From positions 341,838-405,837 of the forward strand of contig JAVJQW010000062.1 of the NCBI GenBank assembly GCA_040218735.1: DNA of 64,000 nucleotides. The letters run 5' to 3'. This DNA is from Deltaproteobacteria bacterium (GTDB lineage: Bacteria; Myxococcota; Kuafuiibacteriia; Kuafuiibacteriales; Kuafuiibacteriaceae). This document shows positions 1-64,000 of this stretch, in pieces. Both the position numbers and the translations under genes were made by a program. Numbering within the stretch: position 1 is the first letter of the stretch; each line of letters begins with the position of its first letter. The notes beneath the pieces were generated by a model. The model was not told the origin of the DNA. It searched no databases and was given only the letters and a program-made list of their open reading frames with translations.

Positions 1-163
1 CGCGATCCACGCCGAGGCCGCGCTCCACGAACGCGGCGTAGCGTTGGTCGGTGACGTAGTGAATGGTGACGTCGGGATCGTGGGCGCGCAGCGCGCGGAT
101 CACTGGCTCGGTCAGGACAACGTCCCCCAGCGCGGTGAGGCGCATGACGAGAATCTGCGCCAC
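1..163 (-). CDS. Glycosyltransferase family 9 (LPS heptosyltransferase, WaaF/WaaC-like), 5' part only; runs off the window edge
   Basis: Not in the ORF track. Manual translation from GTG at 163 gives MAQILVMRLTALGDVVLTEPVIRALRAHDPDVTIHYVT, matching the GT9 N-terminal 'ILvirlsslGDvv...P....Lr' signature. Confidence 0.8.
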   Translation of the reverse strand, partial: MAQILVMRLTALGDVVLTEPVIRALRAHDPDVTIHYVTDQRYAAFVERGLGVDR

Positions 164-187
164 GGCGGGCGCACGATACCCCAATCT

Positions 188-1180
188 TCAGGCGTGCTGC
201 CGCGCCTTCCTCGAGGCGCCGCGGCCGTCGAGCCGATCGCGATCCTCGTGATACCCGAGCGCGCGGGTGCGGGCGTGCACCCGAGCCCCCGCGCCCAGGG
301 CGCCGACGCCGTCGAGCATCGACAGCCCCAGCACGACCGCCGGGACGAGCGCTCCGCCGACGCCGGGCACCTCGGCCATGTCCTGCTTGCCGATGGACGC
401 GAGGCTGCACGCGGCGCGTCCGGCCCACACGATGGGCGCGGCGAAGGCGCCCCCGAGGGGGGTGTGCGCTTCGACGATCGGCTTCGCGATCTGCGTGAGA
501 TCCCGACCGCGGAGGAACCGCAGCTGCACGAGCTCGCGCAGCCGATCCGGGAACCGGTGGACAGTCCGCGCCTCGGGCACGAACTGGATGCGCACCCCTG
601 CTTCGGCGAGCTGCATTCCGAGGAGCTGACAGTGGCCGCGGTAGAGGTCGTGGCCGACGGGGAACGGGTTGGCTTCGAACACGTCGCGGCGGAACGCGAC
701 GTTGTTCGCGTAGAAGTTCTTCGTCCACCGCGTTCCCTCGGTGAAGTACATGAAGTCGATCGTCGTCGCGGCGGCGCCGAGGACGCCTTCGCGGTAGGTC
801 GTGCGCCCCGCGGTGACCTTCGCGCCGTCCGCGAAGGGGGCGACGAGGTTCGACAGCCAGGCCTCGTCCGGCCAGCAGTCGGCGTCGGCGAAGACGACCA
901 CGTCGGCGGTCGTCGCCTCGAAGCCGAGGTTCTTGCCGGCGTAGTAGTCGTCGTCGGGTGCGATCGCGACGAGCGCGACGGACCGATCTGCGGCCGCTTC
1001 GATGCGCGGGGCGTAGGCCGCGAGTGGACCGTCGTGTGTCACGACGAGCTCGGTGAGCGGCTTGAGCTGCGGTCGAAGGTGTTCGAGCAGCCGAGTGAGC
1101 GAGCGCGTGACTCGCTCGGGGTCGGCGCCCGCGCCCTTCAGGTTGTGGGTCTCGAGGACCAGTGCAGTGCTCGTAGGCAT
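188..1180 (-). CDS. Glycosyltransferase family 2 (GT-A fold)
   Basis: Start moved to ATG 1180 (MPTSTALVLE). Contains 'GKNLGFEATTADVVVFADADC' with the DxD motif. Confidence 0.8.
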   Translation of the reverse strand: MPTSTALVLETHNLKGAGADPERVTRSLTRLLEHLRPQLKPLTELVVTHDGPLAAYAPRIEAAADRSVALVAIAPDDDYYAGKNLGFEATTADVVVFADADCWPDEAWLSNLVAPFADGAKVTAGRTTYREGVLGAAATTIDFMYFTEGTRWTKNFYANNVAFRRDVFEANPFPVGHDLYRGHCQLLGMQLAEAGVRIQFVPEARTVHRFPDRLRELVQLRFLRGRDLTQIAKPIVEAHTPLGGAFAAPIVWAGRAACSLASIGKQDMAEVPGVGGALVPAVVLGLSMLDGVGALGAGARVHARTRALGYHEDRDRLDGRGASRKARQHA

Positions 1181-2436
1181 CGGTGATTCCTTTCGTCGAT
1201 CAGGAGGTGGAGGGTCCGGCGCCAGTCGCCGGCGATCGTGGCGACCGCTTCGCCCGGGGGCGCCCGACGCGCGCGTTCGATCGCGGCGGGGAGCGCATCG
1301 GGCGTGGCGACGTCGACGACCTCGAAGTCGCGGCCCAGCCGTGTGAGGTTCTCGCGTTGCTCCGGCTGGCGGGACCGCAGCGCGACGTAGGCGACGCCCG
1401 ACGCCTTCACGGCGGTCAGCGTCGCAACGCCGGGCGCGGAGACTACGACATCGGCGGCCGCGAGTTTGTCCGCGAGGTCCGCATCGTAGGCGACCCACCC
1501 GGGACGCCCCGCGAAGCCCTCGCCCACCGCGTAGAGGCGGCCGGGCGTAGACTCCAGCGCCGCCGCGAGGCGGGGGTCCGCGAAGTGCGGGTTCAGGTAG
1601 GCGACGACGAGCCGCTCGTCGGAGCCGACGCCGAGCGCACGGCGCACCGCCTCGCGCGAGCGACGCGGCGGCTCCACGAGCGGGCGGAGGCGGGTGCCTT
1701 CCGGGTCGGCGTCGACCGCGTACTCGATGCGCGCGAAGGCGCGACGCAGGGCCCGCGCGAGGAGCCGGGCGAACAGGCCCGAGGGGACCTCGGCGCCGGA
1801 GCGTCGGGGCCCGTGCTGCGAACGCGAAAGGACCTGGTGAGCGTGCGAAGGAATCGGCGCGTCGATTCGGCCGACGTCGGCGCCCGGCGCTCCGGACGAC
1901 CCGGGCACCGCGGTGGCCACGGAACCGACGCGGGCGTTCGGGACACGGGACGACGCCGCGCGCGCTTCGGTCTTCCTCCCCGGCGAGCGGAGGGACTCGC
2001 GGCGACCGCCGCCGATCTCCACCACCGCCTCCAAGAGCGTCGTCCCGAAGACGTGGACGATCGGTACGACGAGAGGGTCGAAGAGGAGCGATGCGATCAG
2101 GGTCGCCGGGTGGAGCGCGTCGTCGACGATCAGGTCGTAGTCCTCGGCCGAGCGGCGTAGGCGGCGCACATCGCCGAACGCGTCGCGGGCCAGGTACCGC
2201 AGGAGTCGTCCTTGCGTGCGCCCGCGCTCGAGGTGCTGCTGCGCGTCGAACGCCAACGCGTAGCCGCGACCGAGCACGTGCGCCGGGGTTCCGAGGGCGG
2301 CGAGGAAGGCGACGCCCGCGTCGCTCGTGGTCACCACGTCGACCTCGACCGAAGGCGCGAGCATCCGGCGCGCGCGGCGTGCGCGCATCAGGTGCCCCCG
2401 CGCGTCGGCGACGGCGATCCAGAGGATCCGGCTCAC
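1138..2436 (-). CDS. GT-B fold glycosyltransferase-like protein with a low-complexity internal insert
   Basis: GTG 2436 overlaps the upstream stop. N-terminal 'ILWIAVADARGHLMRA' and C-terminal 'LAAADVVVSAPGVATL...QPEQRENL' resemble GT28/MJ1255-type motifs. Confidence 0.65.
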   Translation of the reverse strand: MSRILWIAVADARGHLMRARRARRMLAPSVEVDVVTTSDAGVAFLAALGTPAHVLGRGYALAFDAQQHLERGRTQGRLLRYLARDAFGDVRRLRRSAEDYDLIVDDALHPATLIASLLFDPLVVPIVHVFGTTLLEAVVEIGGGRRESLRSPGRKTEARAASSRVPNARVGSVATAVPGSSGAPGADVGRIDAPIPSHAHQVLSRSQHGPRRSGAEVPSGLFARLLARALRRAFARIEYAVDADPEGTRLRPLVEPPRRSREAVRRALGVGSDERLVVAYLNPHFADPRLAAALESTPGRLYAVGEGFAGRPGWVAYDADLADKLAAADVVVSAPGVATLTAVKASGVAYVALRSRQPEQRENLTRLGRDFEVVDVATPDALPAAIERARRAPPGEAVATIAGDWRRTLHLLIDERNHRCLRALHWSSRPTT

Positions 2437-3230
2437 GCGTTCGCCCTCGGTACGAGGTCGAACAGCGCGAGCTCGGGTGCGGTGCCGCGCCCGTAGCGCA
2501 GGCCGCGCCGCGTGTGGCCGAGCCCCGCGTTCACGTACAGCAGCGCGTCGTCGACGGCGGTGGATCCCGAGAGGAACGGCATCCCGCGGCGCCGCGCGAC
2601 GGCGGCGGTCAGCACCGGTACGCGGACCTGGCCGCCGTGGGTGTGTCCGCTGAGGATCAGGCGCGCCCCGCCCTGCTCGACGATCGGCACCGCGATCCCC
2701 GGCGAGTGGGAGAGCACGAGGTGGTCGGCGTCGGGCGCACCGGCGAAGGCGGCTTCGACGTCGTGGTGGTGCGTCACCGAGTCGTCGATCCCGACCACCG
2801 AGACCCCCGCCGCTTCCGCGCGACCGTTCACGAGGACCTTCGCGCCCGCGCGGGTGAGGAGCTCGGCGATCGCCTTCGCGTCCGTCCAGTGATCGTGATT
2901 GCCGAGCGTCGCGAGCTTGGGCCCCGGGAGCGCGCGCACGAACGCCTCCAACCGCGAGGCGTGCGTGAGGGAGTGGTTCACGTAGTCGCCCGTGAGCACC
3001 ACGAGATCCGGGCGCGCTTCGATCGTCGCCTCCACCGCCGCCGCGAGCATCGCGGGCGGCGTCGACCAACCCACGTGCACGTCCGTCAGGTGCGCGACGC
3101 GGACCCTACGCCGCGTCCGCCACGGCACCTCGTGCCGCGTAACGCGGAGCCGATGATGGGAGGCGAGGAACACACCACCCGCCGATACGATCGCGGCGCC
3201 GCCGCCGATGAGGAGCTTCCGTCGAGTCAT
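2433..3230 (-). CDS. Metallophosphoesterase (YkuE/YaeI-like) with a twin-arginine-like N-terminus
   Basis: Motifs LTDVH, TGDY, LGNHD and SGHTHGGQ; N-terminus TRRKLL followed by a hydrophobic stretch. Confidence 0.88.
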   Translation of the reverse strand: MTRRKLLIGGGAAIVSAGGVFLASHHRLRVTRHEVPWRTRRRVRVAHLTDVHVGWSTPPAMLAAAVEATIEARPDLVVLTGDYVNHSLTHASRLEAFVRALPGPKLATLGNHDHWTDAKAIAELLTRAGAKVLVNGRAEAAGVSVVGIDDSVTHHHDVEAAFAGAPDADHLVLSHSPGIAVPIVEQGGARLILSGHTHGGQVRVPVLTAAVARRRGMPFLSGSTAVDDALLYVNAGLGHTRRGLRYGRGTAPELALFDLVPRANA

Positions 3231-3320
3231 CACGCCGTCGACGGTGCCTGGTCACGCGGCGCCGAGGGTGGACGGCCCAGGGAACTTTCGTGGCAGTTGC
3301 GTGGCGGTATCGGATGGCTT

Positions 3321-4250
3321 CTAGAAGATCGAGGTGCCGGTCTTGGTCGTCAGCAGCTCGAGCGCCATCGTGCCTGCGAGGGAGTTGCCCTTCTTGCCGA
3401 GGCCCGGGGACCACGTCGTGGCGACGAACTGGCCAGGGAGCACCGCGACGATGCCGCCGCCGACGCCGCTCTTGGCCGGGAGGCCGACGCGGTAGGCGAA
3501 GTCGCCCGCCTCGTCGTAGACGCCGCAGGTCAGCATGACGGCGTTGAGGCGTTTGGCCTGGCGGGCGGTGACGACGGTCTCGCCCGACGGCGCGCGGCCG
3601 CCGGTCGCGAGGAACGTGAACGCGCGGCACAGCCCGCGGCAGCTCATGGAGACCGAACACAGCTTGCAGTACGCCTCCATCACGGCCTCGGGATCCTCGC
3701 GCAGCACGCCGAACGAGTTGAGGAAGTGCACGACGGCGCGGTTGCGGTCGCCGGTCGCCAGCTCCGCTTCGGCGACCTCCAGGTCGTAGTCGATCGTCGG
3801 GTCGCCGGCCGCCTGACGGATGAACTGCAGGACGGGATCGACGCTGCCGCGGCTGGCGTGGAGGATCGTGTCCATCACCACGAGCGCGCCCGCGTTGATC
3901 ATCGGGTTGCGCGGGACGCCCTCCTCGACTTCGAGCTGGATCAGCGAGTTGAACCGCGTGCCGGAGGGCTCGCGGCCGACACGCTCCCAGACGTCGTCGC
4001 CGACGAGCTTCATCGCCAGCGCGAGGCTCAGCACCTTCGCGATGCTCTGGATGGAGAACGGCGTGTCCGCATCACCCACGTGGTACTCGGCGCCGTCGAC
4101 CTTGCGCAGCGCCATGCCGAACTGCTGCGACTCGACGTTGGCGAGCGACGGGATGTAATCGGCGACCTCCCCGCCGCTCAGCAGCTCGGCGCACTCGGAC
4201 TCGATCTCGCGCAGGATGTTCGCGTAGTCCACGGTCTCGGACCGTAACAT
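3321..4250 (-). CDS. glsA: Glutaminase
   Basis: VADYIPSLA, FSIQSIAK (S-x-x-K), VGREPSG, NPMINAGA, PAKSGVGGG, GNSLAG. Confidence 0.95.
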   Translation of the reverse strand: MLRSETVDYANILREIESECAELLSGGEVADYIPSLANVESQQFGMALRKVDGAEYHVGDADTPFSIQSIAKVLSLALAMKLVGDDVWERVGREPSGTRFNSLIQLEVEEGVPRNPMINAGALVVMDTILHASRGSVDPVLQFIRQAAGDPTIDYDLEVAEAELATGDRNRAVVHFLNSFGVLREDPEAVMEAYCKLCSVSMSCRGLCRAFTFLATGGRAPSGETVVTARQAKRLNAVMLTCGVYDEAGDFAYRVGLPAKSGVGGGIVAVLPGQFVATTWSPGLGKKGNSLAGTMALELLTTKTGTSIF

Positions 4251-4257
4251 CCCCGCG

Positions 4258-5505
4258 TCAGCGCGCTTCGGTCGGCCAGTCGCCCACCGCGCGTGTGAGC
4301 CGCAGCGCGGCAGCGCTCGCCTCGAAGCGCTCCTGCGCGAGCGCCTGCGCGGCGTCGTACTCGGCGACGGCGGCGTCGGCCTGCTCGAGCGCGCTCGCGA
4401 GCCCCTGCGTGAAACGCGCGCGGACCTCCTCCGCGTTCTCGCGCGCGACCTCGAGCCGCGCCTCGGCCTGCGCGACGGCGGCCTGCGCCGTGTTCAGATC
4501 CGTGCGCGCCTGGGAAAGCTCCAGCTTCACCTGCCGCAGCTGCTTCGACAGCGCGAGCTCCGATTCGCGTGTGTCGGCCGCCCGCTGGCGCGCGATCGCG
4601 TAGCGCGCTCCGCCGTCCCACAGCAGCCATTCGGCCGTCGCCGAGAGGCTCCAGTTCGCGACGCGCTGCTGAAAGCCCGTCTCGTTCGTGAGGCTCGCCT
4701 CGGCCGCGACCCCCACGGTCGGGAGCAGCCCGTACCACGGCTCGCGCGCGGCGATGCGGTTCGCTTCGAGCTCACGGCGCAGGGTCTCGAGGTCCGGGCG
4801 CGCTTCGGTGGCGGTCGCGAGCAGCTCCGCTTCCCCGCCCGTCGGCGCGGTCTGGTCGGGCTCTTCGAGCTGTCCGTCCACGGCCCGCCCGACGACGAAG
4901 CCGAGCGACAACCGCAGCTGCCGCGCGGCGTTGTCGGCGCGCGTGGCTTCCAGCTTCGCCGTCGCGACCTCCAGCTTCGCGCGGTTCAACACGTTCTTCG
5001 CGGTGAGCCCGGCCTCGAAGCGGGCGTTCACGTTGTCGAAGGTCTCCTGCGCCAGCTCGAGCCGACGCTCCGCGGCCGCCCGCGCGCGCTCGCCCGCGAG
5101 GACCGCGACGTACAGATCCGCGACCTCGAACGCGAGCGTTCGCCGCAGCTCGACGTTCTTCGCCTCCGCCGCGCCGACGTCCGCGCCGGACTTCGACAGG
5201 CGCGCGAGCGCCGGGGCGTCGAACACGGTGAGCTCGGCGCGCGCCTGCGCAGACAGCGCGTTCAGCCGGTTGATGAACCGCTCCTCGCCGTCTTCGCCCG
5301 GGAAGCTCACCTGAAACGCACGGCGCCGGTACGTCCCGGAAACCGAGACCGCGCCGAACAGATCCGCCCACGCCTCCCGCCGCTGCGCCTCGGCGCGCTC
5401 GATCACGAGCTTCGCGCTCTCGGCGCCTTCGTTCTTCGCGAGCGCCTCCGTCACCAACGCGTCCATCGAAACGGTCTGCGCCGCCAGCAAGAGCCCGAGG
5501 ATCAC
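4258..5505 (-). CDS. TolC-family outer membrane efflux protein
   Basis: Two OEP-like helical repeats ('RFEAGL', 'RFTQGLAS'); lies directly downstream of the RND gene; GTG 5505 overlaps the RND stop. Confidence 0.88.
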   Translation of the reverse strand: MILGLLLAAQTVSMDALVTEALAKNEGAESAKLVIERAEAQRREAWADLFGAVSVSGTYRRRAFQVSFPGEDGEERFINRLNALSAQARAELTVFDAPALARLSKSGADVGAAEAKNVELRRTLAFEVADLYVAVLAGERARAAAERRLELAQETFDNVNARFEAGLTAKNVLNRAKLEVATAKLEATRADNAARQLRLSLGFVVGRAVDGQLEEPDQTAPTGGEAELLATATEARPDLETLRRELEANRIAAREPWYGLLPTVGVAAEASLTNETGFQQRVANWSLSATAEWLLWDGGARYAIARQRAADTRESELALSKQLRQVKLELSQARTDLNTAQAAVAQAEARLEVARENAEEVRARFTQGLASALEQADAAVAEYDAAQALAQERFEASAAALRLTRAVGDWPTEAR

Positions 5506-8500
5506 GCCTTCACCCCCCGCAACCGCCACAACACCACGAACGCCGCCGGGACCACGAACAGCGTGAGCACCGTCGACAGCGCCAACCCGCCCAGGACGAT
5601 CGCGCCGACGCCGCGGTACAGCTCCGAGCCGCTCCCCGGGAACAACACGAGCGGCGACAGCCCCGCGATCGACGTGAGCGCCGACATGAAGATCGGCCGG
5701 ATGCGCCGCGACACCGCGCGCTCCAGCGCGACGTCCAGCGGCTCACCCGCGCGCAGGTTCGTTATCGCGCCATCCACCACGAGGATCGCGTTGTTCACCA
5801 CGACGCCGATCAGGATGACGAAGCCGATCGCCGTCAGCATGTCGAACGTCTGGGCGCCGAGGAACCGATCCACCAACAACAGCGCCACCACCCCGCCCGC
5901 CGCGGCGAGCGGCACCGTCACCATCACCGCGATCGGCGCGAGGAAGTCTTCGAACAGCGCGGCCATGAGGAGGAAGCTGATCACCACCGCGAGCAACAAG
6001 ACCTGGAACAGGCGCACCTTCGCGAGCTCGAGCTGCCCGGCGGTCCCCGAGAGCGACACGTCGATCTCACTCGGGATGACCCCCTCGCTTCGCAGCCGCT
6101 GCACCACCTGCGTGCGGATCGTGTTCATCGCGTCCTCGAGCGCGACGTCGTCCGGAGGGGACACCGCGATGGTGATCGAACGGCTCCGCTCGATGCGGCG
6201 GATGACCGTCGGCCCGAGCGCCTCGTCCACCGTCGCGACCGCGCGCAGCGGCACGACCCCGCCCGTCGGCGTCGCGACCGGCGCCGCCGACAGCGCGCTC
6301 ACGTCCACGAGCCCTCGCTGATCCTTCGAGCCCTTCGCGGTGAGCACGACGTCGATCTTCGGCTCACCCTCGCGCCCGTACTCGCCGATGATCGCGCCGT
6401 CGATCAGCGCGTCGACGGCGAGCCCGATGTCCGCGCCCGACAACCCGACCTCCGCGGCGCGCGCGCGGTCGGGGCGTACGCGGTACTCGGGGGCGCCGTG
6501 ATCCAGGGAGGGGATCGGCCGCACCTGCGCGCCCGGGATCGCCTCCCGCACCGCGCCGAGGATCGCGCCACCGGTGTCGACGAGCTGTCCCAGGTCCTGG
6601 CCGCCGATGTCGATCTCCACGCCGCGGCCGCCGCCGATGCTGCGCCCGAACAGGCTCGCCTGCGTGGCGATCGGGAACATGCCCGGCACGGTCGCGAGGA
6701 GCTCTCGGTACCAAGCGACGAACTCCTGCGTGCGGTTCTCGTCGACCACGCCGGCGCCCATCAGCCCGTTCTCCGGTCGCCCCACGTAGAACGAACGCGA
6801 CACCGCCGGCACCCCGTCGACCTCCTGCTCGATGTGTTTCGCAACCTCGGTCTGGATGCGCTCGCCGATGACGCGCATCTCCTCGACCGAGTACCCGGGC
6901 GGCGGCACGAGGATGCCAAACGCAAAGGCGCGGTTGCCGGTCGGGAGGTACTCCATCGAGGGCAGCAGCATCACCGTCGCGCCGCCCGCGACGACCAGCG
7001 CCGCCCCCATCACCGCGAACGAGCGCCACCACGAGCGCGCGAGCTTCGCGACCACGCCGCCCGTCGCGTCGCGGAACCGCACGCCGACGTCCTCCAGCTT
7101 GCCGAGGTTGAACGACTTGCCCTCGCGCCCTTCGAGCAGCACGCGTGCGAAGCTCGGGATCACGAGCACCGAGACGACCAGCGACACGATGACCGCCGTG
7201 GAGATCGCGACCGCGATGTCGCGGAGGATCTCGCCGACCTCGTCCTGCCAGGTGATGATCGGGATGAACACCACCGCGGTGGTGAGCGTGCTCGCGACGA
7301 TTGCACCCCACACCTCGCGGGTCGCGATGATCGCGGCGTCGCGGATCGTCCCGCGCTCCTTCTGCACCGTGTCGATGTTCTCGAGCACGACGATCGCGTT
7401 GTCCACGACCATACCCACCGCGAACGCCATCCCCGCGAGCGACACCACGTTGATCGTGCGCCCGAGCAGCGACATGCCGAGCGCCGTCCCGAGCGTACAC
7501 ACCGGGATCGCGACGGCGACCACCGCCGACGAACGCACGCTCCGCAGGAAGATCAGCAACACCAGCACCGCGAGCAACCCGCCGACGAAGAGGTTCTGGC
7601 GCACGAGGTCGAGCGCCGCCTCGATGTACCCGGTCTGATCCGACACCACCGTCAGCTTCAGACCGCGCGGCGCCATCGTCGTCGCCTCGAGCTCCGCGGT
7701 GAGGTCCTTCACCTGCCGCGTGACCTCCAGGACGTTCGTCCCCGCCTCCCGGAACAGGAGGAACACCATCGACGGCGAGTCGTCCGAGAACACGTGCGCC
7801 TGCGGCTTGCGCAAGCCGAGTTGCACGGTCGCCACGTCCTGCAGTCGCACCGGCGCACCATCGACTACCGCGAGCACCGCGTCCGCCAGCTCCTCGGGCT
7901 GCTCCGGCGCGAGGGGGGTCCGCACCAACAGACGGCGCTTGCCGACGGTGACGTCACCACCCGACACGTCGACCAGCTCGGAGCGGAGCTTCGAGACGAC
8001 CGCGCCGATCGTGAGCCCACGGGCCGCGAGCGCCGTCTCGTCGAACGCCACCTCCAGCTCGCGGTCGCGCCCGCCGATCAGCAAGACACGCGCGACCCCG
8101 GGGATGCGTTCGTAGAGCGGCTGCAGGCGCTGCTCGACCCACGTTCGGTACTGCGTGACGTCGCCCGCCGCCTTCGAGGTGATCGTGATGACCGCGAGCG
8201 GCGGCCCCGAGGTGTTCGACGCGGAGATGACCGGCTGGCGTGCGTTCTGCGGGTACTGCGGGACCTGTGAGAGCAGGTTCGTCACGCGGACAAGCGCCTC
8301 CTCGATCGGCGTGCCGACCTCCAGCTCCAACGTGATGGTGCCGACCTCCAGGCGCGCCTCGGACTCCATCCGCACCAGACCGGAGAGGCTCTTGAGCGCC
8401 TCCTCCTGCTCTTCGAGGATCTCCGACTCCACCTCGGTCGGCGCCGCGCCCGGCCACACCGTGGTCACCGTCAGCGTCGGCACCGCGATGTCCGGCGTGA

Positions 8501-8618
8501 GCTGAATCGGCAGGCGCATGATCGCCAGGACGCCGAACATCACCGTGAGCACGACGCCCACGAGCACCGTCACCGGCCGCGCGACTGCGGTCGCGACCGG
8601 CCCCGAACCGGGGCTCAC
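5502..8618 (-). CDS. RND efflux permease, AcrB/AcrD/AcrF family
   Basis: 1038 aa with 'GMVVDNAIVVLEN', 'GVVVNNAILVVD' and 'RIRPIFMSALT'. Confidence 0.95.
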   Translation of the reverse strand: MSPGSGPVATAVARPVTVLVGVVLTVMFGVLAIMRLPIQLTPDIAVPTLTVTTVWPGAAPTEVESEILEEQEEALKSLSGLVRMESEARLEVGTITLELEVGTPIEEALVRVTNLLSQVPQYPQNARQPVISASNTSGPPLAVITITSKAAGDVTQYRTWVEQRLQPLYERIPGVARVLLIGGRDRELEVAFDETALAARGLTIGAVVSKLRSELVDVSGGDVTVGKRRLLVRTPLAPEQPEELADAVLAVVDGAPVRLQDVATVQLGLRKPQAHVFSDDSPSMVFLLFREAGTNVLEVTRQVKDLTAELEATTMAPRGLKLTVVSDQTGYIEAALDLVRQNLFVGGLLAVLVLLIFLRSVRSSAVVAVAIPVCTLGTALGMSLLGRTINVVSLAGMAFAVGMVVDNAIVVLENIDTVQKERGTIRDAAIIATREVWGAIVASTLTTAVVFIPIITWQDEVGEILRDIAVAISTAVIVSLVVSVLVIPSFARVLLEGREGKSFNLGKLEDVGVRFRDATGGVVAKLARSWWRSFAVMGAALVVAGGATVMLLPSMEYLPTGNRAFAFGILVPPPGYSVEEMRVIGERIQTEVAKHIEQEVDGVPAVSRSFYVGRPENGLMGAGVVDENRTQEFVAWYRELLATVPGMFPIATQASLFGRSIGGGRGVEIDIGGQDLGQLVDTGGAILGAVREAIPGAQVRPIPSLDHGAPEYRVRPDRARAAEVGLSGADIGLAVDALIDGAIIGEYGREGEPKIDVVLTAKGSKDQRGLVDVSALSAAPVATPTGGVVPLRAVATVDEALGPTVIRRIERSRSITIAVSPPDDVALEDAMNTIRTQVVQRLRSEGVIPSEIDVSLSGTAGQLELAKVRLFQVLLLAVVISFLLMAALFEDFLAPIAVMVTVPLAAAGGVVALLLVDRFLGAQTFDMLTAIGFVILIGVVVNNAILVVDGAITNLRAGEPLDVALERAVSRRIRPIFMSALTSIAGLSPLVLFPGSGSELYRGVGAIVLGGLALSTVLTLFVVPAAFVVLWRLRGVKA

Positions 8619-9670
8619 GGCTGGACCGCCTGGCCCGGACGCAGACGCTCGTTGCCGCGCACGACGACCACGTCACCGGCCGCGAGACCTTCACCGCGCA
8701 CCAGCGCCTTGCCTTCCGCCTTCGCGATGACGTCCACGATCATCGGCGAGGCCTTCCCATCGACGACGCGCACGATCCGCGTGTTGGTCGGCGACGGGAG
8801 GAGCGCGTCCTCCGGTACCACGACCCCGTCTCCCTGCAGCGACACGGGGAACTCGACCTCGACCGCGCCGCCCGGGAGCAGCGACGTCGAGCCCTTCGCG
8901 CCGACCCGCACGCGCAGCGTCCGCGACTGCGGCGACAGCGCGGGCACCACGCCGAGTACCTCACCGTCCACCGGCGGCTTCGCGAGGATCCGCACCGCGT
9001 CGCCCGCCGACACGCGCCCGTACAGCTCACGCGCCGCGTCCACGAGGATCTCCACGTCCGCGGTGGAGACCAGCTCCATCACCGCGTCGCCGGGGCGCAC
9101 CCAATCACCAACGTCCGCGACTCGGCGCGCGACCACGCCGTCGAACGGCGCGTACACGCGATGCAAGTTGAGTTGCGCGCGGGCCTCGGCGTGCTGAGCC
9201 TCCAGCCCCTTTTGCCGCGACGACAGCTCCCGCACCTTCGACTTGGCGCGCTCCAGCTCGATCGCCGCGACGACGTTCGCCTTCAGCGACTCCAACCGTT
9301 GCAGCTCGCGCTCCGCCTGTTCGAGCGCCTCCTGCCCGGCCTGCACCGACGCCGACGCCACCCCCACGCGCGCTGCGGCGAGCGCCGGGTCGACCTCCAC
9401 GAGGAGGTGACCCTTCTTCACGACGTCACCCTCGCGGGCGCGCACCTTCGTCACCGCGCCGCTCGCGCCCGAGGCGAGGCTCGCGCGCGCCGACGAGCGG
9501 ACGTCACCGAGGAACCGCCACCGATCCTGAATTGCGCCCGTCTCGACCGAAGCGGTCTCGACCCGTGCGGGCGGCGGCGCCGATTTTGTCTCCGGCTTCT
9601 TGGCTTCGGCTTCACACGCGACGGTCGCGAGGAGCAGCAGGGGGGCGATGCGCTGTGGATCGTGGGGCAC
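8615..9670 (-). CDS. RND periplasmic adaptor (membrane fusion protein), lipoprotein
   Basis: Lipobox-like TVAC; 'GDVVKKGHLL', 'APFDGVV', 'GLAAGDVVVVRG'. Confidence 0.92.
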   Translation of the reverse strand: MPHDPQRIAPLLLLATVACEAEAKKPETKSAPPPARVETASVETGAIQDRWRFLGDVRSSARASLASGASGAVTKVRAREGDVVKKGHLLVEVDPALAAARVGVASASVQAGQEALEQAERELQRLESLKANVVAAIELERAKSKVRELSSRQKGLEAQHAEARAQLNLHRVYAPFDGVVARRVADVGDWVRPGDAVMELVSTADVEILVDAARELYGRVSAGDAVRILAKPPVDGEVLGVVPALSPQSRTLRVRVGAKGSTSLLPGGAVEVEFPVSLQGDGVVVPEDALLPSPTNTRIVRVVDGKASPMIVDVIAKAEGKALVRGEGLAAGDVVVVRGNERLRPGQAVQP

Positions 9671-9760
9671 GGGTTCCTCGATGGTGCCGTCGACGTCCCC
9701 CCCGCGACGACGTCGCGGCGCCCCTCGGGAAACGTCTCAGCCGACCGGAAACAGGTTTCA

Positions 9761-11182
9761 TCACGACTTCATTCCGGCGTCGAGGTGGACCCGGAACGCG
9801 GCGCCCCCCAACGGGTGGTCGTCGAGCAGGGTGACGGCCCCGCCGTGCGCGCGCGCGACAGCGTCGACGATCGCGAGCCCGAGCCCGCTCCCACGCGGGC
9901 GCTCCGGCGGCCGCGCGGCGAAGAACCGGAGGAACACCTTGTCGCGGTTGCCCTCCGGGACGCCCGGCCCGTCGTCCGCCACCACGACCTCGGCGCCCCC
10001 GTTGGACGCCGTCAACCTGACCTGCACGTTGGATCGTGCGAACTCCGCTGCGTTGTCGACGAGGTTGTCGACCAGATCGCGGAGGCGCTCGGCGTTCCCG
10101 AAGATCACCAGTTCCACGGGCGCCTCGACGGTGAGGGTCACGCCGTCCCGGTGGACGTCGGCGTCGAACCGTTCGGCCGCAGCGCGGACGATCCCGGCGA
10201 GGTCGACCTCGGCGCGCGGCTCCTTCTCCAACCCCTCGTCGAGCCGCGCGAGCGCGAGCATCGCGTCGACGGAGCGCCGCATGTGCTCCCCCGCGAGCCG
10301 CACCGACTTCGCGATGCGCTGCCGTCGCTCGTCGTCGAGCAGGGTCTCGCCGTCCAACAGCTCGGAGGCCGCCTGCACCGCGGCGATGGGGTTCTTCAGA
10401 TCGTGCGCAAAGTCTGCCGCCACGTGCGCGGATTGCTCGACCTGGCCGACGAGGCGCTTCGTCAGGCGATCGAAGTCGCGCGAGAGCTGCCCGATCTCGT
10501 CCCGCCGCGTCAGCGCGATCGGCTCGGCCGTGCCGGCCGCGAGGTTACCGCGCACCCGCCGCTGCAGCTTCATCAGCGGCCCGACCACGGAGAACGTCAG
10601 CCACGCGCCCATCACCAACGCCCCCACCGCGAGCGCGAGCGTCAGCTTCAGCAGCTGAAAGCGCGCGTCGTACAGCGCCCGCACGCTCCGCCGGGAGATC
10701 CGCGCCGCGTAGAGGTAACCATCGTCGGTGGGGATCACGCGGAACAGGACGAACGCGCTACCGTCCTTCGGCCCGTGCCACGCGATGCTCGGTTGGCCGG
10801 TCTGGAACATCTGCCGCACCTCGGGCCGCGCGTGGACCGGGCCGAGCTCCGCGTCGAAGGCCAACAGATCCGGCGGCCCCTCCGGCCCGAAGAACAGATC
10901 CGCGAACCACGCCCACACCGGGATGCGGCTGACGCGACCGTCGCCCCAGTGCGGCGACGAGGCGGCGAGCTGCCCCCCCGACGCGTCGAAGCGCCTCAGG
11001 TACACCGCGTGCGCGCGCGCGAGGGCCTCGACGTCCGCGCCGGCCTCGATGGCTTCGAGATCGGACTCGGTGTCGGCGATGGCGTAGCGATCGTACAGCC
11101 CCATCAACCAGGCCGTGACGACCGGCGCGCAGACCAGGGCGAGGCACGCGAGCACGATCCGCGTCCCGACGCGGAAACGCAC
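9761..11182 (-). CDS. Sensor histidine kinase (HAMP-HisKA-HATPase)
   Basis: DEIGQL HAMP, AHDLKNP H-box, NLVDNA N-box, DDGPG, GSGLGLAI. Confidence 0.93.
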   Translation of the reverse strand: MRFRVGTRIVLACLALVCAPVVTAWLMGLYDRYAIADTESDLEAIEAGADVEALARAHAVYLRRFDASGGQLAASSPHWGDGRVSRIPVWAWFADLFFGPEGPPDLLAFDAELGPVHARPEVRQMFQTGQPSIAWHGPKDGSAFVLFRVIPTDDGYLYAARISRRSVRALYDARFQLLKLTLALAVGALVMGAWLTFSVVGPLMKLQRRVRGNLAAGTAEPIALTRRDEIGQLSRDFDRLTKRLVGQVEQSAHVAADFAHDLKNPIAAVQAASELLDGETLLDDERRQRIAKSVRLAGEHMRRSVDAMLALARLDEGLEKEPRAEVDLAGIVRAAAERFDADVHRDGVTLTVEAPVELVIFGNAERLRDLVDNLVDNAAEFARSNVQVRLTASNGGAEVVVADDGPGVPEGNRDKVFLRFFAARPPERPRGSGLGLAIVDAVARAHGGAVTLLDDHPLGGAAFRVHLDAGMKS

Positions 11183-11186
11183 GAGC

Positions 11187-11870
11187 CTACGGGCGGAAGC
11201 GATAACCGATGCTCCGGACCGTCTCGATCGGATCCGCCCCGTCCGCGGCGTCGCGGATCTTCTTCCGCAGGCGCTTCACGAACGTGTCGATCGTTCGGTG
11301 CGCGACGACGATGTCCTCTCCGTACACCGCGTCGATCAGCTGGTCGCGCGAGAACGCCCGCCCGGGCGACGCGACCATGGTGTAGAGGACCTCGAACTCC
11401 GTCGCGGTCAGCGCGAGCACCTCACCGCCCGCGTGCGCCAGGTGTGTGGCGCGGTCCACGCGCACGACGCCCGCCTCGACCGACTCCGTGGAGGGGCCCG
11501 CCTCGCGCACGCGACGAAGCACGGCGCGAACGCGGGCGATCAGCTCACGCACGGAGAAGGGTTTCGTGACGTAGTCGTCGGCGCCGATCTCCAAGCCCAC
11601 GATCTTGTCGACCTCGTCGTCGCGCGAGGTGAGCATCACGACGGGGGTTCGGCTCGTCGCGCGCAGGCGTCGGCAGACCTCGAACCCATCGACGTGCGGC
11701 ATCATGACGTCGAGCACCACGATGTCTGGCGCCCCGCGCGCGTGGGCCTCGAGCCCGGCGCGCCCGTCGCGGGCGACCTCGACCTCGAACCCGGCGTCCG
11801 TGAACGCCATCTGGACGAGGTCGACGAGCGCGTCGTCGTCGTCGACGACCAGGATGCGACCGCCCGACAC
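11187..11870 (-). CDS. OmpR-family response regulator
   Basis: ILVVDDD, LDVMMP, GADDYVTKPF and winged-helix IETVRSIGY; start taken at GTG 11870. Confidence 0.93.
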   Translation of the reverse strand: MSGGRILVVDDDDALVDLVQMAFTDAGFEVEVARDGRAGLEAHARGAPDIVVLDVMMPHVDGFEVCRRLRATSRTPVVMLTSRDDEVDKIVGLEIGADDYVTKPFSVRELIARVRAVLRRVREAGPSTESVEAGVVRVDRATHLAHAGGEVLALTATEFEVLYTMVASPGRAFSRDQLIDAVYGEDIVVAHRTIDTFVKRLRKKIRDAADGADPIETVRSIGYRFRP

Positions 11871-11930
11871 GGCGCGAGCATACGTGACTTCGACTTTCCT
11901 TTTCGACCCCGGCTGTGATGGCCTCGCGGC

Positions 11931-12905
11931 ATGCGGAGCGTCGTCGAGCGCATGAAGGGCCAACGCGTCGCCGTCCTGGGCGACCCGGTGCTCGACATCT
12001 ATCTGTACGGGTCGACGCACCGGATCTCACGGGAAGCACCCGTGCTGATCGTCAAGGAGGACGACCGCGCGACGTTCCTCGGCGGGGCCGCCAACACCGC
12101 GCACAACTTCGCCGCGTTCGGCGCCGAGACCTCCCTCATCGGGCTGGTCGGCACCGACGAAGCGGGGACCGAGCTCGCCGCGCTGGCGACCGCCGCGAAG
12201 ATCGATCCCGGCCGCCTCGTCCGCCGCACCACGGGCCACACCATCACCAAGACCCGCGTCCTCGCGGGCGGCCTGCACACCCGCAAACAGCAGATGCTCC
12301 GCATCGACCGGGAGAACGACCGCCCGATCGACGCCGAGGAGACGGAGCGCCTGGTGCGCACGGTGAACGAAGCGATCGCTGACCTCGACGCGCTCGTGAT
12401 CTCCGACTACGGCGACGAGAGCCTCACGGACCTCTACGTCGAGCTCGCGGCGCGCGCGCGGGCGGCGGACAAACTCGTCGTCGTCGACAGCCGCTACGCG
12501 CTCGGGAAGTTCGCGGGGGTCTCCGCGGTGACGCCGAACGAGCCGGAGGTCGAGCAGACCTTCGCGGTGCGGCTCGAGTCCGACGACGACGCCCGCGCCG
12601 CGGCGGAGCGCCTCGTGCGCGAGCTGTCGCTCGACTACGCGCTCCTCACTCGGGGCAGTGAGGGCATGGCGGTCGCCGCGAGGGATCGCGACACCGTCCT
12701 GCTCCCGGCGCACGGGGCCCAGGAAGCGGTCGACGTCACCGGCGCCGGCGACACCGTCACCGCGGCGTTCACGCTCGCCCTGCTCGCGGGCGCGGACGTG
12801 GTCGACGCCGCACGCATCGCCAACGCGGCAGCGTCCCAGGTGGTGCGGGTGATGGGCGCGGCGACGTGTGACCCCGAGGTCCTGCTCGCGGAGCTCGGCA
12901 CATGA
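11931..12905 (+). CDS. rfaE1: D-glycero-beta-D-manno-heptose-7-phosphate kinase (RfaE domain I, PfkB family)
   Basis: [34 protein letters not shown]. Confidence 0.88.
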
Positions 12906-13378
12906 AGACCGCGACCGCCGCCAAACGCACCACGCTCGATGCGCTCGTCGCGGAGCGCCCCGCGGGGACGATCGTCATGGCCAACGGAGTGTTCGACCTC
13001 TTCCACGTCGGGCACCTGCGCTACCTGGAGGCGGCGGCCGCCGAGGCCGAGGTCCTGGTGGTCGCGATCAACAGCGACGCCTCGACCCGCGCCTACAAAG
13101 GACCGAACCGACCGATCGTCCCCGAGGGCGAGCGCGCGGAGATCGTCGCCGGCCTCGCGTGTGTGGACCACGTCCTGGTGTTCGACGAGCCCGACGTGGT
13201 GCGGGTGCTGGAGCGCCTCCGGCCCGACGTCCACGCCAAGGGCACCGACTACACGGCCGAGACGGTGCCGGAGCGCCACGTGGTGGAGGGCTACGGCGGT
13301 CGCGTCGCCATCTGCGGCGACCCCAAGGACCACAGCACCACCGACATGATTTCCCGAATGGAGACGGACTCGGTGTAG
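12902..13378 (+). CDS. rfaE2: D-glycero-beta-D-manno-heptose-1-phosphate adenylyltransferase (RfaE domain II)
   Basis: [32 protein letters not shown]. Confidence 0.9.
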
Positions 13379-13387
13379 ACTGGGGCC

Positions 13388-15034
13388 GTGGCGGATCTGC
13401 CGCGGGTCTTTGGGCGGTACATGCTCCTCAAGTCGCTCGGCTCGGGCGGCACGGGGGACGTCCACCTCGCCCGCCCCCTCGATCGCGACGCCAAGGCGCC
13501 GAGCCCCGTCGTCATCAAGCGCCTCCACGCGCAGCTCGCCCAGCAGGAGAACTTCGTCCGGCGATTCGCGCACGAGGCGGACATCGCAGTCGCGGTGAAC
13601 ACGCCGCACGTGGCGAAGGCGTTCGACGTCGGGCGCGTGGGCGAGACCTTCTACATCGCAATGGAGTACATCGCCGGGTGGACGGTCTCGCGGATCGCTT
13701 CGGACCTCGAGAAGAGCGGCCGGCGCCCCACCCTCCCGGCGATCGCCGACATCGTCTGCGGCGGCCTCGCCGGCCTCGCGGCGCTGCACGACGCCGTACA
13801 CCCCGAGACCGGGCAGGTGCTGCACATCGTCCACCGCGACATCGCGCCGAAGAACCTGATGCTCGGCGAGGACGGGGTCACGCGCCTGATCGACCTCGGC
13901 CTCGGTAAGTCGACCGTCCAGGACTGGAAGACCGGCACCGGCGTGGTGATGGGCTCGCCGGGGTACATGTCGCCCGAGCAGGTCATCGCGGGCGACGTCG
14001 ACCGCCGCGCGGACCTCTACGCGATGGGGATCGTCCTGTGGGAGCTGCTCACCCAGCAGTTCTACATCAAACGCGCCGCCCTCCCCCTGATGCTCCGCGC
14101 GCAGACGCGCCCGAATCAGGTCCCGCCGTCGAAGCTGCGGGACGACGTGAGCCCCGAGCTCGACGCCGTCGTGATGCGCGCGCTCCACCCGGATCCCGCG
14201 CAGCGCTTCGAGGACGCCGACGAATTCTGTGCGGCGCTGCGCGGCGCGATACCGGAGGACAAGAGCCAGGGCGCGGCGGCGACGATCGTCAGTGACCTGC
14301 TGTGGGGCGAGCTCGGCGAGTCGAAGACGGAGGTGACGCAGCTACTCTCGCGCGTGACCTCCTCGCCGAACCTGGAGGCGACAGAGGGCGTGGAGGTCTT
14401 CGCGCTGCGCGAGGGCGTGGACCTCGGACGCGTCGTGCCGCAGATCGAAGTCGGCCCCGCCCGGACCCCGGACGTCCACGCGGAAGCCGCGATGGGTCCG
14501 GACGTCTCCACGCCGACGCCGTACGCCTCGTACTCCGGGCTCTCCGCCGTGACCCCGCCCTCCAAGGGCGTTCCGATGCAGATGGTGGTCGCGTTGATGG
14601 TGCTCATGCTGCTCGCCGGCGCCGCGGGGGCGTTGGTCCTGACGCGCGCACCCGCGCAGCCCGCCGAGGTGGTGACCGCCGCACCGATGACGCCGCCGAA
14701 GATCACGGTGATCGCGACGCCGGAGGCAAGGCCCGAGCCCGAGCCTGTGGAGGCCGCCGAGGAACAGGCCCCCGTGACGAAGACGCGGCGCCGTCGGGCG
14801 CGGCCCGCGCCGCCGCCGGCCGCGGAGGCGCCGCCACCGGCCGAGGCCCCCGCGCCGACGATGAAGTCCCTGGTGCAGCGCGCGCTCGCGCTCCAGAACC
14901 GACGCCCGGGGGATCGCGAAGTCTCGAAGCTCGTCACGCAGTTGATGATGGAGAGCCAGCGATCGCAAATCACCGATGACGAGCTCCGCGCCCTGGCAAA
15001 AAAGATCCGGGCGGCGGAGAAACAGGGGCAGTGA
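13388..15034 (+). CDS. Membrane-anchored Hanks-type Ser/Thr protein kinase
   Basis: GSGGTGDV, VIKRL, HRDIAPKN, DLG, GSPGYMSPEQ; TM segment followed by a Pro-rich C-terminus. Confidence 0.93.
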   Translation: MADLPRVFGRYMLLKSLGSGGTGDVHLARPLDRDAKAPSPVVIKRLHAQLAQQENFVRRFAHEADIAVAVNTPHVAKAFDVGRVGETFYIAMEYIAGWTVSRIASDLEKSGRRPTLPAIADIVCGGLAGLAALHDAVHPETGQVLHIVHRDIAPKNLMLGEDGVTRLIDLGLGKSTVQDWKTGTGVVMGSPGYMSPEQVIAGDVDRRADLYAMGIVLWELLTQQFYIKRAALPLMLRAQTRPNQVPPSKLRDDVSPELDAVVMRALHPDPAQRFEDADEFCAALRGAIPEDKSQGAAATIVSDLLWGELGESKTEVTQLLSRVTSSPNLEATEGVEVFALREGVDLGRVVPQIEVGPARTPDVHAEAAMGPDVSTPTPYASYSGLSAVTPPSKGVPMQMVVALMVLMLLAGAAGALVLTRAPAQPAEVVTAAPMTPPKITVIATPEARPEPEPVEAAEEQAPVTKTRRRRARPAPPPAAEAPPPAEAPAPTMKSLVQRALALQNRRPGDREVSKLVTQLMMESQRSQITDDELRALAKKIRAAEKQGQ

Positions 15035-15858
15035 GCCCCGCCCTCTTCGTCGCGGTCGCCGCCATCGCGCAGACGCCGCAGGCCATCGCGATCCTCCCGA
15101 CGGTCGTCGGTGACTCCGACGCCGCGCCCACCTCGCGCGCGCTCTTCGACGCCACGCGCGACGCGACGGCGTGGCGACGCGGCCTCGTGGCGGTGCCCTA
15201 CAACACGCTGTTCCTGGAGGGCGCCGCGCCCGTCGCGCGCACGCTCCGTGAGTGTGGTGCGCGGCCCGACTGCATTCGTCGCGTGATGCGCGAGCACGAC
15301 ATCGATCTGCTGCTGAACGTCATCGCGAGCTACGCGGTGGATCCGCCGATCGTCACGCTCACGCTCATCGACGACGGCGAGTCGACGCAGAACGTGGTGT
15401 TCCAGCCGGCCGCCTCGTCGGTCACGGCGCTGCTGCCCAACAAGGCCGCTCAGCTGTTGGACACTGCCGGCTTCGATCGCGTCGGCGGTGCCTCGATCGC
15501 CGTGGTGCCCGCGGGGGCGCGCATCGCGCTCGAGGGTGCGGACCTCGAACGCAGCGACGCGGGGCAGTCGACGTTCCGCGCGACGCCCGGCACCTACGCC
15601 TTGTCGGTGACCCTCGACGGTCACGAGCCCATTCGGCGCGAGGTGTCGATCGCGGAGGGGGAGACGACGCGTGTCGAGCTCCTGCTCCAGCCGATCGCGG
15701 TCGAACCGGCGATCGTCGAGCGGCATTGGTTCTGGGTCGCGGTGGGGGCGGTGGTCGTAGGTGCGGCGACGACCGCCGTGGTGGTCGCGACGCGTCCGGA
15801 CGCGGCCACGTGCCTGTGTATCGGGGGCCCCGAGACGGTGTGCCCGCCGTGTGAGTAG
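15031..15858 (+). CDS. PEGA-domain exported protein with a C-terminal TM helix
   Basis: 'PAGARIALEG...PGTYALSVTLDGHEPIRREVSI' PEGA pattern; 'HWFWVAVGAVVV' myxobacterial-type C-terminal anchor. Confidence 0.75.
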   Translation: MSPALFVAVAAIAQTPQAIAILPTVVGDSDAAPTSRALFDATRDATAWRRGLVAVPYNTLFLEGAAPVARTLRECGARPDCIRRVMREHDIDLLLNVIASYAVDPPIVTLTLIDDGESTQNVVFQPAASSVTALLPNKAAQLLDTAGFDRVGGASIAVVPAGARIALEGADLERSDAGQSTFRATPGTYALSVTLDGHEPIRREVSIAEGETTRVELLLQPIAVEPAIVERHWFWVAVGAVVVGAATTAVVVATRPDAATCLCIGGPETVCPPCE

Positions 15859-17518
15859 ACTGCGCGTCGTGCGCTCACTCCTCCTCGCGCTGATCTTCCT
15901 GTTCGTCGGGTGCAAGAGCTCCGACGCCAAACCCGCCGCCAAGACGCAACGTGACGCCGGCATCCCGAAGGTCGCGAAGGTGAAGCGGAAGCGCCAAGCG
16001 ATGGCGAAGCAGAACCTCGCGCGGATCAGCACGAAGCCGCGGACGAAGATCGACCGGGCCAACGCGAAGTCGGCGATCGGGATGAACCTCGTGCACCTCG
16101 ACTTCGTGTCGACGGAGTGGGCGTTCCTCGACTCGGTGCGCACCGCAGGCTGGTGGACGTCGGGCACGGTCGACCAGTGGAACGACGGTCGTCGGATCGA
16201 GAAGACGGAGGCGGGGTGGCCGAAGAAGCTCGCGTCGGGCCAGCGGGCGTCGGTCGTGATCTCCGCGCAGGAGGGCGGCCCGATGGTGCTGACCTACGCG
16301 GGGCGTGGCGGGTTGGAGATCGCCGGGACGGAGCAGCCGCTGAAAGGGCTCGCGAAGAAGAAGAACCGCATCACGTTCACTGCGCAGCCGAACCAACGCA
16401 TGACGCTGACGATCGTCGAGACGGACCCGAAGGATCCGATCGTCGACGTGCGCGTGTATCCGAAGCGCTACGAAGAGCGCGTGCAGGCCGGCGCGGTGTT
16501 CCACCCCGTGTTCCTCGAGCGGCTCGCTCCGTTTTCGGTGCTGCGGTTCATGGACTGGCAGATCATCAACGGGACGCGCGTGCAGCGGTGGGAGCAGCGC
16601 TCGGACCCGCGCTTCTACGCGCAGGCGGTGCCGGCGGGCGTCGCGTACGAGTACATGGTGCTGCTCGCGAACACGCTGAAGGCCGACCCGTGGCTGTGCA
16701 TCCCGCACGGCGCGGACGACGCGTTCGTGGAGAAGCTCGCGACGTTCTTGCGCGAGGAGCTCGACCCGTCGCTGACGCTGTACATCGAGTACTCGAACGA
16801 GGTCTGGCACGACCACCCGGCCTTCACGCAGGCGGCGTACGCGCGAGAGCGCGCGGCGGCGGCGAAGCTCGACAAGGATCCGGACGGCGCGAAGATGATG
16901 TTCCAGGGGCGACGCAGCACCGAGATCATGAAGATCTTCGAACGCATCTTCGGCACCGAGCACCTCGTGCGGGTGCTCGGGAGCCAGCTCGGGAACCACT
17001 ACGCACACGACGCGCTGGTGAAGGAGCGCGAGACCCGCGCGCACCACGACGCGATCGCGATCGGCGTGTACTTCGGGCACGAGGTCTCGGGGCTCGACGA
17101 CCTGCTGAAGAAGGACGACGAGGAGAAGATCCACGCGCTGATCGAGAAGACGTCACTCCCTTGGACGATCGACGCCATCCGCTCCTCCACGCGGTGGGGC
17201 GAGGCGAACGACTTCGACGTCATCGCCTACGAGGGCGGCCAGCACCTCGTCACGCACCCCGGCCTCGAACAGAACCGCCAGGTGCAGAGCCTCCTCGACC
17301 GCGTCGACGCGGACCCGCGGATGAAGGGCCACTACGCGAAGCTGCTCGCCGGGTGGAAGGCCGAAGGCGGCGGCGTCTTCGTGCACTTCGTGTACGCCGC
17401 CGAGCCCGCCCCGTTCGGGCGCTTCGGCGCGCTGCGCTCCACCGGTCAGCCGCCAAAGGACGCGCCGAAGTACGAGGCGCTGTTGGAGTTCATCGAGAAG
17501 AACCCGCGCTGGTGGTGA
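15851..17518 (+). CDS. Lipoprotein with a clan GH-A-like glycoside hydrolase domain
   Basis: Lipobox LFVGC; 'LRFMDW', 'PWLCIPH', 'YIEYSNEVW', 'AYEGGQH'. Start at GTG 15851 or 15869. Confidence 0.65.
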   Translation: MSRLRVVRSLLLALIFLFVGCKSSDAKPAAKTQRDAGIPKVAKVKRKRQAMAKQNLARISTKPRTKIDRANAKSAIGMNLVHLDFVSTEWAFLDSVRTAGWWTSGTVDQWNDGRRIEKTEAGWPKKLASGQRASVVISAQEGGPMVLTYAGRGGLEIAGTEQPLKGLAKKKNRITFTAQPNQRMTLTIVETDPKDPIVDVRVYPKRYEERVQAGAVFHPVFLERLAPFSVLRFMDWQIINGTRVQRWEQRSDPRFYAQAVPAGVAYEYMVLLANTLKADPWLCIPHGADDAFVEKLATFLREELDPSLTLYIEYSNEVWHDHPAFTQAAYARERAAAAKLDKDPDGAKMMFQGRRSTEIMKIFERIFGTEHLVRVLGSQLGNHYAHDALVKERETRAHHDAIAIGVYFGHEVSGLDDLLKKDDEEKIHALIEKTSLPWTIDAIRSSTRWGEANDFDVIAYEGGQHLVTHPGLEQNRQVQSLLDRVDADPRMKGHYAKLLAGWKAEGGGVFVHFVYAAEPAPFGRFGALRSTGQPPKDAPKYEALLEFIEKNPRWW

Positions 17519-17556
17519 CTCGGCCGCGGTGGTCGATTCCGCGCAGCGCGGCGGCG

Positions 17557-18525
17557 TCAGTCTCGCCGACGTTCGCGCCGATCCTGACGACGCTCGCGGC
17601 GGTCCTGCCGGCGCTCTTTGCGATCCTCGCGGCGCTCGATGCGGCGCGCCTTGCGATCGTCGCGGCGGTCCTTGCGATCGTCGCGGCGCTCGATGCGGCG
17701 CGCCTTACGATCGTCGCGGCGATCCATCCGGCGCTCCTGTCGGCGATCGCGGCGCTCGATGCGGCGCGCTTTACGCGCGGCGCGGTGGTGGCGGCGCACG
17801 CTCACGCGGGTCACGGGGCGCCCGGTCGTCTTCTGCACGTACGTCACCGTGGGCAGTCCGATGCGCGTGGCGCCGAACACCACCTTCGAACGCGCGGTGG
17901 GGAGCGCGTGGCGACGATGGATGCGCGTGCCGAAGGTGTTCGCGCGAACGGCGAACCACAACGACGGCGTCCCGTAGTAACTCGCGGAGACGCCGGCCGG
18001 TCCGAGCGGCGCCCACGCGACGTAGTCACCGCCGTGTCGCCACTGCACCCACGCCGGGCTGTACTCGTAGCCCGGGATCCAGGACCAGCCGTGGCCGCCG
18101 AGGTAGACCCAGCGCCCGTAGTGGAAGGGGGCCCAGCCCCACGCGTAGCGCGACTGGAACGTCCAGCCGTCGGCGGTGTAGACCCACTGCCCCTCCGTGT
18201 ACGGCCGCCACCCTGGGTACGGCGCGCGCGGGACCCAGACGCGCCCGTAGCGCGACGTCCCGACCCAGCGACCGTGCGGGCTCAGCGCGGTCTCGAACTC
18301 CGCCATCGTCGGCGGCGCGTCGTCGTCGCCGTCGTCGTCCGCGACCATGGGTTGGTTCGGGTCCTGCGTCGGCGGCGCGTCCTTCATCGTCTCGAAGGGA
18401 TCCGCGCCGGTCGACACGCGCTCCTCGAACGGCCCCGCTTCTTCGATCGGGGGCGGCGTCCCGATCTCCTGCGCGAACGCGGACAACGGAGCGGCGACGA
18501 GGGCGGCGATGAGCAGGGGCTTCAT
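17557..18525 (-). CDS. Exported DUF6600-like protein with an Arg/Asp/Glu-rich repetitive C-terminus
   Basis: Signal peptide; 'LSPHGRW...YGRVWVP...WRPYTEGQW...WGWAPFHYGRW...WSWIPG...PAWV...WAPL'. Confidence 0.75.
   Translation of the reverse strand: MKPLLIAALVAAPLSAFAQEIGTPPPIEEAGPFEERVSTGADPFETMKDAPPTQDPNQPMVADDDGDDDAPPTMAEFETALSPHGRWVGTSRYGRVWVPRAPYPGWRPYTEGQWVYTADGWTFQSRYAWGWAPFHYGRWVYLGGHGWSWIPGYEYSPAWVQWRHGGDYVAWAPLGPAGVSASYYGTPSLWFAVRANTFGTRIHRRHALPTARSKVVFGATRIGLPTVTYVQKTTGRPVTRVSVRRHHRAARKARRIERRDRRQERRMDRRDDRKARRIERRDDRKDRRDDRKARRIERREDRKERRQDRRERRQDRRERRRD
17560..17775 (-). repeat. Coding tandem repeat (RKARRIERRDD-like units)
   Basis: Three copies of cgcggcgctcgatgcggcgcgc, plus related short units, are visible on the + strand. 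Confidence 0.8.
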
Positions 18526-18583
18526 GACGTAGAAACGTACCTCGAATGGGAGGTGTTTCGTACGTGACGGCGGTCCCAGGGGG

Positions 18584-20080
18584 TCAGCGCGCGGCGGTGT
18601 AGAGGACGGCGATGTCGAGGACCTCGGCGCCGCGACCGGCCGCGGGGACCGTCAGCTCGATGACCGACGACTGCGCGGTCGTACCGCCGAACGCGGCGGC
18701 CGCGGTCAACGACGTCGCCCACAGCGAGACATTCGGCGTGAGCGTGCGCGCCGAGCTGGCCGTCGACGGGTTCGGCACCGTGGTGTTCAGCGTCAGCGGC
18801 ACGACCGAGAGGTTGAACGTCGCGGTGTGCGTGATGGTCGTCGGGTTGCGGTACGTGACCTGGACCGTCACCGGCGCCGTCGTCACGAGGTCCGTCGGTC
18901 GCGGCACGCGGCAGCGGTAGACGCTCTGGTTGTTGCTGATGAACAGGTACCCGAACTGACCGGGGTTGCCGTTGAGGTGCTCGCAGCGCGCCGCCGCCCG
19001 GACCTGACGGTCCGCGATCGACGCGTCGTTCACGCAGCTCGCGCACGGCACGCCGGCGGGGCCGGTCGCTCCGGTCGCGCCCTGCGGACCGGTGCTGCCC
19101 GTCGCGCCCTGCGGACCCGGGCTACCGGTGTTGCCGGTCGGTCCCGCGGGGCCGACGCTGCCGACCGGGCCCTGCGGCCCGACGTTGCCCTGCGGTCCGG
19201 CGGGGCCAGCGGGGCCGGCCGGGCCCTGGGGGCCGGTGTTGCCCGTGGGGCCGCGCGGACCGACGTTGCCCTGCGGTCCGGCGGGGCCAGCGGGGCCGGC
19301 CGGGCCAACCGGACCGACCGCACCGACGGGGCCCTGGGGGCCGGTGTTGCCGATCGGACCCTGGGGGCCCTGCGGACCGGTGTTGCCCGTGTTGCCGGTC
19401 GGTCCCTGCGGGCCCACGGCGCCGGTCGGTCCGACGTTGCCGGTCGGTCCCTGCGGGCCCGTGTTGCCGGTGTTGCCCGCCGGACCCTGCGGACCCGTCG
19501 GCCCCTGCGGTCCAATGGCGCCCGTCGCGCCCGCGGGTCCCGGCGCGCCCGTCGGTCCCGCCGCGCCCGCCGGTCCGGGGCCACCGGCCGGACCCACGGC
19601 GCCCTGCGGTCCGGTCGGTCCCGCCGGACCGGGTGGGCCATCGAGGCCCGCCGGCCCGGTCGCGCCCGTCGGCCCGGTCGGTCCCACGGGGCCGCCCGCG
19701 TCGGCGGACAGCGCGCGCACCGCGAACGGCACGAACCCCGCGCGGAAGCGCGGCGCGAGCTCGGTGGCGTCGTCGCCGACCTCCAAGCCGATGTAGAGGT
19801 CGGCGCCGTTGAAGATCGAAGCGTCGAGCGCCGTGACCTCACCGATCGTGAAGTAGAAGTACCCGCCCAGCGGCATCACGCCCGTGTGGGTCTCTTCGAA
19901 CAGCGGCGTGCCGCCGTTTTCGACGTCGTACAGGCGCACGACGATGTCGACCGGTGTGTCGATCGGCATCTGCGCTTCGTCCGTGATGAACCCTTCGAAG
20001 GGCAAGGTGACTTGCGCGACGGCGGTCGCGGGCGCGAGCAGCGCGATGAGGGCGAGGGGCGTGATCGTTCGTCGCAACAT
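18584..20080 (-). CDS. Secreted collagen-like fibre protein
   Basis: Signal peptide, globular N-domain, 72 uninterrupted Gly-X-Y triplets, CASC, beta-rich C-domain. Confidence 0.9.
19046..19693 (-). repeat. Collagen Gly-X-Y repeat region (72 triplets)
   Basis: Counted from GPV to GVP in the translation. Confidence 0.95.
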
Positions 20081-20095
20081 CTTCGTTTGTCTTTC

Positions 20096-20518
20096 TCAGG
20101 GTGTGCCGGCAGGGCTCGACGGGACGAGGCCTCCGCGGACCTCGTGTCCAGGGCTGGTCGATCGCTGCGGGCCCGTGATGCCGAGCCGACCGCGGACCTC
20201 GAGGCCCGGTCGTGCGGCGCGTCCGACCGCGGGGGCGATCTGGGTTCGGCGAACCTCGATGCGCCCCGGCCCACCGTCGCGCGGGGGCCCTGCGTCGCGG
20301 ACGGTGCCGCCATCGGGCGTGCCTCCGCCGGCGCGCGGCGTGCCGCCGTCGCGGAGCTCTCCGGCGTCGCGCGGAATGCCCGCGTCGTCGCGTTGGCGCT
20401 CGGGTTCTTCGGGGTTCGCGCAGCCGACGGCGAGGCCGCCAGCGAACACAATCGGGAGCAGGAGGCGGAGCAGCCGCACCCATCGAAGTGGGCGTTCGAC
20501 GACAAACGTGACACACAC
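20096..20518 (-). CDS. Small lipoprotein with DAG/DGG linker, co-oriented with the collagen gene
   Basis: Lipobox LAVGC; linker RDDAGIPRDAGELRDGG; ends 15 bp before the collagen start. True start may lie a few codons inside this ORF. Confidence 0.65.
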   Translation of the reverse strand: MCVTFVVERPLRWVRLLRLLLPIVFAGGLAVGCANPEEPERQRDDAGIPRDAGELRDGGTPRAGGGTPDGGTVRDAGPPRDGGPGRIEVRRTQIAPAVGRAARPGLEVRGRLGITGPQRSTSPGHEVRGGLVPSSPAGTP

Positions 20519-20556
20519 GTTGTCGTTTGATCGACGAAGCGTTCGGCGCCGGGACC

Positions 20557-21423
20557 TCAGGCGCGGGCGAGCTCGGCGTCGAGCAAACGCAGCATCGCGT
20601 CGAGTGACTCGAAGCTCGCGGCGCGGGCGAGCGGGCGATGCAGCGCGTGGTACTGCACGAGCGGTGCACCGCGCAGCGGAATCGCCTTCATCCCGCGAGG
20701 TGCAGCGCAGAAGTCGTTCACGACCGTCAGCCCTACGCCCAACTTCGCAAAGGCGAGGAGCGGCGCCCAGCCCGTCGCTTCGACCGCGACCTCCAGCTCG
20801 ACGTCGTTCGACGCGAACATGTGTTCCAACATCGAACGGTGCGGGCGCCCGCGCGGTGGCACCACGAGCGGCTCCCCCTCGAGGTCCTGCACCCGGAGCC
20901 GCCGGCGACGCGCGAGCCGATGATCGCGTGGGACGACGACGACCTGCCCCACCCGACAGAGCGGTTGGCTGACGAGGTCGTCGGGCGGCGCGTTCGTCGC
21001 GACCACGGCGAGGTGCGCCTGGGCGGCCCTCACCTCTTCGATCGCCGCCGGCCCGCCGAGGGTCTTCAACCTGAGCGGCCAGCGATGTTTCGGGAACCGC
21101 CGGATCGCGGCGCCGAGGAGGTAGACCAGCGCGCCCTGCCCCGACGCGAGGACGAGGGGCCCGGTCGGCGCGCCGGTCAGCTCGGCGACGAGGTCCTCGC
21201 CCTGCGCCTTCACCTGCCGGCCAAAGGCGGCGAGGCGCTCCCCTTCGGGGGTCAGCCGAAGGTTTCGCCCCTCCTTGAGATAGAGCGGGCGGCCCACGGC
21301 CTCGGTGAGCTTCTTCACCTGCACGTGCAAGGCGGGTTGCGAGATGTGGAGCGACTCCGCCGCGCGCGTGAAGTTGGTGTGCTCCGCGAACTCGACGAAC
21401 GAGAACAGCCAGTCGTAGTTCAT
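20557..21423 (-). CDS. LysR-family transcriptional regulator
   Basis: NFTRAAESLHISQPAL HTH and 'LRLTPEGE'. Confidence 0.95.
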   Translation of the reverse strand: MNYDWLFSFVEFAEHTNFTRAAESLHISQPALHVQVKKLTEAVGRPLYLKEGRNLRLTPEGERLAAFGRQVKAQGEDLVAELTGAPTGPLVLASGQGALVYLLGAAIRRFPKHRWPLRLKTLGGPAAIEEVRAAQAHLAVVATNAPPDDLVSQPLCRVGQVVVVPRDHRLARRRRLRVQDLEGEPLVVPPRGRPHRSMLEHMFASNDVELEVAVEATGWAPLLAFAKLGVGLTVVNDFCAAPRGMKAIPLRGAPLVQYHALHRPLARAASFESLDAMLRLLDAELARA

Positions 21424-21430
21424 CTCGAAG

Positions 21431-21456
21431 CTATCGTATCAAGTTATAGTCGATAC
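21431..21456. promoter_or_regulatory. Putative LysR binding site in the divergent promoter
   Basis: AT-rich spacer with dyads CTAT-N11-ATAG (21431-21449, T-N11-A) and GTATC-N11-GATAC (21436-21456). Confidence 0.45.
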
Positions 21457-21502
21457 CCAATGAATAGTTCTCGACGATGACTTCGGACCCTACGTTCGCC
21501 GC

Positions 21503-22081
21503 ATGACGAACGAACACATACTCGGATTGGATTTTGGCAAGGTCATCATCGGCGCCGTGAAGGGTGGTAAGGCGGACACGAGCTTCTTGGGCTCCACGTT
21601 CGAACGCGCGATGGCGACGCCCCCCACGGACGGCGCCTTCGAGGCGGTCGCCCGCCTGGTCGACGCGTTCGAAGGGCGCGTGTGGATCATCTCGAAGTGC
21701 GGCGAGTCCGTGCAGAACAAGACACTCGGCTGGCTGAGTCGCTGGGGCTTCTACGCCTCGACGGGGCTCGTGAAGGGCAACGTCCGCTTCTGCCGAAAGC
21801 GCCCCGAGAAGGCCCCGATCTGTCGGCAGCTCGGCGTCACACACTTCGTCGACGATAGGCTGGACGTGCTGCGTCCGATGCTCGGTGTGGTTCCGAACCT
21901 CTTCCTCTTCGGGGAGCAGGCCGAGGCCACCTGCCCGTCGTGGGCCGTGGCGGTGCCGGACTGGCCCGCGACGGTGGAGGCTGTCCTCGGGGCCGGGCGA
22001 TCGGAGCGCGACGATGCGGTAACCTCTCCCGTCGGCCGTCCCCGGAACGCGCCCTCGCCCGAAGCGAAGCGAACCCCGTGA
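21503..22081 (+). CDS. HAD-superfamily-like hypothetical protein, divergent from LysR
   Basis: 'LGLDFGKVI', 'IISK', 'KAPIC...THFVDDRLDVL'; the second Asp of DxD is replaced by Gly. Confidence 0.6.
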   Translation: MTNEHILGLDFGKVIIGAVKGGKADTSFLGSTFERAMATPPTDGAFEAVARLVDAFEGRVWIISKCGESVQNKTLGWLSRWGFYASTGLVKGNVRFCRKRPEKAPICRQLGVTHFVDDRLDVLRPMLGVVPNLFLFGEQAEATCPSWAVAVPDWPATVEAVLGAGRSERDDAVTSPVGRPRNAPSPEAKRTP

Positions 22082-22094
22082 CTCCGCTAAGCCC

Positions 22095-22880
22095 TTGCAG
22101 ATGACAACGCGAACCCTTGGAGCCCTGGTCGCCCTGACGATCGCTGCACCGGCGTGGGCCGCGGTGCCCGCCGAGGACGAAGAGGCGGCCTACCCGCTCC
22201 GCTTCGTCGAGCGGCCGCTGACGTTGCCGCGGCACGGGCTCCTCCTCGGTGCGACGGTCCCCGTCATTCGCGCGCCACGCCCCGATGGCTCGGTTCAGCG
22301 CGTCGTCGGCCTCGCCGTCAACGGCGCGTTCGGCGTAACCGACGACTTCGCGGTCAGCGTGAGCCCCGTCGTGCTCCAGCTCGCGCCGGAGCCCCTCGTG
22401 GGCGATGCGTCGCTGGCGGCGCGTTACCGCCTCCGCGGCCGAGGTGCGGTCGAGGTCGCCCTGACGCTGAGCCTCCAGCTTCCGTTTCAAGACGACTTCC
22501 TGGCGACACCGCAGGTGAACGTCCGAATTCACGGCGGCGACGTCTTCGCCCTCGACACCGGCGCCCTCCTCGAGTTCCGGTTCAGCGATCCCTCCGTCAT
22601 CGCCTTTGCGATCCCGATCCGCCCGACCGTCCAGCTCTCGGACCACCTCTTCGCCGGTATCAACACGGGCCTGGTCGTCGCCACGCTCGATCGCCCCGGC
22701 GACAGCCTGTACTTCCCGCTCGCCTTCGACGTGGGCGTGACCCTCGGAGACGAACGGCCCCTCTGCGATCTCACCGCCGCCGTCGAGTTCCCGCTCTTCT
22801 GGATTCCGGCCGCCGACGACAGCCTCGTCACGGAGCTCTACATCCTCCGCCTCTCCGCGAGCTTCTACTTCTTCCTCTGA
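22095..22880 (+). CDS. Exported hypothetical protein, probable outer-membrane beta-barrel
   Basis: Signal peptide; 'ERPLTLPR'; alternating hydrophobic strands; aromatic C-terminus SFYFFL. Confidence 0.6.
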   Translation: MQMTTRTLGALVALTIAAPAWAAVPAEDEEAAYPLRFVERPLTLPRHGLLLGATVPVIRAPRPDGSVQRVVGLAVNGAFGVTDDFAVSVSPVVLQLAPEPLVGDASLAARYRLRGRGAVEVALTLSLQLPFQDDFLATPQVNVRIHGGDVFALDTGALLEFRFSDPSVIAFAIPIRPTVQLSDHLFAGINTGLVVATLDRPGDSLYFPLAFDVGVTLGDERPLCDLTAAVEFPLFWIPAADDSLVTELYILRLSASFYFFL

Positions 22881-24661
22881 TCCGCGACGCTGACCCGCAC
22901 CGCCTCCACGGCACGATCCAAACCCTTGAGCTCGGCGGGGTACGGCGCCGAGTAGCTCAGCGCCCCGAGGTCCGCCTCGCCCTGCGCACGCTCCGCGAGC
23001 TCCTTGGCGACGACGACCTCGCTCTTGTCCGCCTGCCCCTGCAGGCGCGCGGCGATGTTCACCGTCTGACCGAAGTAGTCGAGCACGCCGTTCGCGGTCA
23101 CCGCGTAACACGCGCCGGCGTAGACGCCGATCTTCAGCTCGACCCCCTCGGCCTCCGCTCGGCCCTCGACGAACGCGGGCCACGCCTCGAGCATCGCGAC
23201 CGCGGCGCGCACCGCCGCGAGCTCGTCGACGAAGACCGCCATCACGGCGTCGCCGATCGTCTTCACCACGGCGCCGTCGTGCGCGCCGATCGCGCTGCTG
23301 AGGAGATCGAAGTGGTCCTGCACCAGCCGAAACGCAGCGGCGTCCCCCTCGCGGGTGTACAGCTGGGTCGACGCGGACAGGTCGGAGAACAACAGCGACG
23401 CACACCCGATCCGCACCGAAGCGCCGGGGCGCAGGACGTCGTTCGAGAACTGCTGCCGGTAGGTGGCGATCGTGCCGACGTCGTACGCGGTCGCGGCGGC
23501 GCTCGCCCACTCCAGACGTTCGAGCTTCACGTGTCGGGCGGACCCCGCGCGCTCCGCGACCAAGATCGTACCGCCCGGCGCGACCGCGATGTGCCCGGGC
23601 TCGAACGCGTCGGCCAGCGCCACCGTCACCGACTCGGGCGCGCCGTCTGCGATGTCGATGCTCGTCACCGCCCCGCCGCGCGCGAACAACCGGTGACGCT
23701 TCACCTCCGTCGGCGCGACGAAGCGAACCTCGCCGTGGGCGTCGAGCACGGTCTGCGCGAGGACGTGCGGCATCGTGGCGGGGCCGCCCGAGCAGAACTG
23801 CGCCTCGGGGACCTCGCGGACCACGGGCGCCGGCGCGAAGATCGCCTCGACGGCGCGGTCGAGCTCGACGCCGAACGACAGGTCACACAGATCGCAGTGG
23901 CCCTCCTCGCCCAGGTCGGCGAGCCCCGTGAGCTGCTCCGAGCCGATGCGACAGCTCGGGCACACGACGTTCCACGTCAGCTCGAGCACCCCCGCGACGA
24001 CGCTCGCCAGGCACAGCTCGAGCACGTCGCGGCGCGGTGCACCCCAGGCGTCGGCGAGCGCGTACGGACGGAGCCGCCGCGCCGCGTGGTCGGGCGCGGT
24101 GCGCAGCACCTCGACGAGCTCCGGCACCCACTTCTTGGCGTCGTCGCTGATGTCGAGCTTCTTCACCGCGGCGGCGAGCGGACGCTCCTTGAGCGCGTCG
24201 ACGATCGGCGGCGGCGCACCGGCGAACATCCGTTCGTCGATGCGGACGATCGCGTTTTCGACCTGCCGGAGCGCCGCGCCGAGGAACGGACCGAGCACCA
24301 GCGACACCGCGCCGCCGCGCGGTTCGATGCGCATCGCGTAGGTGACGTCGGTGCCCCCTTCGGCGCGGTCGTCGAAGGTCACGTCGATCTCGAGCCAGGC
24401 GATCGGCCCGCTGATGAGCTCGCGGCGCACGCCGTAGCGGCGCCCTTCGACCCACTCGAACGGACGCTCGCGCCACTCCGCGGGGAACGGTCCGAGGTGG
24501 GACTTCACGACGTGGCGCGCGACGCCGTCCGCGCTCGCTTCCGCGCGGATCTCCATCGGCGGCATCTGCGCTTCGCGGTTGAAGCGTTCGGTGTCGGCGA
24601 TGACCTCCCAGAGCTCCGCCCGGCCGGAGCGGCACGGGATGTGGGCCGTTCGCTCGAGCAC
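22865..24661 (-). CDS. Class III adenylate/guanylate cyclase with N-terminal SRPBCC-like and DUF5939-like (CxxC..CxxC) domains
   Basis: FSDLSAST, VKTIGDAVMA, DYFGQTVNIAARL; CPSC and CDLC. Start uncertain (24661 or 24700). Confidence 0.85.
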   Translation of the reverse strand: MLERTAHIPCRSGRAELWEVIADTERFNREAQMPPMEIRAEASADGVARHVVKSHLGPFPAEWRERPFEWVEGRRYGVRRELISGPIAWLEIDVTFDDRAEGGTDVTYAMRIEPRGGAVSLVLGPFLGAALRQVENAIVRIDERMFAGAPPPIVDALKERPLAAAVKKLDISDDAKKWVPELVEVLRTAPDHAARRLRPYALADAWGAPRRDVLELCLASVVAGVLELTWNVVCPSCRIGSEQLTGLADLGEEGHCDLCDLSFGVELDRAVEAIFAPAPVVREVPEAQFCSGGPATMPHVLAQTVLDAHGEVRFVAPTEVKRHRLFARGGAVTSIDIADGAPESVTVALADAFEPGHIAVAPGGTILVAERAGSARHVKLERLEWASAAATAYDVGTIATYRQQFSNDVLRPGASVRIGCASLLFSDLSASTQLYTREGDAAAFRLVQDHFDLLSSAIGAHDGAVVKTIGDAVMAVFVDELAAVRAAVAMLEAWPAFVEGRAEAEGVELKIGVYAGACYAVTANGVLDYFGQTVNIAARLQGQADKSEVVVAKELAERAQGEADLGALSYSAPYPAELKGLDRAVEAVRVSVADQRKK

Positions 24662-24668
24662 CTCGCTC

Positions 24669-25088
24669 TCAGTCTTGGTACGCCCTGCCCCTCGGCGCAA
24701 GGACCGGCCGCGGGTTGAAGACCCGGCCCGCCAGCCAGGCGCCGAACAGCATCCCGCCGAGCGTGAGGAGCGCCGCGAGCTGACCCGCGCCGAGCTGCGC
24801 GATGACGATGCCCGGGCACGCGCCGGTGATGGCCCAGCCGACGCCGAAGAGCACGGAGCCGGGGACGACGCCCCCGTGCATCGGTTTCGCGGGGCGCCGC
24901 CCGGGGCGCTTCGCGGTGAGGCGGAAGCCGACGTAGGCGAGCGCGACCGCGCCGCCGAACGTGAAGACGAGGCGCAGGTCGGTGAGGAGGAACATCGCGT
25001 GGACCTCGCCGAAGTCCGCGAAGCCGATCCGCGTGAGCGCGAACCCGAGCGCGAGGCCCATGGCGGCGTTGAAGAGCAGCGTCTTCAC
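24669..25088 (-). CDS. YeeE/YedE-family sulfur-compound transporter subunit
   Basis: 'GSVLFGVGWAITGACPG'. Confidence 0.85.
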   Translation of the reverse strand: MKTLLFNAAMGLALGFALTRIGFADFGEVHAMFLLTDLRLVFTFGGAVALAYVGFRLTAKRPGRRPAKPMHGGVVPGSVLFGVGWAITGACPGIVIAQLGAGQLAALLTLGGMLFGAWLAGRVFNPRPVLAPRGRAYQD

Positions 25089-25540
25089 GACAGCACCTCC
25101 AGCAGGTGGGAGGCGACGATGCCGACGCCGAAGAACGTCGCGGTCGCCACGAGGCTACCGGGTTGCAGGCGCGAGGTCCCGCAAAGGCCGTGGCCGCTCG
25201 TGCAGCCCCGCGCCCAACGGGTGCCGAAGCCGGTGAGCGCGCCGCCGAACACGAGCGCGAAGATCGCGATCGGCCCGTCGCCGATGACGCGTTCGTACTC
25301 CGGGCCGAGGTCGAACGTTGGCGCGGATCCAGCGGCGAGCGCCGCGCCGACGAACAGCGCGACGAGGAAGGTGAGGTGCGGCGCGACGTTCTTGGCGTTG
25401 CCGGCGAGCGCGTCGACGAGGCGCGCGACGCTCCCCGACACACCGAGCAAACGACCAATGAGGACGGAGTGAAGGACGGCGATCGCAGCGAGCGCACCCG
25501 CACCGATCCACCACGACCAATAGAGTTGATTCGAATCCAC
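25085..25540 (-). CDS. YeeE/YedE-family sulfur-compound transporter subunit
   Basis: 'GRLLGVSG' and 'GFGTRWARGCTSGHGLCG'. Confidence 0.88.
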   Translation of the reverse strand: MDSNQLYWSWWIGAGALAAIAVLHSVLIGRLLGVSGSVARLVDALAGNAKNVAPHLTFLVALFVGAALAAGSAPTFDLGPEYERVIGDGPIAIFALVFGGALTGFGTRWARGCTSGHGLCGTSRLQPGSLVATATFFGVGIVASHLLEVLS

Positions 25541-25763
25541 GAGAAACCTCCGGTGACGACGAGACGAGGGACGTCGAGTGCCCGAGCCGGAGGGTGATGC
25601 GCTTCTACGTCACGACGCCGCACACTCCGACCGGGCCCGTACAGGAGCAACAGGTCCAAGCGGCTGTGCTGGCGAGACGAAGGTCCACCGTGGAGGGAGC
25701 GTGCCGAAGCGGCGCGGCGAGCGCAACGGGCCAACCGCGCATAGGCGGGCTCGGGGCGGGCTA

Positions 25764-25802
25764 GAAACACAAAAGGCCCCGGAACGCTCGGTTCCGGGGC
25801 CC
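25764..25802 (-). terminator. Rho-independent terminator of the tRNA operon
   Basis: Minus strand reads GGCCCCGGAAC-cgagc-GTTCCGGGGCC followed by TTTTGTGTTT, just after tRNA-Lys. Confidence 0.85.
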
Positions 25803-25811
25803 CTGTGCCTT

Positions 25812-25884
25812 TGAGGGTAGAGGGAATCGAACCCCCAACCTATGGATTAAGAGTCCATTGCTCTGCCAATTGAGCTATACCCCC
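25812..25884 (-). tRNA. tRNA-Lys(CTT)
   Basis: GGGGGTATAGCTCAATTGGCAGAGC-ATGGA-CT-CTT-AA-TCCAT...GGTTCGATTCC...TACCCTCA; CCA not encoded. Confidence 0.96.
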
Positions 25885-25943
25885 GCGGTCTGTGCGTCGT
25901 GCTCTTACTTTCGTTTGGACGATGCATCAACCAAAAAAGGCAG

Positions 25944-26017
25944 GGTGACTGACGGGGCTTGAACCCGCGACCTATGGAACCACAATCCACCGCTCTACCA
26001 ACTGAGCTACAGCCACC
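25944..26017 (-). tRNA. tRNA-His(GTG)
   Basis: G(-1)GTGGCTGTAGCTCAGTTGGTAGAGC...TT-GTG-GT...GGTTCAAGCCC...CAGTCACC. Confidence 0.96.
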
Positions 26018-26085
26018 GTTCGCTACGAAAGCGTCGGTTCGTCTACGTGACTTTGCTGGCGCGAGTCCAGACTTTTTGAAGAGCG

Positions 26086-26159
26086 CGCCCGAGAGAGGAT
26101 TCGAACCCCTGACCGTCGGCTTAGAAGGCCGCTGCTCTATCCACCTGAGCTACTCGGGC
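26086..26159 (-). tRNA. tRNA-Arg(TCT)
   Basis: GCCCGAGTAGCTCAGGTGGATAGAGC...CT-TCT-AA...GGTTCGAATCC...CTCGGGCG. Confidence 0.96.
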
Positions 26160-26320
26160 TTCGTCGCGCTTGAAGGGCGCGACCCGCCCGACGCAACCAC
26201 AGTCGCGTCGAGCTTGTCGACTAGCTTCGAGGGCGCCCAGACCGGCGCGCCGAGGGCGGCGCGCCAAGATGCGATACGCGGGTCTTTCGAGGTTGCCTAC
26301 GACACGGGCTGAAAAGTGAA

Positions 26321-26395
26321 TCGGGGCGAGAAGATTCGAACTTCCGACCCCCTGCTCCCAAAGCAGGTGCGCTGACCAGACTGCGCCACGCCCCG
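26321..26395 (-). tRNA. tRNA-Pro(TGG)
   Basis: CGGGGCGTGGCGCAGTCTGGTCAGCGC...TT-TGG-GA...AGTTCGAATCT...CGCCCCGA. Confidence 0.96.
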
Positions 26396-26444
26396 TTGGA
26401 TCCGTCGCGAAACGGCCGACGAGAGCCTGAGCGATCACCTGCGA

Positions 26445-27026
26445 CTAGTCGAGCGAAAAATGGCCTTCGAGGTGCGGGCGCATCTTCGCGAGCGCGCGGC
26501 CGCGGTGCGAGCGGGCGTTCTTCTCGGCGACCGACAGCTGCGCCATCGTGCGCCCGTCGTCGACGACGAAGACCGGGTCGTAGCCGAAGCCCCCATCACC
26601 GACGGGCTCGGTGCCGATGGTGCCCTCGCACTTGCCCTCCTCGACGTGCGTCGGTGCGTCGGGGATCGCGAGCGCCATCGCACAGACGAAACGAGCGGCG
26701 CGTTCCTGCACGCCTTCGAGGTTCGTGAGGAGGTGGAGGTAACGATCCCGGTCCGTCCCGGGCGCGTACCGGGCGGAACGCACGCCGGGGGCGCCGTCGA
26801 GGGCGTCGACCACGAGCCCCGAGTCATCGGCGAGCGCCGGGACGCCGAGGACCTTCGCGACGTGCTCGGCCTTGAGGATCGCGTTGGCCGCGAACGTCGC
26901 GCCGGTCTCCTCCGGCATCTCGATCGAAGGGTGGTCCTTCAGGGTCTGGACCTGGACGTCGGGGAGCGCCGCGCGGATCTCGACGACCTTGCCTTCGTTC
27001 GAGGTCGCGACGACGAGCCGCTTCAC
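26445..27026 (-). CDS. rdgB: dITP/XTP pyrophosphatase (Ham1 family)
   Basis: [34 protein letters not shown]; GTG start overlaps the rph stop. Confidence 0.95.
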
Positions 27027-27754
27027 TTCGCCTTCCACGCCTCGAGCGCGGCCGCCTGCGCCTGCACGAGCGCCTCGATCCCCTTGCGCCCGACGTCGAG
27101 CATCTTGTCGAGCTCGGCGCGGGTGAACGGCGTCCCCTCGGCGGTGCCCTGCACTTCGACGATCCCGCCGTCGCCGGTCATCACGAGGTTGAGGTCGGTG
27201 TCGACGGCCTGGTCCTCCTTGTAGTCGAGGTCGAGGAGCACCTCGCCGTCCTTGATCCCGATCGACACCGCGGTGACGTGCTCCTTCACCGGATTCTTGC
27301 CGACGGCCCCACGATCCTCGAGGCCCTTCATCGCCATCGACATCGCGACCCACGCCCCAGTGATCGCCGCGGTCCGGGTGCCGCCGTCGGCCTGGATGAC
27401 GTCGCAGTCGAGGGTGACCTTGCGCTCGCCGAGCTTCACGAGGTCGACGCCGGCCCGCAGGGAGCGCCCGATGAGCCGGGAGATCTCGTGCGTCCGCCCG
27501 CCGACGCGCCCCTGCAGCGACTCGCGCCCGTTCCGGGTGTCGGTCGAGCGCGGCAACATCGCGTACTCCGCGGTGACCCAGCCCCGCCCCTGGTCGCGCA
27601 TCCACCCCGGGACGCGCTCCTCGACGGTGGCGTTACAGAGGACCTTGGTGTCCCCGAAGCAGCAGAGCACGGAGCCCTCCGCCCACTTCGTGTAGTCGCA
27701 GATGATCTCGACCTTGCGCAGCTCGTCCGTTGCGCGGTCCTTCCTGGAAGCCAT
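27023..27754 (-). CDS. rph: Ribonuclease PH
   Basis: [46 protein letters not shown]. Confidence 0.97.
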
Positions 27755-27851
27755 GGGGGCGGGACCGTACTACGCCACTCCCAGCCCGCAAAGCCGGACC
27801 TGAGGCGTTCGTCGGTGGCGAACCGTGTGCCCCCTCCCCTACGCTTCCCCC

Positions 27852-29381
27852 ATGCCCCGCGAGATCGACGCGCGCTCCCCCGTCCGCCACGTCGCGCTGC
27901 GCACCGCCGATCCCGTCACCTCCACGAGCACGGAGCCGACCGCACCGAACACCACGCGCATCGGCGGCCTCCTCGCGCGCGCCCCCGCGCAACAGATCTC
28001 CCGCTCCCCCGCCGCCCTCCGCGACGGCGAAGCCGCGGCGAACCTGCTCACCGACAAACTCTCCTACGACGTCTTCGACTGGGCCGTGACCCACCGCGAG
28101 CTGCGCGCCTCGCTCGAAGCGCTCCGCGGGCTCGACGAAGGCGCGCTCGCGACGGTGGTCGATCGCGTCGATCCGAAGCTCCTGTCACGCCTCACCGACA
28201 AGGCCTCTGGCCAGCTCGCCACCACCTACGCCGAAACACTCGAACGCCTCGCCGCCGCCCGCAACGCGCCGAGCCCCGATCCGCAAGACGTCGACGCCAC
28301 CGAGCTCGAGCTCGCCCGCACCCTCGACGGCTTCCTCGTCCTCGACCTCGTCGACGAGGACGAAGCCCGACAAGCCATCGACCGCCTCCGCGCCCTCGCG
28401 CCCGCCGACCGCGAACGTGTCCTCGACAGCCTCGGGCCGAGCAAGACGTACCGGATGATCGACAACCTCTCGAAGGCCGACCAAGCCACCTTCGCGCCGA
28501 CGATTGCCGCCGCCAAACAAACCTTCTTCGGTTGGATGCTCCGCGAGAGCCAAGCCATCGGCCTCGGCCCGAAGGACACCACGGCGGATCTGCAAACCCT
28601 CCTCGCCGACGTCGCCGCCGGGCGCGCCGAACACCCCGCGGACCTCGGCGACTACGTCTACTTCGCCGTCCCCGGCCTCGTGACCGAGCACCAACCCGGG
28701 TACTTCGACGCCAACGTCGAACACCTCGAATCCCTCGGCCTCGAAGTGGCGCGCTCCAAGATCGACACCGACGCCGACGTCGAAGTGAACGCCGCCCAGC
28801 TCCGCCGCGAGATCCAAGAGCTCGCCGCGCAGACGGGCAAGAAGGTCGTCGTCCTCTCCCACAGCAAAGGCGGCCCCGACGCCGCCGAGGCGCTCCAAGA
28901 CGAAGCCACCGAAGCGTGCTGCCACCGCTTCATCGCGATGCAACCCGCGATGGCGACCCCCGTCGCGAGCACCCTGATGCGCTCCAACTTCGGCGACATG
29001 ATCCGCGACGCCTTCACCGATATCCTCGGCGCCTCCACCGGCGAGGCGCTCGCGCACCTCGGCTTCGGCCCCGCGAAGGCGCGCTTCCTGAGGAGCCGCC
29101 CGCTCGCGGTCAAGACGCTCACCCTCGCCTCCACCGTCGGCGAGCACTTCTCCACGTTGCGCGCCGTCGCGGAGCTCATGCGCGACCGCTACGGCGCCGA
29201 CTCCGACGGCCTCGTCACCCTCGACGAGCAGTTCGTCCCCGGCCAGCAAGCGTTCCGCGCCGTCCTCGACGGCGTCGACCACACCGCGCCGTGCTCACGC
29301 CCCCTCCCGGGGACGCCGGCGCTCCGCTACGACCAGGGCGTCCTCACCGAAGCCCTCGTCCTCCTCGCGCTGCGTTTGTAA
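27852..29381 (+). CDS. Alpha/beta-hydrolase (lipase-like) with a long helical N-terminal extension
   Basis: 'VPGL' oxyanion region, 'LSHSKGG' nucleophile elbow, 'SDGLV', 'DH'. Confidence 0.65.
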   Translation: MPREIDARSPVRHVALRTADPVTSTSTEPTAPNTTRIGGLLARAPAQQISRSPAALRDGEAAANLLTDKLSYDVFDWAVTHRELRASLEALRGLDEGALATVVDRVDPKLLSRLTDKASGQLATTYAETLERLAAARNAPSPDPQDVDATELELARTLDGFLVLDLVDEDEARQAIDRLRALAPADRERVLDSLGPSKTYRMIDNLSKADQATFAPTIAAAKQTFFGWMLRESQAIGLGPKDTTADLQTLLADVAAGRAEHPADLGDYVYFAVPGLVTEHQPGYFDANVEHLESLGLEVARSKIDTDADVEVNAAQLRREIQELAAQTGKKVVVLSHSKGGPDAAEALQDEATEACCHRFIAMQPAMATPVASTLMRSNFGDMIRDAFTDILGASTGEALAHLGFGPAKARFLRSRPLAVKTLTLASTVGEHFSTLRAVAELMRDRYGADSDGLVTLDEQFVPGQQAFRAVLDGVDHTAPCSRPLPGTPALRYDQGVLTEALVLLALRL

Positions 29382-29383
29382 CG

Positions 29384-30202
29384 TCAGCGCCGCCCGTCGA
29401 GCGCGCGCACGTACTTCACGATCCCCGCGCCCAGCGCCCGGCCCGCCGCCTTCTGCCCGCGCGCCGTCGCCAGATACGATCCCTGCTTCGCGTTCGACAG
29501 GTACCCCAGCTCCACCAGCGCCGCCGCCATGCGCGAGCGCTTCAGCACCTTGAACGGCGCCTGCCGCAGCCCGCGGCTCGGGCGTAGGCCCCCCACGCGC
29601 CCGAGCTGATCCTGGATCCGCTTCGCCAGCCGCGCGCTCTCGCGGTGCGCGACCGAGCGCGCGAGGTCCGCCAGGATGAAGTCCACGTCGCCGCCCGCCG
29701 TGTTCCCGCCGCCGAACGACTCCTCGTTCAGGAAGCGCCCCTCTTCCTCGCCGCCCTCCTCCAGATGCAGGAGCGCCGAGGCGTCCTCGTCCGAGGCCTC
29801 CGCGGAGAGCACGTACGTCTCACAGCCGCGCCGCTGCGGGACCGGCGCGTAGTTCGCGTGGATCGAGACAAACGCCGTCGCCCCCACGTCGTTCGCGAGC
29901 GACGCGCGACGCGACAGGCCGACGTTCACGTCCGTCGTCCGCGTCATCACCACGCGCACCCCCTTCGACTCGAGGTACCGCTTCGCGTGCCGCGCCACGC
30001 CCAGCACGATCGTCTTCTCCGGTATGCCCGTCGGCGTCCGCGTCCCCGTCGCGCCGCCGCCGTGCCCTGCGTCGATCACCACGACCGGCGCCGCGGCCTC
30101 CGCGATCGCGGGGAGCAGCACGGCTGTGAGCGCAGCGACCGCGAATCGCGTCGCCGCCCGCCTCCGTACCCGCTCTCGCGAGCTCCCGATCACTTCGACC
30201 AC
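29384..30202 (-). CDS. N-acetylmuramoyl-L-alanine amidase (Amidase_3)
   Basis: IDAGHGG, EK, FVSIHAN, LVELGYLSN. Confidence 0.92.
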   Translation of the reverse strand: MVEVIGSSRERVRRRAATRFAVAALTAVLLPAIAEAAAPVVVIDAGHGGGATGTRTPTGIPEKTIVLGVARHAKRYLESKGVRVVMTRTTDVNVGLSRRASLANDVGATAFVSIHANYAPVPQRRGCETYVLSAEASDEDASALLHLEEGGEEEGRFLNEESFGGGNTAGGDVDFILADLARSVAHRESARLAKRIQDQLGRVGGLRPSRGLRQAPFKVLKRSRMAAALVELGYLSNAKQGSYLATARGQKAAGRALGAGIVKYVRALDGRR

Positions 30203-31995
30203 GCCTCGGAGATCGTCGCGTCGATCTCCATCGGGACGCGCTTCACGAACTCCGCGCCCGCCGACTTCATCTCGCGCACCAGGATGTCACGCGCCGCTTC
30301 GGCGTCGCCCTCGGCGGCCTCCACGACCAGCTCGTCGTGGACCATGTTCACCAGGAACGCGTCGACGCCCGCCTCCTTGAACGCCGGCACCACCCGCGCC
30401 ATCGCGAGTTTGATGATGTCCGCGTTGGTGCCCTGCACGGGCATGTTCTTCGCGACGCGCACGACCGTGTGCTCCTCGCGACCGTCGCGCCGCATGTCGA
30501 GCAGCCAGAAGCGCCGCCCCGACATCGTCTCCGCGTAGCCTCGCCGGATGGCCTCGCGCGCGGAGCTCTCCAGGTAGCCGCGGATCTTCGGGAACGAGCG
30601 GAAGTACGCGTCCAACAGGCGCTCGCCCTCCTGCACGTTCACGTCGAGCTGCCGCGCCAGCCCCGCCGCGCCCATCCCGTACGCCAACCCGAAGTTGATC
30701 GCCTTCGCGCGCGCGCGCAGATCCGGGTTCTCGGTCTTCGACACCGGCTTTCGGAACAACCGCGACGCGACCGTCGCGTGCAGGTCCTCCCCGCGCAGGA
30801 AGGTGTCGCGGAAGACCGGGTCCTTCGACAGCTCCGCGATGATCCGCAGCTCGGCCCCGGAGTAGTCCGCCGTGATGATCTTGCGCCCCTCGGGCGCCGC
30901 AAAACACGCCCGGAACTCGGAGCCCGACGGGATGTTCTGCAGGTTCGGCTCCGCACACGAAGCGCGCCCCGTGCTCGCCCCGACCGAACGGAAGCGCGGG
31001 TGCAGCCGCCCCGTCTTGGAGTGCACGTGCGCCAAGAAGGCGTCCCCGTACGTCGACACCGTCTTCTGCTGCTCGCGGTACTCGGCGAGCTTCATCGCCG
31101 CCGGGTGCCCGGTCGCCACCAGCACCTCGCGCCGTGTCGTCGTCAGCTTCACACCGAGCTTCTCGAGCGCGGAGAGGACCTCGTCGTCGCTGTCGTAGTT
31201 GAGCGTCGTCCCGCCGAACAGGTCGCGGTCGGCGACCTCCCAGAACTCGCGATCCAGCTCCTTCCTCGCCGCCGCGCTCCCGGTGCGCGCGCCGTCGAGC
31301 TGCTTCGACCACGCCTCGGTGTCGATCGCGATGCCCCGCAGCTCCATCTGCGCGAACCCGATCGACGCCGCCCCCTCCAACGCCGCGACCCGCACCAGCT
31401 TGTCGCGCTCGATCTGCGGGAGCTGCTCGGCGAAGACCTTCCAGGTGGCCTCCACGTCGCGCGCCGCGTAGTACAGCTCCGCCTCCGACAGCTCGTCGAC
31501 GGACGACAGCCCGTAGAAGCCTTGGCGGATCGACTTGTCGAGCTCCATGCCCGCGTAGCGCTCCGCGAGGGTCTTCAGCGCGAAGCCCTGCATCACCACG
31601 TCCGACTTGCGACCGTTTCGCAGCAGCTTCTCCGTAGACTGCGTGTCTGCGATCCGCGCGTGCTGTAGGCCCAGGGCGTCGCCGTAGTAGTTCCACAGCA
31701 TCTTCAGGTCGAATGTGGCGTTGTGCATCACCACGATCCGATCCGGCCTAAAGATCGGCGCGAGGTGGTGCGCCTCCACCGCGTTCGCCGCCACGAGGGC
31801 CTGCTCGGTCGCCGTCCCGAACTGAATCAGCAGGAGGTTGTCGTTGTGGGGGTCGAGCCCGGACGTCTCCGTGTCCAACGCGATGAACGGCGCGGATCCT
31901 ATCGTCTCCAGGAAACGGGCGACCTCGGCGGGGTCCTTGATGACGTCGACTTCCGACACGGCGGTTCTCGCCCAGAGCAGCCCGGTCCGGGCCAC
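30190..31995 (-). CDS. Family A DNA polymerase with 3'-5' exonuclease and no 5'-3' exonuclease domain
   Basis: ExoI DTETSG, ExoII HNATFD, ExoIII YAARD; motif A DYSGAELR, motif B RAKAINFGLAYG, motif C VHDE. Confidence 0.92.
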   Translation of the reverse strand: MARTGLLWARTAVSEVDVIKDPAEVARFLETIGSAPFIALDTETSGLDPHNDNLLLIQFGTATEQALVAANAVEAHHLAPIFRPDRIVVMHNATFDLKMLWNYYGDALGLQHARIADTQSTEKLLRNGRKSDVVMQGFALKTLAERYAGMELDKSIRQGFYGLSSVDELSEAELYYAARDVEATWKVFAEQLPQIERDKLVRVAALEGAASIGFAQMELRGIAIDTEAWSKQLDGARTGSAAARKELDREFWEVADRDLFGGTTLNYDSDDEVLSALEKLGVKLTTTRREVLVATGHPAAMKLAEYREQQKTVSTYGDAFLAHVHSKTGRLHPRFRSVGASTGRASCAEPNLQNIPSGSEFRACFAAPEGRKIITADYSGAELRIIAELSKDPVFRDTFLRGEDLHATVASRLFRKPVSKTENPDLRARAKAINFGLAYGMGAAGLARQLDVNVQEGERLLDAYFRSFPKIRGYLESSAREAIRRGYAETMSGRRFWLLDMRRDGREEHTVVRVAKNMPVQGTNADIIKLAMARVVPAFKEAGVDAFLVNMVHDELVVEAAEGDAEAARDILVREMKSAGAEFVKRVPMEIDATISEAWSK

Positions 31996-32075
31996 TCGGT
32001 CAACGCGTATCCTCGCGAAAATCGTTGGGGCCCTTTCACAAAAATTTTTAGGGCCGCTAACCTCCGGTCGGTCGC

Positions 32076-33611
32076 ATGGCGAAGCGCATCATCGGCATCG
32101 ATCTCGGGACGACGAACTCCTGCGCGGCCGTCGTCGAGGGCGATGACCAGAAGGTGAAGCTCATCCCGTACCGGGGCGGGGAGTACACGATCCCGTCGAT
32201 CTTCGCCGTCGACGACAAGGGCAACGAGCTCGTCGGCCACGACGCCAAGCGTCAGTGGCAGCTCAACCCGAAGAACACCATCTACGGCTCCAAACGCCTC
32301 ATGGGTAAGGAGTACGACGTCGAAACGGCGAAGAAGATCCGCGATCACTTCGTCTACCAGGTCCACGAGCAGCCCGAGACCGCGGAGGTCCTGGTCGAGG
32401 TCAACCGCGTCCGGCTCGGCCTCCCGCAGGTCGCCGCGAAGATCCTGCAGAAGATCCGCGACGTCGCCGCCGACTACCTCCAGGCGCCGGTCGAAAAGGC
32501 CGTCGTCACGGTGCCCGCATACTTCAACGACCGGCAGCGTCAGGCCGTGAAGGAAGCCGGCCAGATCATCGGCCTCGACATCCTCCGCATCATCAACGAG
32601 CCGACCGCGGCCGCCCTCGCCTTCGGCGTCGGACGCGGCCTCGAGAAGGAGACGATGGCGATCTTCGATCTCGGCGGCGGTACGTTCGACATCTCGGTGA
32701 TCGAGATCCGCGACCGCGTCTTCGAGGTGAAGGCGACGGGCGGCGACATCTTCCTGGGCGGCGTCGACTTCGACAACCGCATCATCGACTGGGTCATCGA
32801 GAGCTTCTCGGCCGCGCACCCCGGCGTGGATCTGCGCCAGGACCCGATCGCGATGCAGCGGATCAAGGACCTCGCCGAGCGCTCCAAGATCGATCTCACG
32901 GACCGCCAGGAGTGCGCGTTCAACATCCCGTTCATCACGATGACGCCGGAGGGCCAGCCCCTCGACGTCGACCTCAAGCTCACGCGTCACATCCTCGAGA
33001 CCCGCACGCAGGATCTCGTGGACCGCACCATCAAGACCTGTCGCCGCGTCTGCGAGGACGCGCAGACGACACCGGACGCGATCGACCACGTGCTCCTCGT
33101 CGGCGGCATGACGCGGATGCCCGCGGTGCAGAAGGCGGTGTCCGGGTTCTTCGGCAAACAGCCGAGCAAACAGGTCAACCCGGACGAGGCGGTCGCGATC
33201 GGCGCGGCGATGTTCGCGTACTCGCTGGAGGACAACTCGGACCTGAAGGTCCAGCTCCTCGACGTCATCCCGATGGCGATCGGCATCGAGAACGCACGCG
33301 GCGAGCTGCACGAGATCTTCCCGCGCCAGGAGGCGGTCCCGAACATGAAGTCGCTCTCGTTCACGACGAGCGCCGACAACCAGCAGGACCTCCAGATGCG
33401 CATCTTCCAGGGCGATCAGCCGATGGCGCGCGACAACGAGGCGCTCGGGGAGTTCACGTTCTCGGGCATCCGCCTCGCGCCGGCCGGCCAGGTCCGCGTG
33501 CAGGTCACGTTCTCGCTCACGCAGGACGGCATCCTCTCCATGTCCGCGAAGGACGAGGACACCGGGGCGGAGATGAAGACGACCGTGAAGCTCGGCGCGC
33601 GGACGTACTGA
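32076..33611 (+). CDS. Hsp70/DnaK-family paralogue lacking the C-terminal lid
   Basis: GIDLGTTNS, TVPAYF, RIINEPTAAA, DLGGGTFD, NPDEAVA; ends at 511 aa. Confidence 0.93.
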   Translation: MAKRIIGIDLGTTNSCAAVVEGDDQKVKLIPYRGGEYTIPSIFAVDDKGNELVGHDAKRQWQLNPKNTIYGSKRLMGKEYDVETAKKIRDHFVYQVHEQPETAEVLVEVNRVRLGLPQVAAKILQKIRDVAADYLQAPVEKAVVTVPAYFNDRQRQAVKEAGQIIGLDILRIINEPTAAALAFGVGRGLEKETMAIFDLGGGTFDISVIEIRDRVFEVKATGGDIFLGGVDFDNRIIDWVIESFSAAHPGVDLRQDPIAMQRIKDLAERSKIDLTDRQECAFNIPFITMTPEGQPLDVDLKLTRHILETRTQDLVDRTIKTCRRVCEDAQTTPDAIDHVLLVGGMTRMPAVQKAVSGFFGKQPSKQVNPDEAVAIGAAMFAYSLEDNSDLKVQLLDVIPMAIGIENARGELHEIFPRQEAVPNMKSLSFTTSADNQQDLQMRIFQGDQPMARDNEALGEFTFSGIRLAPAGQVRVQVTFSLTQDGILSMSAKDEDTGAEMKTTVKLGARTY

Positions 33612-33736
33612 CGCCTGCGTTCTTCGGTCCGCATGTTTCAGGGCAACGCCGCAGCCTGCCTGCGGACAAACGTCCGCACTCGACACCGATTCCGTACGAC
33701 CCGCGGGCGGTACGCGACTTGGATGAATGGCCGACG

Positions 33737-35011
33737 ATGAAGCTGTATGGGCTCTACGTGATTCCCTGCTGCGCGCTGTTCGCGTGCAGCGGCGCCTCCG
33801 AGGTCGCGGGCCTCGAGCGCGACGCCGGCGTCGACACCGCGCGGGACGCCGGTGAAGGTGTACGCGACGGCGGCGCCCCGGTCGACGCGGGCCTCACCGA
33901 CGCGGGCGGCGAAGCGGGCGGCGACGCGGGCACCGCGCGCGACGGCGGTGCGATTCGCGACGCCGGTGAAGGACGCGACGGCGGCGGCTCGTTCCTGAGC
34001 GACTGGTTCGCCAACTACAACGAGGGCCAGGGCACGGACTACCTGAGCGCCCCGTACACGACGAACGTCGGCGGCGACCCGCGCTACCCGAACGTCGCGC
34101 ACACGCACTACGAGGACGTCCCGTACGGCCCCTTCCCCAGGAACGCGCTCGACTTCTGGCAGGCCGACACCTCGACGCCCGCGCCGGTGATCGTGTTCAT
34201 CCACGGCGGCGGCTTTCAGGGCGGCAGCCGCGATCAGGTCCACGCCAACGGCATCCTCGTCCCGTCGCTCTTGAGCCAGGGCATCTCGTTCGCGGCGATC
34301 AGCTACCGCTGGGCCTACCGCGATCCCGACGCCGCGTTGATGGCGCCCATCCCCAACGACATCGGCACGGAGCACGACGTCAACGGCACCCGCCTCGACT
34401 ACATCCTCCGCGACTGCGCGCGCGCCATTCAGTATATTCGCTACCGCGCGGCGGAGTGGAACGTGGATCCGGATCGCATCGCGGCCTACGGTGGCTCGGC
34501 CGGTGCGGGCTGCGCGACGTGGACGGCGGCGGTCGAGGACCTCGCGGTGCCGGACCACGCCGACCCGGTGCTGCGCGAATCGACGAGCCTGTGGGCGTTC
34601 GGGCACACCAACGGGCAGGTCTCCTACGACTTCCTGCGCTGGGCGCCGCTGCTGATGATGGACGAGGCGTTCGTGCGCGATCAGGTCGGCACGGAGATCG
34701 TGCGCCTCACGCAGACGAGCATCGCCGACATGGAGAACACCCCGGAGGGCCAGGCGCTGCGGCGCGTGCTCGACTACTACGAATGGCTCGACGGCGACGA
34801 CCCGCCGTTCATCACGCAGAACCAGAACGCGGATCTCGACGAGGCGATGATCACCGACCGCAGCCAGGTCATCCACCACCCGCGCGGGCACGTCGCGCTG
34901 TACCGTCGCTGCCAGGACGAAGGCGGCACTTGTGAGATCAACACCCGCATCGAGCGCTCGGCGTATCGCGGTAACGTCATCCAGTACCTCGTCCAGCAGC
35001 TGACCCGCTGA
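33737..35011 (+). CDS. Lipoprotein alpha/beta hydrolase (HSL-like esterase)
   Basis: ATG 33737 with lipobox LFAC; DAG linker; HGGGF; GGSAG. Confidence 0.85.
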   Translation: MKLYGLYVIPCCALFACSGASEVAGLERDAGVDTARDAGEGVRDGGAPVDAGLTDAGGEAGGDAGTARDGGAIRDAGEGRDGGGSFLSDWFANYNEGQGTDYLSAPYTTNVGGDPRYPNVAHTHYEDVPYGPFPRNALDFWQADTSTPAPVIVFIHGGGFQGGSRDQVHANGILVPSLLSQGISFAAISYRWAYRDPDAALMAPIPNDIGTEHDVNGTRLDYILRDCARAIQYIRYRAAEWNVDPDRIAAYGGSAGAGCATWTAAVEDLAVPDHADPVLRESTSLWAFGHTNGQVSYDFLRWAPLLMMDEAFVRDQVGTEIVRLTQTSIADMENTPEGQALRRVLDYYEWLDGDDPPFITQNQNADLDEAMITDRSQVIHHPRGHVALYRRCQDEGGTCEINTRIERSAYRGNVIQYLVQQLTR

Positions 35012-35051
35012 CACGAGCCCACCTCGACAGCGGCGACGGGACGCGCTCTAT

Positions 35052-35573
35052 ATGCGCGTCATGAGCAACGACGATCAGACCGACAACCCCGTCCAGGTGA
35101 GGAAGCCGCTCCGGCGCGAGAACTCGAACGTCGACTTCGTGCAGCGCGGCGGCGAGGTCAAAGTGATCGTGACGCAGGCCTTCGGCCCCAACGGCGACAG
35201 CCTGATCGGCGTGAGCGACGTGACCTTCGACGGCCACCCCGCCCTCACGCTGAAGGTCCGCGCCGGCGACCGCGAGGGCCTCGTCCACCTCAGCCCGATC
35301 CACGGCGACCCCCGCAAGTCCGGCTTCACCGACATCGCGATCGGCACCAAGTGCGAGCTGCTCTGCCCCACCTCCGGCGACCCGCTCCCGAAGCTCCCCG
35401 CCGTCCCCGGCGACGAGGGCACGACCTACTACGGCATCTACCTCACGCCCGACTGCTCGGAGCGCGCCATGGCCGGCATCAGCGACATCTGGGGCCACTA
35501 CCACTCGCGCGTCGTCGACAACTACGAGCTGATCTCCACGTGGATGGACGCGGAGGCGAAGCTCGGAGGTTAG
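35052..35573 (+). CDS. Hypothetical protein
   Basis: High-GC3 codon pattern and globular composition; no function recognised. Confidence 0.7.
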   Translation: MRVMSNDDQTDNPVQVRKPLRRENSNVDFVQRGGEVKVIVTQAFGPNGDSLIGVSDVTFDGHPALTLKVRAGDREGLVHLSPIHGDPRKSGFTDIAIGTKCELLCPTSGDPLPKLPAVPGDEGTTYYGIYLTPDCSERAMAGISDIWGHYHSRVVDNYELISTWMDAEAKLGG

Positions 35574-36177
35574 ATCCAATGCCGTTGACTCTAGCGGAGC
35601 TGGTCTGCCGGGAATGGACGGGGCGTGACGCGCCCGACTCACCTTGGAACGATCGCCCTACGCTGGAGTGCCCCGCCGGCCCGCGCGGTCCGCGCTCCAT
35701 GTAGGCAGGAGGACGGCGGGTCGGCTCCGCTCGCTGGTCGGAGGCACTCGCAATGCTCCCCATGTAGCGCTCGCGGCGCGGTCATCCCCCAGGTGGATCT
35801 TCGTGGCCTCGGACGCGAGTAACCCAAGCCGCCTTCGACGCGTTCACGAGGCCACTGGAATCAGCGTCGGATGATTGCGCCGGCGGCGGTCGACGGCTGC
35901 GATGGACCGGTGAGGTTCGCCGGCCCGTAAGAGGGGATGGGTGGCCGGTTGCGCAAGTTGAGTTGCGGAAGAATCTTCTTTCTTACTTTTGGGGTTGACG
36001 GAATCAACGGCCCTGTCCTGGCCATCTCCTCGACGAACACAGTCCGTTTCGAAGTTTTCGAGCTTGGACCCGTCTTCGGGCGCTGACGGTCAGTATTGCG
36101 CGTCCTCGCGGTTCCCAGACCGTCATCCTCGAGGCCTGCCAAATCGCGTTTCGAGGGCTCGATGATACCTTCGATGC

Positions 36178-36894
36178 ATGAGCCCGAACGCTTGCAAGCT
36201 GTCTTGCATGACCCAAAACGATCTCGACGACAACGCCCACAGCCTCGTCGAGCAGGCGAAAAACAAGTCCAAGGCCGAGGTCGAGATGCTGGTCGCTACC
36301 GAGTTCCCCGGCGCGAAGAGCTGCGAAGATTGCGTCGAGGCGGCGACGCCCGACACGTTCGCTCTTCACTTCGATGGGAGCGCCGAAGCGAAGGCGCTCT
36401 TGGATCGTGCCAAGGAGCTCACCCCGCCCGGGACCGACATCGGGGAGATCTTCGAAGCGGCGCTCGCGCTCTACGTGGACAAGCTGGAGAAGAGGAAGAA
36501 CGGGAAGACGAGCCGTCCGCGATCGAAACCCGCCGAGGATGCGCCAGCGGGCGCAGCGTACGTCCCGGCGGCAACGCGGCGTGCGGTGGTCGAGCGCGAC
36601 GGCGCCCAGTGCACGTACGTGAGCCCGGACGGTCGGCGATGCAGCGAACGGTCGAACCTCGAATTCGATCATGTCGGCGGACGCGCGCTGGGCGCCAAGA
36701 GCGTGGTCGGGGAGTTGCGATTACTGTGTCGCGCGCACAACCTTCACGCGGCGAGCGAAGTGTTGGGTCGCGCCTTCGTCGCCCGAAGGATTCACGAGCG
36801 CCGCTCCACCCAGACCAGGCCAGGCTCGGGTCTCGAGCCTCCTCGGCGTGAAGCGCATCCAGCGCCACGCGCACGCGCGGAGGGCGGCACGTGA
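36178..36894 (+). pseudogene. HNH endonuclease-domain protein (myxobacterial type), probably N-terminally truncated or degenerate
   Basis: 'RRAVVERDGAQCTYVSPDGRRC...LEFDH...LRLLCRAHN'; atypical codon usage; long non-coding flanks. Confidence 0.6.
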
Positions 36895-37089
36895 CCAGCC
36901 GGTGTTCGAGAGCGCGGCCCTCCTTCGGAGCACTGGGCTCCGCGGCCCCCCGCCTTCACCAGCCCGGCGAAACCGCGGACGAGGGACGCGGCGCTCCGCG
37001 GCGCCGGCGCGCTGACCTACGTCGAGGCGCCCCTCGGCGCCCGTTGGGGGCCCGAGGCAGGCACGTCCGCTAAGCGAACGGCAGTGCCT

Positions 37090-38523
37090 CTAACCCCGGT
37101 CGCCGAGGTCGGGCGTCGGCTCCAGGCCGAAGAACCGCATCAACGACATCCCCGGGATGGCTTCGTCGTTGTCGCGGATCATCTCGATCAGGCGCGGCTC
37201 GAGCTCGCCGTCGATGCGCTCCTGGACGTCCTCGCGGAGGCCTTCCATCTGGCTCGGCGAGAAGTGGATGTCCGAGCGCATCGCGACCTGGGGCTCCGCG
37301 AGCACCGCGATGAGCAGGCCGAGCGCGCGCACGCCGTCCACGGCGTCTTCCGGGCCGAGGCGATACTGAAGCGAAACCTGGCCGCCCGGCTGCAGGCTGA
37401 ATTGCGAGAGGTCCATGCGCGCCAGGATGGCGTCGGACTCGCCGGCCTTCGTGATGCCGACCGGCTCGCTGAAGTCGACGTTGATGCGGTCGAGCCGCAG
37501 CTCGGAGAAGGCGCCCGCGAGGCGCGCGTCGAAGTCGACGCGCGTGCCCGCCGCGATGTTCGCCTCGCTCCCGGTCTCACCGAGAGGCAACGTCACGTCG
37601 TCGGGGACCGTGAAGCCGAACCCGAAGCGCGGCGCCGACGCCGAACCGGAGCGCGACGCCTCCGACGCCGTGCCGGAGAACAGATCGACGACCTGCTGCA
37701 GGCGCGTCTCCAGCTCGGGATCCGAGAAGGGATCGTAGCCGGGCTCCTGCATCGCCGCCGGCATCCGCGGGCGCATGTGCTTGTCCGCCAGCGAGCTGAT
37801 CGAGTTTTCGTACCAGCTGTCGAGACCGAACCCCTCCGCGTCCGCGGAGAAGGTGCCCGTGTGGAAGTCGAAGCGGATCGAACGCACCGTCGGATCCGGC
37901 GCCCAGTCCGCGCGCCACTGCACGGAAGGCGTCGCGACGATCGAGAAGCCGCCGCGATCGATCCGCACCTGCAGCCGCGTCCCCGGCGGGGCCTCCAGGC
38001 CCGTGCCGTCGGGGCCCGGCACCAAGCCCTCGTCCAGGGTGATGGAGAACGACGCGTAGCGAAGGCGACTCAGCACCTGTTCGCGGGTCAGGCCCGGCGC
38101 GAACGTCTCGCCGATCTCCGCCAGCGCGGCGGAGAAGGTCTCGACCTCGTTGCCCTGCGGCGGGGCCTCGGCGACCTGCTCGATCCGCGGACCGGGGTTT
38201 TGCGTCGGCGACGAACCCGGCACGCCGATCAGCGCGCCCATCATCGCCGCGGTGACCCCGAGCCGAACCGCGCGCCCGAAGCGGCTCGCACCGTCGGCGC
38301 GGAAGAAGAACCGCGAGCGCTTCGGCGCCTTCTTCGGCGAGGGCGCATCCGGGGCCTTCAGCTTCGGCGTCGCATCGGTACGCGACGCGTCATCGACACG
38401 CGCGATAGGCTTGACGCCGCCCTGGATGCGATTGGCCGACTGCAAGGGTTCGCCAGGAGTTATCGGCTTCGATCCCCCTGAAGTTGCTCGGCCTTTCGAC
38501 CGGCGGCGTATACCCCCGGTCAT
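37090..38523 (-). CDS. Hypothetical protein with a basic disordered N-terminus, one hydrophobic segment and a beta-rich body
   Basis: ATG 38523 overlaps the upstream stop; high-GC3 codon pattern. Confidence 0.7.
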   Translation of the reverse strand: MTGGIRRRSKGRATSGGSKPITPGEPLQSANRIQGGVKPIARVDDASRTDATPKLKAPDAPSPKKAPKRSRFFFRADGASRFGRAVRLGVTAAMMGALIGVPGSSPTQNPGPRIEQVAEAPPQGNEVETFSAALAEIGETFAPGLTREQVLSRLRYASFSITLDEGLVPGPDGTGLEAPPGTRLQVRIDRGGFSIVATPSVQWRADWAPDPTVRSIRFDFHTGTFSADAEGFGLDSWYENSISSLADKHMRPRMPAAMQEPGYDPFSDPELETRLQQVVDLFSGTASEASRSGSASAPRFGFGFTVPDDVTLPLGETGSEANIAAGTRVDFDARLAGAFSELRLDRINVDFSEPVGITKAGESDAILARMDLSQFSLQPGGQVSLQYRLGPEDAVDGVRALGLLIAVLAEPQVAMRSDIHFSPSQMEGLREDVQERIDGELEPRLIEMIRDNDEAIPGMSLMRFFGLEPTPDLGDRG

Positions 38524-39848
38524 AAGAGCGGCGCGACGATCGCCTGGGCGTGCGCGTTCGCCTGCTCGACGAGCCGCTTGACGTTCACGCCGAGCACCTT
38601 CTTGCGCCGCACCCGCTGCACACCGTCGACCCAGACGTGCTCCACGTCCGAGGCCTGCGCGCTGTACACGAGCACCGAGTAGGGATCGGCGAGCGGCGCC
38701 GAGTGGAGCTGCCGCGGATCCACGACGACCACGTCGGCCTGCTTGCCCTCCTCGAGCGAGCCGATCCGCTCCGACTCGCCGAGCGCCTGCGCGCCGTTGA
38801 GCGTCGCCATCTCGAACACCGTCTTCGCTGGCATCGCCGTCGGCCCGAAGCGCGGCTTGTGGATCAGCGCCGCGAGCCGCATCTCCGTGAACGCGTCGAG
38901 GTTGTTGTTGCAGGGCGCGCCGTCCGCCGCGAGGCCGACGTTGATACCCATCTCCAACAAGTCCGGCACCCGCGCGAAGCCACTCGCGAGCTTGAGGTTC
39001 GACGACGGGCAGTGCGCCACGCTCGTCTTCGTGTCCGCGAGGATGCGCTGCTCGGCCGCCGTCACCCAGACGCAGTGCGCGAACACCGTGTCCTCGCCGG
39101 ACATCCCGAGCTGGTGCAGGTACGCCACGTTGTCCGCACCGCAGCGGTCGCGCACCTGCATGATCTCTTCGCTGTTCTCGGACGCGTGGGTGTGGAGGAT
39201 GAGCCCCCGCTTCCTCGCCTCTTCGACGGAGCGCACCAAGAGCTCCTCGGTGCACGACAGCACGAAGCGCGGCATGAACGCGTAACGCAGCCGCCCGTTC
39301 TCGGCGCCGTGCCACTTCTCCGCGAGGCGGATGCACTCCTCGATCGAATCGTCCGTCGTCTCGCGCAGCCCGGCCGGGAGCCCCTGCCCCTGGTCCATCA
39401 TCGCCTTGCCGATCGTCGCGCGCAGACCGACCTTCTTCACCGCCTCGAACACCGCGTCGGTGTGGCGCACGGTGGCCATGTCGAGAATCGCGGTGGTGCC
39501 CGAGCGCAGCAGCTCCGCCGCGCCGAGCAGCGCCGAGGTGTACAGCGACGCGTGCGAGTGCCCGCCCTCGAACGGCCAGATGCGCTGGCCGAGCCAGTCG
39601 AGGAGCACGAGGTCGTCCGCGAAGCCGCGGAAGAGGGTCTGGCAGAGGTGGGTGTGGGGTTGGATGAGCCCCGGGATCACGTAGCGACCCGCGCAGTCGA
39701 TCGTCTCGTCGACCTTCTTCCGCGTGGGCGCGCCGACGGAGACGATCTTGTCGCCCTCGATCAGCAGGTCCCCGACGCCCACGTGGCGGTCGCCGTTCAT
39801 CGTCACCAACGTGCCGCCCTTGAGCAGGGTGCGGATCGCGCGCGCCAT
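38520..39848 (-). CDS. Amidohydrolase, 5'-deoxyadenosine/MTA-SAH deaminase-like
   Basis: PHTH, HTHASE, AHCVW, HCPSSNLKLASG, ADG, GSLEEGKQADVV. Confidence 0.88.
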   Translation of the reverse strand: MARAIRTLLKGGTLVTMNGDRHVGVGDLLIEGDKIVSVGAPTRKKVDETIDCAGRYVIPGLIQPHTHLCQTLFRGFADDLVLLDWLGQRIWPFEGGHSHASLYTSALLGAAELLRSGTTAILDMATVRHTDAVFEAVKKVGLRATIGKAMMDQGQGLPAGLRETTDDSIEECIRLAEKWHGAENGRLRYAFMPRFVLSCTEELLVRSVEEARKRGLILHTHASENSEEIMQVRDRCGADNVAYLHQLGMSGEDTVFAHCVWVTAAEQRILADTKTSVAHCPSSNLKLASGFARVPDLLEMGINVGLAADGAPCNNNLDAFTEMRLAALIHKPRFGPTAMPAKTVFEMATLNGAQALGESERIGSLEEGKQADVVVVDPRQLHSAPLADPYSVLVYSAQASDVEHVWVDGVQRVRRKKVLGVNVKRLVEQANAHAQAIVAPLL

Positions 39849-39849
39849 C

Positions 39850-40266
39850 TTACAGGTCCTCGGGGGTGAAGGCGTCCGGGAGGAGCGCGTCGATGGTGGT
39901 CAGGACGGGGACGTCGTCGTCGGTCGCGAGCGCCACGACGAGGTGCGGCGCAAACTCGGACAGCGCCTGCCGACAGTTGCCGCAGGGGGCCCCCGGGCGA
40001 CCGCCCGGTTTCTTGGGGGCGGTGACCACGGCGATCGAATCGAACTCCCGGGCGCCGGCCGCCACGGCGGTGGTCAGGGCGTTGACCTCGGCGCAGACGC
40101 CGGTCGGGAAGGCGCTGTTCTCGACGTTGACCCCCGTGAACACCCGCCCGTCCTTCGCGCGGATCGCCGCGCCGACCCGGTAGTCCGAGTACGGGGCGTA
40201 GGCGCGGGGGCGGATCGAGCGGGCCGCGTCCACGAGAGCCAGGAGCGCCGCGTCCAACGTCGCCAT
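39850..40266 (-). CDS. cdd: Cytidine deaminase
   Basis: AYAPYSDYRVGAA, GVNVEN, CAE, PCGNCRQ. Confidence 0.95.
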   Translation of the reverse strand: MATLDAALLALVDAARSIRPRAYAPYSDYRVGAAIRAKDGRVFTGVNVENSAFPTGVCAEVNALTTAVAAGAREFDSIAVVTAPKKPGGRPGAPCGNCRQALSEFAPHLVVALATDDDVPVLTTIDALLPDAFTPEDL

Positions 40267-40316
40267 GCGCGCGGTACATCACCACAATTCGGGCGATCCG
40301 TAAAACGAAGCGACGC

Positions 40317-42803
40317 TTGATCGCGGCCGCCCGGCCCCCTATGCGAGGAGCCCACGTGCTGAAGGCCCTGACCAACTTCCTGATCGCGCGCCACCGGATG
40401 GCGCTGATCGTCGCGTTGGTCAGCTCGGCGCCGATGCTCTACTGGTCCACGCTCCTGTTCGCCGACGTCCGGGCCGACCTCAAGGAGCTGCTCCCCAAGA
40501 GCGCGCCGAGTGTCCTGACGCTGCGGGAGCTGGAGCGCCGGTTCGGCGGGTTCTCGCAGCTGTCGATCGTCGTGACCTCGCCGGACGCGGAGGCGAACCG
40601 GCGCTTCTCGGACGACCTTGTCGCGAAGCTCGAGCAAGCACCGCAGATCCGATCCATCCGCAACAAACTCGGCGAGGAGAAGAAGTTCTTCGAGCCGCGC
40701 CGGCACCTCTACGTCGACCTCGAAGACCTGGAGGAGATCGAGGAGCGCATCGAGGACGCGATCCACGACGCGAAGGTCGCCGCGAACCCGTTGCTCGTCG
40801 ACCTGTCCGACATGTCCACGAAGGTCACCCTCGACTTCTCGGACATCGAAAAGAAGTACGAGGGCGAGCTGAGCCTCGCGAAGCGCTTCCCGAACGACTA
40901 CTTCGAGTCGAAGGACAAGACCGAGCTCGCGGTGATCCTCCGGCAGCGCGGGCTGGCGTTCGGGCTGGAGCGCAACCAGGCGCTCGTCGCGCTGGTGGAG
41001 GGCACGGTCGCGGAGCTGAATCCGGCGTCGTACCACCCGGACCTCGTCGTCGGCCTCGGCGGCGACGTGAAGAACCTGATCGAGGAGACGACCTCGCTCG
41101 TGGAGGACCTCGTCCTCGCGTCGGTGGTGGTCGCGATCCTCCTCGCGCTCGTCGTGGTCGGTTACTACCGCCGGCTGCGGTCGATGCTCCTGATCGCGAT
41201 ACCGCTCTACGTCGGGTGTGTGTGGACGTTCGGGCTGTCGCACTTCCTCGTCGGCTACCTCAACGCGTCGACGGCGTTCCTCGGGCCGATCGTGCCCGGC
41301 AACGGCATCAACTTCGGGCTGATCCTGCTCGCGCGTTACATCGAAGAGCGCCGCGCGGGGACGCCGGTGGACCGCGCGATCCACACCGCGGTGGAGTTCA
41401 CCGCGAAGGCCACGATCACCGCGGCGGTCGCGGCGTCTATCGCCTACGGGTCGCTGATGGTGACCGACTTCCTCGGGTTCAAACACTTCGGGGTCATCGG
41501 CGGCATCGGCATGGTGCTGTGCTGGATCGCGACCTTCGTCGTGCTGCCGCCGCTCATCGTCTTCGTGGAGCGGCGCTGGCCCATGGACCCGTCGAAGGAG
41601 CGCTTCAAGCTCTACGAGTCGGGGCGCCTCGCCGCCCTCCCCGCGCGCTGGGTCGGTCGGCACGCGCGCCTCCTCGCGTGGTTCGGGCTCGTGACAGGGC
41701 TGGCGGCGGTCGTCGTCACCGTGCTGTTCCTGAAGGACCCGCTCGAGAAGGACTTCGAGAAGCTCCGGAACACCGGCGCGCACGAAAAGGGCGCGGCGTA
41801 CTGGGAGAAGAAGGTCGACAAGATCTTCGGGCGGTACCTCGCGCCGCAGGTGATCATCGCCGAGAAGAAGTCCGACGTTCCGCAGATCGTCGCGGCGCTC
41901 GAGAAGGTCATCGACGAGCAGGGGGACAACAGCCCGGTATCGGACGTCGACGCGCTCTCGACGCTGGTGCCCAAGAACCAGGAGGACAAGATCGAGGTCC
42001 TCGAGCGCATCCGCGAGCTCTTGAACGACGACCTCATCGCGCAGCTCGACGACGACCAAGCCGAGATCGCCAAACAGCAGCGGCCCCCCGCCGACCTCGA
42101 GCCGTTCGGCGAACAGGACCTCCCGGAGGGGATCCGCGCCGACTTCCGCGAGCTCGACGGCCGCGAGGGGCTCGTCGTGCTCGTGCTCCCGAACCTGAAG
42201 CTGAACCTCTACCACGCCGACGAGATCCGCCGCGTCGCCGAGGTGCTCCGCGACATCCCGCTCTCGGACGGGCGGCGCGTGGAGTCGTCGGGTTCGTTCG
42301 TGATCTACACGGACATGGTGGAAGCCGTCTCCATCGACGGACCGCGCGCGACCATCTACTCGTTCCTCGGTGTCCTGATCCTGTGCGCGTTGGTGTTCGT
42401 GCGACCGCGGCGGGTGTTCTTCGTCGTGACGCCGCTGCTGCTCGGCGTCGCGTGGTTGTTCGCGCTGCTCGCGATCTACGACCTCAAGATCAACTTCCTG
42501 AACTTCATCGCGCTGCCGATCACCTTCGGCATCGGCGTCGACTACGCAGTGAACATCTTCTCGCGCCACCTGATCGAGAAGGAGTCCGCCCCGCCCCCGA
42601 AGGCGATCGAACGCGCCGTCGCCTCCACCGGCGGCGCGGTGGTGCTGTGCTCGCTGACGACGATCATCGGCTACGGCTCGCTCCTCCTCGCGAGGAACGG
42701 CGCGCTGATCTCGTTCGGGAAGGTCGCGATCCTCGGCGAGCTGACGTGCCTGGTCGCGGCGATCATCGTGATGCCCGCGTGGATCGCGCGCTGGGATCGC
42801 TGA
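40317..42803 (+). CDS. MMPL/RND lipid transporter (HpnN-like)
   Basis: Two TM bundles with 'GNGINFG' and 'GIGVDYA', 'LTTIIGYGSL'. Confidence 0.85.
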   Translation: MIAAARPPMRGAHVLKALTNFLIARHRMALIVALVSSAPMLYWSTLLFADVRADLKELLPKSAPSVLTLRELERRFGGFSQLSIVVTSPDAEANRRFSDDLVAKLEQAPQIRSIRNKLGEEKKFFEPRRHLYVDLEDLEEIEERIEDAIHDAKVAANPLLVDLSDMSTKVTLDFSDIEKKYEGELSLAKRFPNDYFESKDKTELAVILRQRGLAFGLERNQALVALVEGTVAELNPASYHPDLVVGLGGDVKNLIEETTSLVEDLVLASVVVAILLALVVVGYYRRLRSMLLIAIPLYVGCVWTFGLSHFLVGYLNASTAFLGPIVPGNGINFGLILLARYIEERRAGTPVDRAIHTAVEFTAKATITAAVAASIAYGSLMVTDFLGFKHFGVIGGIGMVLCWIATFVVLPPLIVFVERRWPMDPSKERFKLYESGRLAALPARWVGRHARLLAWFGLVTGLAAVVVTVLFLKDPLEKDFEKLRNTGAHEKGAAYWEKKVDKIFGRYLAPQVIIAEKKSDVPQIVAALEKVIDEQGDNSPVSDVDALSTLVPKNQEDKIEVLERIRELLNDDLIAQLDDDQAEIAKQQRPPADLEPFGEQDLPEGIRADFRELDGREGLVVLVLPNLKLNLYHADEIRRVAEVLRDIPLSDGRRVESSGSFVIYTDMVEAVSIDGPRATIYSFLGVLILCALVFVRPRRVFFVVTPLLLGVAWLFALLAIYDLKINFLNFIALPITFGIGVDYAVNIFSRHLIEKESAPPPKAIERAVASTGGAVVLCSLTTIIGYGSLLLARNGALISFGKVAILGELTCLVAAIIVMPAWIARWDR

Positions 42804-42814
42804 CCCGAGGCACG

Positions 42815-44398
42815 TCAGAACAGGTGGCGCCGCATGCTCACGGAGAGCAGCAGCCCGATCGCGATCATCGTCGTCAGCACGAACGAGCCGCCGTTGCTCC
42901 ACAGCGGGAGCGGCACGCCGACGACCGGCGCGAGGCGCAAGACCATCAGCATGTTCACGACGGTGTGCCAGAACAGCATCGCCGTCGCGCCGACGGCGAG
43001 GAGCGCACCGAAGCGATCGCGCGCGCGCACCGCGATGCGCAGCGCCAGCACGATCAGCGCCGCGAAGAGCCCGACGAGCAACATACACCCGAGGAAGCCG
43101 TGCTCCTCGGCCCACACCGAGAAGATGAAGTCGGTCTGCTGCTCCGGGAGGAAGGAGAGCTGCGTCTGCGTGCCCTGGCCGTGGCCCTTCCCCATCACCT
43201 CGCCGCTGCCGATCGCGATGAGGCTCTGGTGTTGGTGGTAGCCGGCGCCCGCGAGGTCACTCGTCGGGTTGAGGAACGTCAGCACCCGCTCCTTCTGGTA
43301 CGGCTTGAGCACCACGAGCCACGCGGCGGCGCCGCTGATGAGGCCCCCCGAAAACAGCAGGACGAGCGACGAGGGTCGCAAACCCACGTAGAGGATCATC
43401 GTGAACGCGATGAGGAGCACGACGAGCGTGGTCCCCAGATCCGGCTGCACGAGGATAAGCGCGCAGGGGATCGCGACGACGTCGATCGGCGCGATCAGCG
43501 CTTCGAACGAGAGATCGCGCCGCCGGTACAGCGTCACGAACGCCGCCATCAACCAGAGGAAGCCGACGATCGCGACCCACGGCAGGAGCGGTCGGATGCG
43601 CTCCATCGATGCGCGGTAGGTGAGCTCCGCGCGCTGGTTGGTTCCGAAGCGCACCACGTCGCCGTCGTGCAGCACCGCACGCTCCGCGATGCGCTCGCCG
43701 TTGAGGTACACACCGGACTGCTTCGTGAGGTCGACGATGACCCGCTCGCCCTCCTCGTTCACCTCGATGCGCGCGTGGTTTCGGGCGACGCCGGAGTGTT
43801 GGAGCTTCACGTCGACGTCGCCGACGCGGCCGATCGTTTGCACCGCGTCGCCGCGCAGGCGCAGCACCGTGCGCGGGCGGTTCCGGAACTGCTTCGTCAG
43901 CTTCGGTGGCTTCACGGTCTCGCCGAAGATCGACAGCACGATCACCGCGACGATCACCAACACCGGCCGCGACACGTTGAGCGGCCGGAAGATCTCCTGC
44001 AGCGTGAGACCGCCCTCCCACTGCGACATGTGGAACGTCTTCGCGACGATGATGATCACCGCGATCTTCGCCAGGTCCGACGTCTGGAGGTTGAGGGGCC
44101 CCAACACCAACCACCGGCGAGAGCCGTTCACCACCTTCCCGAACATGCTCGTCGCGACCAGCAGCGCCACGACGAACAGGAAGATGGGGACCGCGAGCCC
44201 CTCGATGTTGCGGTAGTGCACCGACGCGATCGCCGCGACGATCACCGCGCCGAGGAACATCGCCATGCCCTGCTTCACGTGGAGGTCGGCGCCGAGCGGC
44301 TGGCTCGCGGACGCGAGGTTGTAGAGTCCCAGCGTGGCGATCGCGATGACGACCAACAGCAGCGGCCGGTCGATCTGCTTCAGTGCGCCGCGTGCCAC
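42815..44398 (-). CDS. rodA: Rod shape-determining SEDS glycosyltransferase RodA with an inserted TM-FHA-TM module
   Basis: GSRRW, QPDLGT, YQKERV, GYHQHQSLIAIGSG, FLPEQQTDFIF; downstream of mrdA; start taken at GTG 44398 (527 aa). Confidence 0.93.
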   Translation of the reverse strand: MARGALKQIDRPLLLVVIAIATLGLYNLASASQPLGADLHVKQGMAMFLGAVIVAAIASVHYRNIEGLAVPIFLFVVALLVATSMFGKVVNGSRRWLVLGPLNLQTSDLAKIAVIIIVAKTFHMSQWEGGLTLQEIFRPLNVSRPVLVIVAVIVLSIFGETVKPPKLTKQFRNRPRTVLRLRGDAVQTIGRVGDVDVKLQHSGVARNHARIEVNEEGERVIVDLTKQSGVYLNGERIAERAVLHDGDVVRFGTNQRAELTYRASMERIRPLLPWVAIVGFLWLMAAFVTLYRRRDLSFEALIAPIDVVAIPCALILVQPDLGTTLVVLLIAFTMILYVGLRPSSLVLLFSGGLISGAAAWLVVLKPYQKERVLTFLNPTSDLAGAGYHQHQSLIAIGSGEVMGKGHGQGTQTQLSFLPEQQTDFIFSVWAEEHGFLGCMLLVGLFAALIVLALRIAVRARDRFGALLAVGATAMLFWHTVVNMLMVLRLAPVVGVPLPLWSNGGSFVLTTMIAIGLLLSVSMRRHLF

Positions 44399-46590
44399 GG
44401 GTGCTCCGGATCGATCGTCGCCACGCGCACCGCGGACGGCGGCAACGACGCGCGCTGCTGGTTCATGTCGTGCCACGCCTGGATGACACGCATCGCGATG
44501 GGCGCCGCCGCGGACGAGCCACCACCGCCGTGCTCGACGAGCACCACGACGACGACCTCGGGATCGTCGGACGGCGCGAAGGCGCCAAACCAGGCGTGGT
44601 CGCGCACCTTCCAGGGGAGCTTCGAGGCACGCACGCGCACCTTGCCGAGCTTCGCGACCTGCGCGGTGCCCGTCTTCCCCGAGACCTGCACGTCCTTCAG
44701 GCGCTTGCGGTACGCCGTCCCGAACGGCTCGTTCACGACCTGCCGCAGCCCCTCGCGTACCCCGGCGAGCGCCCCCGGCGGGAGGTCGAGCTGGCGTAGG
44801 GCTTCGGGCGGGATCGGTCGGACTGCCTTGCCGTCGTACGACTCGATGCGCAAGGCGACTTGCGGGCGATAGACCGTGCCGCCGTTGGCGATCGCCGCGT
44901 ACGACACCGCGAGCTGCAGCGGCGTCACGCTCACGGCGCCCTGCCCGATCGACGCGTTCACGGCGGCGCCGAGGGTGTACCCCTCCGGCAGGTGTTTTCG
45001 GTACCAGTTCGAGTCCGGCATGATGCCGCGCGACTCCGCGGCGAGCTGCACGCCGGTCATCTCGCCGAACGAGAGCGCGCGCCCCATCTCGGCGATCGGG
45101 TCGAGCCCGAGGCGCGCGCCGAGGGTGTAGTAGTAGACGTCGCAGGATCGGGCGAACGACTTGTGCAAGTCGATCATCCCGTGGCCGCTCTCCTTCCAAC
45201 AGCGGAAGCGCGTGCGCCCGAGGCGGTACGCGCCGGGGCAGCGGATCTGCTCGCGCTCGTTGGTGACCCCCGCCTTCAACGCGGCGAGCGCGGTGACCAC
45301 CTTGAACGTCGAGCCGGGCGCGAAGTAGTCCTGGATCGCGCGGAAGCGCCACGGCCGCAGCTCGCGCATCTCGTCGAGGCGTCGCTTCTCCTTCGGGTCG
45401 AAGTAGCCGGCGAGCAGGTTCGGATCGAAGGACGGCGTCGAAGTCATCGCGAGGATGCGCCCGGTCTGGGCTTCGAGCGCGACGATCGCCCCCGCGCGCC
45501 CGCTGAAGGCGTCCTCGGCCGCCTGCTGGAGCCCGAGGTCCATCGTGAGGACGACGCGGTTCCCCGGCGTGGGCTCGACGTGCACGCCGACCTCCTCGTC
45601 GAGGCGCCGCGCGAACTTCGACTGCTGCGCGCGGCCCTTCGAATCGACGACGATCGTCTCGCGGCCGTCAGTACCGCGCAGCTCCTCCTCGAACGTGTTC
45701 TCGATGCCGCGCCGACCGATCGAGTCGCCGAGTCGGTAGCCCTGGTCGCGCCGCTCTTCGAGCTCCGTGGGTGACAGCTCGTTCACGTATCCGAGCACGT
45801 GCGCCGCGAGCTCGCCGTGTTCGTAGTGGCGCGCCTTCGCGCTCTCGACCGTGACCCCGGGCAGCTCGCCGAGCTGGACGAGCAACCCGATCTGACCCTC
45901 GACGCCGAGGGAGACATCGCGACGGACGAGGATGCCGCGGTACTTGTCGAGCCCGCGCGTGCGGCGGATGCGGCGCTCGAGCGCCTTCATCGCGTCCTCG
46001 TCGAGGTTCATCGCGTCGCGGAGGCGGCGCATCACGAGGCCGCGGCTCGGGAAGTGGTCGGGGTCGATGTACACCGCGAACTCCGGGGGATCGCGGGGGA
46101 CCTCGATGATCGGGATCGCGTCGAGGTCGAGCTCGAGCGACTCCGCGACGCGACGCACGCGACGCGCGCGCCGACGCGACAAGCCCTTCGCGACGAGGAT
46201 CGCGGGCCCGTCCTCCTTCACGGCCTTCGACAACGCGACGGAGATGACTTCGCCTTCTTCGCGCGACAGGCCCGAGACGGAGGCGAGGCGCAGGACGTTC
46301 TTCTTTGCGTCGGGGAAGAAGGCCGGTGTGACGTAGACGTTGACCGAGGGGCGGTTCGTGACGAGCACACGCCCGTGGCGATCGACGATCTCCCCGCGCT
46401 CGTGTTCGAGGCGGCGCGTCTGGAAGAAGTTGCTCTTGGACTTGTCGAGGAAGGCGTCGCCCTCCTGGATCTGGAGCATGTAGAGGCGGATCGCGATCAC
46501 CGAGAACGCGCCGAGCGCGATCGCGCCCATCACGATCGCGCGACGTATCGCGACCGAGGGGTCGCGCTCCGCGGTGCCCGGCGCGCTCAC
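44380..46590 (-). CDS. mrdA: Penicillin-binding protein 2
   Basis: RGEIVDRHG, AHVLGYV, PGSTFK (SxxK), SCD, KTGTAQ, DHAWF. Confidence 0.95.
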   Translation of the reverse strand: MSAPGTAERDPSVAIRRAIVMGAIALGAFSVIAIRLYMLQIQEGDAFLDKSKSNFFQTRRLEHERGEIVDRHGRVLVTNRPSVNVYVTPAFFPDAKKNVLRLASVSGLSREEGEVISVALSKAVKEDGPAILVAKGLSRRRARRVRRVAESLELDLDAIPIIEVPRDPPEFAVYIDPDHFPSRGLVMRRLRDAMNLDEDAMKALERRIRRTRGLDKYRGILVRRDVSLGVEGQIGLLVQLGELPGVTVESAKARHYEHGELAAHVLGYVNELSPTELEERRDQGYRLGDSIGRRGIENTFEEELRGTDGRETIVVDSKGRAQQSKFARRLDEEVGVHVEPTPGNRVVLTMDLGLQQAAEDAFSGRAGAIVALEAQTGRILAMTSTPSFDPNLLAGYFDPKEKRRLDEMRELRPWRFRAIQDYFAPGSTFKVVTALAALKAGVTNEREQIRCPGAYRLGRTRFRCWKESGHGMIDLHKSFARSCDVYYYTLGARLGLDPIAEMGRALSFGEMTGVQLAAESRGIMPDSNWYRKHLPEGYTLGAAVNASIGQGAVSVTPLQLAVSYAAIANGGTVYRPQVALRIESYDGKAVRPIPPEALRQLDLPPGALAGVREGLRQVVNEPFGTAYRKRLKDVQVSGKTGTAQVAKLGKVRVRASKLPWKVRDHAWFGAFAPSDDPEVVVVVLVEHGGGGSSAAAPIAMRVIQAWHDMNQQRASLPPSAVRVATIDPEHPWHAAH

Positions 46591-46604
46591 GCCACCATCC
46601 TAGG

Positions 46605-46982
46605 TCATCGCTGCGAAACGGACAGGACGTTGTGGTCCGGATCCTCGAACCACGCGATCCGCACCCCCGCGCCGGGGACCGTCCACACGCCGGCGTCGTC
46701 CTGGTCCATCCCGTCGTAGCGGAGGAACTCGACGCCGTGCTCCCCGAGCGCAGCCATCGTGGCGTCGAGGTCGGGGACCTGAAAGTCGAGGACCGTCCAC
46801 GGCTGGGGCGTCAGGTCCTGCACCTTGCCGACGCGCAGCTCGCCGTTCGCGAGCGCGAAGACCACCGCGAACGGGGAGTCGTCGGTGCACGAGAGGCCGA
46901 GGACCTCGGTGTAGAAGGCCTTGCAGCGGTCACTGTCCGTGGTGCCGAGGAAGAAGGAGGTCGGCGCGGCGGCGAGGGTCAT
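46605..46982 (-). CDS. VOC/glyoxalase-family protein
   Basis: FYTEVLGL, 'FQVPDLDAT', 'AWFEDPDHNVL'. Confidence 0.88.
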   Translation of the reverse strand: MTLAAAPTSFFLGTTDSDRCKAFYTEVLGLSCTDDSPFAVVFALANGELRVGKVQDLTPQPWTVLDFQVPDLDATMAALGEHGVEFLRYDGMDQDDAGVWTVPGAGVRIAWFEDPDHNVLSVSQR

Positions 46983-47033
46983 GCGGGTGGAATACCACGT
47001 GAGGACGCGATCCGCCCGAGGCGGTCGGGACGA

Positions 47034-50000
47034 CTACCTCACGACGAAGCCGATCGTCGCCGCCCCGAAGTTGCCGATCCGATCGATCTCCTGCAGCGCG
47101 CCGTCCGGCGCGATGTCGAAGCCGATCGTCGTCCCGGCGCCGTCGTACGCCCACGTCGTGTACAGCGCGCGACCGTCGGGGGTGATCTCCATCTCGGTGA
47201 CCTCGGAGCCGATGTCGAACCCCGTGAACCCGTTGCTCGCGTCGCCGTCGGCGTCGATCTCCCGGAGGACCTGGGACGAGTCGAACGCAGTCTCGTACAT
47301 GAAGATCGCCTGCCCGCTCGCGACGTAGAGCCGACGCCCGTCGGGGCTGAGCGCCATGCTCGAGGGGTCGGGCTCCATCTGGAACGCGCCCGAAGTCAGC
47401 GACCGGATCGTCCGCTGCACCTCGTTCACCTCGAGCACGGTGAGATGCCCCCTGGTGAACCCGGCGTGCAGCAGCAGGAAGTGCTGTCCGTCCGGCGTCA
47501 GCACGACGTCCTCGAACCCGCTCAGGTCCACGTTCCCGCGCATCATCGGCTGCGGCTCGAGCTCACCGATCGGGCCGAGGGTCGGGTCGCGGTTGATGGC
47601 GTAGACCGCCCAGTCGCCCACACAGGATCCGGCCACGAACAGGAAGCGCCCGTTGTCCGCGACCTTCACGAAGTCGGCGCCGCAGTTGGTGCCGTTGAGG
47701 TCGCCGATGCGCTGCTCCACGGTCAAGCTCCCGTCCTCCGCGATGGCGAACCGCATGATGTCGCTGAAGCCGGCCGCGTAGAGAATCGGCTCGAAGGGAT
47801 CGATCGCCACCTCCTGGATGATGTTGTTGGTCATCGAGAGCTGGTTCCGAGCGATCGTGTGGGCGTGCGTGCTCGGGTCGACGTTCCAGACGTTCACGCC
47901 GCGCGGACCGGCCGCTCCGTAGCCCCCCGCCGAGAAGCCGAAGAGGCCGTCCTTGGAGTAAACGATGTCCGCGAAGTTGCCGAGGTTGCCGACCAACGGT
48001 GACGCCGCGATCTCCGACAGCCACCGGTCCTCACCCACCGCGAAGGTCCGCAAGCCAACTTGCAACGCGACGACCTGCGGCGCGCAGTCGAAGTTCGGCG
48101 TCGCGTCGTCGGGCGTCAGCGGCATCACTTCGCAGCGATCCTCGAGGCCGTCGTCGTCGGTGTCCGGGTTGTTCGGGTCGGTGCCCGCGTCGCGCTCCTC
48201 GGCGTCGGTCCAGCCGTCGAGATCGCTGTCGACGCGCGTGGGGTTCGAGTAGACGCGGTAGGTCACGGTCGACGCCGTCCCCACGGGTGCGTCGAAGTCT
48301 ATCCTCACGTTCCAACCCGCGCGGAGCTCGACGTAGTCGAACAGCCCGTCGCCGTCGGTGTCGGGCTCGTCGTCCGCGCTGCCGTAGATCAACTCCTCGC
48401 GCGCCATGACGCCGTCGCCGTCCTCGTCGCGGAGGTAGACCAACCGAACCTCGTCCCCCGCCAACAGCCGGATGTCCTCGAACGGGAGGTCCGCGCGCGC
48501 CTGCTCGTCGCGCTGCGTGTAGATGATCCACACCCGCTCCGGGTCGCCGAGGATCCCCGCCGCCGGATCTCCGCGGTCCGCCGCGCGCGCGTTCGCGACG
48601 CCGCCGAGGGACTCCAGCTCATCGACCATCACCGTCGCCCCGTCGACCGCGCGCTCGACGGACTTCGTCGTGAAGTCGACTTCGACGATGTCCCGCAGCA
48701 CGTCACCCATGCGAACCCCGGCGAACGCACCGTCCGGCTCGCGGTTCACGTTGGTCGCGACCTGGTAACGCGACGGCGGCCCGATGCCGTCGTCGATCAC
48801 GAGCGTCGCGGTGCGCGCGAACGTCTCTTCGGTGAGGAAGTCGAAGTCGACGCCGTCGCGGTCACTCAACGCAAACCGCGCCGGGCTGAAGAAGACCGCC
48901 TGCGGCCGCGCGAGGAAGCCCTTCACGACGTCGGTGTTCACCGCGGTGTTCTCGACCTGGATGATCTGCTCCTCGTTCGGCGCGAGCACGACGGGCTCCG
49001 GCACGGCCATCTGGAGCGTCGTCAGCGTGCGGTAACCGCCCGCACCCTGGGCGTCGGGCCGCGGCGAGGCCTGCCACTGAAACATCGTGAGCGAAGGCGG
49101 CGACAGCTCGAACGTCGAGATTCCTACGTTCTTGATCCGCACGCCGACCGAGACCGTGCCGTCGGCCGCCGTCTCCGAGGAGCTCTGCGCGTCGGTGCGG
49201 TAGTTGCTGTAGGCCTCCGTCGCGGACTCGGACGACTCGCGGGTGAGCGTCGTCGACGTGGTGTTCGTCGTCTCGGGCGTCGGCGGCTCACACGCACCGA
49301 GGGTGTCGGCCGCGTCCGAGAACGCGCCGTTCGACAGCCCGTCCAAGAAGCCGACCGCCTCCACCAGCTCCTGGGGCGCGCTGGAGTCGAACGCGGCCTC
49401 GCCGCCCGCCACCTGCTGGCACGCCGCGTCGCGCGCGAGCTCGAGCGCCTTGCCCGCCACGAACTTCAGCGCGCCCTCCTTGCTCAGCTCGAGGTCGTCG
49501 AAGAACCCGTCGCCGCCCTTCGACGCGGCCATCGTGATCGTCGTGCTCTCCATGTCGGAGCGCGACATGCGGCTCGACTGCGTGGTCGAGAACTCCTCGC
49601 CGTACGTCGTCTCCTGCCCGTTGCTCTCCTCGTAGGTCACGTTGAGGAGGACGGCGAGGTCGCCGGCGATCGCAATCTCCGCCTGGGGGATCTCGGCGAT
49701 GCGCGGGTCGCGGACCGTGGAGTCGAGCTCTTCGTAGTCGGTCTTGCCGTCGCCGTCGGTGTCCGCGAGCGTGGGCGACGTGCCGGCGGCGAGCTCGGAC
49801 GCGTCGAAGAGCGCGGCGAGCGGGAGCGTGGTGCCGGACGGGTCACGCGCGTCGCCGTCGCTGTCGACGGAGAGGACGTTCGATCGGTACTGCGTCATCT
49901 CGACGCCGTCGGCGAGCCCGTCGCCGTCGGAGTCCGCGCGGCTGGGGTCGAAGCGGTTCTGAAACTCCTCGAGGTCGCCGAGGCCGTCACCGTCGGTGTC

Positions 50001-50297
50001 GGGGTTCGCGGGATTGCTCGTGACCTGGCGCCGCGTGACGAACTCGGCGTCAGCCGCCAAACCGTAGCCGCGGTCGTCGACGACGATCTCCCAGCCGGCG
50101 AGCTCGTCCTCGTCGCGCAGGCCGTCGCCGTCGGTGTCGTGGCCGGGCCCGTCGCTGCAGACGAACGCGATGCAATAGAGCCCGTCCGAGCAGTCGTCCG
50201 CGGCCGCGCAGGCGTTTTTGTCGCCCGCGTCGAGGCCACCGCACGCCGCGAGGGTCAGCAGCGCGCTGAAGACAAGGGCTCGATCTCGATGCTTCAT
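47034..50297 (-). CDS. Large lipoprotein with DxDGDG Ca-binding repeats, a binary-toxin-B/protective-antigen-like core and a C-terminal beta-propeller
   Basis: Lipobox LAAC; Cys-rich motif; repeated D-T/S-DGDG; Ser/Thr-rich strands; C-terminal SPDG/TPDG lactonase-type blades. Confidence 0.75.
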   Translation of the reverse strand: MKHRDRALVFSALLTLAACGGLDAGDKNACAAADDCSDGLYCIAFVCSDGPGHDTDGDGLRDEDELAGWEIVVDDRGYGLAADAEFVTRRQVTSNPANPDTDGDGLGDLEEFQNRFDPSRADSDGDGLADGVEMTQYRSNVLSVDSDGDARDPSGTTLPLAALFDASELAAGTSPTLADTDGDGKTDYEELDSTVRDPRIAEIPQAEIAIAGDLAVLLNVTYEESNGQETTYGEEFSTTQSSRMSRSDMESTTITMAASKGGDGFFDDLELSKEGALKFVAGKALELARDAACQQVAGGEAAFDSSAPQELVEAVGFLDGLSNGAFSDAADTLGACEPPTPETTNTTSTTLTRESSESATEAYSNYRTDAQSSSETAADGTVSVGVRIKNVGISTFELSPPSLTMFQWQASPRPDAQGAGGYRTLTTLQMAVPEPVVLAPNEEQIIQVENTAVNTDVVKGFLARPQAVFFSPARFALSDRDGVDFDFLTEETFARTATLVIDDGIGPPSRYQVATNVNREPDGAFAGVRMGDVLRDIVEVDFTTKSVERAVDGATVMVDELESLGGVANARAADRGDPAAGILGDPERVWIIYTQRDEQARADLPFEDIRLLAGDEVRLVYLRDEDGDGVMAREELIYGSADDEPDTDGDGLFDYVELRAGWNVRIDFDAPVGTASTVTYRVYSNPTRVDSDLDGWTDAEERDAGTDPNNPDTDDDGLEDRCEVMPLTPDDATPNFDCAPQVVALQVGLRTFAVGEDRWLSEIAASPLVGNLGNFADIVYSKDGLFGFSAGGYGAAGPRGVNVWNVDPSTHAHTIARNQLSMTNNIIQEVAIDPFEPILYAAGFSDIMRFAIAEDGSLTVEQRIGDLNGTNCGADFVKVADNGRFLFVAGSCVGDWAVYAINRDPTLGPIGELEPQPMMRGNVDLSGFEDVVLTPDGQHFLLLHAGFTRGHLTVLEVNEVQRTIRSLTSGAFQMEPDPSSMALSPDGRRLYVASGQAIFMYETAFDSSQVLREIDADGDASNGFTGFDIGSEVTEMEITPDGRALYTTWAYDGAGTTIGFDIAPDGALQEIDRIGNFGAATIGFVVR

Positions 50298-50407
50298 GGC
50301 GGTCCCTACGTGGGCGAACCCGAGTTGGGCCGCTCGAGGCCCGATAAAGTTCGTCGCTGACCGCCGTCGCCGTCAACGTCGCACGGTTGACGCGACAACC
50401 CCCAGAC

Positions 50408-50935
50408 TCAAAAGAACTGCTCGTCGCGCGGGCGCAGCTTCGCGTCGACGCGCGAGAACAGGGCGTACAGCGGGTAGCCGAGGAGCACGGCGCCGAGGAA
50501 CAGCGACAACAGCCCCGGGCTCATCGAGGTCACCGTGGAGCGCCCCGGGCCGAGCGTCGCCTGCATCAGCAGGCGCACGACGAGCCCGAGCACCGTGGTC
50601 GCCACGACGATCGCGGCGACGATCGGCGGGCGCGAGCCGACGATGCGGAAGACGAAGAGCCGCAGGAGGAGGAACTGGATCACCGTCGACGCCCAGTACA
50701 GGCCCTTCGGCTCGCCCGAGAACAGGTCCGCGAGGTAACCGACGCCGAACGCCGCGATGAGCCCGGCGAACAGCTCGAGCTCGAGCGACAGGAACACGAC
50801 GATCGGCGCGACCACGTCGAGGCGGAGCGAGGGCGAGCGCGACAGGACGCTGTTCGTCGCGAGCACGAAGGTCGCGACGCCGAACAGCGCCGCGAAGCGA
50901 AGCGCCGCCCCCTGGTTCGGAGCCGGGCCGCTCAC
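50408..50935 (-). CDS. mreD: Rod shape-determining protein MreD
   Basis: Hydrophobic; 'AFGVGYLADLFSG'; GTG start overlaps the mreC stop. Confidence 0.8.
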   Translation of the reverse strand: MSGPAPNQGAALRFAALFGVATFVLATNSVLSRSPSLRLDVVAPIVVFLSLELELFAGLIAAFGVGYLADLFSGEPKGLYWASTVIQFLLLRLFVFRIVGSRPPIVAAIVVATTVLGLVVRLLMQATLGPGRSTVTSMSPGLLSLFLGAVLLGYPLYALFSRVDAKLRPRDEQFF

Positions 50936-51843
50936 GGGTGGGCCTCCGCGGTGCTGGTGTCGACCTGGAGCGACGGCGGCAACAGCGGCTCGGGCGTGGC
51001 GATGATCTCGGGGCTCTCGGGAGCGACCACGATCGCGACGGTCTCGAGCCGCGCGAAGTCGACGTACGGGACGACGTCCGCGATGCGGTGCTGTACGCCG
51101 ACCTCGACGCGCACGTTCTTCACCACGCCGACGAACAACCCGCGCGGGAACACACCGCCCAACCCGTTGGTGACGATCTGATCGCCGACCTCGACGTCGT
51201 CGGAGCGCAACACCTCGGTGAGCTGCACGCGGAAGTCCGGGCCGAGCCCCATCCCGCGGATGCGCCCGCGCGCGCGGGTGCGCAGGACCGACGCGTGAAA
51301 GCTCACCTTGTCGTCCGCGATCAACAGCACCTCCGACTGCTTCCACCCCACGCGCTGCACGACGCCGACGAGGCCGCGACCGTCCGTAACCGTCTGGCCC
51401 AGCTCGACGCCGTCGAGGGCGCCGCGATCGACGAGGATCGTGCGCGCGGTCGGCGACGTGCCGGCGCCGGTCACCTTCGCGACGACGAGGTCGAGCGAAG
51501 GGTTGTCGTGATCGACGAGGAGGATCTGGCGCAGGTGTTCGTTCTCCACGCCGAGGTCCGCGAGGCGATCCCGCTCCAAGTCGAGCTTCCGGAGGCGCTG
51601 CTTCAGCTCCGCGTTCTCTTCGCGCGCGCCGACCACATCGACGTAGTTCGACCAGCCGTCGCTCACGATCCCGACCGCGCCGACCATCAGGCTCTGTAGC
51701 GGGCCCGTCACGAGGAGGACCACGCGGTCGAAGACGTTCAGATCCCCGGGCACCTTATCCTGGGATCGGTAGACGATGAGCGGGAGCAGCACCGTCACGA
51801 GGACGGCGATCGGCTTACGGTGGCGTTTGAGAAACGCGAACAA
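50932..51843 (-). CDS. mreC: Rod shape-determining protein MreC
   Basis: 'EENAELK', 'ENEHLRQIL', 'GLVG', 'GLGGVFPRGL'; follows mreB. Confidence 0.92.
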   Translation of the reverse strand: MFAFLKRHRKPIAVLVTVLLPLIVYRSQDKVPGDLNVFDRVVLLVTGPLQSLMVGAVGIVSDGWSNYVDVVGAREENAELKQRLRKLDLERDRLADLGVENEHLRQILLVDHDNPSLDLVVAKVTGAGTSPTARTILVDRGALDGVELGQTVTDGRGLVGVVQRVGWKQSEVLLIADDKVSFHASVLRTRARGRIRGMGLGPDFRVQLTEVLRSDDVEVGDQIVTNGLGGVFPRGLFVGVVKNVRVEVGVQHRIADVVPYVDFARLETVAIVVAPESPEIIATPEPLLPPSLQVDTSTAEAHP

Positions 51844-51849
51844 AAGACC

Positions 51850-52881
51850 TCAGCTCACTGCAATCTTGTGGAGCAGGTCGAGCTTGTCGAGGGTGTCGCC
51901 GATCCCGCGCACGACGGCGCACGTCGGATCGTCGCAGACCATGACCGGGAGGCCGGTCTCGGTGCGGAGCAGGACGTCGAGGTTCTTGAGGAGCGATCCA
52001 CCGCCGGCGAGGACGATCCCGCGGTCCACGATGTCCGCCGCGAGCTCGGGCGGGGTGCGCTCCAGCGAGACGCGGACGGCCTCGACGATCGAGCTGACGG
52101 TCTCGGAGAGGGCCTCGCGGATCTCGTCGGAGTTGAGGACGACGCCCATCGGGACCCCGCCGACCACGTCGCGGCCCTTGACCTCCATCTCTTCGAGGGA
52201 GTCCGTGGGGGCCGCCGAGCCGATCTTCTTCTTCACCTCCTCGGCGGTCTGCTCGCCCAAGAGGAGGTTGTAGCGGCGTTTGACGTACTGCGAGATGGCT
52301 TCGTCCATCTTCTCCCCGCCCAGGCGGACCGAGTTGGCGAAGACGATCCCGCTGAGGCTGATGACGGCGACCTCGGTCCGGCCGCCGCCCACGTCGACGA
52401 TCATGTTGCCGGAGGGCTCGGTGATCGGGAGGTTGGCGCCAATCGCGGCGGCCATCGGCTCCTCGATGATGAACACCTCGCGGGCCCCGGCGGTCGTCAC
52501 GGCCTCCCGGACGGCGCGTTTTTCGACCTCGGTGACCCCGACCGGGGTGCACACGATGGTCCGCGGCGCCGCAAGGCTTCGATTTCCTTGCACCTTCTTG
52601 ATGAAGTACCGGAGCATCGCCGAGACGGACTCGAAGTCGGCGATGACGCCGTTCCGCATGGGGCGGATGGCCTCGATGCCCGTCGGGGTGCGCCCGAGCA
52701 TCTCCTTGGCGGCCGTCCCGACCGCGGAGACCTTCCGTGCGCCCGTGTGATCCCGCGCGACGGCCACGACGGTGGGCTCGTTGGCCACGATGCCCTCGCC
52801 CCGGGCGAAGATCCGCGTGTTCGAGGTGCCGAGATCGATCGCGAGATCGTTGGACAGAAAGCCCTTGAGCCACTTGAACAT
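51850..52881 (-). CDS. mreB: Cell shape protein MreB
   Basis: AIDLGTSNT, GVIADF, EEPMAAAIGA, PPELAADI, GGGSLL. Confidence 0.97.
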   Translation of the reverse strand: MFKWLKGFLSNDLAIDLGTSNTRIFARGEGIVANEPTVVAVARDHTGARKVSAVGTAAKEMLGRTPTGIEAIRPMRNGVIADFESVSAMLRYFIKKVQGNRSLAAPRTIVCTPVGVTEVEKRAVREAVTTAGAREVFIIEEPMAAAIGANLPITEPSGNMIVDVGGGRTEVAVISLSGIVFANSVRLGGEKMDEAISQYVKRRYNLLLGEQTAEEVKKKIGSAAPTDSLEEMEVKGRDVVGGVPMGVVLNSDEIREALSETVSSIVEAVRVSLERTPPELAADIVDRGIVLAGGGSLLKNLDVLLRTETGLPVMVCDDPTCAVVRGIGDTLDKLDLLHKIAVS

Positions 52882-52953
52882 CGCGTTTCGACCGTCGCTT
52901 CGATAGCAAAGGGGTTTTCAAATCTCAAACCATTCCGCTAGGGAAGAGCGCCT

Positions 52954-54525
52954 ATGCTTGGAGCCCTTCGGCGGAACAAGAACAACCCGATCATCACGAT
53001 TCTCCTCGGTGCCGTGGCGGTGCTGATGATCGGCTTCGGCGTGTCGATTCAGGGCGGCCCCGCCGGCGGTCACATCGCGACCGTGGACGGCGAAGGGATC
53101 CTGGAGTCGGACTACAACACCCGTTACGCGAGCATGTTCCGATCGCGTCAGCAGCGGGACCGCAAGTACGACCGCACGCGCGCGCAGCAGGACCAGCTCC
53201 GCGAGAGCACGCTGTACGGGATGATCACCGGGAAGATCCTCGCGCTCGAAGCGGCGTCGCAGGGGCTCGCGGTCGACGACCAGGCGCTGCGCGACGACAT
53301 CCTCGAAAACGAGATGTTCCAGGTCGACGGCAAGTTCGACAAGGAACAGTACGAGCGGATGCTCAACTACATGCAGACGTCCGACCGCAACTTCGAGCAG
53401 TCGGAGCGGGACCGCATCCTCGCGCAGATCTACCTGACCGCGCTGCAGGGCGTCCCGGTGTCGGACGAAGAGCTGCGCCTCGAGTGGGAGCAGAACGAGC
53501 GCAAGGTGAACATCGAGCTCATCCGCGTGAAGAAGGACGCGTTTGCGAGCGAGGTCGGCACCGTGACGCCGGAGGACACGAAGGCGTTCCTCGCGAAGGA
53601 AGGCTCCGACGTGAAGGTGAAGGCGTACTACTCGAAGAACAAGGCTTCGAAGTACGACGTCCCGAAGAAGGTCTGCGCGCAGCAGATCCTCGTCCGCGCC
53701 GACAAACACACGCCGCCGGACCTCCTCGAGGAGGCGCGGACCAAGGCGAAGAAGGCGCACGACGCCGTCACCGGCGGCCAGGACTTCACCGCCGCGGCGA
53801 AGAAGTTCTCGGACGGCAACAACGCGAACAAGGGCGGCGAGATGGGCTGCTTCGCGGTCGGTCAGGTGCTGCCGAAGGTCGAGGAGGCCGCGTTCGGGAT
53901 GAAGGTCGGCGACATCTCGCCCATCCTGCAGACGAACTTCGGTTTCACGATCATCAAGGTGAACGAGATCAAGGAGCCGGTGCAGAAGAAGCTCGAAGAG
54001 GTCGAGGACGAGATCGCGACGCAGCTCGTGAAGCTCGACCGCGCCGGCGAGAAGGCGAAGGCCGAGGCGGAGCGCGTCCTGAAGGAGGCCGCCGGGCACG
54101 AGACGCTCACGGCGCTGGCCCTGGTCCTCAACGAGGCGAAGGACAAGCCGATCACCTACAACGCCGAGGAGACCGGGCCGTTCCCCGCGGGTCGTGACTT
54201 CCTGCCGCGGCTGGGCTCGGCGTCCGAGATCGCGTCGGCGGCGTGGTCGCTGACCAAGGAGAAGCCGCTGCCGTCGAAGGTCTACGAGACGGACGACGCG
54301 TGGATCGTGATTCGGCTGAAGGACAAGGTCGAGCCGGACGTCACCCAGTTCGAGATGCAGAAGAAGGGGCTCCTCTACAGCCAGATGATCGACAAGCAGA
54401 ACGCGGTGTTCGAGGGCCTGTCGAAGCGCCTCCGCGGGCAGCACAAGGTGGAGATCGATCCCTTCGCGTTCGTCTACGACGAGACGATCCGCGCCGAGCG
54501 CCGCCAGCGCCGCGGGCAGTTCTAA
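52954..54525 (+). CDS. ppiD: PpiD/SurA-like periplasmic folding chaperone with a parvulin domain
   Basis: N-terminal TM, SurA_N-like region, 'FTAAAKKFSD...GGEMG...TNFGFTIIKV'. Confidence 0.82.
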   Translation: MLGALRRNKNNPIITILLGAVAVLMIGFGVSIQGGPAGGHIATVDGEGILESDYNTRYASMFRSRQQRDRKYDRTRAQQDQLRESTLYGMITGKILALEAASQGLAVDDQALRDDILENEMFQVDGKFDKEQYERMLNYMQTSDRNFEQSERDRILAQIYLTALQGVPVSDEELRLEWEQNERKVNIELIRVKKDAFASEVGTVTPEDTKAFLAKEGSDVKVKAYYSKNKASKYDVPKKVCAQQILVRADKHTPPDLLEEARTKAKKAHDAVTGGQDFTAAAKKFSDGNNANKGGEMGCFAVGQVLPKVEEAAFGMKVGDISPILQTNFGFTIIKVNEIKEPVQKKLEEVEDEIATQLVKLDRAGEKAKAEAERVLKEAAGHETLTALALVLNEAKDKPITYNAEETGPFPAGRDFLPRLGSASEIASAAWSLTKEKPLPSKVYETDDAWIVIRLKDKVEPDVTQFEMQKKGLLYSQMIDKQNAVFEGLSKRLRGQHKVEIDPFAFVYDETIRAERRQRRGQF

Positions 54526-54586
54526 CCCGGCGTAGGTCTTCCTGCGCCGTTGCGCCCGCCTCCACAACCAGGTTGACTCGCGCCCG

Positions 54587-55654
54587 ATGAGCGCCGCCCC
54601 CCACCCCGACGCTTCGTTCCTCCCCGAGTACCCCGAGCGCGTGTCGCGCCAGATCTTCCTGTACCTGCAGCGGGGCTTGTACTGGAGCCGCGCGGGCCGG
54701 GCGTTCCTGTTCGGGACCGGCGCGGCCGGGGCGATCATCTGGGAGTACCACAGCGTCGCGCCGCCGGATGAGGCGCGGTGGATCGAGCCGTCGAACCGCG
54801 TCGACACCGGGCGGTTCGAGCGGCAGATCGCGTTCCTCGCGCGGCGCCGGAACGTGGTCTCGATGGACGAGCTCGTCGACGCGATCCAGCGCGACAAGAA
54901 GCTCCCCGCGGGGAGCGTGGTGCTGACGTTCGACGACGGCTACCGCGACAACTACACCTACGTCGCCTCCGCCCTCGCCGCCTACGACCTACCCGCGACG
55001 CTCTACCTCCCGACCGGGCTCGTGACCCGGCAAGAGTCGCCCTGGGCCGACCGCATCTACACCGCGTTCAAGTACCGGCGCCGCGACACGTTCGAGCACC
55101 CGGACGTCGCCGGCTCGCCGTTCGATCTCCGTACCAGCGCCAAGGCCGCCTACGGTGCGATTGCCTCCACGCTGCTCGACGCGTCGCGCGCGACCCGCGA
55201 CGACATCCTCGCGGCGCTCGACGAACAGCTCGACCCCGAGGTCACGGCGCCGTGCCTCACGCTCGACTGGGCGACGCTCAGGAAGATGCAGGCCGAGTTC
55301 CCCACGTTCCAGCTCGGCGTCCACTCCGTGAACCACATCGACCTGACCGCGCACGGCGAAGCGACCGCGGCGGAGGAGATCGACGGCTGCGTCGAGGTCT
55401 ACGAGCGCGAGCTGGGTGTTACGCCCCGCCACTTCGCGTACCCGTACGACCGGCACGACGCGATGACCCACGCGATCGTCTCCACCCGCACCCTCGCGAG
55501 CGCGGTCTGCAACGGGCCCGACGTCCTGATCGACGGCAAGTCCGACCCGTTCGCCCTCCCCCGGCTCGCCGCGCCGGACTCGATGAGCCTGTACCGGTTC
55601 TGGTCGAGTGGCGCGTACCCGGGGCTCCCGCGCGCGTTGTTCGGGCGCGCATGA
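54587..55654 (+). CDS. Polysaccharide deacetylase (CE4/NodB)
   Basis: YHSV, LTFDDGY, HSVNH, FAYPY. Confidence 0.9.
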   Translation: MSAAPHPDASFLPEYPERVSRQIFLYLQRGLYWSRAGRAFLFGTGAAGAIIWEYHSVAPPDEARWIEPSNRVDTGRFERQIAFLARRRNVVSMDELVDAIQRDKKLPAGSVVLTFDDGYRDNYTYVASALAAYDLPATLYLPTGLVTRQESPWADRIYTAFKYRRRDTFEHPDVAGSPFDLRTSAKAAYGAIASTLLDASRATRDDILAALDEQLDPEVTAPCLTLDWATLRKMQAEFPTFQLGVHSVNHIDLTAHGEATAAEEIDGCVEVYERELGVTPRHFAYPYDRHDAMTHAIVSTRTLASAVCNGPDVLIDGKSDPFALPRLAAPDSMSLYRFWSSGAYPGLPRALFGRA

Positions 55655-55667
55655 AAGGCCACTCCGC

Positions 55668-56828
55668 GTGAAGAAGAAACTCGACGTTCGCATCGAAGAG
55701 ATCCGCGTCCGCGACATCGGCCAGTACGCGCTGGAGCAGGCGAAGGGCGACCAGATGATCACGATCTCGCGCACGCGCGGCACCGCGTGGGCGAACAACC
55801 CGCTCGCCGACCCGGACGACGTCGCGCTGCTCGTCGCCCACGTCGACGATCGGGCGGTGGGTTACTTCGGGTTGATGACCGGCATGGTCCGCAACCCCGA
55901 GACCGGCGACCGGCCGATGACGTTTGCGTCGACGTGGTTCGTCGACCCGAACCTCAAGGGCGGCGGCGTCGGCGGCAAGCTGATGCGCCACTCGTTCGGG
56001 CTCGGCCGCGACGTCGTACTGACGAACCTCTCCGACGACGCCGGCACGGTGAGCAAAGCGCTGGGCCTGGTGCACCTCGATCCGCTGCCGTACTGGCACG
56101 CGAACCTCCTCGACACGAAGGGCCTCAGCCTCCCCTTCCTCGCCGCCCGCAAGCTCGGCAACCGCCTCGACATGCGCGAGGACGAGCGCTACCGCCCCGT
56201 GCTCCTCGCCGGGCGACACCTCTCGCGCGACGGGCTGTACGCGGGCCTCATGCTCCCGCTCCTCCCGCTGCTCCGCGACATCCGCACGACGGAGATCGCC
56301 GCGATCGACAGCACGATGGAGGAGGCGCACGACCGCTGGGCGCCGAAGCGCTTCCTCCGCACCAAGGAGGTCGTCAACTGGATGCTGAACGACCCGTGGG
56401 TGATGGTCCGCCCCCGCACCGCGGAAGACGACCGGTACTACTTCGACGACCACCGCCGCTTCTTCCGTCGCGTAGCGCTGCGCATCGAAGGCAAGGACGG
56501 GCGCGACAAGGGCTTCGTGATCGTCCGCTCCCACGAGGACAGCTGGGGCACGCGCCACACCGCGATGTTCGATCACCTCCTGCACGACCCCGCGGACTAC
56601 CGCTACGCCTTCGCCGTCGCGATGCGCGAAGCGGCCTACGCCCGCGCCGACGAGATCTCGCTCCCCGACGGCTGCGCGAAGTCGATCGAGGGCTCCCCGA
56701 TCTACGCGCGGATCTTCGCCCGCAAGAAGCGCACGTACGTCTACAAGCCGGCGCCGGACAGCCCGATCGACGCCGTGAAGGACGACATCGCCCTGTTCTT
56801 CGCGGACAGCGACGTCGCCTTCTGCTGA
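55668..56828 (+). CDS. GNAT-domain protein
   Basis: 'WFVDPNLKGGGVGGKLM' acetyl-CoA loop; follows the deacetylase. Confidence 0.65.
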   Translation: MKKKLDVRIEEIRVRDIGQYALEQAKGDQMITISRTRGTAWANNPLADPDDVALLVAHVDDRAVGYFGLMTGMVRNPETGDRPMTFASTWFVDPNLKGGGVGGKLMRHSFGLGRDVVLTNLSDDAGTVSKALGLVHLDPLPYWHANLLDTKGLSLPFLAARKLGNRLDMREDERYRPVLLAGRHLSRDGLYAGLMLPLLPLLRDIRTTEIAAIDSTMEEAHDRWAPKRFLRTKEVVNWMLNDPWVMVRPRTAEDDRYYFDDHRRFFRRVALRIEGKDGRDKGFVIVRSHEDSWGTRHTAMFDHLLHDPADYRYAFAVAMREAAYARADEISLPDGCAKSIEGSPIYARIFARKKRTYVYKPAPDSPIDAVKDDIALFFADSDVAFC

Positions 56829-56846
56829 GCCGCGCAGCGGCGAACC

Positions 56847-56868
56847 CTTGAACTTGAACTTGAACTTG
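56847..56868. repeat. Hexamer microsatellite (CTTGAA)x3.7 between convergent genes
   Basis: cttgaacttgaacttgaacttg. Confidence 0.8.
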
Positions 56869-56910
56869 CCCTGAGCAGCGTTCGCCCAAAGCTCGGTCGA
56901 CCCGCCCGAA

Positions 56911-57513
56911 CTACGTCCTCTGAGGCCACCGCCCCGGCGAGGCCCCTGCCCTCGGCGCCCCCGTCTCGATCCACGTCAGAAACGCGGCCGGCGAATAGAA
57001 CCGCGTCACCAGCGCCCCGACCGTCAGCACCGCGCCCGGGTACAGCTCGGCGCGCCCGTGGGCGGTGATCCGGACCTCGTCCAGGAACGTCCCGTTGCGC
57101 GCGCCGAGATCGTTCACGAAGCACCGATCCCGATCCTCGCCCCACAGGATCTCCGCGTGAAAGCGCGACACACTCTCGTCGAGCAGCACGATGTCGGCGT
57201 CCGGCGAGCGCCCGAGCGAGACGCGGTTGGTGTGTTGGCCGCGTTTGGGGCGGACCTCCAGGCAGAGGGCGTCGAGGCTCGCGCCGACGAGCGCCTGCGA
57301 CGACAGGTCGATCTCCGTCGTCGTCGTCGACTCCTGGATCACGGTCTCCGGGCGCCGGATCCGGAACAGCACGTCCGGGCTCGGCTCGGGTACGACGAGC
57401 ATCGGCCACGCGTAGCGCGCCAGGAACTCGGCACGGCTGAGGGATGCGGCGTCGGCGAGGTAGGCGTCGAGCGGTGCGAGGTTATCGCGGAGCATCGGGG
57501 CTTCGTGACCCAT
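56911..57513 (-). CDS. FHA-domain protein (canonical motifs)
   Basis: LGRS..DIVL.DESVSRFHA...DLGARNGT; start at 57513 or 57495. Confidence 0.88.
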   Translation of the reverse strand: MGHEAPMLRDNLAPLDAYLADAASLSRAEFLARYAWPMLVVPEPSPDVLFRIRRPETVIQESTTTTEIDLSSQALVGASLDALCLEVRPKRGQHTNRVSLGRSPDADIVLLDESVSRFHAEILWGEDRDRCFVNDLGARNGTFLDEVRITAHGRAELYPGAVLTVGALVTRFYSPAAFLTWIETGAPRAGASPGRWPQRT

Positions 57514-57554
57514 CTTCGGACCCACCGAACCTCGGCGCAATGGGCGAACCCCGA

Positions 57555-58106
57555 TCAGGGCGGCTCGAGCTCGTAGCGTTCGACGTCGTCGGGCGCGTCG
57601 ACGTCGATCAGGGGTGCGTCCAGCTCCACGTACGTCGCGTCGAGCGCAGCGAGGAGGCGGTGCATCGCGCGCGGCATCGGATCCACGGCGAGCAGCGCAT
57701 CCCGTGAGAACACGCTGATCATCGACTGCTGCATCCCATCGTGTCGCCCTACGGCCGCACGCGCCCCACCTTCGACCGCCGCGAGCAGCGTCTTCGCGAC
57801 GTCGACCGGCGGATCGACGAGGTCCCCACCGACGAGCAGGAGTGTCTTGGCATTGACGGCCCGCGCCGCTGCGAACAACGCAGCCGCCGGCCCTTCCCCC
57901 GGGTCTTCCAGGCAAGCGCCGATCGCCCCCAGCGCCGAATGCATCGAGGCCGGCGCGACGACGTACGCGTCATCGACGAGCGGCGCGAACCGTTCGAGCG
58001 CGTGCGCGAGGAGCGTTTGTCCGTCGGCGCGACGGAGCAGCGGTTTGACGACGCCGCCGAGCCGACGCCCTCGCCCGCCCGCGAGGACGAGCAACGCGAC
58101 GTTCAG
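57555..58106 (-). CDS. mobA: Molybdenum cofactor guanylyltransferase
   Basis: LAGGRGRRLGG..K, 'GPAAAL', 'GDL', 'DVDAPDD'; start uncertain (CTG 58106 or TTG 58094). Confidence 0.8.
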   Translation of the reverse strand: MNVALLVLAGGRGRRLGGVVKPLLRRADGQTLLAHALERFAPLVDDAYVVAPASMHSALGAIGACLEDPGEGPAAALFAAARAVNAKTLLLVGGDLVDPPVDVAKTLLAAVEGGARAAVGRHDGMQQSMISVFSRDALLAVDPMPRAMHRLLAALDATYVELDAPLIDVDAPDDVERYELEPP

Positions 58107-58684
58107 GGGCAGCTCCAGAGGCCGGAGCTCGAGCTCTGCGCCTGCTGCTCGATGTCGATGTACTTCGCGGTGTCGCGGTGCGTGAACCGCGCGCCGCGGA
58201 ACGTGCGCGAGTGACCGAGGCGCAGGCTGTCTTCGTTCAGCGTGTTGCCGAGGTACTTCACGTACGCGAGGAGCCGATCGAAGTCGTCGCGGCACGCGTC
58301 GGTGGCCGCCGGCGGACGACACTTCGTGGGGTCGAACTCCAGCGTGACGATGCGGCCTTCGATGCGGTCGCGCAGGAACGCGTGGGACTCGTCGCCCCAG
58401 CAGTCCGCGGGATCGTCGTCGTGCTGGATCTCCGGCGCATCGATGCCGAGGAGACGGACACGTTGGCCGTCGAGCGGCCGGCTGTCCGGTCCGCGGACGG
58501 TGGGGCCCGCGCTGACGATCAACGTGTCGCCGTCCAGGACGCGCTCGACCAGGATGTTCTGGGACGGGTGCCCTTGGTAGCCCGCGTCGCGGCCGACGGA
58601 TCCGCCGTCGTCGTCGTCGTCGCGGTCGGTCGGCTGGCAAGCGACCGCGAGGAGCAAGAGCCCGAAAAGACCGAAACGCTTCAT
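58103..58684 (-). CDS. Thermonuclease (SNase) lipoprotein
   Basis: Lipobox AVAC; DGDT, VRLLGIDAPE, DDFDRLLAYV, GLW. Confidence 0.92.
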   Translation of the reverse strand: MKRFGLFGLLLLAVACQPTDRDDDDDGGSVGRDAGYQGHPSQNILVERVLDGDTLIVSAGPTVRGPDSRPLDGQRVRLLGIDAPEIQHDDDPADCWGDESHAFLRDRIEGRIVTLEFDPTKCRPPAATDACRDDFDRLLAYVKYLGNTLNEDSLRLGHSRTFRGARFTHRDTAKYIDIEQQAQSSSSGLWSCP

Positions 58685-58740
58685 CGGATTCGTCGGAGCC
58701 TAACAAGCCGATCCGGCGGTGGCGTGCGTCGATCGGCGGG

Positions 58741-59157
58741 TCATGTCGGGTTGCGCGCCGCGAGCGTCTTCTCGAGGAGCACGGCGTCGTCTCCGTCCTG
58801 GTAATACCCGGCGCGGCGCCCGACGGGCCGATAATCCGCGGCCGCGTACAGGGCCCGAGCGGCCGCGTTCCGGGCGGCGACCTCCAGGTGCACGACGGCG
58901 CCCCCCGCGGTCTGGACCTCGGCTTCGAAGTCCGCGAGGAGGCGCCGGCCCGCGCCGCGTCGGCGATGTTCAGGGTCGATCACGATCAGGAGGAGCTCGG
59001 CTTCGTCCAGCACGAGGCGCCCCAGCGCGAAGCCGACCGGGGGCTGCACCACCGCGACCGTTCCCGGGTGCGCGAGGGTCTCGGCGAGGGACGCCTCGGA
59101 CCAGCCTTCGACGCCGGCCGCCGCGGCGAGCGACGCGACGAAGCTCAGTTCAGACAC
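58741..59157 (-). CDS. rimI: RimI-like N-acetyltransferase
   Basis: EAELL, RRRGAG, LEVAARNAAARALY, GRRAGYY. Confidence 0.8.
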   Translation of the reverse strand: MSELSFVASLAAAAGVEGWSEASLAETLAHPGTVAVVQPPVGFALGRLVLDEAELLLIVIDPEHRRRGAGRRLLADFEAEVQTAGGAVVHLEVAARNAAARALYAAADYRPVGRRAGYYQDGDDAVLLEKTLAARNPT

Positions 59158-59870
59158 GACAGCTCGAGGTTTTCGACCTTCTCGCGATCCGGATCCGGCG
59201 GCTCGAACGGCTGCAGGTAGACGACCTCCGTGCGCTTCGCGAGCTGTTCGACGAGCGACTCGAGCGCGCGCTGCTCGCGCTCCTCGCGGATGCGCTGGGC
59301 GATGCGTTCGCGGAGCGTCTCGAACGAACGTCCGCCGAGCTTGCTGGCGTTTTTGTCGAAGCAGGCGCGGACCTCTTCGCGGGTGGGATCGGTGTTGAGC
59401 CGGATGCGCACGTCGAGGAACCGTTCGACGAGCAGCTCGGCCTTGAGGATCGCCGCCAGCGCCGCGGGCACCCGCTGCGTGTCCTGGGCGTCCTTGATGC
59501 CGACGCGCTCCAGGAACCGTGAGAAGTCGCCGGCAGAGACGAAGCGGGACTCCAGCTCATCGGCGGCGCGGTCCACGATCTCGGGGTCCGGATCGCGGAG
59601 CTGGAGGCGGCGCACCTCGGCGAGGAGCAGCTCGCGGTGGACGATGCTGTGGAGCACCGCCGACAGCAGCTCAGGCTCCAGCCGCGCCGCCCACGCGACC
59701 TCGGGGCCGCGCGCCTTGAGGAGGACGAGGCGCGTCTCGAACTCGAGCTCGGATAGCGTGATGACGGTGCCGCCGACCTCGGCGACGACGCGGTCGACGA
59801 GGCGCTCGCTCGGCGCGGCCTCGGGGGCCGCCGACGCGGTCACGAGCGCCAACGCAAACGGCCAAAACAC
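59145..59870 (-). CDS. SurA N-terminal-like exported protein
   Basis: Signal peptide, then 'VDRVVAEVGGTVITLSEL'; helical body. Confidence 0.7.
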   Translation of the reverse strand: MFWPFALALVTASAAPEAAPSERLVDRVVAEVGGTVITLSELEFETRLVLLKARGPEVAWAARLEPELLSAVLHSIVHRELLLAEVRRLQLRDPDPEIVDRAADELESRFVSAGDFSRFLERVGIKDAQDTQRVPAALAAILKAELLVERFLDVRIRLNTDPTREEVRACFDKNASKLGGRSFETLRERIAQRIREEREQRALESLVEQLAKRTEVVYLQPFEPPDPDREKVENLELSCLN

Positions 59871-59922
59871 GCCCTGAGATTGGCGCGGATGGTGGACGTC
59901 TGGCAGCCTCTTTTTTGGTGTT

Positions 59923-61896
59923 TTGAGGCTTTCGCTCGCCACGAAGATCTTCCTCGTGTTCTCGGCGCTGCTCGGGATCTTCGGGGTGGTGTCGTTCTTC
60001 TCCGTGCTGGAGATTCGCGCGGTCGGCGAGGACCTGCGGACGATCAAGGACCACCACCTCGCGCTCGCCCGGCACGCGGCGAAGCTCGAGACGCACCAGG
60101 AGAACCGGTTCCGCGAGCTGCGGCGCTGCCTGGACCAAGAGACACCCTCCGCCCGGCTGCGGTTCGCGCGAATCGCGCGCCAGTACTTCCCGGGGGTGAT
60201 TCGTTCGACGACGGAGGAGATCCGCGAGGTCGCCGCGCGCCAGGTCGAGCGTGCGGCGCAAAACGGCGACGCCGATGACCGTCGCGCGTTCGCCGACGAG
60301 CTCAACGCGCACCTCGACCGCATCGCCGAGTATCACAAGGGCTTCGACGAGCTGACGGAGCAGATCGAAGCGCTCGGGGAGGAAGACATCGACACCACCG
60401 CGGCGCGCGAGCGGTTGGAGGCGATCTGGAGCCGCGTCCGCAGCGAGACGTACCGGCTCGACAACCACATCGGCGACGACACGGAGCGCGCGGTGCGCAG
60501 CGCCGCGACGCGGGAGAACCGCGCGATCCTCCGCATCGCGGTGATGACCGCGGTGTCGTTGGTGATCGGGATCCTTTTGATGGTGATCTCCACGCGGTCG
60601 CTCTCCCCGATCAAGAAGCTGGTGCTCTACGCACGCGCGATCTCGCGCGGCGACTACCAGCAGGCGACGCCCGCCACGAGCGGCGGCGAGCTGACGGCGC
60701 TCGCGGACGAGCTGTCGCAGATGGCCCGCTCGCGGAAGGACCGCGAGGAAGAGCTCGACCGTCAGGCCGACGAGTTGGAGGAGGCGTACCGCCGGGTCGA
60801 GGAGCTCAAGCGCTACCACCAGAGCATCGTCAGGAGCCTCAGGACGGGCGTGGTGGTCACCGACCGCTCGCTCACCGTGACGAGCGCGAACCGCGCGGCG
60901 GTCCAGCACTGGGGCTTGGAGGGCGTCACGGGGGGCGCGCTCGACGCGACGCCGCTGGGGGCCGCGCTCGCGGAGCGCCTGGGGCCGATGAACACCTACG
61001 TGGAGCGCGTGGAGACCGTGACGACGGACGCGCTCGCGCTGCAGTCGTATCTCGCGGACGTGACGATCGCGCCGCTCGAGAACGAGCGCGGCGCGGTGCT
61101 CGGGTTGGTGATCGCGCTGGAGGACGTGACGGAGGCGGTGCGCACGAAAGAGGCGCTGATTCGCTCCGAGCGTTTGGCGACGATCGGTCGGATGAGCGCG
61201 CACGTGACGCACGAGATCCGGAACCCGCTGTCGTCGATCGGGCTGAACGCGGAGATGCTGGAGGACATGGCGCTGCACCTCGGGGACGACGCCGAGGACG
61301 CGAAGAGCATGTGCCGGTCGATCGCGCGCGAGGTGGATCGGCTCACCGCGATCACGGACGCGTACCTGAAGTTTGCGCGGCTGCCGCGGCCCGAGCCGTC
61401 GGAGGCGGATCTGTCGTCGTGGCTGCAGACGATCGGCGCGTTCGTGCGACGCGACCTGGACGCGGCGAACGTGTCGCTCGTGTTGTCGCTCCCGGACGAG
61501 GCGCCGACGGTGTCGTTCGACCCGGATCAGATGCGGCAGGCGATGTTGAACCTCATCCGCAACGCGAAGGAGTCGATGCCGGAGGGGGGCGAGATTCGGG
61601 TGACGGCGACGATCGAGGGCGCGTGGCTGCGGCTGGAGGTGCAGGACGAGGGCGTCGGCATCCCGACCGAGCACCTCGATCGGGTGTTCGATCCGTTCTA
61701 TTCGACGAAGTTGACCGGGACCGGCCTGGGGTTGGCGCTGACCCAGCAGATCATCCAGGAGCACGGGGGACAGCTCGCGCTGCGGTCCGAGATGGGGGTG
61801 GGGACGACGTTCTCGATCACCCTGCCCGTCTCCCAACAGCGAGAGATGACACACGTTCTGGACGGCGACGTGCGCGAGGCGGCGATCGGGACCTGA
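59923..61896 (+). CDS. Sensor histidine kinase (TM-HAMP-PAS-HisKA-HATPase, NtrB-like)
   Basis: HEIRNPL, NLIRNA, DEGVG, FYSTK, GTGLGL. Confidence 0.93.
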   Translation: MRLSLATKIFLVFSALLGIFGVVSFFSVLEIRAVGEDLRTIKDHHLALARHAAKLETHQENRFRELRRCLDQETPSARLRFARIARQYFPGVIRSTTEEIREVAARQVERAAQNGDADDRRAFADELNAHLDRIAEYHKGFDELTEQIEALGEEDIDTTAARERLEAIWSRVRSETYRLDNHIGDDTERAVRSAATRENRAILRIAVMTAVSLVIGILLMVISTRSLSPIKKLVLYARAISRGDYQQATPATSGGELTALADELSQMARSRKDREEELDRQADELEEAYRRVEELKRYHQSIVRSLRTGVVVTDRSLTVTSANRAAVQHWGLEGVTGGALDATPLGAALAERLGPMNTYVERVETVTTDALALQSYLADVTIAPLENERGAVLGLVIALEDVTEAVRTKEALIRSERLATIGRMSAHVTHEIRNPLSSIGLNAEMLEDMALHLGDDAEDAKSMCRSIAREVDRLTAITDAYLKFARLPRPEPSEADLSSWLQTIGAFVRRDLDAANVSLVLSLPDEAPTVSFDPDQMRQAMLNLIRNAKESMPEGGEIRVTATIEGAWLRLEVQDEGVGIPTEHLDRVFDPFYSTKLTGTGLGLALTQQIIQEHGGQLALRSEMGVGTTFSITLPVSQQREMTHVLDGDVREAAIGT

Positions 61897-62130
61897 GGGG
61901 GGCGCTAGGCGGGCGTCGCCCTTGGTGATTCTCGACGACTCGCTGCGGCATCCACGGCCGACCGAGCGGTGCGTCTGCAAGGGCCCCAAAAGACAGGGGT
62001 GCCAGGGGCCATCCTACATTCGAGCGGCGCGGTACCGACGAATGTGAACGCAACGATTTTCAAAGGAATATCGAATATTTAGGGCAACATCGCGTTGACC
62101 GAGCGGGTGCCCGGCTGGTGCCATGAGGGG

Positions 62131-63477
62131 GTGCTGAAGACGGCGCTCGACACACTCGCGAATGGGCTGAAGGTGCTGCACATCGAGCTGCCGCACGTCC
62201 ACGCGGTGTCGTGTGCGCTGTTGGTTCGTGGCGGTCCGCGCTACGAGCTGCCGCGCACCAACGGGCTCTCGCACATGGTCGAGCACCTGTTGTTCCGCGG
62301 GACGGCGAATCACCCTTCGAGCCTCGAGTTCCACACGGCGGTCGAGGCGCTCGGCGGGGAGATCAACGGGCAGACGCAGCGCGACGCGGTGACGATTCAC
62401 CTCACGGTCCCGCCGACGCACGCGGCGGCGGGGCTCGACCTCCTCGCGGAGGTCTGCACGACGCCGCTGATGACGGGGCTGAGCGTGGAACGCAACGTCG
62501 TCATCGAGGAGATCCTCGACGCGTACGCGGCCGACGGATCCGAATTGGACATCGACAGCATCTCTCGGCGCCTCCTGTGGGATGGGCACCCGATGTCGAT
62601 GCCGGTCGCGGGTGAGGTCGAGCTGGTCGAACGTTTCACGCGCGACCAGTGCCGGCGCTGGTTCGAGGAGCTGTTCGTCGCGCGCAACGCGGTGTTGGTG
62701 ATCGCGGGCCCGACGGATCGCGCCGCGATGCTCGACGCCGCGGCCCGCGCCTTCGCGGGCATGCCCCGAGGGTTCTCGATGCTCGAGCCGCCCCCGCCCG
62801 CGCCGGTGACGCGCCCGGCCATCCACGTGCAGCCGACGGACGACGCGCAGGTGACGGCGCTGCTGACGTTCCCCTCCATCCCGGAGGCGCACCCCGACTT
62901 CACCGCGCTGCTGTTGTTGCGGCGCATCCTCGACGACGGCTTCTCGGCGCGCCTGCGCCAAGCGATCTGCGAGCAGCGCGGCCTCGCCTACTCGATGGGC
63001 GTGTCACTCGACGCGTACCGCGACGTCGGCGCGCTCGACATCGAGGTCACCTGCGCGCCGAAGAAGCTGGTGCGCACGGTCGAGCGCATCCTCATCACCC
63101 TCCGCGCCCTGATCCACGCCCCGGTCGATCCGGGCGAGCTCACCCGCGCGAAGACCCGCCACATGGCGGACCTGGAGTTCTCGCTCGACAACCCCTCCGA
63201 GCTGTCCTCCTGGTACGGCGGCGCGGCGCTCCTCGACCTCGACGTCGACTACGACCTCCGCCGCCGCGAGCTGGAAGCCGTCACCCCGTGTGACCTCCTC
63301 CGCCTGGCCCGGCAGATCTTCGACACCGACAACGCGCTCCTCACCCTCCTCGGCCCGGTCGAAGACGACCAAGCGCGCCGCCTCGAGCTGCTGCTGGGGC
63401 GCCCCTACGAGAGCACGTTCTGGTTCGAAGACGCCGACTCCGAAGACGAGCCGCCTCCTCTGGAGCTCGCCGGTTAG
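62131..63477 (+). CDS. M16-family zinc peptidase
   Basis: LANGLKV, GLSHMVEH (HxxEH), 'ERNVVIEEI', 'RGLAYS'; start at 62131 or 62095. Confidence 0.92.
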   Translation: MLKTALDTLANGLKVLHIELPHVHAVSCALLVRGGPRYELPRTNGLSHMVEHLLFRGTANHPSSLEFHTAVEALGGEINGQTQRDAVTIHLTVPPTHAAAGLDLLAEVCTTPLMTGLSVERNVVIEEILDAYAADGSELDIDSISRRLLWDGHPMSMPVAGEVELVERFTRDQCRRWFEELFVARNAVLVIAGPTDRAAMLDAAARAFAGMPRGFSMLEPPPPAPVTRPAIHVQPTDDAQVTALLTFPSIPEAHPDFTALLLLRRILDDGFSARLRQAICEQRGLAYSMGVSLDAYRDVGALDIEVTCAPKKLVRTVERILITLRALIHAPVDPGELTRAKTRHMADLEFSLDNPSELSSWYGGAALLDLDVDYDLRRRELEAVTPCDLLRLARQIFDTDNALLTLLGPVEDDQARRLELLLGRPYESTFWFEDADSEDEPPPLELAG

Positions 63478-63659
63478 GGATCACAGGAGACGGGAGATCG
63501 GGAGGGCTCGGACTCCGGACGAACGCGGAGATCGGGGAGGTTTTGGGGTTGGCGCCCTGCCTCGGCAGGCGTCGCCGCTCGAACACCACGACGGCGCCGC
63601 GCGCACGACGACGCGACGCGCGGACCGCCCACGACGACGCCCACCCCGCAGCCAGCCAA

Positions 63660-63840
63660 CGACCACCGGACGAGCCGGACGGAGCCGGACGGACGGACGA
63701 GCGAACGTTGCGACGAACGGACGAGCGGATGAGCGAACGCGGGACGACGCGCAGACGAGCGGACGAGCGGACGAGCGGACGAGCGGGCAAGCGAACGCGG
63801 GCGACGAGCGGACGGGCCGACGAACGGACGCCGATGAACG
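63660..63840 (+). repeat. Degenerate octamer tandem repeats (GGACGAGC/GGACGAAC)
   Basis: For example gacgagcggacgagcggacgagcggacgagcgg near 63754-63786. Confidence 0.75.
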
Positions 63841-63862
63841 ACTTCCTGAGCGGAGCGGAGGC

Positions 63863-64000
63863 TGATCCCGTCGCTCTAAAATTGACCCACCCGCCGCTCT
63901 AAAACTGACCCACCCCTCAACCGGCGGATCGACGGGGAATGCCCCACCTGATCTGCCATGGAGGTGCTGAGGGTGGAGCAAGTACACGTCGTTCGACATA
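63863..64000 (+). mobile_element. Left end of an IS21-family insertion sequence
   Basis: Begins TG; two 21-bp subterminal repeats cgctctaaaa(t/c)tgacccaccc at 63872-63892 and 63895-63915; IstA-like start follows. Confidence 0.8.
63958..64000 (+). CDS. istA: IS21 transposase IstA, first codons only
   Basis: MEVLRVEQVHVVRH..., resembling IstA N-termini; truncated by the window edge. Confidence 0.65.
   Translation, partial: MEVLRVEQVHVVRH

Follow-up and report, generated by a model that had tools for sequence, protein, structure and literature searches.

SEDS polymerases are essential enzymes and drug targets, and how they are activated from the periplasmic side of the membrane is an open question. 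The canonical RodA proteins of T. thermophilus (6BAR/6PL5) and E. coli (8TJ3) have a core of ten membrane helices, a set of catalytic motifs and a class B penicillin-binding protein (PBP) as partner. The RodA considered here, encoded in a stretch of 64,000 nucleotides of Myxococcota DNA (the window), shares all three, but carries about 165 further residues at the junction of TM4 and TM5, made up of two helices and a folded domain, which brings it to 12 predicted membrane spans. The folded domain is of the forkhead-associated (FHA) type. With phosphothreonine-binding FHA domains, such as those of GarA/OdhI, FhaA and Rad53 (FHA1), it has in common the beta-sandwich, a strong PF00498 score, the Gly and Arg of the GR motif and a structural His; it differs from them in lacking the contact Ser and Asn throughout its family, in being nested within a membrane enzyme and, as predicted, in most likely lying outside the cytoplasm.

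FHA-like folds are already known as parts of membrane machines. Those of the YscD/PrgH type in secretion systems (PF16697) are cytoplasmic structural modules that likewise do without canonical phosphothreonine reading; the RodA domain reaches 31.2 bits against that family, below its gathering threshold of 33.2. An FHA module also accompanies a SEDS-bPBP pair in the actinobacterial cluster of fhaA, fhaB/fipA, pstP, rodA, pbpA, pknA and pknB. There the FHA modules belong to stand-alone proteins that are cytoplasmic and phosphothreonine-dependent, whereas the domain described here is in cis, degenerate and predicted to be periplasmic. The actinobacterial cell-wall operon is mentioned in the available text of PMC6273383. 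The available text of PMC12516126 describes a SEDS polymerase with an added beta-rich domain that is predicted to point away from the membrane; it is a pedestal-like terminal fusion, without an FHA fold and not nested between added helices, and the terms FHA, forkhead and Myxococc have no occurrence in the main text of that paper.

SEDS and FHA domains also meet in single polypeptides elsewhere. Amongst 30 ESM Atlas matches, 18 carry PF01098 and PF00498 in one chain of 505–548 aa, with Bacillota the commonest phylum; one of the automatic names given in the Atlas is 'FHA/Cell cycle protein domain-containing protein'. The likeness of the Bacillota clusters to the present RodA lies in their set of families; their FHA domain is presumably N-terminal and cytoplasmic, and none of them matched the X1-FHA-X2 insert over its whole length among the best 150 matches from a search of 1.84 billion representatives. 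In the literature searched, as far as its text was available, neither a SEDS protein containing an FHA domain nor a forkhead-associated domain in the periplasm is described; matches for 'periplasmic FHA' concern filamentous haemagglutinin. The first-pass annotation was aware of no described SEDS-FHA fusion; co-occurrence of the two families is not new per se, and the new part is the nested form with an FHA domain predicted to face outward.

The rodA gene and the insert between TM4 and TM5

The gene occupies 44398..42815 on the minus strand of the window (527 aa plus stop, GTG start, from the ORF call). Directly upstream lies mrdA, encoding the class B PBP PBP2 (736 aa; 44380..46590, minus strand; PF03717 and PF00905), the stop of which overlaps the rodA start codon. 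Components of the same elongasome, mreB (51850-52881, minus strand; PF06723, E 2.6e-136) and mreC (50932-51843, minus strand; PF04085, E 1.5e-34 and 8.7e-35), are found some 6.5 kb upstream of rodA, together with an mreD-like ORF that gave a sub-threshold match only (E 0.025). The genome has two SEDS genes, the other being FtsW-like and located on contig C66, which leaves this rodA as its sole RodA-type gene; the NCBIfam RodA equivalog TIGR02210 scores 363.7 bits (cut-off 336.7), and the corresponding FtsW model 273.9 bits, below its cut-off of 337.5.

Pfam PF01098 matches the protein in two stretches (E 4.3e-88) with PF00498 nested between them, which is the outcome that the first-pass annotation had anticipated in suggesting this check. 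An AlphaFold2 model (pLDDT 83.2, pTM 0.80; pLDDT 76-90 in the insert) was matched by Foldseek to RodA structures 6pl5_A and 8tj3_B, with TM-scores, normalised to the target, of 0.89 and 0.84. T. thermophilus RodA (6bar) aligns to residues 10-122 and 310-524, and between TM4 and TM5 about 187 aa stand where the loop of the T. thermophilus protein has about 18. On the near side of the gap is TM4 with its Asp108/Lys111 pair (aa 108-122, 44033..44077, minus strand; hydropathy, 6bar alignment and a model helix at 106-122), and on the far side TM5, with an invariant A303-P304-x-D306 motif followed by QPDLGT (43448..43507, minus strand; alignments and hydropathy). Asp423 of the TDF motif aligns with the corresponding Asp of the T. 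thermophilus enzyme, the QPD motif is present, and T422, D423, F424, P319, D320 and K111 are invariant across 53 sequences. The TDF Asp lies in the TM7-TM8 loop (aa 365-434), and its equivalent is E. coli Asp262, the role of which we take from the available text of PMC10449877. The ten-helix core and the catalytic residues are intact, and lipid II polymerase activity is predicted.

Hydropathy resolves 12 hydrophobic segments, of which two, X1 and X2, are additional to the core. With the nested Pfam match, the model and the Foldseek results, they bear out the first-pass description of a TM-FHA-TM module at 43530-44010, which corresponds to aa 130-290. The insert opens with a predicted cytoplasmic junction motif, GGLTLQEIFRPLNVSRP (aa 129-145, 43964..44014, minus strand), recognised by its conservation and common to all insert-bearing types of RodA, including the hairpin and four-helix types described below; it is the best-conserved part of the insert (0.77), with P139, N141, R144 and P145 invariant in the 53 sequences. 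X1, recognised by hydropathy and in the model, follows (43913..43972, minus strand; helix modelled at aa 143-162, hydrophobic core 145-159); its predicted course from inside to outside draws also on the relatives discussed below. The FHA-fold domain, delimited by Pfam, the model and Foldseek, spans aa 163-262 (43613..43912, minus strand) and is flanked by a conserved PPKL/R-x-R linker. X2 (43520..43609, minus strand; model helix aa 264-293, hydrophobic core 271-291, then RRR), likewise seen by hydropathy and in the model, is predicted to return from outside to inside, and its W282 and L283 are nearly invariant in the 53 sequences.

An FHA fold with lost phosphothreonine contacts

The fold itself is well supported. 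PF00498 matches aa 188-252 (window 43643-43837) at E 6.6e-16 and 58.9 bits against a cut-off of 20.7, and in a scan of the whole genome the domain scores 63.5 bits, 39th among 95 FHA matches. Strands are modelled at aa 166-262 (pLDDT 76-88), and Foldseek aligns this part to GarA (6i2p_E; TM 0.77, rmsd 2.4, 102 columns) and FhaA (3oun_A; TM 0.84), the rmsd ranging over 2.4-2.6 for matches to these two proteins. The NCBIfam FhaB/FipA model gives a weak match to the FHA part, far under its cut-off (E 6.1e-06).

We take the phosphothreonine-contact residues of FHA domains to be the Arg of GR, the Ser of S-x-x-H and the Asn of the N-G loop. In this RodA the Arg is kept (Arg191), whilst the Ser has become Ala205 and the Asn Ser228, as had been read earlier by comparison with a protein at 56911-57915, itself now confirmed as an FHA protein. 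The degeneracy noticed in this one sequence proves to be a property of the whole family. Across RodA-FHA members Ser is kept in 7/51 and Asn in 0/51, with Arg191 of GR in 40/51; the genome's remaining FHA domains, serving as control, keep Ser in 82/94 and Asn in 76/94. The residues that define the fold have meanwhile been retained (Gly190 in 51/51, His208 in 50/51, Asn233 in 49/51). The domain is degenerate at two contact positions family-wide and not in this protein alone. That the former phosphothreonine site now receives a periplasmic ligand with a phosphate group (Und-PP or lipid II) was considered and is unlikely, Glu or Asp standing at the Ser position in 21/51 members.

Distribution and a series of insert-bearing relatives

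The survey of Myxococcota that had been proposed at the outset places the architecture in one lineage: a contiguous RodA-FHA protein occurs in 17 of the 20 genomes in its GTDB family, spread over 10 of the 12 genera, with no contiguous match in the 381 genomes that represent other families of Myxococcota. Members are 51-88% identical in sequence. PF01098 and PF00498 occur together in 114 of the best 120 protein clusters, and in the search among 1.84 billion representatives the whole insert was matched by 3 of the best 150 matches. A region-limited word search with the FHA part yielded only five close relatives and gave no clue to the origin of the domain. An N-terminal FHA-SEDS protein was also sought among phmmer matches; of the 23 non-RodA proteins that were scanned none carries PF01098, and all are multi-FHA or other FHA proteins. 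Co-occurrence of the RodA FHA domain with about 78 extra residues in the pedestal of PBP2 (query 113-190) was likewise rejected: the extra is missing in G013, G014, G016, G017 and G018, and PBP2 of G015, which has a canonical RodA, and of G019, which has a hairpin RodA, align contiguously through it.

Parsing of 26 loci gave 7 of the canonical type, 9 with a bare hairpin, 8 with four extra helices and 2 of the FHA type; the family of Myxococcus xanthus has a canonical RodA. The number of extra helices, read by eye in these sequences, is 0, 2 or 4 and always even; in two hairpin-type rows (f17 and f20) X1 fell below the hydropathy threshold of the script. In a tree of the RodA core the insert types together form a single clade (SH-aLRT 82), with hairpin types basal and the FHA type (100) and four-helix type (80) as sisters (87), supports of 80-87 being under the 95 mark. 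The evolutionary order shown by these relatives leads from canonical RodA to a bare two-helix hairpin and from there to either the FHA or the four-helix type.

Membrane topology, competing explanations and a possible role

On which side of the membrane the FHA domain probably lies is indicated less by its own flanks than by its relatives. Within the FHA type, the 21 aa after X1 form the most positive loop of the insert (K+R 5.5, net +4.0), with only +1.5 and +1.1 in the two predicted cytoplasmic loops, and this charge, on its own, would favour a cytoplasmic FHA domain. A loop of about 100 aa may be exempt from the positive-inside rule, and we read the FHA loop as such a case; applied to the FHA type alone the rule is ambiguous, and the four-helix sister type is the more informative. 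There (n=7 parsed) the predicted cytoplasmic loops carry net charges of +2.9 and +3.0 and the predicted periplasmic ones about 0, following the positive-inside rule, so that X1 would run from inside to outside. Taken together with the always even number of added helices, these charges make a periplasmic position of the FHA tip, as a prediction, the most likely one. The first-pass annotation had reached the same placement; the placement is supported on these new grounds, and the charge after X1 speaks against the simple positive-inside argument offered for it.

The most serious competitor is a cytoplasmic FHA domain that couples RodA to Ser/Thr kinase signalling, as stand-alone FHA proteins do in the actinobacterial rodA-pbpA-pknAB cluster, with X1 and X2 as re-entrant or peripheral hydrophobic helices. 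Besides the K/R-rich linker after X1, it would account for the short hydrophobic core of X1 (about 15 aa) and for the retained Arg of the GR motif, and the 95 FHA matches of the genome fit a kinase-rich organism. We nevertheless consider it unlikely. The near-complete loss of the contact Ser and Asn, with acidic residues at the Ser position in two-fifths of members, is not what cytoplasmic paralogues in the same genome display; X1 and X2 match the core helices in hydrophobicity (peaks of 2.93 and 2.37) and are modelled as helices of 20 and 30 residues; and relatives with a bare hairpin or with four extra helices are intelligible only with X1 and X2 as membrane spans.

Less probable again is that the domain is a tolerated passenger without a function of its own, inserted once at the hairpin tip and kept because RodA is essential. 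The FHA part is the least conserved of the protein (0.46-0.54, mean 0.53, against 0.67-0.80 in the core), its ligand-contact residues are gone, and two full-length clusters, P0074 and P0106, have a segment that Pfam has ceased to assign to FHA (precomputed Pfam column; for P0106 also in a separate scan). Conservation mapping found no clearly conserved patch on the FHA surface, hence no binding site that could be named. Against a passenger, however, the domain has stayed an open, foldable unit across members that differ at up to half of their positions, with its fold-defining residues almost always kept, a Pfam score well within the range of its genome and a conserved flanking linker. A chimeric assembly or gene-calling artefact, for which no evidence was found, is already refuted by an identical contiguous frame in 17 genomes of 10 genera, with no stops inside any match, and by its recurrence in independent metagenome assemblies of several sources and five named MAG records.

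We therefore favour, at a probability of roughly 70%, the reading in which the sole RodA of this organism carries a lineage-specific two-helix hairpin at its cytoplasmic TM4/TM5 junction, with an FHA domain grafted on the tip and most likely facing the periplasm. The comparisons above show the nested architecture, both folds, their conservation in the lineage and the loss of phosphothreonine contacts. The hairpin X1-X2 is an addition to a ten-helix RodA, the SEDS glycosyltransferase that works with PBP2, and a beta-sandwich of about 100 aa sits at its tip. With 12 membrane helices and the FHA domain in the periplasm, an arrangement that we consider likely, the domain could not meet kinase-made phosphothreonine and would be a phospho-independent module.

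The available text of PMC10449877 describes a RodA geometry in which cavity B is lined by TM2-4 and TM10 and cavity A is framed by TM5/6, with periplasmic Arg residues serving the pyrophosphate in both. With TM4 in the lining of the acceptor cavity and TM5 in the frame of the donor cavity, an FHA domain on a hairpin between them would lie next to the lipid II sites, at their periplasmic rims, and so would its conserved, K/R-rich, membrane-proximal base. From there it might modulate how substrate or glycan is handled, or touch an elongasome partner in the periplasm, a suggestion made tentatively; the first-pass annotation had proposed an interaction with PBP2, MreC or glycan. Somewhat more speculative is the proposal that this FHA fold works outside the cytoplasm, possibly as a first case, and exerts a cis effect on the RodA-PBP2 machine, for instance by gating the path of lipid II or glycan between the cavities or by docking such a partner. 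Were this true, a fold so far regarded as a reader of phosphothreonine in the cytoplasm or nucleus would gain a wider use. The lineage would have built a further folded domain permanently into its only RodA, next to both substrate cavities, which offers a natural experiment on what can regulate or assist a SEDS enzyme from the outer side of the membrane. It is conceivable, though again doubtful, that the periplasmic FHA-RodA is the final stage in a hitherto undescribed series of hairpin elaboration in Myxococcota RodA. The series itself, from canonical to hairpin to four-helix or FHA type, marks the TM4/TM5 junction as an evolutionary hot spot, and its members are ready-made constructs for comparison.

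A forkhead-associated module nested within RodA

The RodA of the window is encoded by a gene (42815..44398, minus strand) within a long minus-strand frame, with a GTG start at 44398 and its stop at 42815, and carries an FHA domain between two extra helices, X1 and X2, at the TM4/TM5 junction. The Pfam SEDS family match (PF01098, E 4.3e-88) is split in two stretches, with the FHA domain (PF00498) nested at aa 188-252 of 527 (E 6.6e-16, 58.9 bits, cut-off 20.7); the protein passes the RodA equivalog model (363.7 against a cut-off of 336.7) and falls below the cut-offs of the FtsW and SpoVE models. As aa 10-122 and 310-524 align with residues 12-122 and 141-356 of Thermus thermophilus RodA, for which structures are solved, the gap between them leaves ~187 aa in place of the canonical ~18 aa. 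Hydropathy resolves 12 segments, the extra two at aa 145-159 (peak 2.93) and 271-291 (peak 2.37), both higher than TM4 itself, which peaks at only 1.78. An AlphaFold2 model built from 53 homologues (mean pLDDT 83.2, pTM 0.80) folds the insert as two helices (143-162 and 264-293) that bracket a run of strands (166-262), with pLDDT of 76-90 throughout. In Foldseek comparisons the core resembles RodA structures (TM 0.84-0.89), and the insert resembles the FHA domains of GarA, OdhI and FhaA (TM 0.77-0.84, rmsd ~2.5 over ~100 columns). Compared with the RodA family, the protein is a member with an insertion; compared with FHA domains, the insert has the profile match and the fold but lacks the Ser and Asn ligand residues. 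The TM-FHA-TM module of the first-pass annotation is therefore real, and the coordinates, helices and residue substitutions recorded there were all correct.

All neighbouring shape genes share the minus strand. The start of rodA overlaps the stop of the upstream mrdA gene, encoding the class B PBP, PBP2 (44380-46590; 736 aa, PBP dimerisation and transpeptidase domains), with mreC (50932-51843) and mreB (51850-52881) farther upstream. Directly after mreC, a hydrophobic ORF of ~170 aa (50408-50950) is probably mreD (PF04093, E 0.025, 15.1 bits, cut-off 24); a whole-genome scan with the MreD and RodZ_C models returned no match. Two further minus-strand genes, a small glyoxalase/VOC-family gene (46605-46982) and one whose 1087-aa product bears a bacterial TSP3 repeat (47034-50297), split mreBCD from mrdA-rodA, which form one cluster in many bacteria. 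On the plus strand, and convergent with rodA, lies an MMPL/RND-type transporter gene (40317-42803; 828 aa, PF03176, E 1e-40) whose 3' end is 12 bases from the rodA stop. The genome holds two SEDS genes, this rodA and an FtsW-like gene on another contig, so that the protein described here is the organism's only RodA.

Distribution and novelty

The architecture is limited to a single Myxococcota family. A full-length match running through the insert (a contiguous match) was found in 17 of the 20 genomes of the window's GTDB family, across 10 of its 12 genera, and within a 401-genome sample of the phylum it was restricted to those 17. Elsewhere in the sample, in 381 genomes of 35 families (including one genome, G195, flagged as unpublished), the listed RodA matches start at query residue 253-311. 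The three family genomes without a contiguous match are 86-93% complete. Two of the three, G004 (88% complete) and G010 (93%), have neither a RodA-type nor a PBP2-type match but FtsW/FtsI-like matches only, an absence that could be due to loss of the Rod system or to a gap in the assembly. Both Pfam families are present in 114 of the 120 best protein clusters; these 114 share 51-88% identity with the query and derive from several sources, and where a name is given, as it is for a few, it is that of a Myxococcota, Myxococcales or Deltaproteobacteria MAG, all uncultured. When phmmer was run exhaustively over 1.84 billion representatives with only the insert as query, it returned 10,909 FHA proteins, and in the best 150 matches the whole helix-FHA-helix unit was matched by three, each of them a RodA; no SEDS domain occurred in the 23 other matches scanned.

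The first-pass annotation was aware of no described SEDS-FHA fusion. This stands for the literature searched, where neither a SEDS protein with an FHA domain nor a periplasmic forkhead-associated domain is described. The main text of a 2025 survey of SEDS/bPBP architectures (PMC12516126) contains none of the terms FHA, forkhead or Myxococc, though its supplementary tables might list the architecture. It does not stand for databases: PF01098 and PF00498 co-occur in ESM Atlas clusters, most commonly from Bacillota, so that the fusion as such is not new. RodA and FHA domains are each known; what is new is their nested, most likely outward-facing arrangement. Actinobacteria have FHA proteins linked with rodA-pbpA-pknAB, as separate cytoplasmic proteins, whereas here the domain lies within RodA. 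The rodA-pbpA-pknAB cluster is mentioned in PMC6273383.

Origin of the insert and side of the membrane

RodA sequences were taken from 28 loci in 26 families, and the 26 loci that could be parsed fall into four types by the distance from TM4 end to the conserved QPD motif after TM5. Seven are canonical (29-32 aa; families f7, f9, f14, f26, f30, f31, f33). Nine carry a bare two-helix hairpin, X1 and X2 joined by a short loop (90-106 aa; f3, f8, f11, f17, f18, f20, f28; loci L008, L011, L125, L126, L130, L134, L136, L139, L143), for which no description was found in the literature searched. Eight carry four extra helices (205-209 aa; f2, f5, f12, f15, f21, f23, f24, f25; loci L009, L010, L127, L132, L135, L141, L142, L144; also seen in protein clusters P0119 and P0120), spanning at least eight families, and two, both from the window's own family, f1, are of the FHA type (194-196 aa). 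All insert types open with R-P-(L/F)-N-x-(S/T)-R-P and close with A-P-(I/L/V)-D, and, with the sequences read by eye, the added helices are always even in number. In a core tree with the insert removed (33 rows, quick method, rooted on three non-Myxococcota RodAs, two unparsable loci omitted), all insert-bearing RodAs form one clade (SH-aLRT 82) with hairpin types basal, and the FHA (100) and four-helix (80) clades are sisters, joined at 87. These sequences are most simply explained by a single insertion of a transmembrane hairpin at the cytoplasmic TM4/TM5 junction, with two later elaborations of its outer tip.

Such a history would place the FHA domain in the periplasm, as first proposed, and we give this location a probability of about 0.8. 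It is supported by the hairpin series, the relatives' even helix counts and the loop charges of four-helix RodAs (means over seven parsed proteins): the predicted cytoplasmic loops are net +2.9 (TM4-X1) and +3.0 (middle loop, L-L-N-P-W-P-P-x-R-R-R), and the two predicted periplasmic loops, with conserved W-x-K-P-W-L-x-D-P and R-D-P motifs, are close to 0. Loop charge in FHA-type RodA, read by itself, points the other way: the two predicted cytoplasmic insert loops are net +1.5 and +1.1, and the most positive insert loop is the stretch right after X1 (K+R 5.5, net +4.0). In the AlphaFold2 model, however, those residues make up strands one and two of the folded domain, within an X1 to X2 loop of ~100 aa overall, a length for which the positive-inside rule is not normally invoked. 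A further caveat is that the hydrophobic core of X1 is short, and in two hairpin-type relatives it is below the hydropathy threshold.

Ligand site and a proposed role

The domain had been called degenerate, and this extends across the family. Relative to FHA domains elsewhere in this genome, the RodA-FHA family keeps the Gly (51/51 against 93/94) and Arg (40/51 against 69/94) of the GR motif and the structural His (50/51 against 94/94), but the pThr-contact Ser is found in 7/51 (Ala 17, Glu 15, Asp 6) against 82/94, and the Asn of the N-G loop in 0/51 (Ala 19, Ser 13, Gly 9) against 76/94. The fold is thus retained and the ligand site is not, a pattern that would be expected of a domain removed from kinase substrates. 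Conservation is 0.53 in the FHA part against 0.67-0.80 in the core, and within the insert the junction motif before X1 scores highest (0.77). The genome's FHA complement is very large, with 95 family matches, all above the Pfam cut-off, and several proteins with two or three FHA domains.

As described for the Escherichia coli RodA-PBP2 structure (PMC10449877), TM2, 3, 4 and 10 line acceptor cavity B; TM5, TM6 and their periplasmic loop frame donor cavity A; a mobile bundle is made up of TM3-7; and in each cavity the lipid II pyrophosphate is held by periplasmic Arg residues. With this geometry, a hairpin placed after TM4 and before TM5 would pack on the mobile bundle, and the FHA domain with its K/R-rich base might sit between cavities A and B, at their periplasmic rim. 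We propose that the predicted periplasmic domain could act there as a phospho-independent module, influencing substrate and glycan handling or contacting a periplasmic partner. The overall interpretation of the first-pass annotation was supported, with the location predicted and the function proposed.

In the PBP2 pedestal, 259 residues align to 172 positions of the Pfam PBP_dimer profile, and ~78 aa (aa ~113-190) are missing from the PBP2 of five other families. Co-occurrence of this extra segment with the FHA insert is not strict, since the PBP2 of genomes G015 (canonical RodA) and G019 (hairpin RodA) aligns contiguously through it.
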